The notes under the pieces: model-generated | Told to the model about the DNA's origin: nothing | Seen by the model: the letters and a program-made list of their open reading frames with translations, nothing else | Databases searched by the model: none | DNA from: Trichosphaerium sp. ATCC 40318 | Lineage: Eukaryota > Protista > Tubulinea | Direction of reading: 5' to 3' | NCBI GenBank assembly: GCA_038496445.1 | Contig: JALMLS010000075.1 | Coordinates: 355,435-419,434 of the forward strand | DNA: 64,000 nt | Position numbers and translations under genes: made by a program | In this document: one piece after another, positions 1-64,000 of the stretch | Position numbering within the stretch: position 1 is the first letter of the stretch | How the letters are laid out: the number at the start of each line of letters is the position of its first letter

Positions 1-876
1 ACGAAAAAAAAAAAACCACACACAGCTGTGCACTTTACATTTTTATGTTTATTCTGTTTTAGTATTTGAGCTTGATGGTAGCGTACATTCTACTCGCTCC
101 ATATGATGGAGAGCAATCTGATATCATCAACAGAATTCGCCTAGATGATAACTTGGAGCAACTACCAGAGTTCTTGTGCGTAAAAGTTTTTTTGTGATTA
201 CTGTTAAGAAACAATCGCTTATGTTTTTTTAGTAACCTTGTTAAATTGTTCCTAAATACCGAGATTTTGCCTTGGACTGTCATAGATCAACAATATCGCC
301 CTCTACTATCTAAATTAGTTGCCTTCAGTGGTGATGGATCTGAAACACGCTGGGCAGACCTTAAAACTCGCGTCACAGAACACGTATGCTTTTTTTTGCT
401 GTGTTTTTTTGGCTAATCTTAGCTCTAGAACCTTCGTACAGTAGCTGGATATTACAGCCAAATAACAACTGAGCGACTAGGCCAACTCTTGAATACTGAT
501 CAAGACGTACGTTCTAGTAGAACAAAAGTGTTCTTATGGCGATTTTTTTAATTACTCATACTGTTTATAGGGCACTGAAGCTGCAATTGCAACACTTGTC
601 AACAATAAATCCATCTACGCTAAAATTAATCGCTCACAAGGCATCGTATCATTTGTACGAAGGAGCGATCCTGCTGAGGTACGCATAATCATTTAAAACA
701 TCTTTTTTTATCTGCAAAAAGCACAACCTTTTTTTTCTTAGACTAGTACTTACGTACTTTTTTTGCAATAGATCCTTAATGATTGGGGAAGCAATGTTAG
801 CGACTTGCTAGGTCGTGTAGAGACTGTCTGCCATTTAATTCATCGCGAACGTATGACCGCAAAGGCAGGAAAGTAA
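1..876 (+). CDS. PSMD12: 26S proteasome lid subunit RPN5/PSMD12, 3' part (multi-exon, truncated by window start)
   Basis: Spliced exons read ILLAPYDGEQSD...RWADLKTRVTEH/NLRTVAGYYSQITTERLGQLL...IYAKINRSQGIVSF...ILNDWGSNVSDLLGRVETVCHLIHRE, the PCI/C-terminal signature of RPN5. TAA at 874-876 is followed by AATAAA. Confidence 0.92.
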
Positions 877-984
877 AACGTTATAAATAAACAATTAAAA
901 AAGAAAAAACGTGTTTTGTTACATAAAAAAAAAGATCGACCCAGTTACTACATCTATTTATTGTGACATCTCTGTTCTCCGTAG

Positions 985-1746
985 CTACTTTTTGTCAGGC
1001 TTACTACTTTGTCTTTCGCCTCCACAACATTCGATAAACTCTAGTATCAGGAATATCAATGCTAGCACCCAGCACAAGAACGCAGATACAATACCTATAA
1101 AATTTGATCAACGCTTTTAAGACAAAATTTTACAAGTAGTAATCGCTCCGTACCAACAAGTCCAGCTAAACCAACGCACAGGAATCCAATGAGCACGTAC
1201 CATACGGTTCTAGTCCACCATTTCACCCAGATTGAAATACGATCCAAGTACACCTAGTAGGGACTATTAAATATCTTCTCATTGCGTTGTAATGCGGATT
1301 AGCGCACTTTGATCTGAAATTCACCTACGAGGGATGACTTAGAAAAAGAGTAATTGATATGGCGTACCGAGTATGCCTAGTACTGCCAAAACAACGAGGA
1401 CTAAGAACAACGTTAGCTACCAAGCACGTAAGAGGTGCTTTTAATCATACAAATGCCTAAGAATGATATAGCCCATCCTGCGTTATTGTTATTTATCTCT
1501 GCTTCCCAATTCCAATCTGGAAAGCCGCTCTGCGACGTTTTGGGTTAAAACTTTAAATATCACGTGATTTTTTTTTTTGATACCTTTACTACGCCAATGA
1601 CACCTGTGACGATAACCTGGAATGTTTGAAATTAGAAAGAAGTAACGTGATATAATTTAAAATTGGAAGTTGCGTACCATTGCGTTAACGATTATTGCTA
1701 GTACCAGTATAACCATTTGTAATTGACCCATGCCTCCTTTTGCCAT
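985..1746 (-). CDS. Small multi-exon ~4-TM membrane protein (TVP15/COPI-associated-like, tentative)
   Basis: Exons MAKGGMGQLQMVILVLAIIVNAM/VIVTGVIGVVK/SGFPDWNW...AISFLG/...VYLDRISIWVKWWTRTVWYVLIGFLCVGLAGLV/GIVSAFLCWVLALIFLILEFIECCGG...KK*, joined by GT-AG introns. Family call is from hydrophobicity pattern only. Confidence 0.6.
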
Positions 1747-2294
1747 TTTTAAAAACTGTATTTATTTTCTTTATCACGTGTTATGTAGCTGCACTAGAAA
1801 CGCTTTCTGTGCTGTGGGTTTTGTACGATAATTGCGGTCAACCAAATTACTATCATACGTAATTTTTGAGATGTCTGCATGACAACACTGGTGGATACCT
1901 TTGGTAAAACTGATCAATAACCAAGCTGCCATGAAGCATTGGTAGTTTATGGATGTTGATTTCTATGGGCAGGGCATCCATCAGTTGATCTAACAGCAAT
2001 CATAGACAATGGCAAATTGAAGCGCAATATACCTCTATGACATTGGTCTGGAAATATCAGATCATATCCTATGCACAGCAGGTATATGGGAAACATGTAT
2101 CGATTACTGGTCATCGCAATAGTCTAGAAATACTATTTACGAATGTAACTTAATATTGGCACCTTAAAACAGAGGAGCGCCCAGATGTAACGATTGGCTG
2201 CGTGGTATCTGCCAACTGCCATCAATGTGGGCCCTTGTAGATTGAGTAGAGGTACTACGCTCTATCGAAATGAAATATTAGAAGTATAGTTTTA

Positions 2295-2509
2295 AGCTTA
2301 GGTTCTCATTTTAGGGTAAAAGATATAAAGCCATGCTCTGAAGAAAAGTTGATACAAGGTGTGAATTACTGGGTGGCTCATGTTCAAGAAGGTCGGTATC
2401 AAATGGAGATAAAACAACAAACTTCTCTACACTCCCATATCGATGTGTATTATACCGATCGATCGCATGGCACCTGTTGTTAATATTGATGTGTTCCCCT
2501 CAACACTAG
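2295..2509 (+). pseudogene. Inverted duplicate of exon 2 of the 2791-3189 gene, frameshifted by a 4-nt GATC duplication
   Basis: Near-identical reverse complement of 2791-3004. ACCGATCGATCGCATG near 2454-2469 versus ACCGATCGCATG in the intact copy. No homologous exon 1 upstream. Confidence 0.8.
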
Positions 2510-3004
2510 TCACCTTATATTTCCGATCTTGCCAGGAATGCAGAGTGAGATAAAACGATCTGTCAGTAAGTACATATTTAAATACGTTATGTAATGTGCT
2601 CCAGGTATAACACATAATACACTCACTAAAAGATACGTTCAGGATTACAGTCTTTCGCAAATACAAGAGGATATTACTTATTTTGGTTTTATTTAACAAG
2701 ATGCAAATTTATCGAGTTGCGAGGAATGATCCACACTCTGATCAGAAATTTAAGGTGTGACTACGGGATAAACCAATCCATAGTGTCAGGTCAGTGTTGA
2801 GGGGGAAATACATCAATATTAACAACAGGTGCCATGCGATCGGTATAATACACATCGATATGGGAGTGTAGAGAAGTTTGTTGTTTTATCTCCATTTGAT
2901 ACCTGCCTTCTTGAACGTGAGCCACCCAGTAATTCACACCTTGTATCAACTTTTCTTCAGAGCATGGCTTTATATCTTTTACTCTAAAATGAGAACCTAA
3001 GCTT
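2295..3004. repeat. Long inverted repeat (~215-bp arms, ~280-bp spacer)
   Basis: Arm 1 (2295-2509) and arm 2 (2791-3004) are reverse complements with a few substitutions and one 4-nt indel. Confidence 0.95.
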
Positions 3005-3189
3005 GGATTATACAAAAACAACATTGCTCGTTAAAATTTTGGACAGTTTATGCTCCCGACGCTCGTACAATATGGAGGTAATTTTTTTCTGCGACGAATG
3101 GACGCTGATGGTTGTTTATCCTCAATAACTTCTATACAATCATCAACTCCACTCTCTTGTATTGCACGCGCTTTGGATCTTGTTAACAT
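2791..3189 (-). CDS. Small two-exon hypothetical protein (~108 aa), family member A
   Basis: Exon 1 MLTRSKARAIQESGVDDCIEVIEDKQPSASIRRRKKLPPY, phase-1 GT-AG intron 2997-3068, exon 2 CSHFRVKDIKPC...NIDVFPPQH*. Paralogous to 4985-5378. Confidence 0.75.
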
Positions 3190-4984
3190 TGGTTTTGAAA
3201 TGTTTTTTGTCGAGCTTGGTTAAAAAAACGAAATGCTTAATATCTATCCTCCCAAAAAAGGTTTAGAAGCTGGTTATTGCGTAAAAGGGCATTCGTTTCG
3301 TGTACCAAGGACTTAACAACACTTTTTTTAAAAAACGAAATGTTTTGTTTCCGTTTGTTTTACAAATGAAAAAACACATTAAAGCGTGAGCTGCTACTGG
3401 TCCGTGTTGTACTTACGAGTAAGTGTTAGATAAAGCGTTCATAAATTATTTACCTAAACGTCGCGGATTCAAATCTCAAGAAGCCATCAGGTGATCAATA
3501 TCAATATTTCCGTTGCCACGAAATTCAACAATGGCAAACCCGAAACTGTTAATGATCCGCAATATTTTAAACAAAGCCTAACAAAAAACTTTTTGAACTC
3601 ACGTGATACTATGTTATTTATAATACTTACCTACTTTATGTACACCTTGAAATCCATCAAAACGTACAGCTGAGCGCCCCATTTTTTAGTAAGTTTTTCT
3701 TCGCCAAAGCTCATCATAGTTTCCTTTTTGTTTTAAACATTTGCCGATACCGATGTTACTTAGGATCCTACGCATGCTTAAATATAGAACAAAGCGAATC
3801 AAGCCTAATTAGAAAAAAAAAAAGATAGTTTTTGGGTTCACAAGTGCTGGTCTACCACCCACGTGACTTTTATACTTTAGAGTGAGCATATTCTGGCTTC
3901 GCGGAAAAATAAAAAAAAAGTGTTGGATGGTTTGCAATAGTTCGTACGTTTTTTTAAACCAACGCCAGACTTCGCATTCACTGTCGAATAACAAAATTAC
4001 TAACATTCACGTGCCTTTGTGCCTTTTTGTTTGTAACAGTATTTAGTTATTTTGAAAATAGTCAGCGATTAACTTGTAATTGATAATGGACTATATGGTA
4101 CACAGTATAGGTGGCTTTATGACCCTGTCAATGAATCAATCAATCCTTCTTAGATAGAGTCTTTAACACAAGCTGGCCTTCGTGTCGCCTCTTTGGGGCT
4201 GTTTTAATGGTTTGAACCACGTTGCGAAATTAGCTCCACCGAAAATCAACAAACGGTGTAGCAGAGAAGGGAATGTACTTACCAACGATAACAGGGCTAT
4301 CCTCGCCTTTTTAAAAATAAAAGGTTCTTGCTTCTTGAGGCCAAGCCACCTCACTTTGTTAGGAGGCTAAAGCAGCCTTGCTGTGGGGATACCGCTTGCT
4401 TGGAATAATTCATATATTGGCAATCAGAATATCAATCAAGCGCAGAATATCACGTGCATGTTGAAGAGGTGTACGAGGTATGTATCGTATTGTTTATAAT
4501 CTGTTTGATTTTATTGATTCTTAATACACTCCAGACGTGTTTATCGTGGATTTTGCTCGCCTTGATTGTTCGTAGTTATAGATCGAATTAAATAAACGAA
4601 ATCACGCAAAAAAAGGAAGTACTAGTGTCAAATTCGCGCAATGCTGCGCTTTTCATGTCTACATGACACCTGGTGTCTTTTTAAAGGTATTCGTAGGATT
4701 AAGGTATATCGTATAAAGTTGTATTTCCAAATTGGGAGTTTGCTTAGTCATGGTTGTTACTTCAAGACTACCTAAGATTCAGACACTTGAGATACCCACG
4801 TGTTGACAATGCTAATAGCGTGTAGTAAACCATAAAAAATTCAATAAGAAGATTACCAGTCGTGAAGGCGTTTCAAGTGTTTTGCCGTTTATCTTTTTTT
4901 TTTGAAGTTTTTTTTGACATATATAATTCATTCAATCCTGAGCAAGAGGCGACCGCGACCAGAAAAAACTTGTACATATAAGTT

Positions 4985-5378
4985 TCAGTTCAACGATTGT
5001 GGTGGGAATACATAAACTGTAGCAAGAGGGGCAGTTCTACCTCGATAAAAAACACCAACGTGGGACATCAAGGATGTCTCTGTTTTCTCTTCTAGCTGGA
5101 ACTTTCCGTCTCTCGTGTTCATTGTGAAGTAGTTCACGCCCCGTATTAAGGTTTCATAATAGCAGGGCTGGACATCTTTCAGTCTAAAGGTATAACCTAG
5201 ACTTTGAGTTAACCAATTTTTTTCTGTTAAACCTTTTAGTAGGCATGTTACAACAAAGAGCACTCACCAAGGCCGCCATATTTTTCTTTACGGATAACGG
5301 GAACACTAGGGGTTTATCTTTATCAACAGCTTCTTTGGGTTTAACTGGCTGAGCTCTTGCTTTTGCACGTGTCAGCAT
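4985..5378 (-). pseudogene. Paralog B of the small two-exon family, with an apparent 1-nt deletion in exon 1
   Basis: MLTRAKARAQ... exon 1 and exon 2 GYTFRLKDVQPCYYETLIRGVNY...VYVFPPQSLN*. The splice phase only fits if one base is restored in the G4 run at 5309-5312. Confidence 0.6.
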
Positions 5379-7403
5379 AACTTTTGAATAAGTTTGAGGT
5401 TGTAACCCAAAAAAAAAAGAAGACATCCCTTAATTACAATATCCTCCCAAGAAGATCCTAAGAAGTCTTCAGCTTGTTTTTAATCAATTACAAGCCGTTT
5501 TAAGGTTCTTAGGGCGTTAAACTTCCAAGTAAAACAAGAAAAAAAAAATTCATTAGAAGCATTATAGACCACTTGTAGGTACGAGTACATGAAGATCGAG
5601 GAGCTCAACTATTACGTGGCTGATGTTATAACTCTTCTGTCTAGGATTGTGTAGTCCTAACAACTGCTGAAGGTGTCGGTCTATTGAATCAGGTGCCAAT
5701 TAAATGATTCTGTGTAGAATTATTTATCGTAGTAGCTGGTGGCTTCTATGACCACTTACAAACGTCAAAAGCAGGTAATCATTAATTCTATTTTCTACAA
5801 CACCAATGACAAAATCTTCATTAATTTGATCATGTAACCTCACTATTCTTGCGTGAAAATAGAAAGCAACAATTGTAAAGTGCTTGTTATGGCATAAAAC
5901 CCTCTGACAGCAATTACAATCGTAACAACTTCGAAATTTGTTTAAAAGTGTTAATGCAATAATGTAGTGCTGCACGGCCGTATCAACACAACCACGTGCT
6001 TTAAAACTCGATTTTCTGAAAAAAAAAAGAAAAATTGTTTTATTGCTTTTGTTACTTCACTGTCGCCCTGACGTAAAAAATCACGTGCCTTGGCAAAGGT
6101 CCTTGTTTTCCTTTTTGACAAAAAAACTGCTTCGAATTTCTTTTTTTTTTTATTTTCGAATGTCTATCCTTTCATCTATTGTTAATTTCTAACCTAGCGT
6201 ATTCGAAAACTCGTTGCCTATTAAAGGAAACTCACTTGAACAGTGAAGTGTACATGTGGAGTGAATCTAAGAACACAAAAGCCAAAACAGAAGTGTCCTT
6301 GTATTTTGGTTGTATTCCTTCGTAGTTCACAGATGTTCCTAAATTAGCAATAAACGTAGTGCCTCAACCACCGTTGATGTAGATATCGGCGCTCATACGT
6401 ATTAGTGCGTAAATAGATAAAAATCTTTTTTACAACATTTGATTTTACTTATTTTAGGAAAAGGGTAGGCCGTAGGTATGTAAGCAATGACCTGTACCAA
6501 CGAAAATAATGAGGTGGCTCCATAGAAAAACTTAGATATAGGATAAAGCTTTTGAAGCTGGTTCACGTGACCTCCACGTGATTAAGATGGTCTAAACGTA
6601 CATTATACAGTAGATGTAATTTTTTGAAAACTAACAATTTGTACCCCTAAGAATGGACCAATGGTACATATCCTAACGTTGATAGTCGATTCTCTTGGCG
6701 TAATAAAAAAACTGCGAACCTTTACGCAATCTTTCTATATCCTCGTTTGCTTTAGTACAAATAGCTTCTTACGTAACGAAATCTGACACCGACAACTTTG
6801 AAGACAACGCAGATTGTGACTTATCATAGTTTTTACCAAAACGTATCCTCTCACTTCTTCGTGAGCACGAAGAATACACGAGAGCTATGGACACCAAATG
6901 TCTAACCGACATCAATAATTAACTTTCATTTCGGAAAACTAGTACGCGTACCTCGTATATCTTATCAATCAAACTTGAACGAGATTGAGTAAAATTTGTT
7001 GAGTGACTTTAAATGGATTTTGGATAGCAAAACCCAGTTTTGCCCAACTAAGCAAAAAACAATCAACTCAACAAGAGAAACACAACACCTCTAATACTTT
7101 ACAAACAATAAAATGTCATCAAGCGCTTCCCTACTTGCGACATACAGAGCGGAAAAATATTATTATCTAGGAGAGAGACATTGTAAGTAGCTTTCACCAA
7201 ATTTTTCGATCAAAAAAAACCACAGTAAAAAATCAATCAAACAAATCTTCAAAACGGAAACTAGCCCTCCACCATTTTACCTAGGATTTGCCTACAAAAA
7301 ACATTTCCACAAGCGTTTACGGGTGTTTCCGAGCTGCGGATTCTTTTTTTTTTGGAGAATTTTTCTAATGTAGACAGTATTTTGACGTTATACTAAGTAT
7401 ACT

Positions 7404-7697
7404 ATGCAAAAGAAAAGGAGTAGATATGGGATGTTTTGGGGATGCTCTAATTTCGACCAGACAGGTTGTAGAGGACTTATACCTATCGACACAAAGAACG
7501 GTGTTTCGCACGCCAGAAAACAGGAGTTGGAAGAAACACCTTTTCCTGAGCTTCAGGCAGAAGGCCAACTTCATCTGTTAACCGTAAAGAAATTACGAGA
7601 GTATTGTAGAGAGAATGGTATTCGTATAGGTGGTAACAAACCTGTACTACTTGAGCGTATCACTCAACATCTTAATTCTAAGAAATTAAGTAAATAA
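7404..7697 (+). CDS. Topoisomerase-type zinc-ribbon half plus SAP DNA-binding domain; 5' structure unresolved (possible exon from ATG 7113)
   Basis: RSRYGMFWGCSNFDQTGCRG resembles the zf-C4_Topoisom GxFWGCSxYPxC motif. LHLLTVKKLREYCRENGIRIGGNKPVLLERI is a SAP motif. AATAAA lies downstream. Confidence 0.7.
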   Translation: MQKKRSRYGMFWGCSNFDQTGCRGLIPIDTKNGVSHARKQELEETPFPELQAEGQLHLLTVKKLREYCRENGIRIGGNKPVLLERITQHLNSKKLSK

Positions 7698-8370
7698 TTG
7701 TATTTGTAAATAAAATTGTAGCGTTTCTATGTATTCATTTACTTCAGTTAAATCAGAAAACTGATATAGCCGAGTAACTCAGCATTTACATCGAGCTAAC
7801 AATGTGAGTTTGACAATGATATCTGACCACTAAAGGAACATATATTTCGACGAAATGCAGCCTACTGCTTTTGGTAGTCATTTGATTAAACCACGTCAAT
7901 GTAACTAAATGTGTCTAAAACAAACATGAAAGTTCTGTAAATGTTTAATAGGGTTGTTTAGCTGTAGTAGAAGCCATGACAAAAATGTGACATGCTATGA
8001 ACAAAAGCCTGTTTAAGACTGCTTGTTTCTCGAGGTGTCTGGCTATCACGGTCCTTTATATCCCTAGATACAACGTGATCACAGCCTATCTTCACGTGGG
8101 ATGAAAACTGTTCACTAAGAAGTGTTAGGGCTAAAATTTTTTAAAACATTTTACCATGTCATGAGCTTCTTACAAATACTACAGGTACCTTTCACTTTAG
8201 ATATCATATTCAAAATTATCTGCTTACGGCAACTAAGAAATTCGTTAACAAAACAACATTATACAGTCACAGTTCCCGAACGAAGAGTGACATTAGTCAA
8301 TGTTGACGTTGATAATTGAAAGGTAATACAAGTACATGCTTATAAATGAACAGTATATACATGATTTTTT

Positions 8371-8568
8371 TTATGTACCTCCTACTGGTGTACGACAAAT
8401 AGGGCAGTTAGGTCTAGTGTTGACCAAACAATCGTGGCAGAATGTATTTTCGCATGTCTCGTGTGTGACTGGGTCGGTAAATAGCTCATAGCATATAGGA
8501 CACATTAATTCCTCGTCTGTCGTTTCTAATGGATCAAATAAAGGAGTTGTAGTAAAGGAAGCCATCAT
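8371..8568 (-). CDS. Minimal RING-finger protein (possible short second exon to ~8259)
   Basis: CPICYELFTDPVTHETCENTFCHDC...CPICR RING-HC-like pattern, with Asn at the usual His position. Confidence 0.75.
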   Translation of the reverse strand: MMASFTTTPLFDPLETTDEELMCPICYELFTDPVTHETCENTFCHDCLVNTRPNCPICRTPVGGT

Positions 8569-8869
8569 GCTGGGAGAGAAAGTAAAAACTAAACTAGTTT
8601 ATCAAATTTATTTCGCAAAAAAGTAAACGACATTTCTTCGATTGGACGCTTCGTCGAGAAATAAAACATTTACTAGTAAAGGAGCCAAGCAATTTATTCA
8701 ATGTATAATTTCAAAGCTTATTCACGTAGCCAGACTAGCTAGATCATAGTGTTTGAACCAGGTGTATAAGGAAGAGTTTATTGAGAAGTCTTTGCAATGT
8801 ACAACTTTTATTATGATTTGGACACGGTTGCTCTATTTTTTTTGGTACATACGTTACATTTAAAAGTTA

Positions 8870-9867
8870 TTATAGGTATGTTACAACACCTGGGGGCATT
8901 CTAGGGTACCATTGATCTGTTACTCTTTGGTATATACTAGGCTCAATCACAAGGTCAAAAATAATGTCGAAAATCTCCCTTGGTAACACTCCAAAATTAG
9001 AACTCTCTTCGTAATAACCAATAAACAATATACGTAATACATTCCAATGTTCAGTCAATACAACAGAATTCCTGATTTTACGCAAATAACGTTTCTTTCT
9101 GCTCACTAATAACTTGTGTCTTTTTCCTCTCAAGTGTTGAATAAGCTGCTTTGTCGTGTAACACGTTACCCTACATTCATCGCATCCATTGTGAGTACCT
9201 CTTGAATAATTGTATCTACAAGACGTATTTTTTACCTTGCACGTGTACGAAGGGGATGTATGTTGTTCCCAACATAATACACATTTTGTTTCTTTCTTTT
9301 TTGGTTTTGGACCATGTATTGCTTCCACGTGCTCTTGAATAGATTTAATCGAAGTACAGGTCACTGTCTTTCGAGGTAAGCATAACGGACACGGATCTGT
9401 TTTACATTCATTGTACCATTGTAAAGGGTCCGTTTGCTAAGACGTTTGGTTATCCTACGCGCACAAATGTTGTATTGTTTGTTGTTGAGTGTAATTGTTT
9501 TGAATACATTAACATGGTATCTTTCGTATCTCCTCCGTCTGATGGGATCTGCAAAGCCAAAAATACGTGCACAATCATTAGAGAGATGCTGTGTACCTTC
9601 TAAGAACTCTTTTGATGCTGAACATACGTGTACAAACTCAGAACCGAATAACTTTGTCCAGTTATCTTTTACAAACTGTATGCGAGACTGGATATCAAAC
9701 TTTGGAGTGTTGTAAACTTTTATCCATTTATCATCTCCCGCTGCTCCTTTGAACCCAGGGCCGTTTAAAATAATAGTATTATAAGAGCAAACTTGTATTT
9801 GGTAGAATACGCTTGCGTGGTATTGAGGACCTGGGTAGTCAACGAGTAATATAGAGCTTCGCATCAT
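8870..9867 (-). pseudogene. Intronless zinc-finger protein with C-terminal F-box/SOCS-like helix; frameshifted paralog of 54783-55790
   Basis: ORFs 9361-9957 and 8870-9364 together align with the single 340-aa ORF at 54768. Restoring one base near 9428-9435 gives DPLQWYNECKTDPCPLC, matching YPFMWTNSSRVDPCPIC. Confidence 0.8.
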
Positions 9868-10515
9868 GGTACGGTACGTAACCTCGTTTTGAATGCAACA
9901 CTCGAGTTTCAATGAAGGTTTTTCAACGAGTAATATGGACATTACCAGTGTGCCCAAACAATATTGAGATACTTAACCCTCTTAATGAGAGTCAAAATGA
10001 AAGCTTAACGGCCTGACATACTTATTATTAGGGGAGCACCAGCTATTAATGGAAGAAGGGCATAATGAAATTGCATGACGCATCACAAAACCATACGCAC
10101 GTGACTTTTTTTTTTTACCTAAAACTTTGAAGATGTCATCTATGCCGTAATGTTACCACAAGCCCATATTTAGGCGTTAATGCGATTGCGTCGCAGGTAG
10201 CATTATACGTATTTTTAGTGCACAGGAACGCTATTTCTCAACCTCTGCAACAGTAAAAAATCTCAGTCTTTTTGAGCAAAAGCTACCTGAAAAATTTAGC
10301 AAGTGCAACTACAACATAATGAACGTTAGATCAGTTCTTCTGAGATCCCAATCTGCAACTACGACGTTCTTTGGGAGGTAAGGAACACATCTGTCCCTGA
10401 CAGATAGCTCAGGCGCAGAGCGAGCGTGTGTGGTTTATTTACATAGCGAACACGTTCGCAAATGAAAAGAAAAATGTACAAAAAACATAAAAAGAATTTT
10501 TAAAAAAAAAAATTT

Positions 10516-10764
10516 TTAGGGTGCGGTGGGAGGGTGATTTCTACTCGCTATCTGAAGAGTTGTTGTTGTTATTGCTGTCAATTTGTCGTCGGATCTCTGG
10601 TCTATCCTGTTCAAACGTCTGAAATGTGCTTCATGTTCAGTCATTATCTCGGATCTTTTTAATGAAAGCGCTGTTAGTGTATCTTGTATGATACCTCGTA
10701 TGGTAAAACTCATGAGCCACAAATAAAGGTGAAATCGTTGTGTTTCGTTTTGAGGTAAGTTCAC
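10516..10764 (-). CDS. Hypothetical protein
   Basis: 82-codon ORF with protein-like composition but a GTG start and no recognisable domain. Confidence 0.2.
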   Translation of the reverse strand: MNLPQNETQRFHLYLWLMSFTIRGIIQDTLTALSLKRSEIMTEHEAHFRRLNRIDQRSDDKLTAITTTTLQIASRNHPPTAP

Positions 10765-11583
10765 GTGCGCAAAACTGCAATTTATTTAGTAAAAGAAAAC
10801 AAACAAGTACTTGATGTAACTTAAGTTAGGCAAACGATCCCTACAGTACATCAGGCCCAGTAGAAGGGTAATTAGTTTTATCTAAATCATTGATGCCTTT
10901 TTCTTTGCTTCAACATTTATGTCGTACTTACTCACATCTTAGGAATTTACCATTCATAGGACATATCACAATCATGAATTATTTTCCTTCACTTCAAATT
11001 CGCCCTTATTAGCGTTCTGGGTTTGTTTGTAATTATTAACCGCGAGTGAAATACAATTTATTCAAAGTACTGGCACCTTTATTGCTAGTTCCTTTTTTTT
11101 TCTTGTGCATAGTTGACAGTAGAGTTATAGCCAGATACAAAAAAAAAATTCTTAACTTGTGTTGCTATTAAACATCCACTCTAAAATCAAGCCAAGTGTC
11201 TAAACCCACATACACGTGCGATTTGTTTGTTTTGAATTTCAGTATTAAATTTGAAGACGCTTCCTTATTGTTTGCTTCATATTGGAGGCTAATTGTGTAC
11301 TCATAACTGTTAAGGACACTGATCCCCAAATTCGTGTTTTGTTTCTATATTTTATGTAGTTTTATTGTTATTTCAGCGAAATTCTCTTCAGTACATTTCG
11401 TCTGACTAATTCTCGTTTTCGCTTTTTTCACCATAAAAGCGAGTTGCAAACTGTGTTCTCTTCTTAAAAAGGAATCACCACAAGCAAATTCGCGTGGAAG
11501 GAACGTTTTAAACAGTTTAATACAACCATATGCCCGAAGGCAGTACAATAACTTCCAACCCGAATAAAACATTAAAAAACGCC

Positions 11584-12309
11584 ATGAGACTATCAGATTT
11601 ACCAGTAGAGCTTCATTTATGCATTTGCGAAACTAGCGCGGAAATCTACAAGCTGTGGCCCATTCTATGCAAGAAAACAGCTACAACTAGTAGGCACGAT
11701 AAACGATTAAACAAACACGGAACCTTTAAATCGTTTAACACCGAAACGGGTCGGGTAGTTAAGCAAGGATCCTTTAAGCATGGCAAAGAAAATGGTGTTT
11801 TTAAAAAATGGTCTGATGACGGACAGCTTGAATGTAAATGTAGATATAAGAAGGGTGTACTTGATGGTACGTTTCGTAAATGGACAGAGGGCGTATTAGC
11901 AGCAGAATTAAAGTACAACAAAGGTGTACTTTCGGGTCGAAAAGAATACGAAGAAGGAAATATTGTCAAGTCCATAAAATACTCCACAGGCAAGGACGGT
12001 GTAAAACGTGGCCTTTACAAAGAATGGTATACAAATGGTAACCAAAAAGCGGAGCATACTCTCGTTAACGGACAGATGGAAGGAATGATAAAGAAGTGGT
12101 ATCCGAACGGACATTTGAGGGTTGTTCATTTTTATAAAGACGCAATGTATTATGGAAAGTTTGAGAGTTGGTATGACAATGGTAACAAGCAGAAAGAAGC
12201 TTATTATAAGAAAGACTTACTAGATGGAGAGTATAAAACATGGTCACGTGATGGTGAGGCCACAGGTGTATACTGGTATAAACGAGGCAAGAAAGTAAGG
12301 GTCGAGTAG
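11584..12309 (+). CDS. Intronless F-box-like plus MORN-variant (YwqK/MORN_2) repeat protein
   Basis: N-terminal LSDLPVELHLCIC...LCK, then repeats GxYKxWYxNGxxxxxxxYKxGxLDG. AATAAA after the stop. Confidence 0.88.
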   Translation: MRLSDLPVELHLCICETSAEIYKLWPILCKKTATTSRHDKRLNKHGTFKSFNTETGRVVKQGSFKHGKENGVFKKWSDDGQLECKCRYKKGVLDGTFRKWTEGVLAAELKYNKGVLSGRKEYEEGNIVKSIKYSTGKDGVKRGLYKEWYTNGNQKAEHTLVNGQMEGMIKKWYPNGHLRVVHFYKDAMYYGKFESWYDNGNKQKEAYYKKDLLDGEYKTWSRDGEATGVYWYKRGKKVRVE

Positions 12310-12413
12310 CGAAAAAATGATTTCCAAATAATTGTGTTGTAAATAAAACGTTTTAGTATAAGTGTACCAGGTTATTAGTACTACAATCTATACACATACA
12401 TTTACGTCCTGTA

Positions 12414-14416
12414 TCACAAGCCTAGTTCCTTTTCATAAGCTTCAAGTTGTGCCCTAAATCCATGATTTGGATTCACTACAAACAGTTTATTAGTTCAAGG
12501 CTATTGTAGCAAAACTTGACTTTACCGATAGGTCTTCTTGAAACCAAGTGTTCCAACGCTTTTGCTAGTGTCATGTTCTTTATTTTCATCAAGTACGCTG
12601 CAATGCATGAAGCTGAACGAGACACACCCGCTTGACTGTAACACTTTGTTAATAAACCAAGTTTCAACCAGAGCTTGAAATAACGTACCAGTGTACAAGC
12701 ATTGTTCCTTTATTGGATAATACCTTATCCATGAATTCTATCGCTTCTTCAAATCGACATTTAATATCAACATGTGGTAGATCCAATAAATCTGACAGAA
12801 CAGTTGTTATTATGGCTTAGCTTAATACGTACAAAAACTCACCCAGTATTTTGTATGTGAACTCTTCTTTGAATACCACGTGATCTGCGAATTGTGCAGC
12901 GTTTAGTACATGTGTTATACCAAGCCCTTTTAGAGCCTTAATATTAGAGGCAGCATCAAACCCACCCAAGTATAGTCCCTTATCGTTATTAGCATTGAAA
13001 CCAAGCAGAAAAAAATAGTCAAAAGGTATTTATACAAACCTTTAATATCTCATCCGGCATGCTTCGCTTCCAATCATTGAAATGTTTAGACTCAGCAAAT
13101 CCTTCAGGAACATTTACAAATCTATTTCTAGAGCATTTTAACGATTTCAAACGGTTGTATGTCTGTTTTGATAAAGGAGGCAGATGATCAATGATATTAT
13201 CGTCTATGGACACAAGAACCAGACTCTGCATAGTCAATAACCCTTCGTCTATAGATTTAATTTTATTCCTTGATGCTAGAAATGATTCAAGTTCTGATAG
13301 TGTTGTTAAATCTGGTAATTCCTGAATGCCATTCTCGCTACAATAAAATTTAGAAATAAAAAGCGAATACAGTCACTACATTATATTTTAAAAAGCTGAT
13401 ACACCTTGTAGTGTTTAATATTGTGTAAAGTATATCAATAAATTTGATTTCTGTTCGCTTTCAGGAAGGCCTTGGCAGAAAAAAACCAATTAAAGAAAAA
13501 CAATGTTACCTTATATCTATTTGTCTCAAGTGTTTTAGATTAGCCATCCACCCAGGTAAACTCGTAAGATTATTATGAGCTAACATCAAACACCTCAAAT
13601 CAGTGCACTCTTCTAAAGCATCAACAGAACTTATATTGTTTCCTGACGCTTCTAGTTGTGTTAAACTTTGTATTTTTACTAGCTTCGAAAGTTGATTGTT
13701 ACTGACTTTTAACAGAGTCAGGGACGTTAGTCGCCGAAGAGGATCAAGACCTAACTGAAAGTAAGACTACAAGGAAAAGAATAAATCAATACTCTGTATG
13801 TTGTTATCGCCTGCACTCAGCGATCGTAATGACACTGGTAAAGTCTCTGGAAGCTCTTTTAATTTGCAATTATTAACAGCAAGTGCTGTTAAGTGAATTA
13901 CGCTGAAAAATCGGTTATTTGATTTACGTCGTTTTGTGTTTGCATACCCTGAGAAGTCAGGACACGTTCTTAGGTTGTTTCCGCTTAAATGCAACGTTTT
14001 TAACCTTGTTGCATCAGCCAATTTACTGACATCTGTTATATCATTGCTACACAGCGATAACGACGTTAAACTACTCTTGGGTGAGTAGTTTTACAAGTGT
14101 GATTGCTGTTGGTTACCTTTGAAGCGAAAAAATTGATTTTGGCACTTCGGTTAAGTTGTTGGAGTCCAGATTCAACACAGATAGGTTAGTAAACGCGTCA
14201 AGAGGCGGAATCTGGCATATTAAATTTCCAGAAAGGTTAATCTGCTCCCAAACCTACAAAACAGATTAGCTTTAGTTGCAATCATACTTTAGGTACATCT
14301 GCTTTATTTTCGAGTTGTTTTGGCCATTCAGGATAACTTCCATTCGCCAAAGTAAATGCCTTACTCCGCAGTCTGCGTTGTATTTGCATAGCGACGTATT
14401 GATCATCAACTGCCAT
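12414..14416 (-). CDS. LRR-containing dual-specificity (MAPK) phosphatase, Dictyostelium Mpl-like architecture
   Basis: Multiple LxxLxLxxNxL exons, LYLGG, catalytic HC/QAGVSRSA split by an intron, AYLM, RRPI/VNPNHGF. Confidence 0.9.
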
Positions 14417-14519
14417 GTTAACTAGAGTTTTAGGTGTTAACATTAAGCGGACGTTGACTTGGCATTTCAAGCAAACATTGGTACACAACTAACCACAGCT
14501 GAATGATTTGACATCCTAC

Positions 14520-17215
14520 ATGACGGAAGAGAACAAATGCAGTAATTGCGAGAGTCTGGGTAGACCATGCACTACTCTACGTCTCAGTTGGTCATTTTGT
14601 CCTAAATGTGGTGTAAAATTACAGCAAACGTACAATTTAGCTCCTTTATACGCCGTTAATACGCTTCCAGCATAGAAGAGGCCGTTCAAAACAATGAACT
14701 AGATGAGCCTCCAAAAAGACGTGCACCAATGCCAAACGCAATGTCTGCGCCTGTTATCGAGCCAACGAAGAGATTGGAGGCTCGCACAAAACCTCGCACG
14801 TTTAACAAATACAAAACAACGCGCAAAACTAACTTTCCTTAGCTCTCATAGCGCAAAAACAAACGTTTCGGGTAGAGTTACCACAAAGTATAGCGTTATT
14901 TTTTGAAAACGCAATGTTCTTACTTCTTATCCAGCATTATCAGAGGGTAGAGTAAAGTCTCCAAAACGCGGAAGGCTAGGCAACAAAGTCATAAAATACG
15001 TTAATCCAAAAAAATGGCGTGCAAAGGGTATACTATAGCTCTCTTAGCGTATAGCATTGTTAAAACCGTTACTGATGCTACTTTAGCGCAACCACAGACG
15101 CAGACGATTCCAGCGTCAGATAAGCCCGTGAAAGGGGTTGAACAATCTCCTAGAGCTAAAGTAATACTCCGAGAACTACCAATGTACGATTGGAGCTCAA
15201 CTTCTAAAACTGCTCTTTATATTATTTTGCGAATATACAGACTATGGAAACAACGTAATTTGGCGTAAAAAGGTGCTTAGAGCATGCACACAAGTCCTCG
15301 TATTTACATTATTGGAACTTTTTTAATCGCACCTAAACTCTTCATTAGTCGCACGGAAACTGCTGTAATACGTACACGTCATCGTTCTTCGTCTGCTAGA
15401 GATCATATGCACTCTATAAAGAGGCAGGAGAGCTTTGAGCTACCTCTACAAAAGCTTAGAAGGTATTGTTTTTTGACACCTAATTTCTTTATTTTGGAAT
15501 ACTTGTTGATTCGTTATCTAGATCTAACTCTTTCAATGATGGAGCTAAGTTATCAGCACGGTCTAATAATGAAGGTCCCCATACGGATAGGTATGTGTTA
15601 GCTGGAATATTGTATTTTTTGTACAGCTTGGCAAGTGTTTACAAACAAATCTTTTAGGCCTAGTCCAGCTTTATCGCGCTTTAAACCAAAGCCTGTTGAA
15701 TGGCGTATTGAACCACCATCTGGCACTGCACCTTCTCTACCACAAGGACCCATATCCTACCAAGTAGCTTCACTATTTGAGCAAATGCGTCTAGCTCTTG
15801 TAAGTGATATTATAGCTCAAAACCAAACTATGCTAATTTCAACCAAAAATTTGACTGTTTTAGGCGCATGATGATGATGCAGAAATAGCAAGGATAAAGA
15901 TACAATTAGAAATAGTTAAAGGAGATATTAGACAGAACGGATTAACTGGATTTGATTCAAAACGTACACTTCAAAACACTTCATTGAAATTTCTTCAAAA
16001 TATGAATTGTCTTCACTTTTATTCGAAGAAAAATATTTAACTAAGTACACCTCATAGAACACGCTATAAACAAAAATTATAGAGGTAATATTAATGTATT
16101 ATCTTCTCTACGTACTGGAGAAGAAGATACAGCAACAGAACAGCCTACAAAAAGTCACACATCACCTAAAATAGCACATACGTTGCTACAGAATACAATG
16201 GTTAATGACTTAAAGTCAAAATCAGATAATGGTACAACAGGCAGCTTGGCCCGTAGTACAGAAATCAAGAGACCTGATAAAGAGGTTCCTAGTATTAATC
16301 CATTATCGAAGAGTGTTGGTGCTAAAAAGCCTTCAATATTACCTCCTAGACCTAGTCTTATGGACTTGAGAAAACCACCTATTTTATCAGGACCACCAAA
16401 TAGGCCTGTGCCAAGTGTTGGTCTTCCTAAACCTTTAAAACCACCTCCTAATCCTCCACCTGGTCGTATGGAGCCTATACTTAAACCTGCAAGAGAAAGA
16501 CAGAATGCAAAGAGTCAGGCCGTGCTTGCATTGCGTGCTAATGTAGTTGGAAGTTCAATTAAACCAGAAACGAATTTTAAAGTACGTATAACCCAAAACA
16601 AAAAAAAGAGAAAGAAATGAGAATTACTTTGTTAGTTAATGCTTGTTTTTGTTTAGGTGTATCATATTCGAGTAAATTTCTGTGATAATTCATGGACTGT
16701 ATATAGAAATTATGGTCAGTTCTTGTTTCTGCATAATAAGGTACAAAACTGTTCGAATTTAAGTTAAGTTTTTGAAATACTTTTCAGTTATTTTTCAAAG
16801 ACTCGCCTGTTGTAGTCTTGAATTAAATCTATATTTTTTAAACATCACAATGGATAACACGCTTAATTCAAACAAAAAATCTCTTTGTGTCGCTCAGATA
16901 TCCCTGTGTTTTCAAAAGAAAGAGTTACTATTAACAAATTTGAAGTGCTTTTATCTCACCTTTGTGTTATAGTTAAAAGGAGCTAATATACTACCGGATA
17001 ATGTGAGTCTTCCTCAAAGACGTTCTATACAGAGTAGTAGTCAACTGAGGATTGGAGACACAAAGGGTTTTGATAAAAAGATGGCAGATTACCTTGACAG
17101 CATAGTTGGTATGTCACGTTTTTCTTTCTGTTCTTTTTGCTAATTGTACCAAGTTCAAAAAGGTTTATGGGAAGCTATCGAATTGAGAAAATTTCTAAAC
17201 ATGCCTGTACGTTAA
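14520..17215 (+). CDS. Multi-exon protein: N-terminal zinc ribbon, proline-rich middle, C-terminal PX domain
   Basis: MTEENKCSNC...FCPKCG at the start. C-terminal VYHIRVNFCDNSWTVYRNYGQFLFLHNK/LK...LPQRR...MADYLDSI...LRKFL fits a PX domain. Confidence 0.75.
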
Positions 17216-17477
17216 ACCTTGAAAAAGGGCGTTCGTGGGAATAATCATAAGTAACAACAATGAATTTTAAAATGTACACTAATAATAAAAAATATCAGAC
17301 CAAGAATAAGGTCATAAATTAACACTTAGCTTGCAAAATGTTACTGACAGAAATAGAAAGAAATACTTTTTAGTGATAATGAGAATGTACGATTGAGGAA
17401 AAAAAAACAACAAACTTTTAAGAAGATCTCAAAGCCAACAAGAGAGTTCAAATCAAAAAGTTAATTTTTTGTTGATT

Positions 17478-18975
17478 TCAATACATGCACTCATTCAGAT
17501 CAGGATCAGAGTCGTAGGCATTGAACCTTCCATAACTCTCGCGCATGTTCAGTTCACATACTCCTTTTTCGCAAGCTTCACAAAACTCAGACATGTGAGG
17601 CTTACTTCCATCATTGAGAGGCTTTACGCCAATCCTGCAAAAGACATTATATTTTTGCTGTTTCTCGTTTCTGACGCACCTTCTCCGTGAGCTTCGCTTA
17701 TTTCTCCACATATAGTCAGGATGTACGTATACTTTACAGTCTTTGCAAGCTTGTCTATGTTCCTTTTTACCTTTGCTTGACATCCACCTTTTCAAGCAAC
17801 GTGTGCACTTAAAAAAAGAAAAAGATTGTCTCCCTTTGAACTTCTTTCTTTTAACCCATTTTCCTTTAATGTTTTCGAAAGGAAGAGGAAGAGACTTTCG
17901 TTCACGCCGTTCCTTGTCATTTTCATCACTATCATCGCTGCTTGACATGCCTTCGTCATCACTGCCCGAACTGTTTTCATCGTTAGGCGCACTATAGCGG
18001 TAGCGTGAATAATATGAGCTTCTTTCAGGCATTGGCGTTAGCTTGATGTCGCTTCGCAGTGAATCAATCCTAGAACTTAAACTTGTTGATGTGCCCGATG
18101 TGCAGTCGATAATGGTTCTTCTTGGGTTTTTTGTAGGCAATGGCAACAACACTGTGGTGTCAGGTACGTCGTCACCTGTAAGGTCAATGAAATTTCGTCT
18201 TTTTGTAGGAATAGTCGGTTCTTGTGTGGTCTTTTCTTCTCTGCTAGGAGGTAAACCCATAAACTCTCTGGCGTCATCCAACGTCTTAAACTTCTTAAAC
18301 CTTGCTCCTGCGAATTTATGAACTTGCTTTTGACATTCAGCCCTAAGAAGTAGGTCAGGACAGTCGTAAAATAATCTCAAAACAAAAACCCTCTAAGAAA
18401 AAAGAAGCACGTGCCATGTTCCATAGATACCAGGTTGGAACCCTCTTAATACAGCGTAATATCCAGTCACTGCACAACCTCTCATTACAATAGGCATTTT
18501 ACTCGATGTACCGCTCTGTACCACGTGGGGAGTACGAATTTTTTGGTGTTTATTGAACACCGGAGGAGTGTAAATTTGCTTCATAACTTTAACAGCATTT
18601 CCATTGCGCTGAAGCGCATTTGCATTTGCTAACAACTTCCTCCTTGCCAATGCATTCTTACGGTTCTGTTCAATCTACATAGACGTCTTAGAGAAGAAAG
18701 CCTAATGCTGGAAAAACAAAATAGAACCTTTACTAATTGAGCTGCTGTAAGCGGTTGCTCTTTCGTCTTAAGTCTCTCTAAGGCTGCCTTTCTGTTTTGT
18801 TCTATCTGTAACGCAAGAATTCGTGAATACAATGTTTTCTGTATTTGTATACCAGTGCTAACTGTTCTGGAGTCAAAGGGTCCTCCTCTGGGGCGTTTGC
18901 TGGACTAGAAGCAGAGAGTCGTGCGCGTTTGGCAGGATTTACGCATTCGGTATTACTGAGGGCTTTTCTCTTCAT
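17478..18975 (-). CDS. Nuclear protein: 2x RPA32-binding-type helix + RNase H1 N-terminal hybrid-binding (Cauli_VI) domain + zf-3CxxC
   Basis: MKRK...PAKRAR NLS. LTPEQLAL/IEQNRKAALERLK and LTAAQLVK/IEQNRKNALARRK. YYAVLRGFQPGIYGTW/AECQKQVHKFAGARFKKF. FKCTRCLKRWMS...QACKDC...PHMSEFCEAC. Confidence 0.85.
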
Positions 18976-19459
18976 TGTTGCTGCGTCAGATTGCTTTTAG
19001 TGGGTTAATCAAAGACTCATTCTACAAAAAAATAACCGCTACTTACAATGCTTGTAATCGATAAAACTACGCGTGGTGGTATTCCTGGCGATCTTTAAGG
19101 AAGATCATTAGCTTTAGTCACAAGTTTTAAGGACTCTTCAAAAAAGACTTGTTGTAACGTACTGGTATTCGTTTTAGAAAACGACAAGGTTGTATGCCTT
19201 TTTTTGAAATCACTTTGTTTGTTTTGTCTCTGACAGCCCATTACTTAACCACATAAGTCGCCTTTTTTTTTTTGGTTTGCCATCGAAAAATACCTCCAAG
19301 TTTCCTTTAAGAGTTTGGCTGTGACAAGAATTGAACTCAGACCTTAACCTTTGCTGTAAACAAGCTTCTCTGTTGACAAAAGATCATTTACAATTTTATT
19401 TTGTACAAGGAGAGGTAAAAGAGGTTGATATTCACACGTTCAAAGAAAAGATCACTCAT

Positions 19460-21419
19460 CTAACCACTCACAGCGTAATTCATTTTTACGCTATCAAAAA
19501 ACTTGTGCTCCAAAGCCTCCTCAATACTTAACCTATAACAACAGGTAAGACACAGTTAAGACGAAAGCAGCCACAAAGAAACAAAGCCTTGTACCTAACC
19601 GCTGGATCATATTCAAGTAGTTGCAACAATAGTTGTGGAATATCGTCTATATCTTTAGGAAAAAGTTGTGTAAGGTCAAGAGCATCAACGGCAGGAAATC
19701 TACAAAAAAGTTAGCCCAACAAATCAAAAAAGTAAATGCTCAAAGCTACTCTCATTGCCATTACGTACTTTACGTTTTCTGCCCACTCTGGGTTCAAAGC
19801 CATTAACTGGCTATCATTTGGTGCACCTAGAATGCTTATAATCTGAGCAAGCTGTCCTTGAGCATTTCTACCCTCAAACAAGATTCTACCAGAAACCATC
19901 TCAAAAAGTATACAAGCAGCAGACCACACATCCTTAAAAAAAAGTAACCGTCAGACTAAAACGATCATTGTAGGTACTCACAATTTTAGTTGTATAGTTA
20001 GTGCTACCGAGTATCAATTCAGGCGCTCTAAAAGACCACGTCAATCTCTTTGAACAGCTCAGCTATTTGTAGTACCTGTAGAACCGTGCAACAATATATG
20101 AAGCACTTGGTTCGATATTTGGTTTAAGGATCTTGGCAGCGCCAAAATCTGAAACGTTACTGTTAGATTTTTTGAAACAGAAAGAAGGCGTATTAGTGCG
20201 CACCAACTAATTTTACAAAGTCGTCTTTTCCGACCATAATCTAACAAGATGTTAATGAAACGTACTTCACCTTAACACTAAGAATCAAGACGCACGTTAT
20301 CCGGCTTTAGATCTACAAAAGTGTCAAAAAAAATTCGGTTAAGTCCAAAAAACAACAACTTAAAGTACACTCAATGAGCGACATTTTAAACTGTAATCTT
20401 ACGCAAAATTACGTACCTCGATGACAAATATTGTATCTATGCATATATTGCAAGCCTAGACATATCTACATGATTTTAGAAGTAAACGAGTGTGAATAAA
20501 AAACCAGCCAATAAACCGAGCCATTACCTGATAATATATGTACCGGATACGCTTTAGACGTAGTTTGCCAGTTTTAATAATTTCATATAATGATGAGCCA
20601 TCTACGTATTCCATAACAACGTTCTATTGCATAAGTAAACCACAAGTTTTGCTGTTTGTAGACGTACAAGAAACTTTTCTCCGTTTGTGTTTTCTGTGTA
20701 AAAGGAATCTTTCACTACGCGAAAAACAATTAACCACTACGAGATCTAACAATTGATTGTACATTTGATGATATTCCGATGTGACATCTAAAAGACATAA
20801 ACAATCAGACCAATCAAGTTTAATTTTTTACGCACGTTAGTTAGTATTTCCACCTCACGGCTAATGTATTTGCCGCTTTTCTAGATTTGTAGAGTAAGAA
20901 GTATTGTATATGTAGACATTTTTGATTGTTAACACGTAACTGGTATCCTTTTTATTGCTACAGTGTGTCCCCTACCGTTTGTGCATTTATAAACGCACCC
21001 AAAACTGCCTTTTAATAATGGTTACTGCAAGGTGCAAGTAGTAACAAAAACCGCACCTTGACCTAACACCTCCTTTATTTCATATGATTGATACCGTGCT
21101 GCATGTTTAGAAGCTTTTGGAGGGTTGTCGTTATTTCTTGTATAATGTGTAAGCAACTGAACGCCAGTGAATATACAGTACCTAATAGTAGACCGACGCT
21201 TCTTCTTCCAGCTCATTGCTTATCAAGTGTGAGTATTAAAAAATAAAACAGAGAAAAGAGACTTGTCTACTTGCACGCGTAGACACCAAAATTCGCTTTG
21301 AATTAAAGCCTTTTGGGTTTTAAAAAGGCCGAAACTCACAAATACTTACTTTCATCAGCCCCAGCTCCTTGCACAAACCGATCAACTCCAACTAGCACCC
21401 CGAACGCCACGTAGAGCAT
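19460..21419 (-). CDS. GSK3/shaggy-like CMGC Ser/Thr kinase (many exons; 5' exon tentative)
   Basis: VLGQGA, HRDLKPDN, DFGAAK...[48 protein letters not shown]. Confidence 0.88.
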
Positions 21420-21678
21420 TTTGGTTTGCTATGGTTGTTAAATCTATAAAAAAAGTCAACAAATGTAAAATTTGCACAAGTGTTCAGCTCCACGGTTGTT
21501 ACGAACAGTTGTAGCATACTATCTTCGTAAACAAGGCTGATTCTTAATGTAGCTTGCAACTGCACATTGACCGTTTTGAACAATTTTAATTCAAATGACA
21601 TTAAGTGAATGATTGAAACAACTTACATGGCGCTCTCGTCAACGCAAGCACTGTGGAATTAGTGAAAGGGTTTAATAC

Positions 21679-22918
21679 ATGGCGTACTTGGTTTCAAAAG
21701 ATCAACAATCAATTTTATTATCAACAGGCACAACAGACCTTGGTAGAGGCTCTGATTCTACACTGGTACGATTAATAAACTTTTCCTATTAAAATTGTAA
21801 TACAACCTCAGGGAATAGCTGACCAGCATCTCTCACGCCACCACTGTAAGCTATTTCGCTCAGAGGATGTAGTAATGGCGTCTTTTACAGGCGCCAACCA
21901 AATGTTTCTGAAAAGACCTAAAGAAGACAAACTAGCCATGCAAAAAGGTAAGAACCGCGAATACTAGCGTCAAAAAATTTAACGCACGACGACTTAAAAA
22001 ACGAAATTAAAAATGGTTTATTCCAGGTAAACGCTACGTTGTCCATCCAGGAGATGAGCTATGGCTTCTTAAAGAAAAATACTGTTATACACTAGTGTCA
22101 GAGCTGAATGACATTGCGCCTCCAAGTCCAGATTTAGCAGAAGGAACAAATAGTGGTCCAAAGAGCCAGAGTAGCTCGTACGTGCGAAGGGCTCTATAAA
22201 CGAATTTTTGTACTGACTGAGAAACAGAGGAAGCCTTTTTTCATCAAAATACGAACATTTGATAAAGAACTCCGGATCTTTGGAACCTGTTGAGTCATTC
22301 CCTGATAAGAGTTTGTCAAACAAATATGATGATGCAGTAGAGTCCATTGAATCATTCTCTGATAACTCTGCTAGTCAGGTATACGAAATTGCATGTCAAA
22401 CTTTATATTCTTATTTTTATTTACAGGGAACAAAACGGAAAAAAGCTATACTGCAAAGACCTACTTGTGCGAAAAAGTTAAAGCCAAGTACTGAACCACC
22501 TAACTGTAATTGTGATAATCTATGCGTTACAAGAACGGTGAAATCTGCTGGATACACGCAAGGTAATAATAGAATGTATATTCATTTTTTCGAAAACACT
22601 TTTTCATGCAACATTCGCTAACCCAATCCAGGCAAGTGTTTTTTTGGTTGTGCGAAAGTTGTAAGTGGGTGTGGTTTCTTTCAGTGGAAAGGTGCTCCCT
22701 TATGTGATGGACATAATCTACCTTGCAGCCGCCAGGTTTGTTCACGTGTTGGCAGACATCGGTACTAAATAATTTTTTTTTTTGCTCGTTTCTACTTTTA
22801 TTAACTAGTTTGACGTAGTGGTAAGCATTTTTGGGCATGCTCAAAGAAGAAACTTGATGATTGTCGATATTTTAGCTGGATAGATGAACCACCTTATACT
22901 TTTGAGAGTGACTACTAA
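21679..22918 (+). CDS. PNKP/aprataxin/APLF-type FHA domain plus two GRF zinc fingers
   Basis: MAYLVSKDQQSILLSTGTTDLGRGSDSTL/GIADQHLSRHH...GANQMF...PGDELWLL (FHA). CNCDNLCVTRTVKSAGYTQG/KCFFGCAKVVSGCGFFQW and CDGHNLPC.../GKHFWACSKKKLDDCRYFSWID (GRF). Confidence 0.82.
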
Positions 22919-23063
22919 AACCAACCTTGTAAAAAAAATTGTAAATACATCAAAATCCAAAGACCACTTGCATTCCAGTTCGCGAGACAGTCCACCACGT
23001 ACATGGAAATAACACAACATGGTCCGTTTTTGGTTGACTTGTCAAGAATAATAAAGCCGTTCA

Positions 23064-24331
23064 ATGGCGTCTCAAACACAATTTCGAGCAGCTGAAAAGA
23101 AGTATAAACGTTACAAAGGCAAAGAAACCTGTTTTAACGATGTGATTGATTTTGAAAAGCCACACGCGAGTATTGAGCATGTGAAGACAAATGATAAAAA
23201 ATACGCTGTTTATGCGCTCAAAGACAAACCAGGTTTGTTAAACGAATGATATCATTATGTTAACAAGTTTTTTAGGCTTCTTTTACATAAAAGACTTCTT
23301 CTCTCCTTTAGAACAACTACAGATGGCGCAAGAGTGTTTAAAAACGTATCCACATTCAAATGTATCAAACCTAGATGCTATGTACGATAAGATTGATATT
23401 ACATCCTTGTATAGCTCTATCTATGAGAAAGGCACGTCATCAAGCCTAATAATCTCTAAGCTCGAAAAGAAACGCCAGAACAAATCAGTCTAATATCCAA
23501 AGTCAAAAACACCACAGTTACCTTAGACAGAGACAAAGTACTTCGAAAACTACGGTGGCTAACGTTGGTACCCACCCACAGCACAACATTCTGGGATTTA
23601 ACATATTTCAAAGGGTTATCATTACAACTGGACGGATCGCACTTACTCCCGAGATAATCATACAGCATTCCCTGACGCCCTTGGTAAAACAGCGAAAGAT
23701 CTTGCAGAATGTGTTGGATCTAGTATAGAACCTGAAGCTGCAATTGTAAACTTTTATCACTTGGGTAAAAAACGAAATTGTGACACTTTATTTTTGAAAT
23801 GACATTTTGACACTTTGTTATCATTAGCTTCAACAAATCTACTTTGTGGTCATCTTGATGATGTAGAAGAAACTTATGATGCACCTGTAGTTTCAATAAG
23901 GTATGTTCCTCATATATTTAGACATTTGTTGTCTTAGAGCTCAATAGTATCGGAAACACAGCCGTGTTTCTATTGGGTGGTGAAACTAAACAAGAGAAAC
24001 CAATTGCAATGTGGCTTTATAGCGGTGATGTTGTTGTAATGGGCGGGGCATCTCGTCTTTGTTATCACGGTGTACCTAGAATATTAGTACGCTTTTATTA
24101 ACAATGGACATACTAGTCTAATCAAGGAATTTCTAGAAAGACAGTACACCAGTAATCTTCAGTGAAGTTGTTAAAAATGACCCTTCTTTAAAAGGGGTCT
24201 ACTCGTTTTTAAAGACAGCAAGGATAAACATCAATGTCCGTCAGGTGTACCCAAGCGTCTGTCAAAGCTCTGAAACAACAGATGATACAGAACACAAGCG
24301 GAAAAGGCGCAAAATAAGCCAAATAACATAG
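23064..24331 (+). CDS. ALKBH1: AlkB homolog 1 Fe(II)/2OG dioxygenase
   Basis: [68 protein letters not shown]. Confidence 0.92.
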
Positions 24332-24448
24332 TACTTGATTAAGTGGATACAGAAAGAGGTTGTACTGGTAGCTTTTAGCGCTCGGAGATTGCGGATAAAT
24401 ATCGAAGCTAGTTGACCTCGTTTTACGTCATTATTCGACGAACAAAGC

Positions 24449-24820
24449 ATGGATTACAAGGAGTTTCTGGAGGGATACTACACTGCGCTCAATAAACGCG
24501 AAATTGGACCTGTTTTACAGTTTCTTGATAAAGACGTTGAAGTCACATTTTCTGATCCCAAAAGAAATTGGAAAGGGCTAGAGATTGCACAAAGCAAGTT
24601 CGAGCTTATGTACAACCGTAACCCAGAGTTCTATTCAAAGATAATGTCAATGAGTCAAGAAGCTCCTTCAAATGATAGAAAAACCTCTAGTGTAGTCATT
24701 CAGGCGTGGTTTGGGAAAGAGCAGGATATTAAACAGGCGGAGGGCAGTAAAACGACAGAAATGCGTTATACATTAGCACAAAAGGGTGACCAGTGGTCTA
24801 TCATGCGTATAGAACACTAA
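24449..24820 (+). CDS. SnoaL/NTF2-like fold protein (intronless)
   Basis: 123-aa ORF with FLEGYYTALNKREIGPVLQFLDKDVEV...KGLE and C-terminal GDQWSIMRIEH. Confidence 0.7.
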   Translation: MDYKEFLEGYYTALNKREIGPVLQFLDKDVEVTFSDPKRNWKGLEIAQSKFELMYNRNPEFYSKIMSMSQEAPSNDRKTSSVVIQAWFGKEQDIKQAEGSKTTEMRYTLAQKGDQWSIMRIEH

Positions 24821-24960
24821 CTGCTGTTTCCGCTGTTTGAAGTAACCGCGTTCGTTCATCAATGGATAAATCCAGGGAACGCCACAGCAGTTACATTATT
24901 TTTTGACGTGTAGAAGTAAATACCGCTTAACGCTTTTCATAATTTTGTAAACCACAGACG

Positions 24961-27900
24961 ATGACAAGTAAAGTTCCAGTTTTGGCGCTAGTTACAGTCT
25001 TGGCTGTACTAGTGGCTATTGTTGATAGTGTTCCTCTCAACGTTCATGTACATTGTTGTTTGTTATTAGTTTCACTCTAATTTCTCGTAGGTGATAGCAC
25101 ATACGCACGACGTACACTATATTAGAAGTTAATTGATCGTTTAGTTACAAACTTTTTTGTAGGACGTTGGTTGGTTAAAAACGGTTGATCAATATTACAT
25201 GGGCTCAAACGAAAGCATACAAGTACGTTTATCGTGGAGAAAGCCGTTTGAGTGTTGTCGTCGAACCGTTCTCACTCGCTTGTACAGGTTGCTGGTGTGC
25301 AGTACATTCTTGACACCGTGGTACAAAGTTTGCTGTCACATCCAGAAAGGCGCTTTATTTACGTTGAACAAGGGTTTTTCAGTAGGTACGCGGTTGAAAA
25401 ACGTATTTGCGACAACTCACAACGCTTAGATGGTGGAGAGAACAAAATGACGAGAAAAAGGCGCAAGTGAGGTCTCTAGTGGCCAAAGGTCAACTAGAAA
25501 TGATAAATGGAGGGTACAGCATTTTGTTTCTTTCGAAAAAAAGAAAAAACTTTGCAGTAAAAAAACTTGGCCTTTTGCTCCGTCGTATTCAATCGAAACA
25601 ACGGCTATCAAAAAAAATACTTGACATAATGTTGTACAACAGTGTGACCACTATCAATATTAATACTTCACTTTGACAGATGGTCGATGAATGATGAAGC
25701 ATGCACTCATTACCAAGCTGTAACAACGGTAACTACTATTTTCTCACTTGGCATTTCTTTGTACTTATCGGATTGTTTTAGAACATGGAGCTAGGCGGTC
25801 GTTATATCCTAAATGCTGTTGGTGCTCCACCTAAAATAGGCTGGCATATTGACCCATTTGGTCATGCGAATACAATGGTAAAAGTTGAACGGTTAGCACC
25901 TTTGCTACCCATTTTGTTTGTGAATTTTTTTGTAATGTTCATAAATTTGTTAAAACCTATTGCAGGCAACAATCATGTCTCAGATAGGATACAACGGATT
26001 TTTCTACGCTAGAATAGATTATGAAGATTACCAACAACGAGTTGCCAAAAAGACAACTGAGTCAGTTTGGCGTCCATCAAAGAGCTTTGGTTCAGCGTCT
26101 GATATCTACACAGGAGTACTTTTCGGTACCGGCTCACGTGACCTCTATACCTCTATACACTCTAAGCTTTTCTTCCAGATACAACGTACTGCTACCCACC
26201 AGGTTTGCATTTCGAGGATGGTCGCGATCCACCGGTACAAGACAACCCATTGTTAGAAGGTAAGTGTCGACCTTATTGTTTTATTTGCGCTTACTTTAAT
26301 ACCAGATATGAATGTCAAGGAACTTTCCGACAACTTTGTCAATTTTATTAGAAGACAGCATGATGCTTACCCTACTAATAACATTATGATTACATTCGGT
26401 TGTGATTTTCAGTATATGAATGCAGATATTAACTTCAAGGTAATGATTTTATTTACCTTTTTTTTTGACGAAGTTTTCATTTTTTCTCTTGTAGAACATG
26501 GATAAGCTCATCAAGTATATCAATGCTAATCCATCGTATGATATGAAATTATTCTACTCTACACCAACTACGTACATTGATTATATTCATTCCGAGGTAA
26601 CACCAAGCAGTTTTTGTTGCTCTTTGTAACTTTTTTTTTTAGAACATCACCTTTACTGTAAAAACCGATGATCTTTTCCCGTATGGTAGTGGACCACACT
26701 CCTACTGGACAGGTTATTTCACTAGGTACGCATAATAAGCTTTCAAATCCATTAACAAAGCTGTAGTCGGCCAGCACTAAAGGGATATGTCCGTACTGTA
26801 CGTCTTAAATTCAATATATTCTAATCTGTTGACTAATCTTTTAGCGTTCCCACTTACTTCATCTGTCAGAACTCATGTATTCGATTGTTCCTTCCACAAT
26901 ACCTGTTAAGGTAACATCTTGTCCGCTGTCACTATTAATAAGTTCTGTTTCTGTAGCCTTACAAACTTCCAAACTTGTTACCTTTAGAAAAGGCTGTTGG
27001 AGTAACACAACATCATGATGCGGTCTCAGGAACAGCAAAGTACGCGCTTATTACTCATAAACATCCAAGTATATTGACACAACATAAGGCAACACGTAAC
27101 AGACGACTATGCCAAGCGATTGAGCATAGGATCTGCTCTAGCCAATAAGATGATTGGAGACATTACTGGAGCGTTACTATCGAAGGTATGCTAACTGAGT
27201 CTTACATATGATGAATGATGATTTGTATAGGCAACAGGCGATGCACCAGCATTAACATTCTGTCCTCTCCTAAACGAATCTAAGTGTGATGCTTTGGTAA
27301 GTTATTAGTCAATTTTTTTCCCAACTAATGACTTCGGAATAGGCTGATCTAGATAAACTTAAAGCTGGTGAATACATACCTATTGTATTGTATAATACTT
27401 TGGCTTGGAACCGCGATACTACTGTTCGCGTACCTGTTGGTAGTGGAAGCTATAAAGGTAAATTCCGTGTCTGCTTTTTGTTTTCGCGCACTTTTTGTTG
27501 CCATTTCCTCATGTTTACATCGATTGTTATTCATGTCATCATTTAGTATCGAACGGTACAAAAACTGTTCCATCCGAAGTTCATAATGAGTATGGATCAT
27601 ATTGGTTGTACTTTAAGGTACTTTTACCTTTTAAAAGGTTTTGAGAAAATGATTTATCTAACCTTTTCATAAGGCTTCTCTGCCTGCTACTGGGTTCAAA
27701 GGTATTAATATTTGTAACGAATAGTGTTATCTAACAACGTATTGTTTAGTATATTTCATTGGATCATCAACATCAGCAGAATCTTCAAGAGTTTCTATTG
27801 CTGCAGCTACAACAATTGAAAATGAATACTACTCAATCAACTTTTCACCTGATGGCACTTCAATGACCAGCGTCTTGAACAAGAAGACCGGTAAAACAAC

Positions 27901-29602
27901 AACAGTAAGCAGTTCCCTGAAAAGTCTTATTGTATTTCTAATACCGCTTAGATGAACAACAAGATAATGTTCTACGAACCAGCTACAGAAACCGACGGCC
28001 AAGCATCAGGTAACTTAGATTTCGGGATTTTATTTATTGTTATTGGATCACGTGATTAAAGTATTTTTAGGAGCGTATATATTCCGCCCTCTTGGTTCTG
28101 CCAACGAGTTCCTTCCAATAACAACAACAGCAGATGTACAAAAAGGATCCATAGTTCAACAAGTCACTCAAGTTGTAAGACCTTGGTTGAAACAAACTAT
28201 CCGTCTTTATGCTGGCGAAAACCGTATAGAAGTAGCTTCTCAGATTGGTCCTATTGATATATCCAACAAACAAGGCAAAGAAAGTACGTTCAAGCATGTT
28301 GTTTTATTGCCTTTTTTTTTAATGCTCTTGGGACATTTCTCTAACTCTGTTTTAGTTATTGTTCGATTCTCAACTGACTTGAAGAATGGTAAGACATTCT
28401 ACACCGACTCAATGGGTACGTTTCTCTTTATGATGAAAATATATTGCATCAGGTGGTTTTAAAGAAAATTATCTTACCTTTCTTCTTTAGGTCAAGAATT
28501 TCAGGAGCGTATATTGGATCATAGATTCTCGTATAATAATACAATAACTGAACCTATCGGATCAAACTATTATCCTATCAATGCCATGGCTTATATTCAA
28601 GACAAAGCACAAGATGTTCAATTAACTGCACGTGCTCTTTTTTAGCGAAACATTATTAACAACATCATAGTGGCTTACTGATCGGTCAAGAGGTGGTAGT
28701 AGCTTATCAGAAGGTCAATTAGAGACCATGCTTCATCGTAGAGACCTATGGGACGACCGTAAGTAGTAGAGACTAATTTCATAAGCTTATCATTGTTTAA
28801 GATTTTGGAGTTGGAGAAGCTCTCAATGAAACAACCAAAATTTACACTACAGATCAAGTACGAATTAATTAATGTCTTCATCGAATACGCATTAACGTTA
28901 TTCAAAGGTTATTGTATCTAGCATCAAGTCTTCACCTTCAGAAGCACGTACACTGGCTCAATATCAACTCAATCCTGTTACTATGGCTTTTGGCGCACCT
29001 ACACTCTTGACGTCTTGGTATCCATTCGTTTTGTCTTTTCAACGTATTTACTGTTTTGTACTAGGCAATCTCGTTATAATAATGCATTCAGCGGTGTTAC
29101 AAGAACATTACCAGCTAATGTATACTTACAAACATTCCGTCCTATTCTTGTATGTTTGTGGTTTTCTCATATTTTTCTTATTTTTACTCACTGTTCTTTA
29201 TTAGTATCCAGAGGATAGCGAGCAGTACCTTATACGGTTACATCATTTGTACCAAGTAGGAGAAGATGATGTCCTTGCTAAACCTGTTACAGTAAGAATA
29301 AAGGATCTATTTGTTAACAAGACACCAACAAGTATTGAAGAGTACAACTTAACTGGTACGTACAAAACGCCAGATTTATCCTTTGGTCCTGTCTTGTAAC
29401 AATCTAGTACTATTCTAATATTCGACTAATTGTGACTGCTATAGGTACTGTAAAGAAAGCAGACGTAAAGAGATATAAGTGGCGTACAACTGGCAAAGAA
29501 GAAGAACCAATCAAGTTTGATTATAAATCAGAATCTCCAAAGGATGAGTGGGATATTGTATTATCTCCAATGGAAACAAGGACTTTTATTGTGTCTGTTT
29601 AG
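24961..29602 (+). CDS. Lysosomal alpha-mannosidase, GH38 (MAN2B1/ManA-like), many exons
   Basis: Signal peptide, [75 protein letters not shown]. Confidence 0.95.
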
Positions 29603-30027
29603 AATACGCTATAAATAAACCTATACTACTTCTCAACCCAACACAATTTTCTCTTATAACATAAAATCAGATTTAAGGGCACTTTAACCACAGTGTTAAT
29701 AATCACCTAATAACAATGGTTTAGTACCTCTCTCAATCTAGTATGTCATAAGATCTTTTGAGTGCTTGTGAACGCAATGATCACTGCGTTTTCTTGGCCT
29801 TGAATATGTATATTGTGCTGCTATCTACCATTATAACTTTCCCCATGTAATGGCAAGCAAAAAAAAATAGGCCCGAAATTCGGGGTTTCTTTTTTGTAGT
29901 TTTTAGCTCTTTTATTCTCTGTAGTTTAGAGGTATAAACCAGAGCCTCTATCATAAATATGATACTTTAATAAGATTAAAAGAAAGCTACAGTGTGTTGA
30001 CGAACAACGTGCTTTATGGAGCGTAAG

Positions 30028-31315
30028 ATGCCAATCATACAACACCAGCGACCAAACGGAACTAAATCAAGGAAAAATCTGGTTCACTTAGACAAATATT
30101 GCCAGCGCATGGTTTGAGTGAATGATTAATAGACGTCCCACGTCATATCTCAACAGAGTCCAATTTCAAGAAACAGAGATAAACGGTTCTTCGTAAATTG
30201 GCAATTAAACCAAAGGGATTCGCAAGAATGACAAACTTTTTGACATCATAAGGTACTACCTTACTGCTTTTGTCACTTTCGTACCTTTAGAAAATAAATG
30301 GCTCACTCTCTTTGTGATGAAGATATTTCGCGGTTACACGCGTTGGAAAGAAGGTATTAAATTTGAGAAAACCGTTTTTTGGTTCCTCGCTAGTAATGCG
30401 TAGAGACCAATCTTCTATTTGTTTGTAGAGCGTGTATCAGCTCTTCCCTCATAAGAACGAAGGTGTAATGTGATTTAGCTCACAAGCCTGAACTGCTAAA
30501 CACTTGGTTATTGTTTCAGCCGCACACAATGTAAGCACCTCTTCGTCTTGGTTTGGTTGTATAACATTGCTGTAGGGATCAACGCCAATATACTTTTCAT
30601 TCGACACAGATAGGAGAGAAAGGGGTGACTAGAACAACTGCAGAAGAAAATCTAATATGGAGTGCTGTAAGCGTCCTTCAGCACATTAAGTTTGTTTTCT
30701 AATTGTTTTTGAAGGCTTACTGGAGACTATTCTCACTATTATACTGTGGTATTCATAGCTACTGGTTCGGGAGGAATAGCAAACCTATGCTGAACGCTTT
30801 GGCTCTTACTACAATTATTGGCATAGGTGTACGACAAATTGATGATTATCAGTACATTGTCGAGTACGGTCATATTTTGATATCACGTGATTCGAATACA
30901 TAACAAACGTTTAGGCATCATAATTTATTCATGCTCGCCTTGAGCGTATTCACAACAGAGAAGCCTAAGAAGGCTAGGAGTGTGTATTCCGTCTACAAAG
31001 CCCTGAAGAGGTGGGTCCAAAATTATTTTTATTTGGGTTCATCTTTCTTACTAAACTCACGTGTATAGGTGGGCTTCTGTTGGAGATAGGCGACGTGTTA
31101 GAAGTACTTGGCAGTTTCATATATATGAAAACGAGAGACAATTGTGGAGAGAGATTGTAGCAGAAGCGCAACATTTTATATCCACAAAGCCTTCAGTAAC
31201 TTGGATATGGAGTCATTATGACGAAGGTCACCCAGAGAAAAAAGAAACTGTTCCTTTATTCTCTTACAATTTTATTCTACTTCTTGAATCCATTGTATAC
31301 GCCACACACCTTTGA
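30028..31315 (+). CDS. Hypothetical multi-exon protein
   Basis: Series of GT-AG-bounded exons ending RWASVGDRRRVRSTWQFHIYENERQLW...YATHL*, followed by AATAAA. Confidence 0.45.
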
Positions 31316-31569
31316 AACTAAATTAAATAAAACGTGTAATTTGCTAAAAAACTGTTTTCTTTGTGTTTCAAAGAAGTACATTGCGCAAACAGCACGACCA
31401 GTTCTTGGTATTTTTACAATTTGTGTTTCGGAGCGAAAATAAAAATAAATCATTTTGTAGCTAGCACTCCTCACACCAAGTAGGTAGCGTGGTCGATCAT
31501 GCTAAGGAAGTTGCTTCACAATCAGGCTTTAAACTTTTTCAACAAGAATGATTTTCTTACCTCTGAGTA

Positions 31570-32432
31570 ACATAACCACGTTTACTTGGTAAGAACGTCA
31601 CAATGTACCATGGTAGATGATAGAGCTAATTTTTTGTGATGGTGGTGAGCAACTTCGAGTTTTTTTTTGTTTTCTTTTTGAATTGCCAGAAAAACTGCCA
31701 GCAGCTAAATTCTACCCTGATGTAGCGCACCTGTCATTTTATTGTGAACCGCTAACTTGTTACGGCACAGTAGCAAATAGAGCCAACAAATAAGTGTAGC
31801 TCCAGCATCAATGTACCATGACAACTCGAGGATACGATACTTTTAGTGAAACTAAAATGCATGTCCATTCTTTTAGATTGTGTATTGGTGCCGCTGTTAC
31901 CTTTCCATTAGCCATACGGATTCGCAACGAAAACCCCTAAAAAGTATTAGCTATTGAAACAACGTAGAAGTAGACCAGAGACGTACCATAGTTGAGAACC
32001 CTATGTCTTCCTGGGTCCTATAACTCTAATGTTATGTGTTTTTTATCCTTTCTATATTAGCCTAAGTTAACGCGCTGGCATACGTATTTATGTTAGCTCG
32101 TTCTTTCCAGTACGCGGTATACCTATTGGGAGAAGTTTGGAATAATGGGAGAGGTAAAGATTCGGACTTGTTTCAATTGGGAATACTAGTCAATACTGAG
32201 CATAGGGCAACTGTAAGTATCCTGCCTATTTGGTTACAAGACCATGCAAGCGTGTGTTTCCTGCTATCTAAACTAGCCATTAGCCAATACACATAGTAAT
32301 TGTATCATCATCGTGCGTATAGGAGTTAAATAAGGTACGACGGACGCCCAGCAGGGACAAAATAATACTCCGAAAAAATAAAAAGCAAGCTGCTATGCTG
32401 TGTTTTTTTGGCTTTCGCGTGACAACGGACAT
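31570..32432 (-). CDS. Possible secreted hypothetical protein (model unresolved)
   Basis: MSVVTRKPKKHSIAACFLFFGVLFCPCWAS signal-like start and exon-like segments such as GFSLRIRMANGKVTAAPIHNLKEW. Could not be fully spliced. Confidence 0.25.
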
Positions 32433-32773
32433 ATATAATCACCGCAATCTTAAAGTCATGATAGCTCATTAGACTAATAATAACAAGATAGCTATATCAA
32501 AGAGATTAAAAACTATTTTGAAGAAATTAAGGATAATGTCGATTTCTCACATTGCTTTAGCACATTTTCTAAAGTAGTGGCACGTGATTAATCTTACTGG
32601 TAGGGAAGATTTTACAGATGAAGGGAGTAGGCATACGCTGGAATACAAACACCGAATGTAATCTGTTGTATGCTTATTGCAAGCCTTAACTCCTTTTCTT
32701 GTTGTTGGAGCGGCTATACCTAGAAATAGGCAATCTACAAGTAAAGAGGTGGTATGAAGAAAATGACATTCTT

Positions 32774-34065
32774 TATTTTGTAGCAATATTATTAGTTTTT
32801 TTTTTGTTTCTTTGGAGATGGCCGATTCTCAAATACTATTGTTTTATCAACGCAATGCTCAGCTTTTCTAGATCCTGTATATTTCACGTGATATAAAACC
32901 CTCTTAGGTCTAGTGCTAAGTACCTCTCTCCCATAGTAGAATTTGTCTTGGTATTTAAATTCCTAAAGTAATAAATCAGGTCAGTGTGCTTTATTGGTTT
33001 TTCTTCGTATTTCGAAAAGGCTACCATCAAAGCTATGGCTTAAATAGTACACAAAGATGCCTTAAAAAATCAAATAGAGTCAAGGATAGAATTAGGATAA
33101 GTAAGAAAGTACCCATAGAATGTAAGCCTTCTTTCCGAATTCTTTTACACACTCATAAATACTATCTTCCATCTCTCTGAATGAACCACGATTTACACCA
33201 GAATTTTGCGGAAATATATTAATGGGATCTCTAAAATATAAATTAGGAATCGACAAGCGTGCAAGTACGCGAAAGAGTCCGAAATGAAGTCCAAAATCTA
33301 AACAAAAAAAAAAAAAATACTTACAATCCACTTCCACCTAGCCTGTTCGCTAAAATATGACCGGCGTCATCTCGTTCCCCATCCACTATGGTCCAACATT
33401 AGTTGAGGATATAATAAGTCTATAATAAACTCACAATACTCGTTCGTGTACTTCCTTGTTGCTCTCTCAGTTGCTGATCCTTTATCCAAAGTACGCCAAC
33501 TTACAACAGCTGTTGCCCACTCCACACGTGATTTTTTACTATTTACCGGGATATATTTATAAGATACAGGTCCACGTGAATTACGAACACCATAGTCAAA
33601 GACATAAATACGACCAGAAGGAGGCAGTCCTAAGAGGAAAAAAATAATTAGTTTTCTGAAAAGCTCACAAAATAGAAAACCTTCCAAGCGTTTATTGGAG
33701 TTGGTTTTAGTGGTTTTGGACAGTAGAACTGCCTTCAGAGACGGTAATTCTTGGAGCGGAACGACTACGATACGAGAACAATAGTTTTGAGCTCAAACAC
33801 TTTCAACAGAACGCCAGGAGGCTTATATTGCGTCCTTTGGCTTCTTGAATTGCACTATGGTTAAAAACCGCAGTTACGTACCAACATCTGCTTTAACGGG
33901 TGCCACTCTCTTTTTACCGCGATATCTCTTGTTGTATACCTTATCTGTGAATAAACCAGGCAAGATAAGTTTGGTATCTTTTGACGCTGTAGTTACTGCA
34001 ACTACAATTGCAAGTAGTAGCGCATACAACAAAATACACGCTTTATCCATCCAAGTGACTTTCAA
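32774..34065 (-). CDS. Hypothetical secreted or membrane-anchored multi-exon protein
   Basis: Hydrophobic N-terminus (CILLYALLLAIVVAV) and long exon GRIYVFDYGVRNSRGP...LMLDHSGW. The 3' end is approximate. Confidence 0.45.
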
Positions 34066-34306
34066 TTCTACTTAACTTAGGATCACTTAAGGTACAGTGC
34101 CTTGAAGTCAACCCCAGACACAATAAACAAACCTTGTGAAGTGCCTTAGATTTCGTGGCAGGTGTACAAAATCTCATGTAAAATCCATGGATTACCACTT
34201 ATCTGCCACGATGTAAAGCTATAATTAAATGTAATGTAAGGCGAATGTGTTAATGTTCTTAAACAAAACTAACTACACCTTCATCTTATTGTACAACTTT
34301 TTATTA

Positions 34307-36724
34307 TTATTCCTCAGGTGTGCTTGTATCTTCTTTACTAGCAATATGAGATTCACTCGAATCTGATGAAAGAATAGATTCTGCTTCTGAAACTGATACA
34401 AAACTGCGTCCTTTTTTTAAGTCTGGCTTGCTACCACGTGATTTTTTACTAGTAAAGCTTCCAGCTGCAGCCTTGAATTTTCCAAGTTTTTTCAGCATAA
34501 AACTTTTCGGTTGAATTTCTTCTTCGTTTCTTGGAGTAAGAGGCTTTAAATCCTCTGGTATTTTATTAGCAACGTCAATGACTGACTGACGTCTCCTACT
34601 AGACACGGCAGCACTGCTATTTCTTGATCTACTGCCTGTTCCGGAAAAGGTGGTTTGACCTGGGTTATCTGGAGCTTGAACGTGAAACAAAATTCTTGTT
34701 GACTTTCTGAACTTTCTAAAAAACACGCGTTAGCTACCCACGCATCAATTTATACGTTATACAAACCACTTACGGTTGTGCTATCCACAGTGGAAAGAGA
34801 ACTATACCATTACCAAGGGCTGAAATAATAGCGAATATTAAAACTATTAAGTAAGGATTTGATTTTTGGTGAATGTAACTACACTCATCCATAGGCTTGT
34901 CATACAAACATTGTACATACTCAAGTGTTACCTCGACTATCTTTTTTGTACCATGTATATCTACCCACGCTCTTAGGCCTAGCACCAAGGCCAAAGCACA
35001 CCATAAAGCAATCAAAACTGATAAAACTGCAACTGTAATCTTATGTGACTTGTTGGCAAAAGCTTGTTTTCTGGTTACACCAAGCTATAAAAAAAAATCA
35101 CGTGTCAATAACATTGTTTGTATCAAAGCTGTCGAGTGAATTTGTACCTGACAACTTTTAAAAACGATATAACCAAAACAACACGTGGCAATCACCATTG
35201 AAGGGACAAGTGGGAATCCCAAAAAAATGTACCATCGATATTTACCCAGCGCTTTGAAAAGTTAGTTCTATGAAAAAAAGTGGCTGATGCTCACCATAAC
35301 AACTAAAAAACACTGACTCGATATCTCCTACAGCAAGACTTGTACTAGTAGTAACTAATGGAAGTAACCAGATGCAGCAATAGCTTATCTAGTGCAAAAA
35401 ATTAGCGAAAACTACAATGAAGCTCAGCACGCACAATCCGGAAGTATTTGGGTAAACTCTGTTGAAGAGTATTTTTACTTCTATTAAGGCTAAATACAAG
35501 CGTGATAGAGTGCACGGCCCAACATATAAACAGTTGAGTAGTCACAAACGTTACAATGAAGCCTACAATACAATTACAAATGTTAAAAACACAAAATATT
35601 GTCACAATACCAAATGTGTACCTTGTACTGTGCATGGCCAATGCTCAAATCCTTCTGCCTCTCGGGCATCATTTACACATATAATTTTCTTTGGTATTAT
35701 AGCTCCTAATCCACCAACAAAGGAAGCTATCATCGAATCACATATATAAATGATCCAAAAATGAGCACTGAAAGTAAAGTATCTATCAAAAAAAAAACTG
35801 TTAATTTACATCTTCTTTTGTGTCTTTCCGTACGTCTTGTTATTTGTCACAACGAGCAGAGAGAATAACTGAAAAGAAAAACCCATAGAACATACTACGA
35901 TCTGAAGGGTATACAGGGCATTCCATGACTTCATGCTGAAGAGAGGTGGCGGACACATGAAGCATTGTAGGTGCTCGCCGTTTGCTTTCGGATCAAAGAA
36001 GAGCGGCTCCGGACATTCGGTAGGGATGGAAACATCTATGGTAGTTAGCATGGCGTTAGAGTAACTTGATTAGTGGTGTACTGTAAGTGCCAGTGTCATT
36101 TCTACAAGTGGATGATACCAGCTCTGTATCGTTGCAATCTGGTTGCAACGAAATCAAGCTTAATTCTCTTTCGCAGGTCTTTGAAAATGCTGTACACTCG
36201 TCACCACAAGGTTTTACAGGTTCTGTGTGCCATTGTAAGTGTAAATAAGTGAAAATGGTCCATGTCGTTAACGAAGTGTTGTAGGAAAAGAGCAATCTCA
36301 ACTCCTTAGTTTTCAACGTACTTTGCGATCCATCACAAAGATTAAATGACGCAATACAAACAAAAGGCACTCCTACATTTACACATTCTGTAGAAGCTAG
36401 GGATAAGAATGGTTCAAGGCGAGAAGGCTCACTATGTAAGATATCAGCGTGTAAACGTATTAAAGATTGCCTGACGGCAATTGCATGAAATGCTGTTAAA
36501 CCGTATTTATACGCGCTTGAGAGTACTTACGAGTATAGTTCGTCCATTGTGCTATTTCGGAGAGCAATCAAAGTGCCATTTGCAATTATAGTATCACATA
36601 AACGCTCCCTACCACCTCTGTTGTGTAAATACGGACTACAATTTCGTTGGCCAAAAGACAGCCCGCATAGCAATAGTATAATCAAGCAATGGTTGTTTAC
36701 GCTCCACCAGAGCGTGCATTGCAT
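34307..36724 (-). CDS. Frizzled/Smoothened-like GPCR (Cys-rich Fz domain + 7TM + Ser-rich tail)
   Basis: Signal peptide; PFVCIASFNLC, PCGDECTAFSKTC, CPEPL, CFMCPPPLFS linker motifs; several TM exons; cytoplasmic tail at 34307-34726. Confidence 0.82.
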
Positions 36725-37178
36725 TGTTAGACTGTTACTTTCCTTAATTGGTGCACTTGCGCTTGCACAACCAAACCAATCTAACTTAAGAAAATCGTAT
36801 CCCTGGCCTGTACACAACAACGCATGTATTAATAATGGTGCGCAAGTGTTATTTAGTATCTTAGGCCAGCAGGTGAATCACAAAACCCAAATTGACACAA
36901 GCTGTCACACTGAACGGAACTGTCGCCACACTTGAACTCAAACTAAGGCTAGGAAACGTACGATGCTAAAAATGCCTTTTATCCTCTATTTTTGTACGTT
37001 TCTTGAACTCCATCTTTCCACAAAATACCAAAAATCTAAATCTAGATGCTACCAAAAGCTTTTGCTATTTTTTAATGTACACTTTTTTTTTTTTTCATTT
37101 TCAGACAAACTAATGAGACCGAATAGTCCGTAGGGGATTTTAGATACTAGATTCCATTTTCCCTTACCACATGCCAAT

Positions 37179-39556
37179 CTATCGCAATGGTTTTGAGAAT
37201 ACAGGCTGCGTTGTAAACGAAACATGAATACTTCTATTGTCAAGGCAATTTTGAACTGTTGTAGTAAAAAAAGTTAGTGTACTGTACCACCACGTATGTC
37301 ATCTTTTTTTCGTACCTTCATTACCAACATGGGCACTACGATGTATATAAAGAGATTTCAAGCTCTTACAACCATCTAATTTTTTTATACCATCAACAGT
37401 AATATGTCTACAAAATCGAATATCCAATTCTTCAAGAGAACCAAAAGTTGATAAAATTTCAAGCCAATCATCAGTTACTCTTTCACATACATTGAAAAGA
37501 CATGCTTTACGTATATGGCTATGCCTCAGTAATGATAAAATATCAATATTCATACTACAAAGTTTTATACAGTGGTCGAACACCCTACCTCAAATTTATA
37601 AGCTTAAGAACGTTCCAAAAAAACAGCAAATCGTACAGGTCGGCAACAGGCATTGGAAGCCCAAAATTTGCACGTGTTATACCAATCTTCTTATCTAAGT
37701 CTGTACAAGTTGCCCATTCATTTAATTTTGTAGCTACTACATGCATTGCAAGCTCTCGTAAGGGGCGAGGAGATACTTGACCTAATGTAAAACAGTTAGT
37801 ACAATATCAAATGTTCTTTCCTTCATACCAATGCAACCAATCGTAAATTTCGAACTACACAAAATCTTTGTAATACGTGTATTATACAATTTCTCTACAA
37901 GTTTGGGCGTGAACTGATTTTCGTTACTATTATGACCCAACACATTTTCAGCTTGACATTAAATAATTAGACAAAATCATTTTCTATATTATTCTACATA
38001 CCTCCTTTACCAAAACTAAGTACATCACCTTCTTGCGTTAATATCCAAGATGTGTATCCATAAGCGAAAACATCAACAGCAGTAGTGATACCTTAACATA
38101 AGAATGAGAAAAACTCATAGAAAATCTCAAGAAAAGGCTCATAGTACTCACCTGGGATTAAAAACTCGTCATCTGCCAAGTTATGAGTTCTATGACCTGT
38201 ACCCAATTGTCCATACTTATTATTAGAACCCAAGGTATATACAGTGCCATTATCTTGATTAGTCAGCAAAAAAATGTCAAATCACGTGTTGCTTACCACA
38301 TAAAACCACTGAATGCGCTGCTCCTGATGCAACCTTTAGCGCCTTCTGACCACCTATAGGCAGCGAGAAAGGAGGCATATTAACTTGATAAAGTAAAACC
38401 TTTCTATCCTCTAACAAGCGACATAAGCTTCGAAAGCGTTTGGGACAAGATGCGTACCAGTCAAAAGCAAGTTATGATCAATACCACAAGAAACACTCAT
38501 TATACTCACTGTAGACGACTTTGGCGCTAAGAAGCGCCTGTGACGCGCTGCGCCACCAAAAAATACAAGCGTGCCATCTTCTGTTTAGTATACGTTAAAA
38601 CAATCGCAAATAAGGCGGATTGTAACAAGTACCTTTGAGTAGGAGCGAATGAAACGCACCGCAACTGGCATTTATGATTGTTTCCGTCTGTAAGCTTTTT
38701 ACAAACGTAGGCACCATCACACACGTCGGAGAGTTCTGTACAATTCCAGTTTGACCTATTTAAAGTTATTGGAAGCCAAATAGATAAAATAAATTTTAAA
38801 TAGACGCACACGCTGTGTTGTTGCCCCACGTATACACCAAGCCATCATCTAAGCGTTTTATTAGGTATTTGTAAAATAGCAGCTGTAAATCTGATTACCT
38901 GTTAACGCAATATTATGTTCATAGGCCGTGACCACTCTATTGATGAATACGCCTTCAGAATCAAATTTTTTAACTAAAGTAGGCGAACTAGTTCTGAAAA
39001 TTAGAATATACGGAAAAGAGAGGTATCTGACCTGCGTGGTTTAAGATCGTTATGTCCAAGGGTCCCATGAGCACCGTCACCCATACTGTAAACTTTTCCG
39101 GGCTCTAAATCGTAATAAGAATGAGAAAGGTGATCAAAGCTTTGTTTGTTTTCGAACTTTATTGGTTTATTATGAAGAAACATTACGTACTGGATAGAAA
39201 CAATACGTGATTGCTTCCACAGGATACATTATCGATCTTGAAACCATTGATACAAAAAACGGAAGGTCGCGGACTTGCATTACCCCAGCGCAATACGCAA
39301 GAATCAATGGGTATTGGTCCTTCTGAAGTAGCATCTGGAAATTGTCAGATGGTTTTGGAATAAAAATTGTTGTGCCTAAATTAGAGTGGTTCCACTTGTT
39401 GTCAGGGAGTTTTTTTCGTGCTCTATGCGGTCGTGCTTTTCTTTCAGAGGACGTAGAAGTTAACGCGTAGGCAGCGATCGCGGAGCCAACTACAAGCGCA
39501 CCGCATATCGAATACGTAACGCTGGTGTTTACACCTGTTAAAAAGGAGTCCAACAT
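37179..39556 (-). CDS. N-terminally anchored RCC1-repeat protein with C-terminal LRRs
   Basis: TM helix ICGALVVGSAIAAYAL. GKVYSMGDGAHGTLGH, VSCGIDHNLLLT, VASGAAHSV, LGSNNKYGQLGTG. LEELDIRFCRHITVDGI LRR. Confidence 0.85.
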
Positions 39557-40596
39557 TAATTTCTACCAATATTACGGTTCACAGGAAACCTGCAAAACGT
39601 CTGCATTCGAATATGTTGACAATAAAGCGTTGAACCGCAAACGGTGTAAAAAAGTAAAATGGGGAGAAATGTCACCAACGTGATTATCTTATTTTGCAGC
39701 TGCTAAAAGAATTGCCTATTATTGTGGTAGCCAAAACCACGTATCGTGACTTACCCTCTCACTATGCACAATACTTTCGACAAAGAACAACAAAATGACA
39801 TGGACCAGGCGGTAGAAGTATGCGTACGCATTATTGATAACAACAAAGAGAATTACAGGTGCGATAATTGCGTTATACCGGCCAAATTTGTTGCTTGACC
39901 TGTCCCTCAAACCCGATATAGGGTAGTACGTCAAGCTGTACAAGGTTTAGTTCATCTTGCGTCTCGCAAGAGTAATATTCGCGCCCTCGCGGTTTCAAGA
40001 GTTTTACAGGTCATTCGTGACCCTGTGGCGTATAGGTACCATACCGCACCTCAGTGGGCATTATTTTAAGATCAAAACAAAACAATTCGTTAGATCAAAT
40101 CCGCGTCGCTATGCTGTAAAGAGCATTGGTTACCTGTGCTATAATGACGAGACATTTGTTGTACCTTCGGTTGAGCTGTTGCTCGGTTTAACAAAGAGAG
40201 AAAACGAACAGAGTCAGTATGTTCGTAAAGGGGGTAAGCGTTGTCAAAGAGCAGAATAAGCCTGCGACCAATTTTAACTGTTTAATTTGTACCCAAACAA
40301 CACAACGCCAGAAAGCGCTCTTTAGCGCGTGTTAAGAAGTTTTACATCTTAATGCAAATTTAGCGTACTGTGCTTTGAGCAGAATAGGCAGAAAGTACCC
40401 TACGTTTCAAGAGATGCTTGTGCCTATTTTTTTGCAAGGGTATAACGTAAGTTATTTCAATAGACAACTTCACAAAACCTCAAAAAAAGTGCTTTAATTT
40501 TGAACCAAAAGAAAAAGATATCAAACGTTTACTCTCGCTTAGGATAAGCGTTGCAAGAGAAGTATAAAGTGGGGTATTATCATTGGGTTGGGGCGT

Positions 40597-43500
40597 ATGG
40601 CGCAGAGTAACGCGAAGCTTCGTTCTGAGTTCTCACAAGAGTGGATAAAGGTACCCATTTTGTTTTTGCTTTCTTTGACATGTGACATTTGACATTTCAA
40701 GTTTTTTTTTTTGAAATTCATTGTTCGACGTTTTGTTATTTACAAAGATTACAATAGAATTGTTATGCCAAGCATTTTCGGTTACGTTGGGCAGGTATCA
40801 AGGGACTAGGACATGCTGTTTGTCCAATTGGAAGTGCGTTTATTTCTAGAAAGGATCTTTGATTTTTTGATTTTTTGTTTTAACCACAGATGTCGTAAAT
40901 GATGATGTGCTGGAAGCAAAATGCTTTGAGATTGCTAGTGATTTATTAAGACATGGTGGAGAAGGCGAAGAGATATTGAAAGATCCGTATGTCTTTATTT
41001 GGTCGAAGGAAATTGAAACCTAATCAACGCATTGTTTGATACCTTTAAATGATTTTCATTTTAGAGAATGGTATAAACGAGAGAGTGTATATTTGGTCCA
41101 ATATGCTGCTGTACAAGCACTTGGCTTACTATTGCGATCTAATCCGAGTAACAAAGATAATTTTTTTTATTACCATTGAACTAACGTTAGAAACTTAGAC
41201 AAATGGTGGGCGAAGTTAACACCTATTTTTCAAAAAATTTTAAATGATAAAATCTATGCTGCTATGGTAAAATCTAGTGTACTTTTTACGTATGGAAAGG
41301 TTGTATATTATATGGATTCTGAAAATCCGTACTATATTGCTATAAAGGTACGACATTGTGACTGTCACCGCAAGAAAATCTATGTATTTTTACATCGAGA
41401 TGTTGTTGTTTTGTTTACCTTGTTTTAACTTGGCTTCAGGAACTTTTGTTCGAATTCAGCGGTATTGAGAATATCTTATATTCTGAACCTGCTACCTATG
41501 CTCTTTGTAACTTTAGCCTTGCCCATGCAGAGTTGGTATGTAACTTTTCTTTTATAAGTATTTTTTTCCTTTGTTTTGCTTGTTGTTTTTAGTTAATATC
41601 CTTTTGTCAAGTATGATCAAGTGAAGAGTTTAATCCGTCGTAAAATTGGAGCGCCACTTCGCCAAGCGACTGATAACTCTTTGACGTATTATCTAAAGAC
41701 ATGGTGCAAACTAATAGCAAGGTAAAAAAAAGATCACTTTGGAACAGAAAAAAATTAATGTTCTGGTATTAGGGATTATCATCCTGTTCTTAACATGTGC
41801 TCTGGAGTTATTTCTGTGCACTCTACTCATTTAGTTTCTATGAATAATTTTTCTAGCGCTTCACATGCTGGTGGAGAGCAAGAAGAAACTGACGTACGAA
41901 CATTATTGCGTTTTTTTTCTTTGGTATTTTTTTGCGTATAAGCAGTCATCATTTGCAATGAGTGTATTAAGGTAATGATTTTGTACAAGGTTGTTGATAT
42001 GTCTCGTATGCCTACAAATTCTATTTCAATCAAGGCAGTACAAGAGATTGCTCATAACGATAACAAACTTTTGGCTTTATGTACAGACTTTTCTTCTCCT
42101 GTTTTGGAGTCTGTGCTTCTCCTCACAAAGGATGTCTCTGTTTTCGATGATACACAATTTATTACAAACTTAAAGGTTCTTCTCATTGACTACAAGGTAA
42201 TTACTGGTATTCTTTGCGCTAATGATCACTAAATCTATTTTTTTTGAAGAAAAAACGAAATCTTCAGGATAGCGAGCGTATAAACCAAGATGGGTTGTTG
42301 CAACATTACAAAGAGCTAAAATCGATGCCACCATTATTAAAAGAGAGTGCAGTTACTCTTCTAAAATACCCAGAGATATTAGGTGAGCATAGCGTTTACT
42401 AGATTAGTAGTTTCTTTCAACACAAGTTCGTTGTTAACATAAGTATTTAGATAATCCTCTGTGGTTATCCAATGTTAAGTTCATGCTTTCTAACCATATT
42501 CAACACAATGGTGGTCAACAAAGACAACAGATTCAACATGCAGCACCAAGTCAAGCTCCAATTCAAGGTTACCAAACAAACGTTGCTGCTCCTCCACAAG
42601 CTCCTCTTATGATACAAAGTACTTAGTTGTTCTCTTAATATTTTCTAATGAATATTTAGATAACCATGTAGGTAATCAGCATATTATCACGTGCGTGTTT
42701 GTTATGTTCTAATTAGTTTTTTGTAAATGCTAATTTTGTTTCTCATTTAGCAATCAACAACTGCAACCTCAACAACCTGTTGCTCAGATGGGCGTAGCTT
42801 TAGACCCACAAATTGCTGCTCTTGCAAGTAATCTTGTTCAAAATATAACACAACAACTACATTACCTCACACAAACCTCAAATGCAGTGCCGAATGCGCA
42901 ACCGCATATGCCTGTACAACAAAATCATCAGTCTCGTCAACCACATCATATTGGTCAGCAACATAGACACATGCCTCCACAAATGATTCCTGGTGTACGA
43001 AACGGGTATAACGAAAATAGAGGCGGTCCAAGGCGGAACTTTGTGGCTACTAGGCAAGGATACAGGTACGCTTTTATCATTTAATTTAAAGAGTTTCTCA
43101 AACAGAATTTAAAACATAATATAGAGATGCAAATCAATGGAATGGTAATCAACGACATTCTGAACAAAGAAATCAAAGTAGAAAACGTAAAGCACAGAAA
43201 CAAACCAGGCATCAACAAAAAAAACCACGTGTTCAACAGAAACAAGAGCAAACAAAGCAACAGCATGGATCGAACCAAAAAAACAAGAAAGAGCAATTAT
43301 CTTCCCTTGCTGCACTGTATAAACCTAAGACAGAAGACAAGAACGCGCCTAAAACGAGCAATGTGCCTGTAGTTGGGAATGCAACGCGAGACAATGCTGG
43401 CACACCAAAAACGCCTTCAAAATCTTCCTCTGGTAGGCGTAGATCTTCCAGTACAGACAAGGGTTCTACGCCTGAAATTGTCCGTAAAACAATGAACGTA

Positions 43501-45650
43501 CCAACGCCAAATATTAGATGGAGTATGGGCGATGACGAAGACGATGAAGATGAGGTACGAGCATTTTTCAGAATATTTGCGGATAATGTGAGTCGCGCAA
43601 GGTCAACGATGAAGCAAAGCGATTTTTTTTTTGTTTTTTTGTAATTCACCGATTGATTAAACAGGATATTGACCCCTCGGCGATTGCATCCCTCATGGGC
43701 AACTAAGTACGTTATTTTCATGATATTTGTATTAAATTGTTCGTAGATTACGCGTATGAACGCTCGAGGCTCTAGAAATAACAGAAATAGTAAATCTAGC
43801 GTAAAGCAGGCGAAGAAATCCGTTTTTTTACCACCACTACCACGGTTGGGCCCAAAGGTCAAGAAATGCGTTTTTCTGCCGCCCTTACCGCTGTTGGGAA
43901 GTAAAGGAACGAAAAGAAAGGCACAGGAGCAAAAACAAAAGCAACCATTACGCTCATGTACGTAACAATACTTACTCTGTTTGAACGTCACTTCAAACAT
44001 TGCATTTGCGTTTGTACCACTTACACTTAGAGTTTCTGTGTACTAACTTAAGTAGCACCAAAGGCGAAGCTAGCGTCCTCTCAGAGATTACCACTACCTC
44101 AACGAAAGTCGAAACCTAAGCTCAAACCTTCGAAAAAACGTGGTGTGTTCTTACCGCCTCCACCCAAGCTTATTCGACCTGCCTCTAAGAAGCTTGCGAG
44201 TAATGTATTCCTTGCTAAGCCACCTTTATTGACTACAAAAGAGAAGAACCAAGATGTTTCGACTACGCGCACTAAGACGCCGATTCCTAAAGCTTCTCAT
44301 CCGATTGCTAATCCACAGATGGGTAATAATAATGCTACAGTCACTGGTAAGCCTATCAAGCAAATACATTTGCAACCAGTTGAGGTAATAATAATTTAAT
44401 GTCTTTGATCGTTAATTTAAACTAATCACTCATTAGGTGGCAGCATGTCCAGTTCCAACATCAACTGGTGACCGAGTAATACCTATGAGACCTATAAATA
44501 GTAGAGAAAGACATCATAGGGGCAGTGATAGACGACATGAAGATAGAGATAGTCGAAACTATCGAAATGACACTGATAGAGTTGCACATCACAAAGATAT
44601 TAATTATCGCAGAGCTGAAAACGACAGACGTGATGGCTCCTATCGTGAAGCTGGCAATAGCCGTAGTTATACGCGGGATAGAAGAATCAGTAAACGAAGT
44701 GTTAAAGATAGGGATAGTAGGCGAGATAACATTGATTCTCGCGATAGCAGAGAAGAGAGAAGTAGAGGTTACAGTGACCGAGATAGGCGACACTCAGAGA
44801 CCGACAAACGTCACCATAAGAATGCTGAAGCACGCAGTGGTGGCAAGCCAGCATCTATTGTTAAACGTAGAGATGAGATTTGCAAGTTTTTTAGAACAGG
44901 TCATTGTAGGAGGGGAGATAACTGCACTTTTAGTCATGGTATGATTATTATTTTTGTTTTTCACAACATGTAATGTTATCCAAAAAAAACTCAACTTAGT
45001 CTTGTTTGTAGATTTAAAGAGTGAAGCTTGTTTGTATTTCAGGGCAGGTAATTGTACATTAGGAAGTGCTTGTAAGTACTCGCATGATCCAGCTGTAGTG
45101 CAAGCCGCTATAAAAGCAGAAGAAGACGAGAAACTTGCAATTATTCGTGCTGCTGAAAAAGAAGCCGAGAAGCTAGTACGTAGTCTTTTGTTTTCATCGT
45201 TGTCGCGACATGTGCCACTGATATTAACGAGTCATTTAGGCTGCAAAAACACCTGCACTTCCGCCTGCTTTACAAGCACAAATAGATGCATCAAAAGAAC
45301 TCTTTGTTACTACTGCATCGAGTTCTAGTGGTGGCTTGGAAACACGTGGTTATGTTCCTACAAGTATATCTGATTATGACATCGATGACCAGCCAGTTGT
45401 TACAGAGAAGGAAGAAGATGTGGAAAGCGTTCTTATAACACCTGGTGGTCACTCCGCTAGTAGTTCTTTGCTTCCTACACCCGGATCAATGTCAAGAACT
45501 TCAACTTATGTTAGTCCGTTTTCAAGGGTTAATTCTTCTCCTCTTGCACCGCCTGTTATACCTCAAGTTGTTAAGAAGGTAGAAAAAATAGTTGTAGAGG
45601 TTACACCTGAGAAGAAGTCAAGCTGGGAGTTGTTAAAGGCTGCGCAGTAG
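40597..45650 (+). CDS. Large multi-exon protein: helical (HEAT-like) N-terminus, Q-rich and RD/RS-rich regions, two C-terminal CCCH zinc fingers (may be two genes split at 43706/43756)
   Basis: MAQSNAKLRSEFSQEWIK/NCYAKHFRLRWAGIKGLG... start. CKFFRTGHCRRGDNCTFSH and CLYFRAGNCTLGSACKYSH. Repeated VFLPP motifs. Confidence 0.7.
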
Positions 45651-45864
45651 TTTGTAAAATAAACTTATGTTCGCATAAAAAGTGGTATGGTAACTTACAA
45701 GAAAGAAAAATCCACAAAGGAGAAAGAAGTTGGTGAGTAGCAAATTGATAGAAAAAGTTACACAATTAAATATGATTGTCGTCAAGAAAAGTAGTCTACG
45801 TCTTTTTTTTAATTTTGTGGTACTTTAAAGATCCACAGAAACTCTTTACTTGGCGTTTGTTTCA

Positions 45865-47112
45865 ATGGAACCGAGGGGCGACTATTCCGAACAAAATGAG
45901 ACCAAATTAATCGATACTGAGCTTTTAGACATACCAGCAGAGATACTAGCTCACTTACTATCATATTTGAAGCGTTCAGATCGATTTTCTGTATCTCAAA
46001 GTTGTAGAAGACTATTGGAGGTTATTCACCATCACGTTGGATACAGCTACATCGTTGTTCGATCTAGCGCCAGTTGTTCTCGTCTATCAAAGAGTCCTCT
46101 ATTAAAAAACACTGCAATAGTCTTTTGGAATGGCGGACAAGACTCTGATCTAGCTTTTCTCTCTGGGGTTTACTCTTTGACAGTCTACAGCAATAGTAAC
46201 ATTACAGATTCAGGATTGAACCATATTTCCGGTGTATCTAAGTTGACATTGTCTCATTGTACAAGAATTACAGACTCAGGACTACTACCACTTGTTGAAC
46301 ACCTCAAACACATTAACTTGTTCAAAAATTCTAAAATCACCCCAAATGGATTTAAACATCTTTCTGGTGTACCTAGCATATCTATACAAAACTGCACAGA
46401 TGTAAGAGATGAAGTACTTAGTGCATGGTCCGGTGTACATACCGTTGATGTGAGGTTAAACCGTTTCATTACAGACAAAGGTGTTTCATCTTTAGCTGGC
46501 GTACACACCATAGATTTGAGTTGGTGTAGACACATAACAGATACAGCTATATCTGCCTTAAGTGGTGTTAAAATCATTAAGCTCATTGGCTGCCAAGGTA
46601 TAACTGGCACGTGTATGAAGGACCTCAGTGGTGTACATACCATTGACTTATCAAATACAAAAGCAACAGACGATTGGATTACACCTCTTGCTGGTGTACA
46701 TGAGATCATCCTTGAAGAATGTGCGGGTATCACTGGGACGTCTATGAGCAGTCTTGTAGATACAAACACCATTATCTTGACAACATGTAACAGTTTGAAG
46801 GATTGGGTTGTTCCACTCTCTGGCGTACACACAATTGATCTTGGATACTGTTTGGGTATTACTAGTGCATCAATGGAGTGTATTGTAGACGCATACAATG
46901 TTAATTTATGTTACACAAATGCAACAGATGAGTGGCTTGTTCCTCTTTCTAAAGTCTCAGAAATAAAACTGGTGGGTTGCCATGGAATAACAGAAGAAGG
47001 TATTGATGCTTTAGTTAGCATACGTAAAATCACATTATCAAAGACACATAAGGTTTCAGACGAATGTATTGCTGCCCTTAAAGAAAGAGGTGTAAACGTG
47101 ATTTTGTCTTAA
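45865..47112 (+). CDS. Intronless F-box + LRR protein (GVHTIDLS-type repeats)
   Basis: LLDIPAEILAHLLSYL...VSQSCRRL F-box, then repeated LSGVHTIDLSxCxxITD units. Confidence 0.92.
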   Translation: MEPRGDYSEQNETKLIDTELLDIPAEILAHLLSYLKRSDRFSVSQSCRRLLEVIHHHVGYSYIVVRSSASCSRLSKSPLLKNTAIVFWNGGQDSDLAFLSGVYSLTVYSNSNITDSGLNHISGVSKLTLSHCTRITDSGLLPLVEHLKHINLFKNSKITPNGFKHLSGVPSISIQNCTDVRDEVLSAWSGVHTVDVRLNRFITDKGVSSLAGVHTIDLSWCRHITDTAISALSGVKIIKLIGCQGITGTCMKDLSGVHTIDLSNTKATDDWITPLAGVHEIILEECAGITGTSMSSLVDTNTIILTTCNSLKDWVVPLSGVHTIDLGYCLGITSASMECIVDAYNVNLCYTNATDEWLVPLSKVSEIKLVGCHGITEEGIDALVSIRKITLSKTHKVSDECIAALKERGVNVILS

Positions 47113-48897
47113 ACTGGTAACTAAATAAACACCTTGTTATAAACAAATTCGTTGCTGTCACATCAGGATGTCAGACTTCCACACAAACATTTACTTTTTG
47201 AACTCTGTGTTTGGACGTAGTTTTTTTCACCCCCAAACTCTAATTGTCGGCAGGGTATTCTATCAAAAACCACTTGTAAAATTGTAGTTTTACATTAAGA
47301 TACATTTTTTATTGTAGTTTGACTTTAATAACCCTTTTTTGGCGAGATGTACAAGTGATGCTTCTTCAAATACTATTGTAATAATCAATACCTTCATCTC
47401 TTTATCCATTATAACGTACATTCATTAAGTCCCTCATTTGTAAGTGAACTACATTCCACATACGAGAGAGCCTATTTCAAATGTCAACAACAAAATGATT
47501 CGTGGAAAACGTTACATTAATTTTAATAGCCATTTGTTCAGCTTCTAGTCTTGTAATACACTCGTATGGTTTTCCTGTTCTTGGGTTTTCTTTACTCTTC
47601 ATATCACTCTTAAGGCCTGCAAGTACTATAGATACTTTTGGGCAATGATGCTTGGTTTCAGGTTTCCACTACACTTAGAACTCAGCATGGCTCAAAACAA
47701 ATGATGAAATACAGTTTCTACTGCTACAGCAGTATTCAAATATGCCAAAGAGTTTCCTGCAATGTTAAAAAAATGTGCGTGCCTTTTGCTCAACATTTTC
47801 AAAGCTTGCCCTTGAAATAAGACTGAAACAAATGACAATAACATCAGATCCCTGATCTATTGTTAGTTTTTTGGTTTTTTTCACTTATCACGTTTGCAAA
47901 CGAGCACGTGGGTTGACGACAAAAGTAAACGTCATACTATATAACTGAGAGGTCTTAACCTACTGTAGCCCTCAGAACCAGCGGTGTCCCATAATCCTGT
48001 AACCAAGAATCAGTTGGAAACATACGAATGAAAAAAGAGTTTTACCTAGATTTAATATCTTGCCAGCTACAATGGTGGTTGTACTAATAAATGTCAGTAT
48101 GCTACTATAGTCTGGTTGTGGTTTTTAGCTTAAAACAAGACCAAACGAACTGGTTTAGGATAATAATTACATACTAGTATTGAGAGGCCATTGTTGGTAC
48201 TATGGCGTACGTGAGTGGCGAAGTAGACTATACATGCGTACCATAGGCTCCTGGGAACTTTTTTTCTGTATATGTCATCAAGAGGCATGTTTTACCTATG
48301 TAGCAACGAGCTACGTTAAAATAAAGCGTATTAGACAAATGACATACCCACTGCTCCATCGCCAACAGCCACGATTTTTATATCGTTAACAGCCATTATG
48401 CATAGTAATTTTAAGCTACAAATCAACAAATAGCCGACCCGTTAGGCTAAACAAAGTGGAAACTAATCGAATATAACGTAATTACGAAAAAACTGAAATT
48501 TCATTTTTTTTGGTTTGATCATTTAATTGTGACTAAGACAGCCTGATTTTACACCTTTAACGGGGTTATTTGCAATATGGTTTGCTTTCGTTGCAAGTTT
48601 GTTACAAGTTTTATGAAGACGATGTGTAGTTTGTGTGAAACAAATTAATAAGGTGTTTCCATTAAATGACTTTTTTGCAAACGTGTTGTATTTGTGGTTG
48701 TTTTCCCACTCTATACCATATTTAAGTGGCTATGGGATAATATTTAGCGCTGTTTGAGCTTCTCTTTGAGTTCAGTGAACCCAACTAGTCGTAGAAAAGT
48801 ACTCAACTACTCATGTACTTTGGTTAAATTGATTTTCACTGATTGTAGCGTTTACAAGTAGCTTTAAATATTGTACTAACAACAACAAGCGCGCTGT

Positions 48898-51296
48898 ATG
48901 TCTGTTTCAGAAGAGTTTGCGTCGTATCCTGAGCGAGAAGGTAATATTGTCGTACCACACATTGAATCGTACGTATGATAGCGTAGGCGATACCGCAAAC
49001 GCTCATTTCTGCGTAAAGAGGACCTTTTTATCGTAGATTGGATGAAGCTATTAAAAACGCAAAGAAAAGCGTGTGGGCGGGCGTATCGTTCGTAAAGAAT
49101 AACTTCCGGATGCCAGGTATGTCAGTTGGTGTTTGCGTTCCTAAAACCTTTGATAGATGGCTCTCAGGTGGTTCCATACTTCACAGAAGTTGCAGAGCGT
49201 GGCATAGAAGTCCGTCTTCTCTTTTGGAGGTAAAACTAAATATACCATTTTAAAACAAGCGTCAAAACCGTCTATACCTACTCATATTAGTCTAACACCG
49301 TTCTAGTAACTCCGAATTCTTTAACAAAGGCCACAGTATAGCATCTAAAGCTACTTTCAACATTTTCAACGCCTGTAATGCTCAGAAAGTTCTAGCAAGG
49401 TATGAAGTACTGTGAGGTCAAAGCATTCTTTAACTTATTATTCAAATCCAGGTGGGACAAATCAGAGGATCCTAAGCATTGTCATCACGAAAAAACTTGG
49501 ATAATAGATGCTGGTGAGCCGGGAGAAGTTGCATTCATTGGAGGCATTACCCTGTCAGGTTGTTTGAATGGTAAGTCTTCGTTTTTTTCTTAAAGCAATA
49601 TCACGTGATTTTTTATCACTTTTCTAATGTCGAAACTCACGAGTTTTGTAGAACCAGATCATCTTCAAAGGCATAAGAAACACGATATTACAGCAGAAAT
49701 AAGAGGCATGTGTTTTGGAAAATAAGAATCTGTCCTGTTCTCTGCTTGTGTTTTTCTTTGGTAATTATGACTTTAGGGCCTTCATGTACAGACTATCACC
49801 ATCACTTTGTGCAGCGCTGGAACGAAGCTTATGGTCACAAGGAACAATACGGTGCTTGGCCTAGTGCTGAAATAGCAAATGACATGCTTTTCCCTACTAA
49901 ATTATCTGAACCTTGTGGTAAATCTAAAGTACAAGTTCTAAGAAGTGCTCGGTACGTTCTTTTGTAGTAGCTCTTGGTATGAGTATTAATTTTTTCTAGT
50001 GGCGGCTTTTTGACGAGTACACAACCCACAGTTGGTAGAGAAAAGGGTTTAAATATGGCTGAAGGAGAGCAGAGTATATACGAAGCATATAAAGCTGCTA
50101 TCAAGTCAGCTAAAACGTATATATTTATGGAAAATCAACATTTTTGCCATTCCGGCTTGATGGATTTATTAGCTGAGGCTTTACAGAGGTACCAGTGTAT
50201 TAAATAACAAGTGTACTAACAGTATTTAAAATAGAGGAGTTGAAGTTATTTATTTGGCTCCTTCTGAGTCTGGTATATACCATTTGATACATTATGCAAG
50301 AGGCACGTCCTTATTTATTTTATAGTCTGTTTTTCTTATTTTTTTCTTACCCTTGTTATAATATAGAGCGCGCTTTAAATTGGCAAAGGAAGAAGAAAGG
50401 ACCTAAACCTGATTATTCTGATATTTTTCTTCGTAATCAGCCTGAGCTTGCAAAGTATCCAAACTTCACACTAGGATCGCTTTGTAAAACTGTTGAAGTC
50501 AAGAAAGTACGCAAAAACTTATCGTTTCACAGAGGTTTACTTACCTTGTTTTTAGGCTGTACAACGACAAGAAATATACGTACATGCTAAAATAATGATT
50601 GTGGATGACGCTTGGTACATAACATTTTAGTAGTTGTCATCACAAGTAAAACACTAACTCTGTCTTTTTATTTTAAAGGTTCACTGTTGGCTCAGCTAAT
50701 TTAGTTGATATTTCTTTTGAAAAAGATCATACTGAAGTAAATATTGGTGTTACTGATGCTGATTTAGCACGTAAATTCAGATGTGACTTGACAAAACGTA
50801 AGACCGCTTGTTTAATTTGGAAAACCACTGTTGGTTTGTATTCTCTCTTTTAACTTTTGTATAGAGCATGTTGGTGTTGATGTGTCGTCAATGTCTATGA
50901 AAGAGGGTATTGAAGTCTTCAAAAAGGTAGCTATTAAGAACAGAGATTGTATTTCTTTCAGAAAGAATACAATGATGCAAGGTAAATGACAAAAACAGTC
51001 TTCCTAATACAGTTTTTTTACCTTCTACAAATTCTTGTTGTCTCGCAAACTCCACCCTTCAAACTTTGAGGTTGTCTAATAAATGTACATACAGGACTTG
51101 CTTTTGCATACACAGAGGAGGAACAAGCATCTTACGGAGCAACACCAACATATTCAACTACGTATAAAAAAGTTGAATTGACAGTTTCGAATGGTATTAT
51201 TTCATTTATAAGAACTGTAACTGGGCACTAATGACTGAGTTTCTTCCTCAACTTAGGAACAATTATGTTACGTTCGAATATGTAGCATTAACTTAA
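48898..51296 (+). CDS. Phospholipase D superfamily protein (two HKD motifs)
   Basis: HHEKTWIID...AFIGGI, HDITAEIR/GP..D...FVQRWN, IFMENQHF, YVHAKIMIVDD...GSANL. Confidence 0.92.
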
Positions 51297-53638
51297 ATCA
51301 AAATAAAGAAAATTCTCGTTCAGAAGTAACTACAAACTATTATGAACGCTTTGTTGTTTTATTGTTATCATGGATTACATTTTATCAATGACTTGAGTCA
51401 ATTCTTTATGTCGTATAAAATGCTGTCGAGTCTGAAGGACGTGCGATTTACGCTAGAATACCACATTAGAACAAAAAAGTTAGATCGATTATAAGTGCCC
51501 TTATTTTAGGTTATCCAAAATTGCATATTTTAGAGGTCAAATGTTCCCTTTGAAATAGTAACATAAATGACTTTCACGATTAGTTTCAATGGCATGTGTC
51601 TTTCTAGCAAAGGTAGACCTTCATTCTCAACATTAACAAACAAGTCTGTTAAAGTTGGTAGGGATGAAGAGGAGACATATCCTTCACGGAGCGACCCAGA
51701 TCACTGACGTACTTATTAATTCGTTCAACACCTTAGATTTTCGCGTACATTGACCGTTCTTTTCACGACCACGTTTACGCCATCCAGGAGTACACCATCC
51801 ATTTGTATCACATGTTTCACCACACAATAGTAGTCCTTGCTAACTTGCGTGTTAATTAACATACAGTGAAAGTAGCAAGCGAAAATAGAATTAATCGTTT
51901 ACCAGCACGTTTCGCGAACCAAAACATCGCCGATACTGTTCTCACGCATGAAAATAGATACTACAAGGGTTTGTAGGTGTTTTGAAATGTGCATTATCCA
52001 TATTTGGAGTATTGAACTGGATATTTCACTGAATTGGATGAAACTGTCCTCGAAATCCATTGAGCAATGTAAAACGAAGATACAACATGCTCATAAACAC
52101 CAATGTAACATGGTGGAGCGATTGAAATCGTGTTTTATCAACATTTCTCAATACCACTTTTTATTTTTATCCACAAATGAATGGTACATAAGTATTCGGA
52201 ATGTTATTTACAAACAAGGAAGGAAATACATTCTAGCGAGTAAAAATGGCAGTAGCTACAACCAAGGTCGTGCAGGACTGGGTTTAGCTACATATGCGCC
52301 ATCTTCATCTGCAATGTTTCACCGCATTTGCCAATGGTTGACCCGTAGGTGTATATTCCAACACTGAGCATCCATTAGCCTGGCCAGTGTAAGGTATCAC
52401 AAAGTAACATGATACATTGGCGCTCCACTGCACAACCCGTAAGACCTGGCAGAATATCAGCAGAGCCGGGGTAGCGCCGAACCTTAACCAAGACTCTCTT
52501 TTTGTTAGTACAGCATGAACTTCTCACTTAACAATATTGTTTTGCTTTATCACGTGACTACATCCTGGTTTTCTTGTTATCTATCTTTTTAGCTTGCATG
52601 GTACTAATTCATCTACAACATACGTATTTCGTCTATGGCTTGATTGTATATACAAGGTTACCCTTCGACTGTTTGTCACTCTTCCAGCGACACAATTACT
52701 CCCACACATTTTGCTTGTATTCTCCTTCTCGTTTCTTATTGCAATACAAGCCTGCAGTCCAACCATTCTTGTTATTTCCCTCTTTTCTAAAAAACACCTC
52801 TTACTTTAAAAGCTACATACATTGGTACAACCAGCCTCTTATCACCGAAAAAGTGAACTAACCTGGACTTTATATTCGTACGGTTTACCTGCTTTGCAGA
52901 GCAGGCTCAACGAATTATTGAAGCGCCTTGGGTTTAACTAGTTTCTTGGCAAAGGTCTGTGCCAAAAAGTTAAGGTACTTTTGTCTATGCTTTCGGCTTG
53001 AAAAAAACCTTATTGCTGGGAATAAGTACTATAACCGAGGCATTGAGGCTACGCGTAGGAGCATCCTAAGTGCTATATTAAAGTTGAGAAATCTTATTCA
53101 GAAGATAGCCTTCTTGATAAAGTACGTTGTCATGCTGATAAACTAATTAAGGTTGATTACAGCAAAGTTGTACAGGATATGCTTTCAGCTTGTAAACATT
53201 CGAATAATATCCGCTTACTTCTTAAGGATTCTGTTGCTAATGCTTGCAGCGTTTCTGAAATCTTTTGTATTCTGGAAGACTTTATGTTCTCGACTACCTT
53301 GATATTGTTAATGAATGTTCTACCAAAGAAGAAAATCAGACAGGTTTGGATCTGGCTAATCGTCTCAATACATCCATACGTAATCATAACTCAGCTGAAA
53401 TAGATGACATCTTATTTGTACTTGTGTCAAATGACATAAATCGTTAGAGCCTGGTTAAATACCAGACACTAAGGTGGACCTAGATCAAGTATCAGCGTAG
53501 AATGTTAGCCTGCGAAAATGCGAGTTCACAGGATGTTTGAATATGAAGGGTGGTTAGTTTTATCGGAAATGCACTTTCTTGTAAGCATGCCAACTAATCA
53601 TTCGCTTGAATACATGTTTATTGAAGAAGCTAAAACGT

Positions 53639-54643
53639 TTATATACAGTAAGAAATAGTGACAGGTTTTAATTCATCATATTCTTCTGCAACTATTGCTT
53701 TTCCTTTTATCCAGATTGCAGCGTATGATGATCTAAATTCAAGGTGCGGTATTTCAGAGCCAATAGACTTTAGAAATTGAAACTGATAATAAATTAGGTC
53801 ACACATGTTATGAATAGATACAGTAGACATACTTTTACTGGGTTTCTCATTTTTTTCCGGAATGGACTACCACGTACTGAGATAGCAACAATAGAACCTT
53901 CGGGTGCCTCATCAATAATAGCCGTCATTTCCTTTGTAATCTGAGCTAGTGCTTTATTTGGGACGGTAATGAGACTATGACTCTAAAACACTGTGACTGA
54001 GCAATAGAACAATAGTATCGTACAACAACAAATGTTTCAGAATCATAGACTACAACATTCCATCCGTATTTTCCAACTGATTTCTGTTTTCCTGAAGTAA
54101 ATGTAGCTTTATCACCACTCAGAGCTCCCGCTGAAGCCACAACAATTTCATTCTTGCAAACTAAACATGATGGTAGAACAGCTAATGCAAGTATGTTCAC
54201 GTGATGTAGGTACCTTTTGGTTTGTTTTGTTGAATTAGCTTTCTGGCTTTAACGCTTTTAGGTTTTTTGATAGCTTTAACTGTATCTTGATTCCGTGTAA
54301 ACATTGAACCACCTGTAGGCTGTAAAGTATTTTTAAGCCTTAAAGCCGATACTTTTTTATTGTCGGCTTCTTCGGTTGTATCTTCGCTAAGATTATTCTA
54401 CTAAGCGTTATCACGTGCTCGTACAGTACAACAGGAATAAGAAACTCAAATATTTATAATAAATAAATAGATACGCACTAAGAATGTCCAGTATCCATAC
54501 AATAGCACTGAAAGAAGAAGCAAGCAAACTATATTTGTTTTTGTACATATTTTTACCCCCTTCCTCTTCTTTCGCTTAGATACTACAAATACTTGCTGAT
54601 GAGGGGTAGAAAACTCCCATGAACGCTTTAGATTCCTCCTCAT
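53639..54643 (-). CDS. Type II membrane protein with ILEI/PANDER (FAM3/POMGNT1-stem-like) domain
   Basis: N-terminal TM IVCLLLLSVLLYGYW. VASAG...GKYGWNVVVYD, IDEAPEGSIVAIS, LKSIGS...LEFRSSYAAIWIKG. Confidence 0.7.
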
Positions 54644-54782
54644 TCTGGCCGGAGATTAGGAACAATCACGTGTAGGAGGTTGCTTTTTTTAGTCCATTCG
54701 TTTCAAACCTTGATATTTCTGGGTGAAAAACCTTCATTGAAACTCGAGTGTTGCATTCAAAACGACGTTGACGTACCGTACC

Positions 54783-55790
54783 ATGATGCGAAGCTCTATA
54801 TTACTCGTTGACTACCCAGGTCCTCAATACCACGCAAGCGTATTCTACCAAATACAAGTTTGCTCTTATAATACTATTATTTTAAACGGCCCTGGGTTCA
54901 AAGGAGCAGCGGGAGATGATAAATGGATAAAAGTTTACAACACTCCAAGTTTTGATGTCCAATCTCGCATACAGTTTGTAAATGATAACTGGACAAAGTT
55001 ATTCGGTTTTGAGTTTGTACACGTATGTTCAGCATCAAAAGAGTTCTTAGAAGGTGTAAAGCATCGAAGTATTTGTAATACACGTATTCTTGGCTTGGCA
55101 GATCCCATCAGACCAACATACGAAAGCTATCATGTTGATGTATTCGAAACAGTTACATTCAACAATAAACAATACAACCTTTGTCTACGTAAGATACCAA
55201 GACGCACTAACAGAAAGTATCCTTTCATGTGGACAAACAGTTCAAGAGTAGATCCTTGTCCTATATGTTTACCTCAAGAGAAAGTTATCTGTACTTCAAT
55301 TGCAAGTTTACTTGAGCACATGGAAGCAAGACATGGAGGTCCAAAGAAAAAGAAAGAAAAAAAAACTTGTGTTGTTTGTTGGGAACAACATAAGCCCCAT
55401 TTGTACATGTCCATGTGCAAGGTAAAAAATAGCCATGCTAGATTCAATTATTCAAGGGGAACTCACAATGGATGCGATGAATGTAGGGTAACGTGTTACA
55501 CAACAAAGGAGCTTATTCAACACTTGAGAGGAAAAAGACACAAGTTATTAGTGAGCAGAAAGAAACGTTATTTGCGTAAAATCAGGAATTCTGTTGTATT
55601 GACTGAACATTGGACTGTATTACGTATATTGTTTATTGGTTATTACGAAGAGAGTTCTAATTTTGGAGTGTTACCAAGGGAGATTTTCGACATTATTTTT
55701 GACCTTGTGATTGAGTCTAGTATATACCAAAGAGTAAAAGCTCAAAGTTGCGCTATACCTCTTTCAGGTGTCGTCACATACCTATACTAA
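54783..55790 (+). CDS. Intronless zinc-finger protein (C2H2 + matrin-type) with C-terminal F-box/SOCS-like helix
   Basis: CPIC...HMEARH, CDECRVTCYTTKELIQHLRGKRH, RILFIGYYEESSNFGVLPREIFDIIFDLV. Confidence 0.82.
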   Translation: MMRSSILLVDYPGPQYHASVFYQIQVCSYNTIILNGPGFKGAAGDDKWIKVYNTPSFDVQSRIQFVNDNWTKLFGFEFVHVCSASKEFLEGVKHRSICNTRILGLADPIRPTYESYHVDVFETVTFNNKQYNLCLRKIPRRTNRKYPFMWTNSSRVDPCPICLPQEKVICTSIASLLEHMEARHGGPKKKKEKKTCVVCWEQHKPHLYMSMCKVKNSHARFNYSRGTHNGCDECRVTCYTTKELIQHLRGKRHKLLVSRKKRYLRKIRNSVVLTEHWTVLRILFIGYYEESSNFGVLPREIFDIIFDLVIESSIYQRVKAQSCAIPLSGVVTYLY

Positions 55791-56336
55791 CAAAATAAAC
55801 AGCAAAATTAGTATAAATAAAACCTTGATCAAAATAAGTACATGAACAGGTTATTCTAGCCTAAACGTACTTTGTTTTTAAGCTAAGTATTTGAACTCCC
55901 ATTAGCTTTTAAACTTCCACGTGACTGCCGTCACTACATTCTCCCACTAACCTTAGGCAGCAGCCAGTATGCTATGACAATCTTGGCACATGATAAAGTC
56001 AGCCTTGAGCACTAAATCACGTCCAGGACGCGAATAGCGGACGTATACCACACCACGATAAAAACTAGAAACGAGGTATAATGTGTCGAATCGTTCATGC
56101 GTATTCATTAAATTCACGTGAATCACACATTGATTACCAACTCAAAAAACCCGTCTTCGCTCTTACATTGAACAGCAAGAAAACGCTCTATATACTATAT
56201 TTAATAAAGGATCTTAGGTTCGAGTCTTATAGAGTTGAGTTGGTAACAAGAATGAGTCCGTTTGGTGAATAACAGCAGAATTTTTTGGCATGAAAGTCTG
56301 TCCATCTAAAATCAAACTAAACCAACCATTTACACC

Positions 56337-57070
56337 ATGCACCTTCTCATCATTGCTACTTGCTTAATAGTATCAACAGTATTCGCTTCAACATTTGATG
56401 GATGTTCCTGTCTGCCTCAGAGTGAAGAAGAAATCTATTGTTCATCATCAGCAGTCCTTACCGTGGGTATTGTTCATGAGTATCCTTCAACAGCATCACA
56501 ACGTATTTTCTTGGCTTCTATACAAGAAGTACATAAATATCCTGCAGGAGCACCTCCATTCAACTTGATTACAATAACAACAGGGTAAACGTAAACTAAA
56601 TACAATGCTATTCTAACAGCCTCAAGGATTGACTCAGCATCTTGTGGCGTAGACTTTGAAGTAGGATCAACTAGCACTGGCTTCAAGGTACTCACTTGTT
56701 TGCTTATGTACGCCAGTTAGCTGACTTCGTTTAGAAATACCTCATCCCAGGAACCGTTATACCAACTACAACACTATTAGATAATGTTCACGTGTCAAGT
56801 TGTACTATGGAAGGCTTCTGTAACGTTCCAGATCCAAGCCAAATCGATTGTGCAAATCCAACACCTTTGCCTGACCCAAGTCAATGTGTTTTCTGCCCAA
56901 CGTCTACTCCACAATGTACAGGATGTTCGCATTGCGAAATTACACCTCAGCTATGCACAGAATGTCCTACGGCTCAATGTTGCGATAATATCAGATGTCA
57001 AGCTGCGCGTGAATGCACTGAAGGATGTGTTCAAGCTGGCTGCTGTGGAGGTTTTTGTGTACCACAATAG
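56337..57070 (+). CDS. Secreted TIMP/NTR-domain protein with Cys-rich tail (3 exons)
   Basis: Signal peptide, CSCLPQSEEEIYCSSSAV, ITTG/IDSASCGVDFEVG, KYLIPG, HVSSC. Confidence 0.8.
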
Positions 57071-57175
57071 TGTAGTAGTAAACACCCTCGTTTAGCATTT
57101 TTTGGTATTATGGTTGTTTAGAATTGTTACATTGAGATTAAACTGTTTTGTACTTTTTTTATTATTAGAAGTTTT

Positions 57176-59412
57176 TTAGTCATTATCTATTGCATCCATA
57201 GTAGTACTGTAAACACCAAGTATTCCAAGGAATATTGAAAATATCAAAAGTATAAGCACAGGAATCTTTTTCCCGTAAGGACGTAAAAAGTACTTTAGAT
57301 TTGCTCTGTTTAGTGGCCTGCAAAAAGTACGTTAATGTCAGTGTTTCAGACAGTTTAAACGTACAATCGTTCTTTCTGTGTGCTTTTTGAATTGACCAGT
57401 GACGTGCTTTCATCTTCCTGTGGAGTACTTGTCATTTTCTACATGATCAAAAGTTTAAGTAGCTGTTTTTGTTTTGGATGACTTAACAAAACACTTGAAA
57501 GCACAAAAGGTCAAGAACTACTTCTCTGAAATGCGTACCTCTGTAAAATCATCAGTTGCTTTTGCAGTCAAAAGCAAGTAAAAACAACACGGGAAAATAA
57601 GGACAATCAGAGCACCTCCCTAGTATTTTCAGTCAGTATTTTTTTTTTGGAACTCTGTTTTGAGATGTTTTACCGTTGCGCCTGTGTATGCGAATACAAT
57701 CTCGATACCAGGTAATAGAATAGCTAGAATATACGAAGAACTGATTACAAGCGCTGTAAATCCAAAAATTCGAATGTGTGTGATTGGTTGGTAGTTCCAG
57801 AAAATAAGCCTATCAAGTGCGTTCCTAGTGAAAAAATTAAAAACGACATTGCGTTTTTTTGCGATCATGTACCTCAATGGATAACACAATATTGGATAAG
57901 AGAACATAATAATAAGCGAGTATCCAATCTTTATAATATCAAATAATAAATCTCCCTCAAAGTCGTTCAAGATGTTACCTAGCTCAAGTTAAAAAAAACA
58001 CCAGAAGAATACGACACTAAAATTCGAACTCACCAGTAATTTCGCTTCCGAAGTTCAAGTAACCAAATATAGCCACTGTAAAGTACGTTGTAAAACAAAT
58101 ACCAACTGCTGAGAAAACCTAAATTATCACGTGATAAGCGTGTCAACGCACTAAAGAGAAAAGTTTTTTTTTCAAAACAGTTAAATATGCGTACTGCAAC
58201 TTGTATTGTTTTCGTCCCTGAGTCACGCATCTCGTTCCAAATTGGAAAGATATTTGGATGAAACGTGAATGCGAATATTATAATAGGTGGCGTTTGGAAC
58301 GTTTGGATGTCAAACTTGGCCAAAATGATGTCCTGTGTGTCTAAACCACTTGCTATTTTTTGTGATCCACGGATTACTACGCCAACTAAGAAGAACACTA
58401 TACATCCCACAGCAACCTAACATAAGCATAAGTAAAGTGTACAGCCTCTTGTATTCGTACAATTGAAGTAAACCGGAGCGAGTGTATATGTTTCAAATTA
58501 CAAAGAGGGAATAACACAAAAATGCAAACCATCGCTTGTACAAGTCTAAAACAAGTCAGCAAACTTCATTCCAACAAATGTGCTGAAACCGTACTCTTTT
58601 GGTAGATAAAGTCCAGGCCATGCCAGTAATGGTGTAACCAAATCACCTAAGGAACGTCATCAAAAACAAAGCACGTGCTTTGCTTTTAACTAGCATAAAA
58701 ATACTGAGCGTACCCAAAATACCAATGTAACCTATCATTGTTCCAAAAAGAAAGAGTACCAAAGTTAGGTCAACCTGTTATAATAGCGATTAATGGAAGA
58801 CAAGTATTACTGGCGTATGCATACAATTATAGGTCCTGCGACACCAAAAGCAGTGCGGCTCAAAGCTTTGTAAGATTTTCCTGAGTAATACGTAAGATAT
58901 ACCGTTTTATTACCAAAAGGCCGCTTCAAAATGATTTCTAAAAGAGCCAAAGAAAGGAATGACATTTTGAGTCTTCACGGTACTTTTCTCAATTTACAGA
59001 AACTTCTGTACGCTATAAAACAATCGTACCTCCGCTCACAGGTGGTACAGAGAGTGAAGTTAATAGACTTGAGCTATAACTGACCAAAGCAGCGCCAATC
59101 ACTAGTAAAGCAACGCCAAGTACAACCCCTGATGAAAAACGTTTGGTTAGCACGTGATTTTACAAAAAAAAAAGACAGCTAACCTGTAACCCCAAATGTA
59201 AATGGAAGTGCTAAAATACCGCCACCAATGATCGTATTGGTGAGATTAAATATGGCAGATATGATACCAGCGCCAGGTGACTCTAGAATCTCTGGATCCT
59301 CCTCAGCCGCATTGTTTGTACTATCACTGCTTGTTCTGGATCTGGACATGCTTGGAGAGTCCTGATCAGTTGAAGTGGTAACTTGAATAGCCGTTGGTGG
59401 CGCAGAAGCCAT
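57176..59412 (-). CDS. Amino acid transporter, Aa_trans/SLC38-like
   Basis: SAIFNLTNTIIGGGILALPFTF, IFAFTFHPNIFPIWNEM, SYPILCYPLR; multiple TM exons. Confidence 0.92.
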
Positions 59413-59510
59413 GATTTTTTTAATTCGTCACAATTGCAACTTAACCGGACATATTATTAAGCGAACCTTGCTGTAACCAACTCCTATCTCAAAACAACAT
59501 CGCTAAAACT

Positions 59511-59789
59511 ATGAGCTTCCCTGGCGTCTCAGTTAAGCAAGCAATCACATACTACCTCAAAGCCCACACAAAGAAATTCGTTGGAATTAACAAAAAACAA
59601 AATGAAACATTCGTAAAACAACTTGAAAGTTTCTTAAACGTGACGAACACATGTTTACTAGAACAACTTGACAATCTTCTTTTTGAATACACCGAATCCA
59701 TAGAAAATAAAACAAGCCAGAATGTGATGCAACCCTTGGAGCTTAAGGAGCAGAAAATCAAACAAACAAGAGTGCGTTTGAATAAATGA
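59511..59789 (+). CDS. Hypothetical 92-aa protein
   Basis: ATG-started intronless ORF, divergent from the transporter; no domain recognised. Confidence 0.4.
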   Translation: MSFPGVSVKQAITYYLKAHTKKFVGINKKQNETFVKQLESFLNVTNTCLLEQLDNLLFEYTESIENKTSQNVMQPLELKEQKIKQTRVRLNK

Positions 59790-59803
59790 AGTTAGTGACT
59801 AAG

Positions 59804-60317
59804 CTCGTCTGACGGTTAAGTCGTTACAGTTAGCTTTTCCTTATAATTCTGACACACTTCACAAACTGTCTTCCTTAAGCTTGTATAATCAGGTAGCTAT
59901 GGCTATACTGATCAAATGGACATGGAAGATTTACAATAACGCTACACATTCGAAAGGTCTGTTGCCAATTTCGGTTCATAGAAAAGTAATTAAAGATGAG
60001 CTCGATGACACATGGAAACAGATTCAACACATATTCAACAAAACTTACATTTATCGCTACAACCTTACAATTACCATTTGACTTGTCCGGTCAACTGGGA
60101 GTTGGTTTTCTCCTCTAACATTCAGGTGGAAAGGATGGGAAGGGTTCAAATCCCTTTTAACATTTTGGGCGGAAGTTCGTAGCTTCACGTTTTTGGTGCT
60201 CTGTTGGCGATCGAAGGAACTATGTATCTTGTATGCAAATAATTGCTTGTAATCGTTGGCTCGGTGAGCCGTCCTTGTATAGTAAACCTAGACTTAAAAA
60301 AAAAAAAAAAAAAAAAA
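59804..60317 (+). mobile_element. 5'-truncated non-LTR retrotransposon (L1/Tx1/TRE-like 3' end) with poly(A) and target-site duplication
   Basis: AAGTTAGTGACTAAG at 59789-59803 and 60316-60330. A22 at 60296-60317. Reading frame open from 59806 to 60081 with ILIKWTWKIYN, resembling the WxIWxxRN motif of the ORF2 C-terminus. Confidence 0.88.
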
Positions 60318-60355
60318 GTTAGTGACTAAGATTCCCCTAAACGAAGCAGACAACT

Positions 60356-61626
60356 ATGCACAGTGTTACAAATGTGCTTGAATTTCCACCAGAGGTTATT
60401 GCGAATATTCTACATCATACAGAAGCAAAAACAAGATTCGCAATTGCTCAATCATGTAGTTTGATGGCTGATGTCATGCACGATGTTGTTGGATATGAGG
60501 ATGTTTATATCAAGCGTGTTCCTGACATTCTTAAGATAAGACAGTACAAGGGGATAATGAATAACAGTAGAGTCGTACTTAAAACAAAGGAAAACCATAC
60601 TTTGTTTTCATTGTTATCTGGGTGTCGCGTAATTGATGCATCTGTAAGTACTATTCGCATTACAGATGACGATCTAGAAGAGCTTGCAGGTGTCCATTGT
60701 ATTGATCTTCATGCTTGTAGCAATGTTACCGACAGAGGTATAGTTGCATTAAAAGGTGTTCATGCCATAAACCTAGAAGACACTCATGTGACAGATGCAG
60801 GTATTAAACAACTCGCTGGTGTTCATACTATTCACCTTCGCGAAACAATTATAGATGACGGTGTAATAGCACTTGCAGGTGTTCATAATATAGACCTTAC
60901 GCTCACTTCAGTGTCAGATGAAGGTGTCAAAGCTCTTGCAGGCGTACATACCATTCACCTTGATGGTACTTCAGTGACTGATGAGGGTATCAAAGCGCTA
61001 GCAGGCGTTCATAGTATTGATCTTGCAGATACATTGGCAACAGATGAAGCTCTCATAGCATTAAAAGGTGTACATGCGATCAATCTCTTTGGCACTAAAG
61101 TAACAGATACAGGCATAAAGGCGTTGGCAGGTGTTCATACAATTAGCCTCGATGGTGTTTCAGTGACTGATGAAGGTATTATAGCACTTGCTGGGGTTCA
61201 TACCATTCACCTTGAGGATGCAATGGAGGTTACTGATGAAGGCATCAAATCTCTTGCAGGAGTACATATGATCGCCCTTGGTGGCACTAAAGTGACAGAT
61301 GAAGGTGTCAAAGCGCTTGCAGGCGTTCATACCATCGGTCTTACCAATACATTAGTTTAAAGGGAATCCATATGATTGATGTTCATGGCACTGAAGTTAC
61401 AGATGAAGGCATAATAGCTATTTATGGCGTTCAATCTGCTCATAATATTGGTATTGAGTGTTGCTCAGTACCAAATAGCAGCATAGAGGGACCACAATAT
61501 GTTAAAGTGGCAAGATTCGAACAATATGAGATGCCAATTGATTATTGGTTTGATACTTTTTGGAGGCGTATAAAACCAACAAAACAGTATATTTTAAGGC
61601 CTTTAAATCCAGTCAGTAACTTGTAA
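60356..61626 (+). pseudogene. Intronless F-box + LRR gene (LAGVHTIxL repeats), disrupted by a frameshifting deletion near 61357
   Basis: F-box LEFPPEVIANILHH and ~22-aa repeats. After TLV the expected TDEGVKA is missing, and the repeat resumes in another frame as LKGIHMIDVHGTEVTDEG. Confidence 0.8.
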
Positions 61627-62265
61627 CACACTGCAGCATAGGCATTACCGCCTTCCATATTCATACGACTAATAGACGTTAGATTAATACTTTGGCTCTA
61701 ACTAGCCAGGCGTTGTAAAATCCAATTTAATAGTTGTTAGGTAACTTTTGCATAACTATCCTGGCCGCGAAGTTTGATTGTAAGCACCACGTGATAGTGG
61801 GGCAGCACATTTTTTACAATTTGTACAATTTGCCGATTGCCTAAAATTAGAGAATTTGCGTGAAAATACATAAAATTACCTTGTATATAAAAAATAAATT
61901 GGCAGAACTGGCAATACCTTTTCTCACCACTGTATTAACGAAATAAGTTATTACTTCACAGTACTCTATAGTATACCTCATTTTATTGTTACGCTAGCAT
62001 ACGCTAAAGTGTACATACCAAACGGCTGCAATGCCAAAAGTAGTTAATAACTTACGTGAAACGTTCAAGCTCAGATAAAATTGTCCTCAGGTTAAGCTAC
62101 TTGATTCAACTTGTACCCTAAACGTCAACCACGACATAATAACGCTACTTACAAGGGCATACTTCAGTTACGTAATTTCCCGCCACTGACGTACAGTTAA
62201 GCCACTTATTTTTTTCTCTTCACAACCGCCACTAACGTATACCTAACGCATCTAACACAAACAAT

Positions 62266-64000
62266 ATGGCTACAATAACCGGTGTACGTTAATTGATTAA
62301 ACACTCATTTCAACAAGATTGCTCAATAACGCTCCTACAGAATCAAAACGTAGTCATTCAAGCGTTTTCTAGTCCTGGACCTTCTGGTAGCTCTGGACCA
62401 CTTACAGATATAACAAATACTCCAAGAACGCCCCTTGGGACTTCAAAGGGTGTTAAAGTGGACCTCGCTCTCGTACGCACTTTTCTACAGTAGCGGTTAA
62501 TCAGATACATTTAATCTACTGTTTCTGGGACTACTTGAGCGTTTTAAGCTTTAGTACGCGTAACCGACACTTGGCTGACGGTTTTATAGGATGACGATGT
62601 TGGAAGCTTCTTCGCTGAGAACTGGACGCCACAATACGGCGATGACGTGCGTACCAAGAGCATTTAACACATTCCTAAATCCGGACAAAATCTAATAATC
62701 GTACCAGAGTCTATCAGAGGAAATTGCGTCTACTGACAAGAAACTATACACGCAGGAGCAACTGGACGAACAAGTACAAAAGGTAAGAAAAATCGAAATA
62801 AGCACAAAATCATCAAAGCTGCTTTGTAGAGCATCTATTTACGTTAAAAACAGGCTATCAGTGATGCCAAGGCTCAATATAAATATACTCAAGAAGACCT
62901 TGATAAAGCAGTTACCGCAGCGCGAGATGCAGCACTTGAACAGGTAAGAGAGAGGGTTACATTTTTTGTTTCTTTTTTATTTCTTCGACTTTTGGGCTTT
63001 TTCTTTATTTCTCGCGTATTGTTGCTCATTATTTATGTTTGCTAGGCTGCACTTATTGCTAATGAAGCGGAAAAAATGGAAAAAGCGTACCAACAAGCGA
63101 ATGAAGAGAAAGCGCAGTTGACATCGATGTTGTCCGAGTATGAGGCCGTTTTATCGAATGTAATGGGTACGTCTTTCTTTATTTTGTGCTACACCACCAT
63201 GCGATACAGCTGTAATATTTAGTTGCCCTGAAGCTACTTTTGCGCCAACGCTAAACGTTTTCTTTCTTGGAATATTCTTTTTTTTTCTCTATTTTTTCGT
63301 GTTCATTGTTTGAATTGTGAGCGTTTTTGATGAGTATTATTTGCTAGTATCCATGATATAAATATATTCTCGCTTAATCTCACTCAATTGAAGCCACAGA
63401 GTTTTATTTTATCTTTTTCCGATCAAACGACTGATTCGGTGTATTAATTTGTTTGTTTAGCAAACAATGACTCAAAGGCTTCTTCCGTAAATGCCGTATA
63501 CGCTCAGAAAGTAACAAATCTTCAGCTCGAGAATGCTAAACTGAAGCAAGAACATGAAGAAATTGAGAATAGCTTCAAACAACTACACCAACGTTATGAA
63601 CAAATGAAGCAAATTAACCATAATTTTACAAAGGTATAAATTTCTTTGTTCATTGTCACCTTGTTTCTGAAGTACCTCTCTAACACATACCTCTCTAGAA
63701 CGAAACAGTGCTTAAACAAACATTATCAAAGACACAGAATGACCTTATGTCATCTGAAGCTCAATTCCAAACGTTGAAGCAGCATGCCGAAGAAAAACTT
63801 CGTGATGCTTCCCGCCAAATTTCAGAAGCTCATTGGCAAAAAGAACATGTTAGAGCATTACTTACTGGTCGATTAAATCACTTGAAAGCAAGAGTCCGTG
63901 TCTCAGAGAATGAATTAAAAGGACAGAAGGAACATAACAAGATGTTGGAAAAGATGTTTTCGAATGTATTTAAAGGAGGAGAAGGCAAAAGTGAAGAGAA
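62266..64000 (+). CDS. TACC (transforming acidic coiled-coil) protein, runs off the window end
   Basis: KYTQEDLDKAV, MLSEYE, IENSFKQLHQRYEQMKQINHNFTK/NETVLKQ...FQTLKQHAEEKL match the TACC domain. Confidence 0.85.

Follow-up and report, generated by a model that had tools for sequence, protein, structure and literature searches.

A spliced gene combining putative RPA32C-binding helices, an RNase H1-type hybrid-binding domain and a 3CxxC zinc ribbon, with no match to the RNase H catalytic domain

The window, by which we mean the whole 64,000-nucleotide stretch of DNA that was analysed, contains on its minus strand a candidate gene for a reader of RNA:DNA hybrids, the features of which are as follows.

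17478..18975, minus strand: hybrid-reader candidate gene, ATG at 18975, stop codon at 17480-17478
18853..18975, minus strand: exon 1, 41 codons with the start, the NLS-like stretch and the first half of repeat 1 (LTPEQLAL)
18922..18972, minus strand: bipartite NLS-like stretch in the translation, KRK-x11-KRAR, residues 2-18
18767..18876, minus strand: repeat 1, RPA32C-binding-like helix, residues 34-54, spanning intron 1
18852..18806, minus strand: intron 1, 47 nt, GT-AG, phase 0, immediately preceding the IEQNRK of repeat 1
18728..18805, minus strand: exon 2, 78 nt or 26 codons, both junctions present in spliced contigs
18636..18751, minus strand: repeat 2, RPA32C-binding-like helix, residues 60-80, spanning intron 2
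18727..18675, minus strand: intron 2, 53 nt, GT-AG, phase 0, immediately preceding the IEQNRK of repeat 2
18415..18674, minus strand: exon 3, the rest of repeat 2, a basic linker and the first half of the HBD, which starts at 18461; seen in cDNA contigs
18258..18461, minus strand: RNase H1 N-terminal hybrid-binding domain (HBD), residues 139-182, spanning intron 3; Pfam Cauli_VI (PF01693)
18414..18343, minus strand: intron 3, 72 nt, GC-AG, interrupting the conserved HBD Trp codon in phase 2
17478..18342, minus strand: exon 4, a single open frame to the stop codon comprising the second half of the HBD, then linker, zinc ribbon and tail
17910..17984, minus strand: acidic Ser/Asp/Glu linker patch in the translation, residues 274-298
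17556..17891, minus strand: 3CxxC zinc ribbon of the ZAR1/ZCCHC24/RTP4 type, residues 305-416, extended at its N-terminal end by LPLPF..G.W
17679..17635, minus strand: probable intron 4 (predicted), 45 nt, GT-AG, in frame and stop-free, AAG/GTGCGT ... TTTTGCAG/G

An in-frame TAA was located in the sequence 24 nt upstream of the ATG at 18975, and the encoded protein has 441 residues if read through or 426 residues if the probable in-frame fourth intron of 45 nt is removed. Upstream of the ATG, at a distance of 95 nt, there is an ACGCGT box, a hexamer that occurs at chance frequency in the window. The gene was single-copy in the genome and was seen only there and in one source that was 95-99% similar.

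Introns 1-3 were supported by spliced contigs of public runs (X1-X4), which are probably cDNA because the loose end in X2 resembles a template-switch oligo. The junction at intron 1 was found in an X1 contig that ran from exon 3 into exon 2 and carried a 25-nt loose end corresponding to the end of exon 1. The joint 18674/18728 across intron 2 was seen in X1 and X2 contigs, while one X3 contig retained the intron, and the 72-nt skip of intron 3, an unusual GC-AG intron within the HBD whose 5' splice site is GC, not GT, was seen in X2, X3 and X4 contigs. One contig joined exons 1, 2 and 3, and 629 nt of exon 4 followed exon 3 in another; the cDNA cover of exon 4 extended from 18341 to 17713, with none over 17478-17712. 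The gene is expressed and its modules lie in one transcript, as the earlier note had supposed. An artefactual fusion of two genes was ruled out, because the module boundaries were bridged by spliced contigs. The segment 17679..17635 within the zinc domain is probably a fourth, in-frame intron: the N-to-H spacing was 35 residues when the segment was read through and 20 when it was removed, as compared to a median of 19 (5-95%: 15-24) in the zinc-ribbon family, and the segment had low pLDDT in the AF2 model.

The predicted N-terminus agreed with the description given in the earlier note, a nuclear localization signal followed by two LTxxQLxxIEQNRK repeats split by an intron at the same position. 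The KRK-x11-KRAR stretch would be an NLS, judging from its classical bipartite pattern. Repeat 1 reads LTPEQLAL/IEQNRKAALERLK and repeat 2 reads LTAAQLVK/IEQNRKNALARRK, with a phase-0 intron at each slash, and the repeat period is 26 residues, so that the 78 nt of exon 2 correspond exactly to one period. Fourteen residues are common to both repeats and different codons are used at nine of them; both repeats have therefore been kept at the protein level.

The resemblance of these repeats to the RPA32C-binding motif, also proposed earlier, held when they were compared with the human SMARCAL1 5-30 peptide, an RPA32C ligand (PMC11109976). Repeats 1 and 2 were identical to this peptide at 12 and 14 of 26 positions, respectively, and the local score of repeat 2 was 63 as compared to 24.9 +/- 4.1 for shuffled sequences (z 9.4). 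Both repeats carry the sequence consensus of the RPA32C-binding helix class, including an Asn and an Arg at i+7 that are the equivalents of N77 and R84 in UNG2, residues that, when mutated, leave UNG2 unable to bind the RPA2 winged helix (PMC8053108). When the 70-Mb genome was scanned with a degenerate DNA version of I[EQ]xN[RK]xxALxR, the only two matches lay in this gene. Thus, the predicted helices closely match the RPA32C-binding helices of SMARCAL1 and UNG, including the residues essential in UNG2, and they may bind the host RPA32C. An RPA32 gene of the host (G000:C45, ~250150-251210) includes the RPA_C winged helix, which is divergent at 27 bits to Pfam RPA_C. A phmmer search of the PDB returned no relevant sequence match for the host RPA32C exon or for exons 2 and 3, all short or divergent queries. 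Profile searches of the exons did not find the HARP and SNF2 ATPase domains of the SMARCAL1 family. In the genome there was no match to HARP (SMARCAL1), a search that had no positive control, or to UDG, and in so intron-rich a genome neither result implies absence; the TIPIN locus had no obvious RPA motif.

The RNase H1 N-terminal domain was found to be intact, as originally read. Cauli_VI matched its first half in exon 3 over positions 2-15 (E 0.0048, 17.6 bits) and its second half alone at E 5.1e-8 (33.5 bits versus a 21-bit cut-off), while the spliced domain aligned without gaps across the junction to the HBD of an intronless RNase H1 (60% identity, E 4e-15). The latter sequence, L025, came from a scan of metagenome contigs in which it was the only finding, an ordinary intronless RNase H1. 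The human HBD structure 3BSU was matched at E 2.3e-4 with full identity over ARFKKF, and the alignment of GTW/AEC and ARFKKF placed residues equivalent to W43 and K59/K60 in the candidate. The W43A and KK59/60AA mutations abolish hybrid binding by the human HBD (PMC10639055). The predicted HBD is therefore complete and retains the Trp and the Lys-Lys pair on which hybrid binding depends; it may prefer RNA:DNA hybrids. An intron occurs at the same position and phase as intron 3 in two other genes of the genome, its RNase H1 and a paralogous HBD-PLD nuclease gene.

The RNase H catalytic domain is another matter. PF00075 had no match in the exons and, in a genome-wide search, none anywhere on contig C32, where the gene lies, which bears out the claim that the protein lacks this domain. 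The genuine RNase H1 of the genome sits on contig C53, and RNase_H matched at least 33 times across the genome, mostly within long open frames of the kind expected of retroelements.

Downstream of the HBD, the low-complexity linker described in the note proved to be an acidic, serine-rich stretch, for which the profile search gave no family match to the acidic patch. The C-terminal zf-3CxxC was also confirmed in that its three CxxC pairs are present, though the two Pfam 3CxxC models (PF13695 / PF17180) scored 25.0 versus 27 and 19.6 versus 23 bits, just under their gathering cut-offs. In an alignment of 150 sequences (the query and the best 149 of 361 relatives), 119 and 100 sequences matched these two models at E<=0.01, and the positions C333/C336, C353/C356, C408/C411, H403, C416 and W340 fell in invariant or near-invariant columns. 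The AF2 model of the ribbon had a pLDDT of 81.6, and its top fold match was ZAR1's RNA-binding domain, 9jko (Foldseek prob 0.98, E 0.025). The VIA Z score to 9jko was 5.7 over 73 residues, followed by Shiftless at 4.0 and next rows at <=2.4, values below 8 that are not proof by themselves; the profile of the zinc-ribbon family matched 9jko at E 0.019, and the Atlas neighbours were ZCCHC24 and RTP4. These observations support the grouping of the C-terminal domain with ZAR1, RTP4 and ZCCHC24. The 3CxxC domains of ZAR1 and RTP4 bind RNA (PMC12799850, PMC12431671), and the ribbon of the candidate may do likewise.

A total of 361 zinc-ribbon relatives, mostly from protists, were found at E<=1e-3. 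Among the best 149, JAZ dsRNA-binding fingers precede the same ribbon in 22; the pairing of the ribbon with a binder of A-form duplexes therefore recurs. The other modules joined to the ribbon in relatives were zf-met, CCHC and KH. An HBD or RPA motif was present in none of the 152 relatives retrieved of the 361, no HBD lay in the 5 kb of contig sequence upstream of the closest zinc-domain relative (P0001), and exon 4 had no match in a word search. No protein or paper was found with the architecture HBD, RPA32C-type helices and 3CxxC, which the earlier note had not recognised either; it is a new combination of known modules.

Since the zinc-ribbon relatives are often fused to dsRNA-binding fingers, a purely RNA-directed role is possible. 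The protein would then be a regulator or defence factor for structured, viral or retroelement RNA, in which the HBD serves to bind dsRNA and the ribbon to bind RNA, while the helices serve another partner or oligomerisation. The JAZ or zf-met fingers, CCHC knuckles and KH domains fused to the ribbon in relatives are in keeping with such a role, as are the fold neighbours ZAR1, Shiftless, ZCCHC24 and RTP4 and the many retroelement RNase H copies in the genome. Moreover, RNA viruses are restricted by the 3CxxC domain of RTP4, and the human protein was found to bind viral dsRNA (PMC12431671). However, the helices match the consensus of RPA32C ligands far beyond chance, and do so twice, the NLS-like stretch would direct the protein to the nucleus, and the HBD keeps the residues that contact the DNA strand of a hybrid. 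We consider an RNA-directed role unlikely.

The reading that we tentatively favour, with a confidence just short of even, is that the gene encodes a nuclear, non-enzymatic nucleic-acid-binding adaptor that acts at hybrids beside RPA-coated ssDNA. The two tandem SMARCAL1/UNG2-type helices would dock on the RPA32 winged helix, that is, on RPA-coated ssDNA, the HBD would hold the neighbouring A-form duplex, preferentially an RNA:DNA hybrid, and the ZAR1-type 3CxxC ribbon would bind RNA. The targets would be places where a hybrid adjoins RPA-ssDNA, such as R-loops, RNA-primed gaps at forks and hybrids at resected breaks. Lacking a nuclease, the candidate would not remove hybrids but mark them, shield them or pass them on. 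Several observations stand against the adaptor: HBDs bind dsRNA too, the ribbon family is otherwise tied to RNA-binding modules rather than DNA repair, the RPA32C of the host is divergent, no in-genome comparator was found for the RPA motif, and the single-copy gene was observed in this genome and a single similar source only.

We infer the role at R-loops, and the cellular target that it implies, from the modules. The proposal that the protein is a natural, nuclease-free reader of R-loops, which would engage the hybrid, the RPA-coated strand and the free RNA tail together and so stabilise or flag R-loops or RNA-primed gaps, is rather doubtful. We know of no described class of R-loop factor that reads these three elements; to our knowledge, the cellular HBD proteins studied for R-loops are all nucleases, and the inert HBD proteins are engineered sensors only.

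The same modules as in the adaptor could also make the protein a sensor or restrictor of reverse-transcription intermediates, which would be recognised as hybrids with flanking ssDNA and with RPA as a co-receptor. The paralogous HBD-PLD nuclease gene suggests a hybrid-targeted toolkit, and most of the at least 33 RNase_H matches lie in retroelement-like open frames. Nevertheless, the protein has no effector domain, the single-copy gene has no sign of expansion, and there is no link to a mobile element within about 2 kb on either side, so that we regard this role as improbable. The only insertion noted in the window was a truncated LINE near 59.8 kb.

A signed special case of the adaptor is an antagonist of RNase H1, which would compete for RPA-marked hybrids and thereby stabilise R-loops or primers. 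The candidate has an HBD like that of RNase H1 from this genome, interrupted by an intron at the same position, but lacks the catalytic domain, and RPA on the ssDNA of R-loops recruits and activates RNase H1, according to the passage of PMC8653787 that cites Nguyen 2017. The argument for antagonism is purely inferential, however, and we give it a very low probability.

If the favoured adaptor is correct, the combination of an HBD with two RPA32C-docking helices would provide a model for reading both faces of an R-loop or RNA-primed gap without destroying them, and it would follow that the SMARCAL1/UNG2-type RPA32C motif occurs, and is modular, beyond animals and fungi. If instead the protein is RNA-directed, the poorly understood ZAR1/ZCCHC24/RTP4 ribbon family would gain a large protist branch with duplex-binding modules.

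Among known systems, RNase H1 shares with the candidate a complete HBD with the Trp and Lys-Lys, and the intron position is that of the genome's own RNase H1; the candidate differs in having RPA32C-type helices and a zinc ribbon and no catalytic domain. Human RNase H1 reportedly meets RPA with no helix of this kind. With the helix of SMARCAL1, UNG2, TIPIN and XPA the candidate has in common the consensus L-T-x-E-Q-x3-I-E-x-N-R-x2-A-L-x-R-R, except that here there are two predicted helices in tandem, placed on nucleic-acid-binding modules and not on a translocase, glycosylase or fork-protection protein.

The ribbons of ZAR1, ZCCHC24, RTP4 and Shiftless (PF13695, PF17180) have the same three CxxC pairs with a His and a Cys as the candidate, whose mostly protist subfamily adds an N-terminal PPxP..G.W strand; the candidate has neither a membrane anchor nor a disordered N-terminus of the ZAR1 type. 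In the protist JAZ-finger proteins (P0113, P0139) a ribbon of the same C-terminal subfamily also follows a binder of A-form duplexes, but there the binder is a C2H2 JAZ or zf-met finger rather than an HBD, and RPA-type helices are lacking. Finally, the engineered R-loop sensors RHINO and GFP-HBD resemble the candidate in being catalytically inert and built around the RNase H1 HBD, while the candidate is natural, has one HBD as opposed to three and carries modules presumed to bind RPA and RNA.

The gene was read on the minus strand from an ATG at window position 18975, with an in-frame TAA 24 nt upstream, to a TGA at 17480-17478. The GC content of the window is about 37%, the introns of the gene are 45-72 nt long, and the genome comprises 70.3 Mb in 642 contigs. 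Splicing was read from contigs of four public sequencing runs (X1-X4) placed on window 17200-19300, while the fourth intron listed here is predicted.

18852..18806, minus strand: intron 1, 47 nt, GT-AG; an X1 contig runs from exon 3 to exon 2, with a 25-nt loose end that is the end of exon 1
18675-18727, minus strand: intron 2, 53 nt, GT...AG; joint found in two runs from two studies
18414..18343, minus strand: intron 3, 72 nt, GC...AG; joint found in three runs of one sample (the contigs skip 18342-18413 with a 2-nt ambiguity, which equals 18414..18343 on the minus strand)
17679..17635, minus strand: probable intron 4, AAG/GTGCGT...TTTTGCAG/G, 45 nt, in frame, no stop codon

The earlier note had proposed that all the modules belong to one protein, and the RNA bore this out. 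Spliced contigs joined the modules of exons 1, 2 and 3, and a 745-nt contig connected exon 3 with a 629-nt stretch of exon 4, spanning the RNase H1-type hybrid-binding domain (HBD), the entire linker and the first two of the three CxxC pairs, so that the modules share one transcript. Positions 17478-17712 were without contig coverage, and uncovered stretches carry no evidential weight. The small public runs are probably cDNA, because the loose end of an X2 contig resembles the Smart-seq template-switch oligo in reverse complement. At 18822 on the minus strand, this X2 contig enters intron 1 by 17 nt before the oligo-like sequence begins, suggesting that a cDNA 5' end lies there, from an internal start site or unspliced pre-mRNA, and an X3 contig (18583-18731) retains intron 2. 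The X1 source, 95-99% similar to this genome, has a T>G change at 18551 (plus strand) that replaces Lys with Gln in the disordered linker (VFNKHQK); therefore the gene is also expressed, and spliced alike, in a close relative or strain. An ACGCGT box at 19069-19074, some 95 nt ahead of the start codon, resembles the MluI cell-cycle box, but the hexamer is at chance level, since the window holds 10 against 8.1 expected. Elsewhere in the window, long single-exon ORFs encode a MORN-repeat-like protein (11530-12309) and two F-box-like proteins (45850-47112 and 60356-61360) in which leucine-rich repeats of the type 'AGVHTI(D/H)L' are numerous.

The contig-supported gene model gives a protein of 441 residues. 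With the 45 nt of the probable fourth intron read through, the conserved Asn-to-His spacing in the zinc domain is 35 residues; the median in 144 relatives is 19 (5-95%: 15-24), and removal of the segment gives 20. The segment also has low confidence in the structure model. It is thus likely, as judged from the sequence, to be an intron, leaving 426 residues; the domain architecture is unchanged either way.

An intact RNase H1 N-terminal domain had been claimed, and both of its halves were recovered by the Pfam model Cauli_VI (PF01693):

End of exon 3, minus strand: HBD first half, Cauli_VI positions 2-15, E 0.0048
Start of exon 4, minus strand: HBD second half, Cauli_VI positions 18-44, E 5.1e-8, 33.5 bits against a cut-off of 21

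Once spliced, residues 136-182 aligned without gaps to the HBD of an RNase H1 that a 30%-GC metagenome contig (L025:3187-3996) encodes without introns, with 60% identity (E 4e-15) and an identical ECQKQVHKF. The second half alone matched 3BSU, a structure of the human HBD (E 2.3e-4), and ARFKKF is the same in both. In the human domain, W43A or KK59/60AA compromise RNA:DNA binding (PMC10639055), and the equivalent Trp and Lys-Lys are present here, so the domain keeps its hybrid-binding residues intact. Neither a Pfam search of the exons nor a genome-wide search found an RNase_H domain in the gene, as the note had maintained. There are two other HBD genes in the genome:

G000:C53:182509-183523 (L002): genuine RNase H1, HBD plus RNase_H
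G000:C39:~233600-234500 (L018:3640-4480), minus strand: HBD-PLD-nuclease paralog, HBD FYAVAVGRQPGIY...EDCKKQV

The PLD-type nuclease domain of the paralog has the HxKx4D motif (HLMHLKAMIVDD), and its HBD intron lies in the same codon as that of the subject gene. All three genes carry a phase-2 intron inside the conserved Trp (or Tyr) codon, which argues that an HBD exon pair was reused. Only the subject gene has a GC donor there (GCACGT, intron 3, 18343-18414, versus GTACGT in RNase H1).

The N-terminal region contains two 26-residue repeats, LTPEQLALIEQNRKAALERLKTKEQP (residues 34-59) and LTAAQLVKIEQNRKNALARRKLLANA (residues 60-85). The intron-split duplication noted earlier is real: a phase-0 intron cuts each repeat directly before IEQNRK and exon 2, at 78 nt, is exactly one repeat period, which fits duplication of an exon-intron unit. 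By eye the two introns are unlike each other, the repeats agree at 43 of 78 nucleotides, and 9 of the 14 residues identical between them use different codons; the duplication therefore looks old and both copies constrained. Written as a degenerate DNA pattern, I[EQ]xN[RK]xxALxR had two matches in the 70-Mb genome, both in this gene, while the reversed control pattern gave 1 and 2 matches.

Comparison helices were taken from sequences printed in papers, namely the RPA32C ligand SMARCAL1 5-30, also 26 residues (PMC11109976), and the mouse UNG RPA-binding helix, LVRIQRNKAAALLRLAAR (PMC10810282). The resemblance seen in the earlier note proved real and strong: the repeats were identical to the SMARCAL1 peptide at 12/26 and 14/26 positions, with a local alignment score of 63 against 24.9 ± 4.1 in composition-preserving shuffles (z 9.4). 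Binding of UNG2 to the RPA2 winged helix involves contacts by N77 and R84 and is lost when these residues are mutated to Asp (PMC8053108); their equivalents, an Asn and an Arg seven residues later, occur in both repeats. The helices are presumptive RPA32C docking helices. The genome encodes an RPA32 in which an OB fold is followed by a C-terminal match to RPA_C (27 bits); this C-terminal domain is too divergent to have found any match in a PDB sequence search.

When 1.84 billion representatives were searched exhaustively with HMMER, 361 relatives passed E<=1e-3 and 69 of these passed E<=1e-10; all 361 matched the protein at residues 296-418 only. They are typically short (75-458 residues). The named sources are protists (Rhizamoeba saxonica, Selenidium serpulae, Mylnosiga fluctuans), the best being amoebozoan, and the others come from metagenomes and Logan assemblies. 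In an alignment of the query and its 149 best relatives, C333, W340, C353, C356 and W366 were invariant and C336, H403, C408, C411 and C416 nearly so, with a conserved P..G.W strand upstream. Among these 150 sequences, Pfam matches were PF17180 (Zn_ribbon_3CxxC_2) in 119, PF13695 (Zn_ribbon_3CxxC) in 100, the dsRNA-binding zf-C2H2_jaz fingers in 22, zf-met in 14, zf-CCHC in 2 and KH in 1. An AlphaFold2 model built with this alignment (mean pLDDT 81.6) best matched the human ZAR1 RNA-binding domain (9jko; Foldseek probability 0.98, E 0.025; VIA-align Z 5.7 over 73 residues), followed by human Shiftless (Z 4.0; unrelated rows <=2.4), and the family profile matched 9jko by sequence (E 0.019). The nearest ESM Atlas clusters were ZCCHC24-like and RTP4. 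The zf-3CxxC assignment is backed by the CxxC pairs and the Pfam matches of the relatives, with a possible ZAR1-like fold, but the query scores just under both Pfam cut-offs, so the domain is classed as a divergent 3CxxC superfamily member and not as a certified Pfam member. Five aligned relatives also match UPF0515, the Shiftless family; taken with the fold match, this may mean that the superfamily includes the Shiftless zinc region. The gene is the sole member of its subfamily in the genome; the only other 3CxxC gene (G000:C71:82708-83043, L017/L027) is a canonical PF13695 protein (71 bits, 149-residue open frame).

The 3CxxC domain of ZAR1 is its RNA-binding domain (PMC12799850), and virus restriction by RTP4 is determined by its 3CxxC domain, a binder of nucleic acids (PMC12431671). 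The relatives of the ribbon often have JAZ fingers ahead of it. Since JAZ fingers are binders of dsRNA and RNA:DNA hybrids, an A-form duplex binder followed by a 3CxxC ribbon is a recurring design, in which the HBD takes the first slot here. The same pairing lends some weight to the main rival explanation, that the protein acts on RNA alone, in regulating mRNA or in defence, which we consider unlikely.

The earlier note did not recognise the architecture, and neither did our searches. An HBD-like or RPA-motif-like pattern occurred in 0 of 152 retrieved zinc-ribbon relatives; neither HBD plus 3CxxC nor an RPA helix plus HBD without nuclease was found by exhaustive protein search, word search or metagenome scan, in collections without this genome's own proteins and perhaps without close relatives, queried with unspliced parts; and of 119 papers listed in a literature search, the best-ranked 20 included none that combined '3CxxC' and 'hybrid binding domain'. 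All of the modules are known and their combination is new.

The protein thus consists of an NLS-like stretch, the two presumptive docking helices, the HBD, an acidic phospho-type linker and an RNA-binding-type zinc ribbon, with no enzyme domain. The most economical reading, held tentatively, is an adaptor that would be concentrated on RPA-coated ssDNA by its helices, grip the adjoining RNA:DNA hybrid with the HBD and hold RNA with the ribbon, at R-loops, RNA-primed gaps or hybrids at resected ends. Since it has no nuclease, its part would be to mark such structures, shield them or pass them on. RNase H1 offers a precedent, for RPA on R-loop ssDNA both recruits it and activates it (Nguyen et al. 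2017, cited in PMC8653787). A sensor of reverse-transcription intermediates is improbable; slightly less probable still is an antagonist of RNase H1, which would be the adaptor with a defined sign.

Compared with known systems, the adaptor candidate shares the HBD and its intron position with RNase H1 of the same genome, whereas the RNase_H domain is found only in the latter. It has the helix consensus and Asn/Arg pair of SMARCAL1 and UNG2, but in two tandem copies. Its zinc domain, as modelled, is closest in solved fold to ZAR1, with Shiftless, ZCCHC24 and RTP4 also near, and where the JAZ-finger relatives have those fingers ahead of the ribbon, this protein has the HBD.

Follow-up and report, generated by a model that had tools for sequence, protein, structure and literature searches.

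Tx1 and the TRE elements of Dictyostelium are APE-type LINEs that carry poly(A) or A-rich tails, and TRE is the known amoebozoan example. Here we compare with these systems, and with human LINE-1 (L1), an insertion found in a 64-kb stretch of protist DNA (C32:355435-419434, hereafter the window). The 492 nt of element sequence in this insertion were used to search the whole 70-Mb, 642-contig assembly. Judged from sequence, the segment at 59804-60317 is very probably a very young, 5′-truncated copy of a low-copy and apparently still competent APE-type LINE, located inside an intron.

An earlier note on this stretch had proposed a recent 5′-truncated insertion of a non-LTR family, with identical 15-bp repeats flanking ~510 bp that end in 22 A's, and all of these elements are present. 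Within the window there are exactly two occurrences of AAGTTAGTGACTAAG, which form a direct repeat without differences at 59789..59803 (5′ copy) and 60316..60330 (3′ copy), both on the plus strand. An exact direct repeat of at least 15 nt at a spacing of 300-1000 nt appeared in 1 of 300 shuffles. Between the two copies lie the 492 nt of element sequence (59804-60295) and a poly(A) tail of 22 A's (60296..60317, plus strand), the last two of which are common to the 3′ copy of the duplication. The insert therefore measures 514 bp (59804-60317), or ~527 extra bp when the duplication is included. The reading frame described as open from its left edge spans 59803-60078 (ARLTVKSLQ...TITI) and closes at a TGA at 60079-60081; the 3′UTR behind it, first estimated at ~215 nt, is 214 nt long (60082..60295, plus strand).

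The genome search revealed where this sequence comes from. The 492 nt match L025:8994-9485 with zero differences, and this interval forms the 3′ terminus of a complete 4,474-bp element with intact ORFs on contig C95 (L025:5040-9513). The element comprises a 5′ leader of 78 nt, an ORF1 of 293 aa, an ORF2 of 1,091 aa that overlaps ORF1 by ATGA, a 3′UTR of 214 nt identical to that in the window, and a run of 28 A's, and it is flanked on both sides by a 14-bp target duplication, ATTGAAGAGATTGG. Its ORF2 matches the Pfam families RVT_1 (2.4e-31, residues 503-734) and Exo_endo_phos (8.5e-6, 26.1 bits against a cut-off of 24.5, residues 32-204). The best solved relative is human L1 ORF2p (5.9e-34, residues 6-689), to which it is collinear from the endonuclease to the reverse transcriptase (RT), whereas R2 proteins are matched more weakly and over the RT only (3e-21). 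The last 92 codons and the TGA of ORF2, present in the window at 59804..60081 (plus strand), are identical to residues 1000-1091 of the C95 protein. The window copy is thus the exact 3′ end of an intact endonuclease- and RT-encoding element, and it is 100% identical to that source; the 5′ truncation and the recent non-LTR origin claimed for it hold.

The C95 copy interrupts LRR coding sequence. A near-identical counterpart of its contig, C617, carries a clean empty site (L066:1735-1760; C617 about 6540-6565), in which one ATTGAAGAGATTGG runs directly into the 3′ flank; the assembly thus contains both a filled and an empty version of this site, and the source-like copy is an insertion polymorphism in its turn. 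Upstream of the LRR gene that hosts it, the minus strand of C95 contains MORN-repeat-like ORFs with GWYxNGQL repeats (L025:2976-3868).

The nature of this source decides whether the insert could instead be a processed retrocopy, that is, the 3′ end of a cellular mRNA mobilized in trans. Processed pseudogenes, too, bear a poly(A) tail and a target duplication, and the insert's own peptide has no recognizable Pfam domain. A processed pseudogene would, however, go back to a spliced cellular source without RT, and what we found is a source that encodes both endonuclease and RT and is itself an insertion, with its own duplication and empty site. In addition, the window's 92 codons are the C-terminus of ORF2, and this C-terminus is kept in sister LINE lineages at 35-47% identity. 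We therefore regard a retrocopy as extremely improbable and treat the insert as a LINE copy.

Far from being single-copy, the sequence has multiple 3′-coterminal relatives in the assembly, and both the coterminal copies and the full-length endonuclease/RT master anticipated by the earlier note were recovered. The C95 element is the only full-length copy, and the family is therefore small. A 2.5-kb copy on C197 is 99% identical, has one frameshift and is flanked by the duplication AAATCAATTT, while a 1.5-kb copy on C74 is 93% identical and is flanked by AGGATAAATACATC. The latter is interrupted by an unrelated nested insertion of 1.95 kb (L026:2630-4580; C74:68629-70579), in which we found no convincing ORF and no convincing terminal repeats. 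A further copy of 0.49 kb, 95% identical, belongs to one locus represented on three contigs (C544, C516 and C77); it has a degenerate tail, and its duplication is not clear. Several fragments of 50-100 nt contain the extreme 3′ end of the LINE only. Copies of 4.47, 2.5, 1.5, 0.51 and 0.49 kb, together with the tail fragments, share a common 3′ end and vary in their 5′ truncation. At four loci the target duplications measure 15, 14, 13-14 and about 10 bp, differ in sequence and each start with A. A common 3′ end, variable 5′ ends and differing A-initial duplications are the standard signature of target-primed reverse transcription.

The 5′ junction of the window copy adds detail to this picture. 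Full-length copies read TGATTTAG just before the window truncation point, and the duplication ends in TGACTAAG. The last two nucleotides (AG) of the 5′ duplication copy can consequently be assigned to either target or element, and six of its last eight nucleotides agree with the element sequence just ahead of the truncation point. Short microhomology of this kind at the 5′ junction is well described for truncated L1 copies (PMC2912911). In the mechanism we propose, the LINE endonuclease would have introduced a bottom-strand nick at the left edge of AAGTTAGTGACTAAG, giving a T-ended 3′-OH that would have primed on the poly(A) tail of the LINE RNA. Reverse transcription would have reached only the last 492 nt, after which the cDNA end would have been joined to the target through the short microhomology (AG exact, 6/8 nt extended), probably by an end-joining route. 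A staggered second nick would then account for the 15-bp duplication. The target was intron 1 of an F-box/LRR gene, 51 nt long before the event, in which the element lies in sense orientation.

That the target is an intron is a departure from the earlier note, which had placed the insertion 25 bp upstream of an F-box/LRR gene and had taken the ATG at 60356 as the gene's start codon, cut off from its upstream DNA. The window allele lends itself to such a reading, in which the LINE would occupy the promoter, or the 5′ region, of an independent gene: ATG 60356 opens the F-box frame, and the small upstream ORF of 92 codons (59511-59789), which would then be a separate gene, stops at a TGA at 59787-59789. 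The paralogues argue against it. A genome search with both flanks always recovered the small ORF and the F-box/LRR frame as one duplicated unit, and this unit begins at the ATG of the small ORF. With the insert and one copy of the duplication removed, the window aligned to five paralogous loci without gaps across the junction, at 68-73% identity. None of the five paralogues has an ATG at the position of 60356, nor any other start codon there ahead of the F-box. No stop is conserved in the upstream frame, whose offset from the downstream frame varies among the paralogues (0, 1 or 2). All six sequences (the window and the five paralogues) carry GT[AG][CT]GT directly after codon 87, at phase 0, and an AG lies 44-53 nt further on, at which the two frames connect with no stop between them. 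This pattern of start codons, stops, offsets and splice sites therefore identifies the 92-codon ORF as exon 1 and 59772-60349 as the intron, and makes two separate genes a highly unlikely arrangement.

The gene so reconstructed lies on the plus strand and begins with an exon 1 of 87 codons (59511..59771), delimited by the paralogue alignment. Intron 1 extends from GTGCGT to CAG (59772..60349); it measures 578 nt as found and 51 nt once the insert is discounted. Exon 2 (60350..61360) encodes an F-box-like N-terminus and LRR_6 repeats, and ends early at a TAA at 61358-61360. When the exons were scanned separately, exon 2 matched LRR_6 (2.4e-13) and, below threshold, the F-box (0.026); no significant match was obtained for exon 1. 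An 87-codon exon 1 followed by a 44-53-nt phase-0 intron is seen across this F-box/LRR family (window 59511-60349; L036-L039, L051).

The LINE copy lies in sense orientation within intron 1, which it lengthens eleven-fold, from 51 to 578 nt. A branch-point-like motif reads ACTAAT in four of the five paralogues, ATTAAT in the fifth (L039) and ACTAAG in the window, where it falls inside the duplicated 15-mer. The 3′ copy of the duplication keeps one ACTAAG 20 nt ahead of the 3′ CAG. Since the duplication copied this motif, the 5′ splice site, a normally spaced branch point and the 3′ splice site have all survived the insertion. The LINE 3′ end and A22 now carried by the longer intron may still affect its removal or cause premature transcript ends.

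The allele was also compared with a sister contig, C203, which is collinear with the window over 53714-64000 at 99.1-99.4% identity. C203 has an intact exon-2 frame of 429 aa. Relative to it, 22 bp are missing from the window allele after 61356, which breaks the 63-bp periodicity of the repeats; the F-box/LRR frame read from 60356 ends at the TAA at 61358-61360, and the repeat goes on out of frame. The frameshift suspected in this gene is thus real and is confined to the window allele of the pair, which carries two lesions, the LINE insertion and the 22-bp deletion.

The search for empty sites suggested by the earlier note succeeded in part. The five paralogous loci provide empty sites for the window insertion, as C617 does for the C95 copy, but C203 does not offer a clean one. 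It holds 169 nt between the same flanks (L035:2103-2271; C203:6096-6264). MAFFT pairwise alignment of this stretch was uninformative, and it was therefore compared with the window by deletion-only alignment. Measured from duplication to duplication, the 195 nt of C203 are a perfect subsequence of the 542 nt in the window; the 40 matching blocks are separated by 39 gaps and contain no mismatch. The longest common subsequence of the remnant is 167/168, against 159.5 +/- 1.8 in shuffles (maximum 164). We also considered whether the stretch might be a separate repeat family; this was rejected, as it has no other copy in the genome.

A consensus caller fed mixed reads with and without an insertion yields a deletion-only remnant. 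The C203 stretch is probably such a consensus artefact, because 39 deletions without a substitution are implausible for an insert otherwise identical to its source, and it would point indirectly to a hemizygous insertion in the window. Its presence in the assembly between flanks of 99.1-99.4% identity, and the fact that at the 4.5-kb C95/C617 pair the assembler did resolve a clean empty site, could also be indicative of a real allele, either the same insertion heavily deleted or an independent one by a short related element. Against this stand the perfect subsequence relationship, a common subsequence above the shuffle maximum and the absence of another genome copy; the element-derived blocks also show no mismatch to C95, which is not a natural decay pattern. 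A real allele is accordingly unlikely, though less so than the alternatives rejected above, and we retain the artefact as the preferred reading. The decimated remnant is in itself a warning about assembly consensus at hemizygous insertions.

Two features of the wider family deserve mention. The truncation points of the window copy (59804; 100% identical to the source) and of the C544 copy (L004:458, also L005 and L006; 95%) lie at most 2 nt apart. Such agreement between two independent truncation points reflects either chance or a hotspot of reverse-transcription termination, and a mini-copy of ~0.5 kb could be favored by a reverse-transcription stop or by an RNA-processing hotspot. The second feature is that three of the five mapped LINE insertion loci lie in or against F-box/LRR genes, a type of LRR that makes up ~3% of the window. 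The F-box/LRR-linked loci, together with a related junction, are found at window 59772-60349, L025:5026-5039 and 9514 onwards, L004:943-1731 and L020:1501-2567. The last of these resembles a diverged duplicate of the C544 junction between LINE tail and LRR, a likeness from which it follows that LINE fragments are copied along with LRR genes. The LINE may prefer, or persist in, the F-box/LRR family and may, separately, have a 5′ truncation hotspot, a reading that we consider unlikely. If the insertion or retention preference were true, the LINE would be a recurrent agent of turnover and pseudogenization in the F-box/LRR family.

The 3′UTR of the element was examined for structure. A motif at 60145-60155, GGTTCAAATCC, resembles a tRNA T-arm. 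ARAGORN found no tRNA in the window, however, and the 3′UTR has no Rfam match at E <= 1. Folding z-scores are ordinary (+0.45 for the whole 3′UTR and -0.8 for 60085-60166), and four related sequences yielded nothing useful on covariation. A tRNA-like or structured 3′UTR is thus unsupported by ARAGORN, Rfam, folding energy and covariation. At the sequence level, the block GGAAAGGATGGGAAGGGTTCAAATCC is kept in the related loci L009, L011 and L013.

These results show that a LINE family has moved very recently in a protist genome that is gene-dense and little studied, as evidenced by an intact hemizygous source copy and a daughter copy without differences from it. This is useful for genome annotation and for judging genome stability. 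The F-box/LRR gene model is corrected to include a short first exon and a ~50-nt intron, and ORF-based annotation would split such genes into two. The locus also offers a natural experiment on a small scale: a tiny intron has become eleven-fold longer and kept all of its splice signals.

With respect to classification, the C95 element combines a non-LTR RT with an N-terminal EEP endonuclease, lacks LTRs, ends in a 3′ poly(A), and exists as copies with a common 3′ end and variable 5′ truncation. Target duplications vary across the family, and the empty sites, at C617 for the C95 copy and at the paralogous loci for the window copy, contain a single copy of the target. All of these are hallmarks of an APE-type LINE. 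Its working is L1-like, while membership in the L1, Tx1 or TRE clade is not established. The earlier note had read a WxIWxxRN-like motif near the end of the peptide as a sign of L1/Tx1/TRE affinity, a claim that could not be sustained. The C-terminal motif in question, IKWTWKIYNNATH, is kept in sister lineages as L.K..W..YN.A.H..G (W-x2-Y-N-x-A-x-H) and is therefore under constraint, but it could not be aligned reliably with the IW..RN of an L1-type plant protein. The C-terminal CCHC knuckle of ORF2 (C-x-C...H...C) is absent from the C95 family and from seven sister sequences; the block at its position reads W-S...A-S-Y-H-x-T-x-C-x-x-A-W and has only H...C...W. ORF1 gave no Pfam match at E <= 1 in a sequence-level search, Transposase_22 included, and no PDB match at E <= 10. 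Beyond this genome, the nearest proteins reach 22-32% identity and are weak matches of mixed type.

Inside the genome, the nearest relatives are sister LINE lineages on C486/C280, C433, C41, C16, C3 and C109. They have the same ORF2 architecture, with intact frames of 1,095-1,111 aa that are 40-47% identical to the C95-family ORF2, and they share the C-terminal motifs PLLRDY..R.ILR.L.C, WILF.SPP and L.K..W..YN.A.H..G. At the DNA level they have no match to the C95-family 3′UTR and represent separate families; none of them gave rise to the window copy, whose identity to C95 is 100%.

Compared with described systems, the family most resembles human LINE-1 in having two ORFs and an APE-like endonuclease, linker and RT collinear with L1 ORF2p. 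The resemblance extends to the poly(A), the variable 5′ truncation, the A-initial duplications of 10-15 bp and the microhomology at the 5′ junction. It differs from LINE-1 in that its ORF2 has only 1,091 aa and no C-x-C...H...C knuckle, its ORF1 lacks Transposase_22 and any other Pfam or PDB match, and its ORFs overlap by ATGA. TRE and Tx1, site-specific lineages of the L1 group that insert at tRNA genes or other repeats, were compared by their targeting. The window contains no tRNA gene and the four mapped targets are unrelated, so there is no sign of tRNA-gene or other site-specific targeting in the protist family. These findings leave known LINE biology unchanged: the LINE shared by C95 and the window adds a new family to a familiar kind of element.
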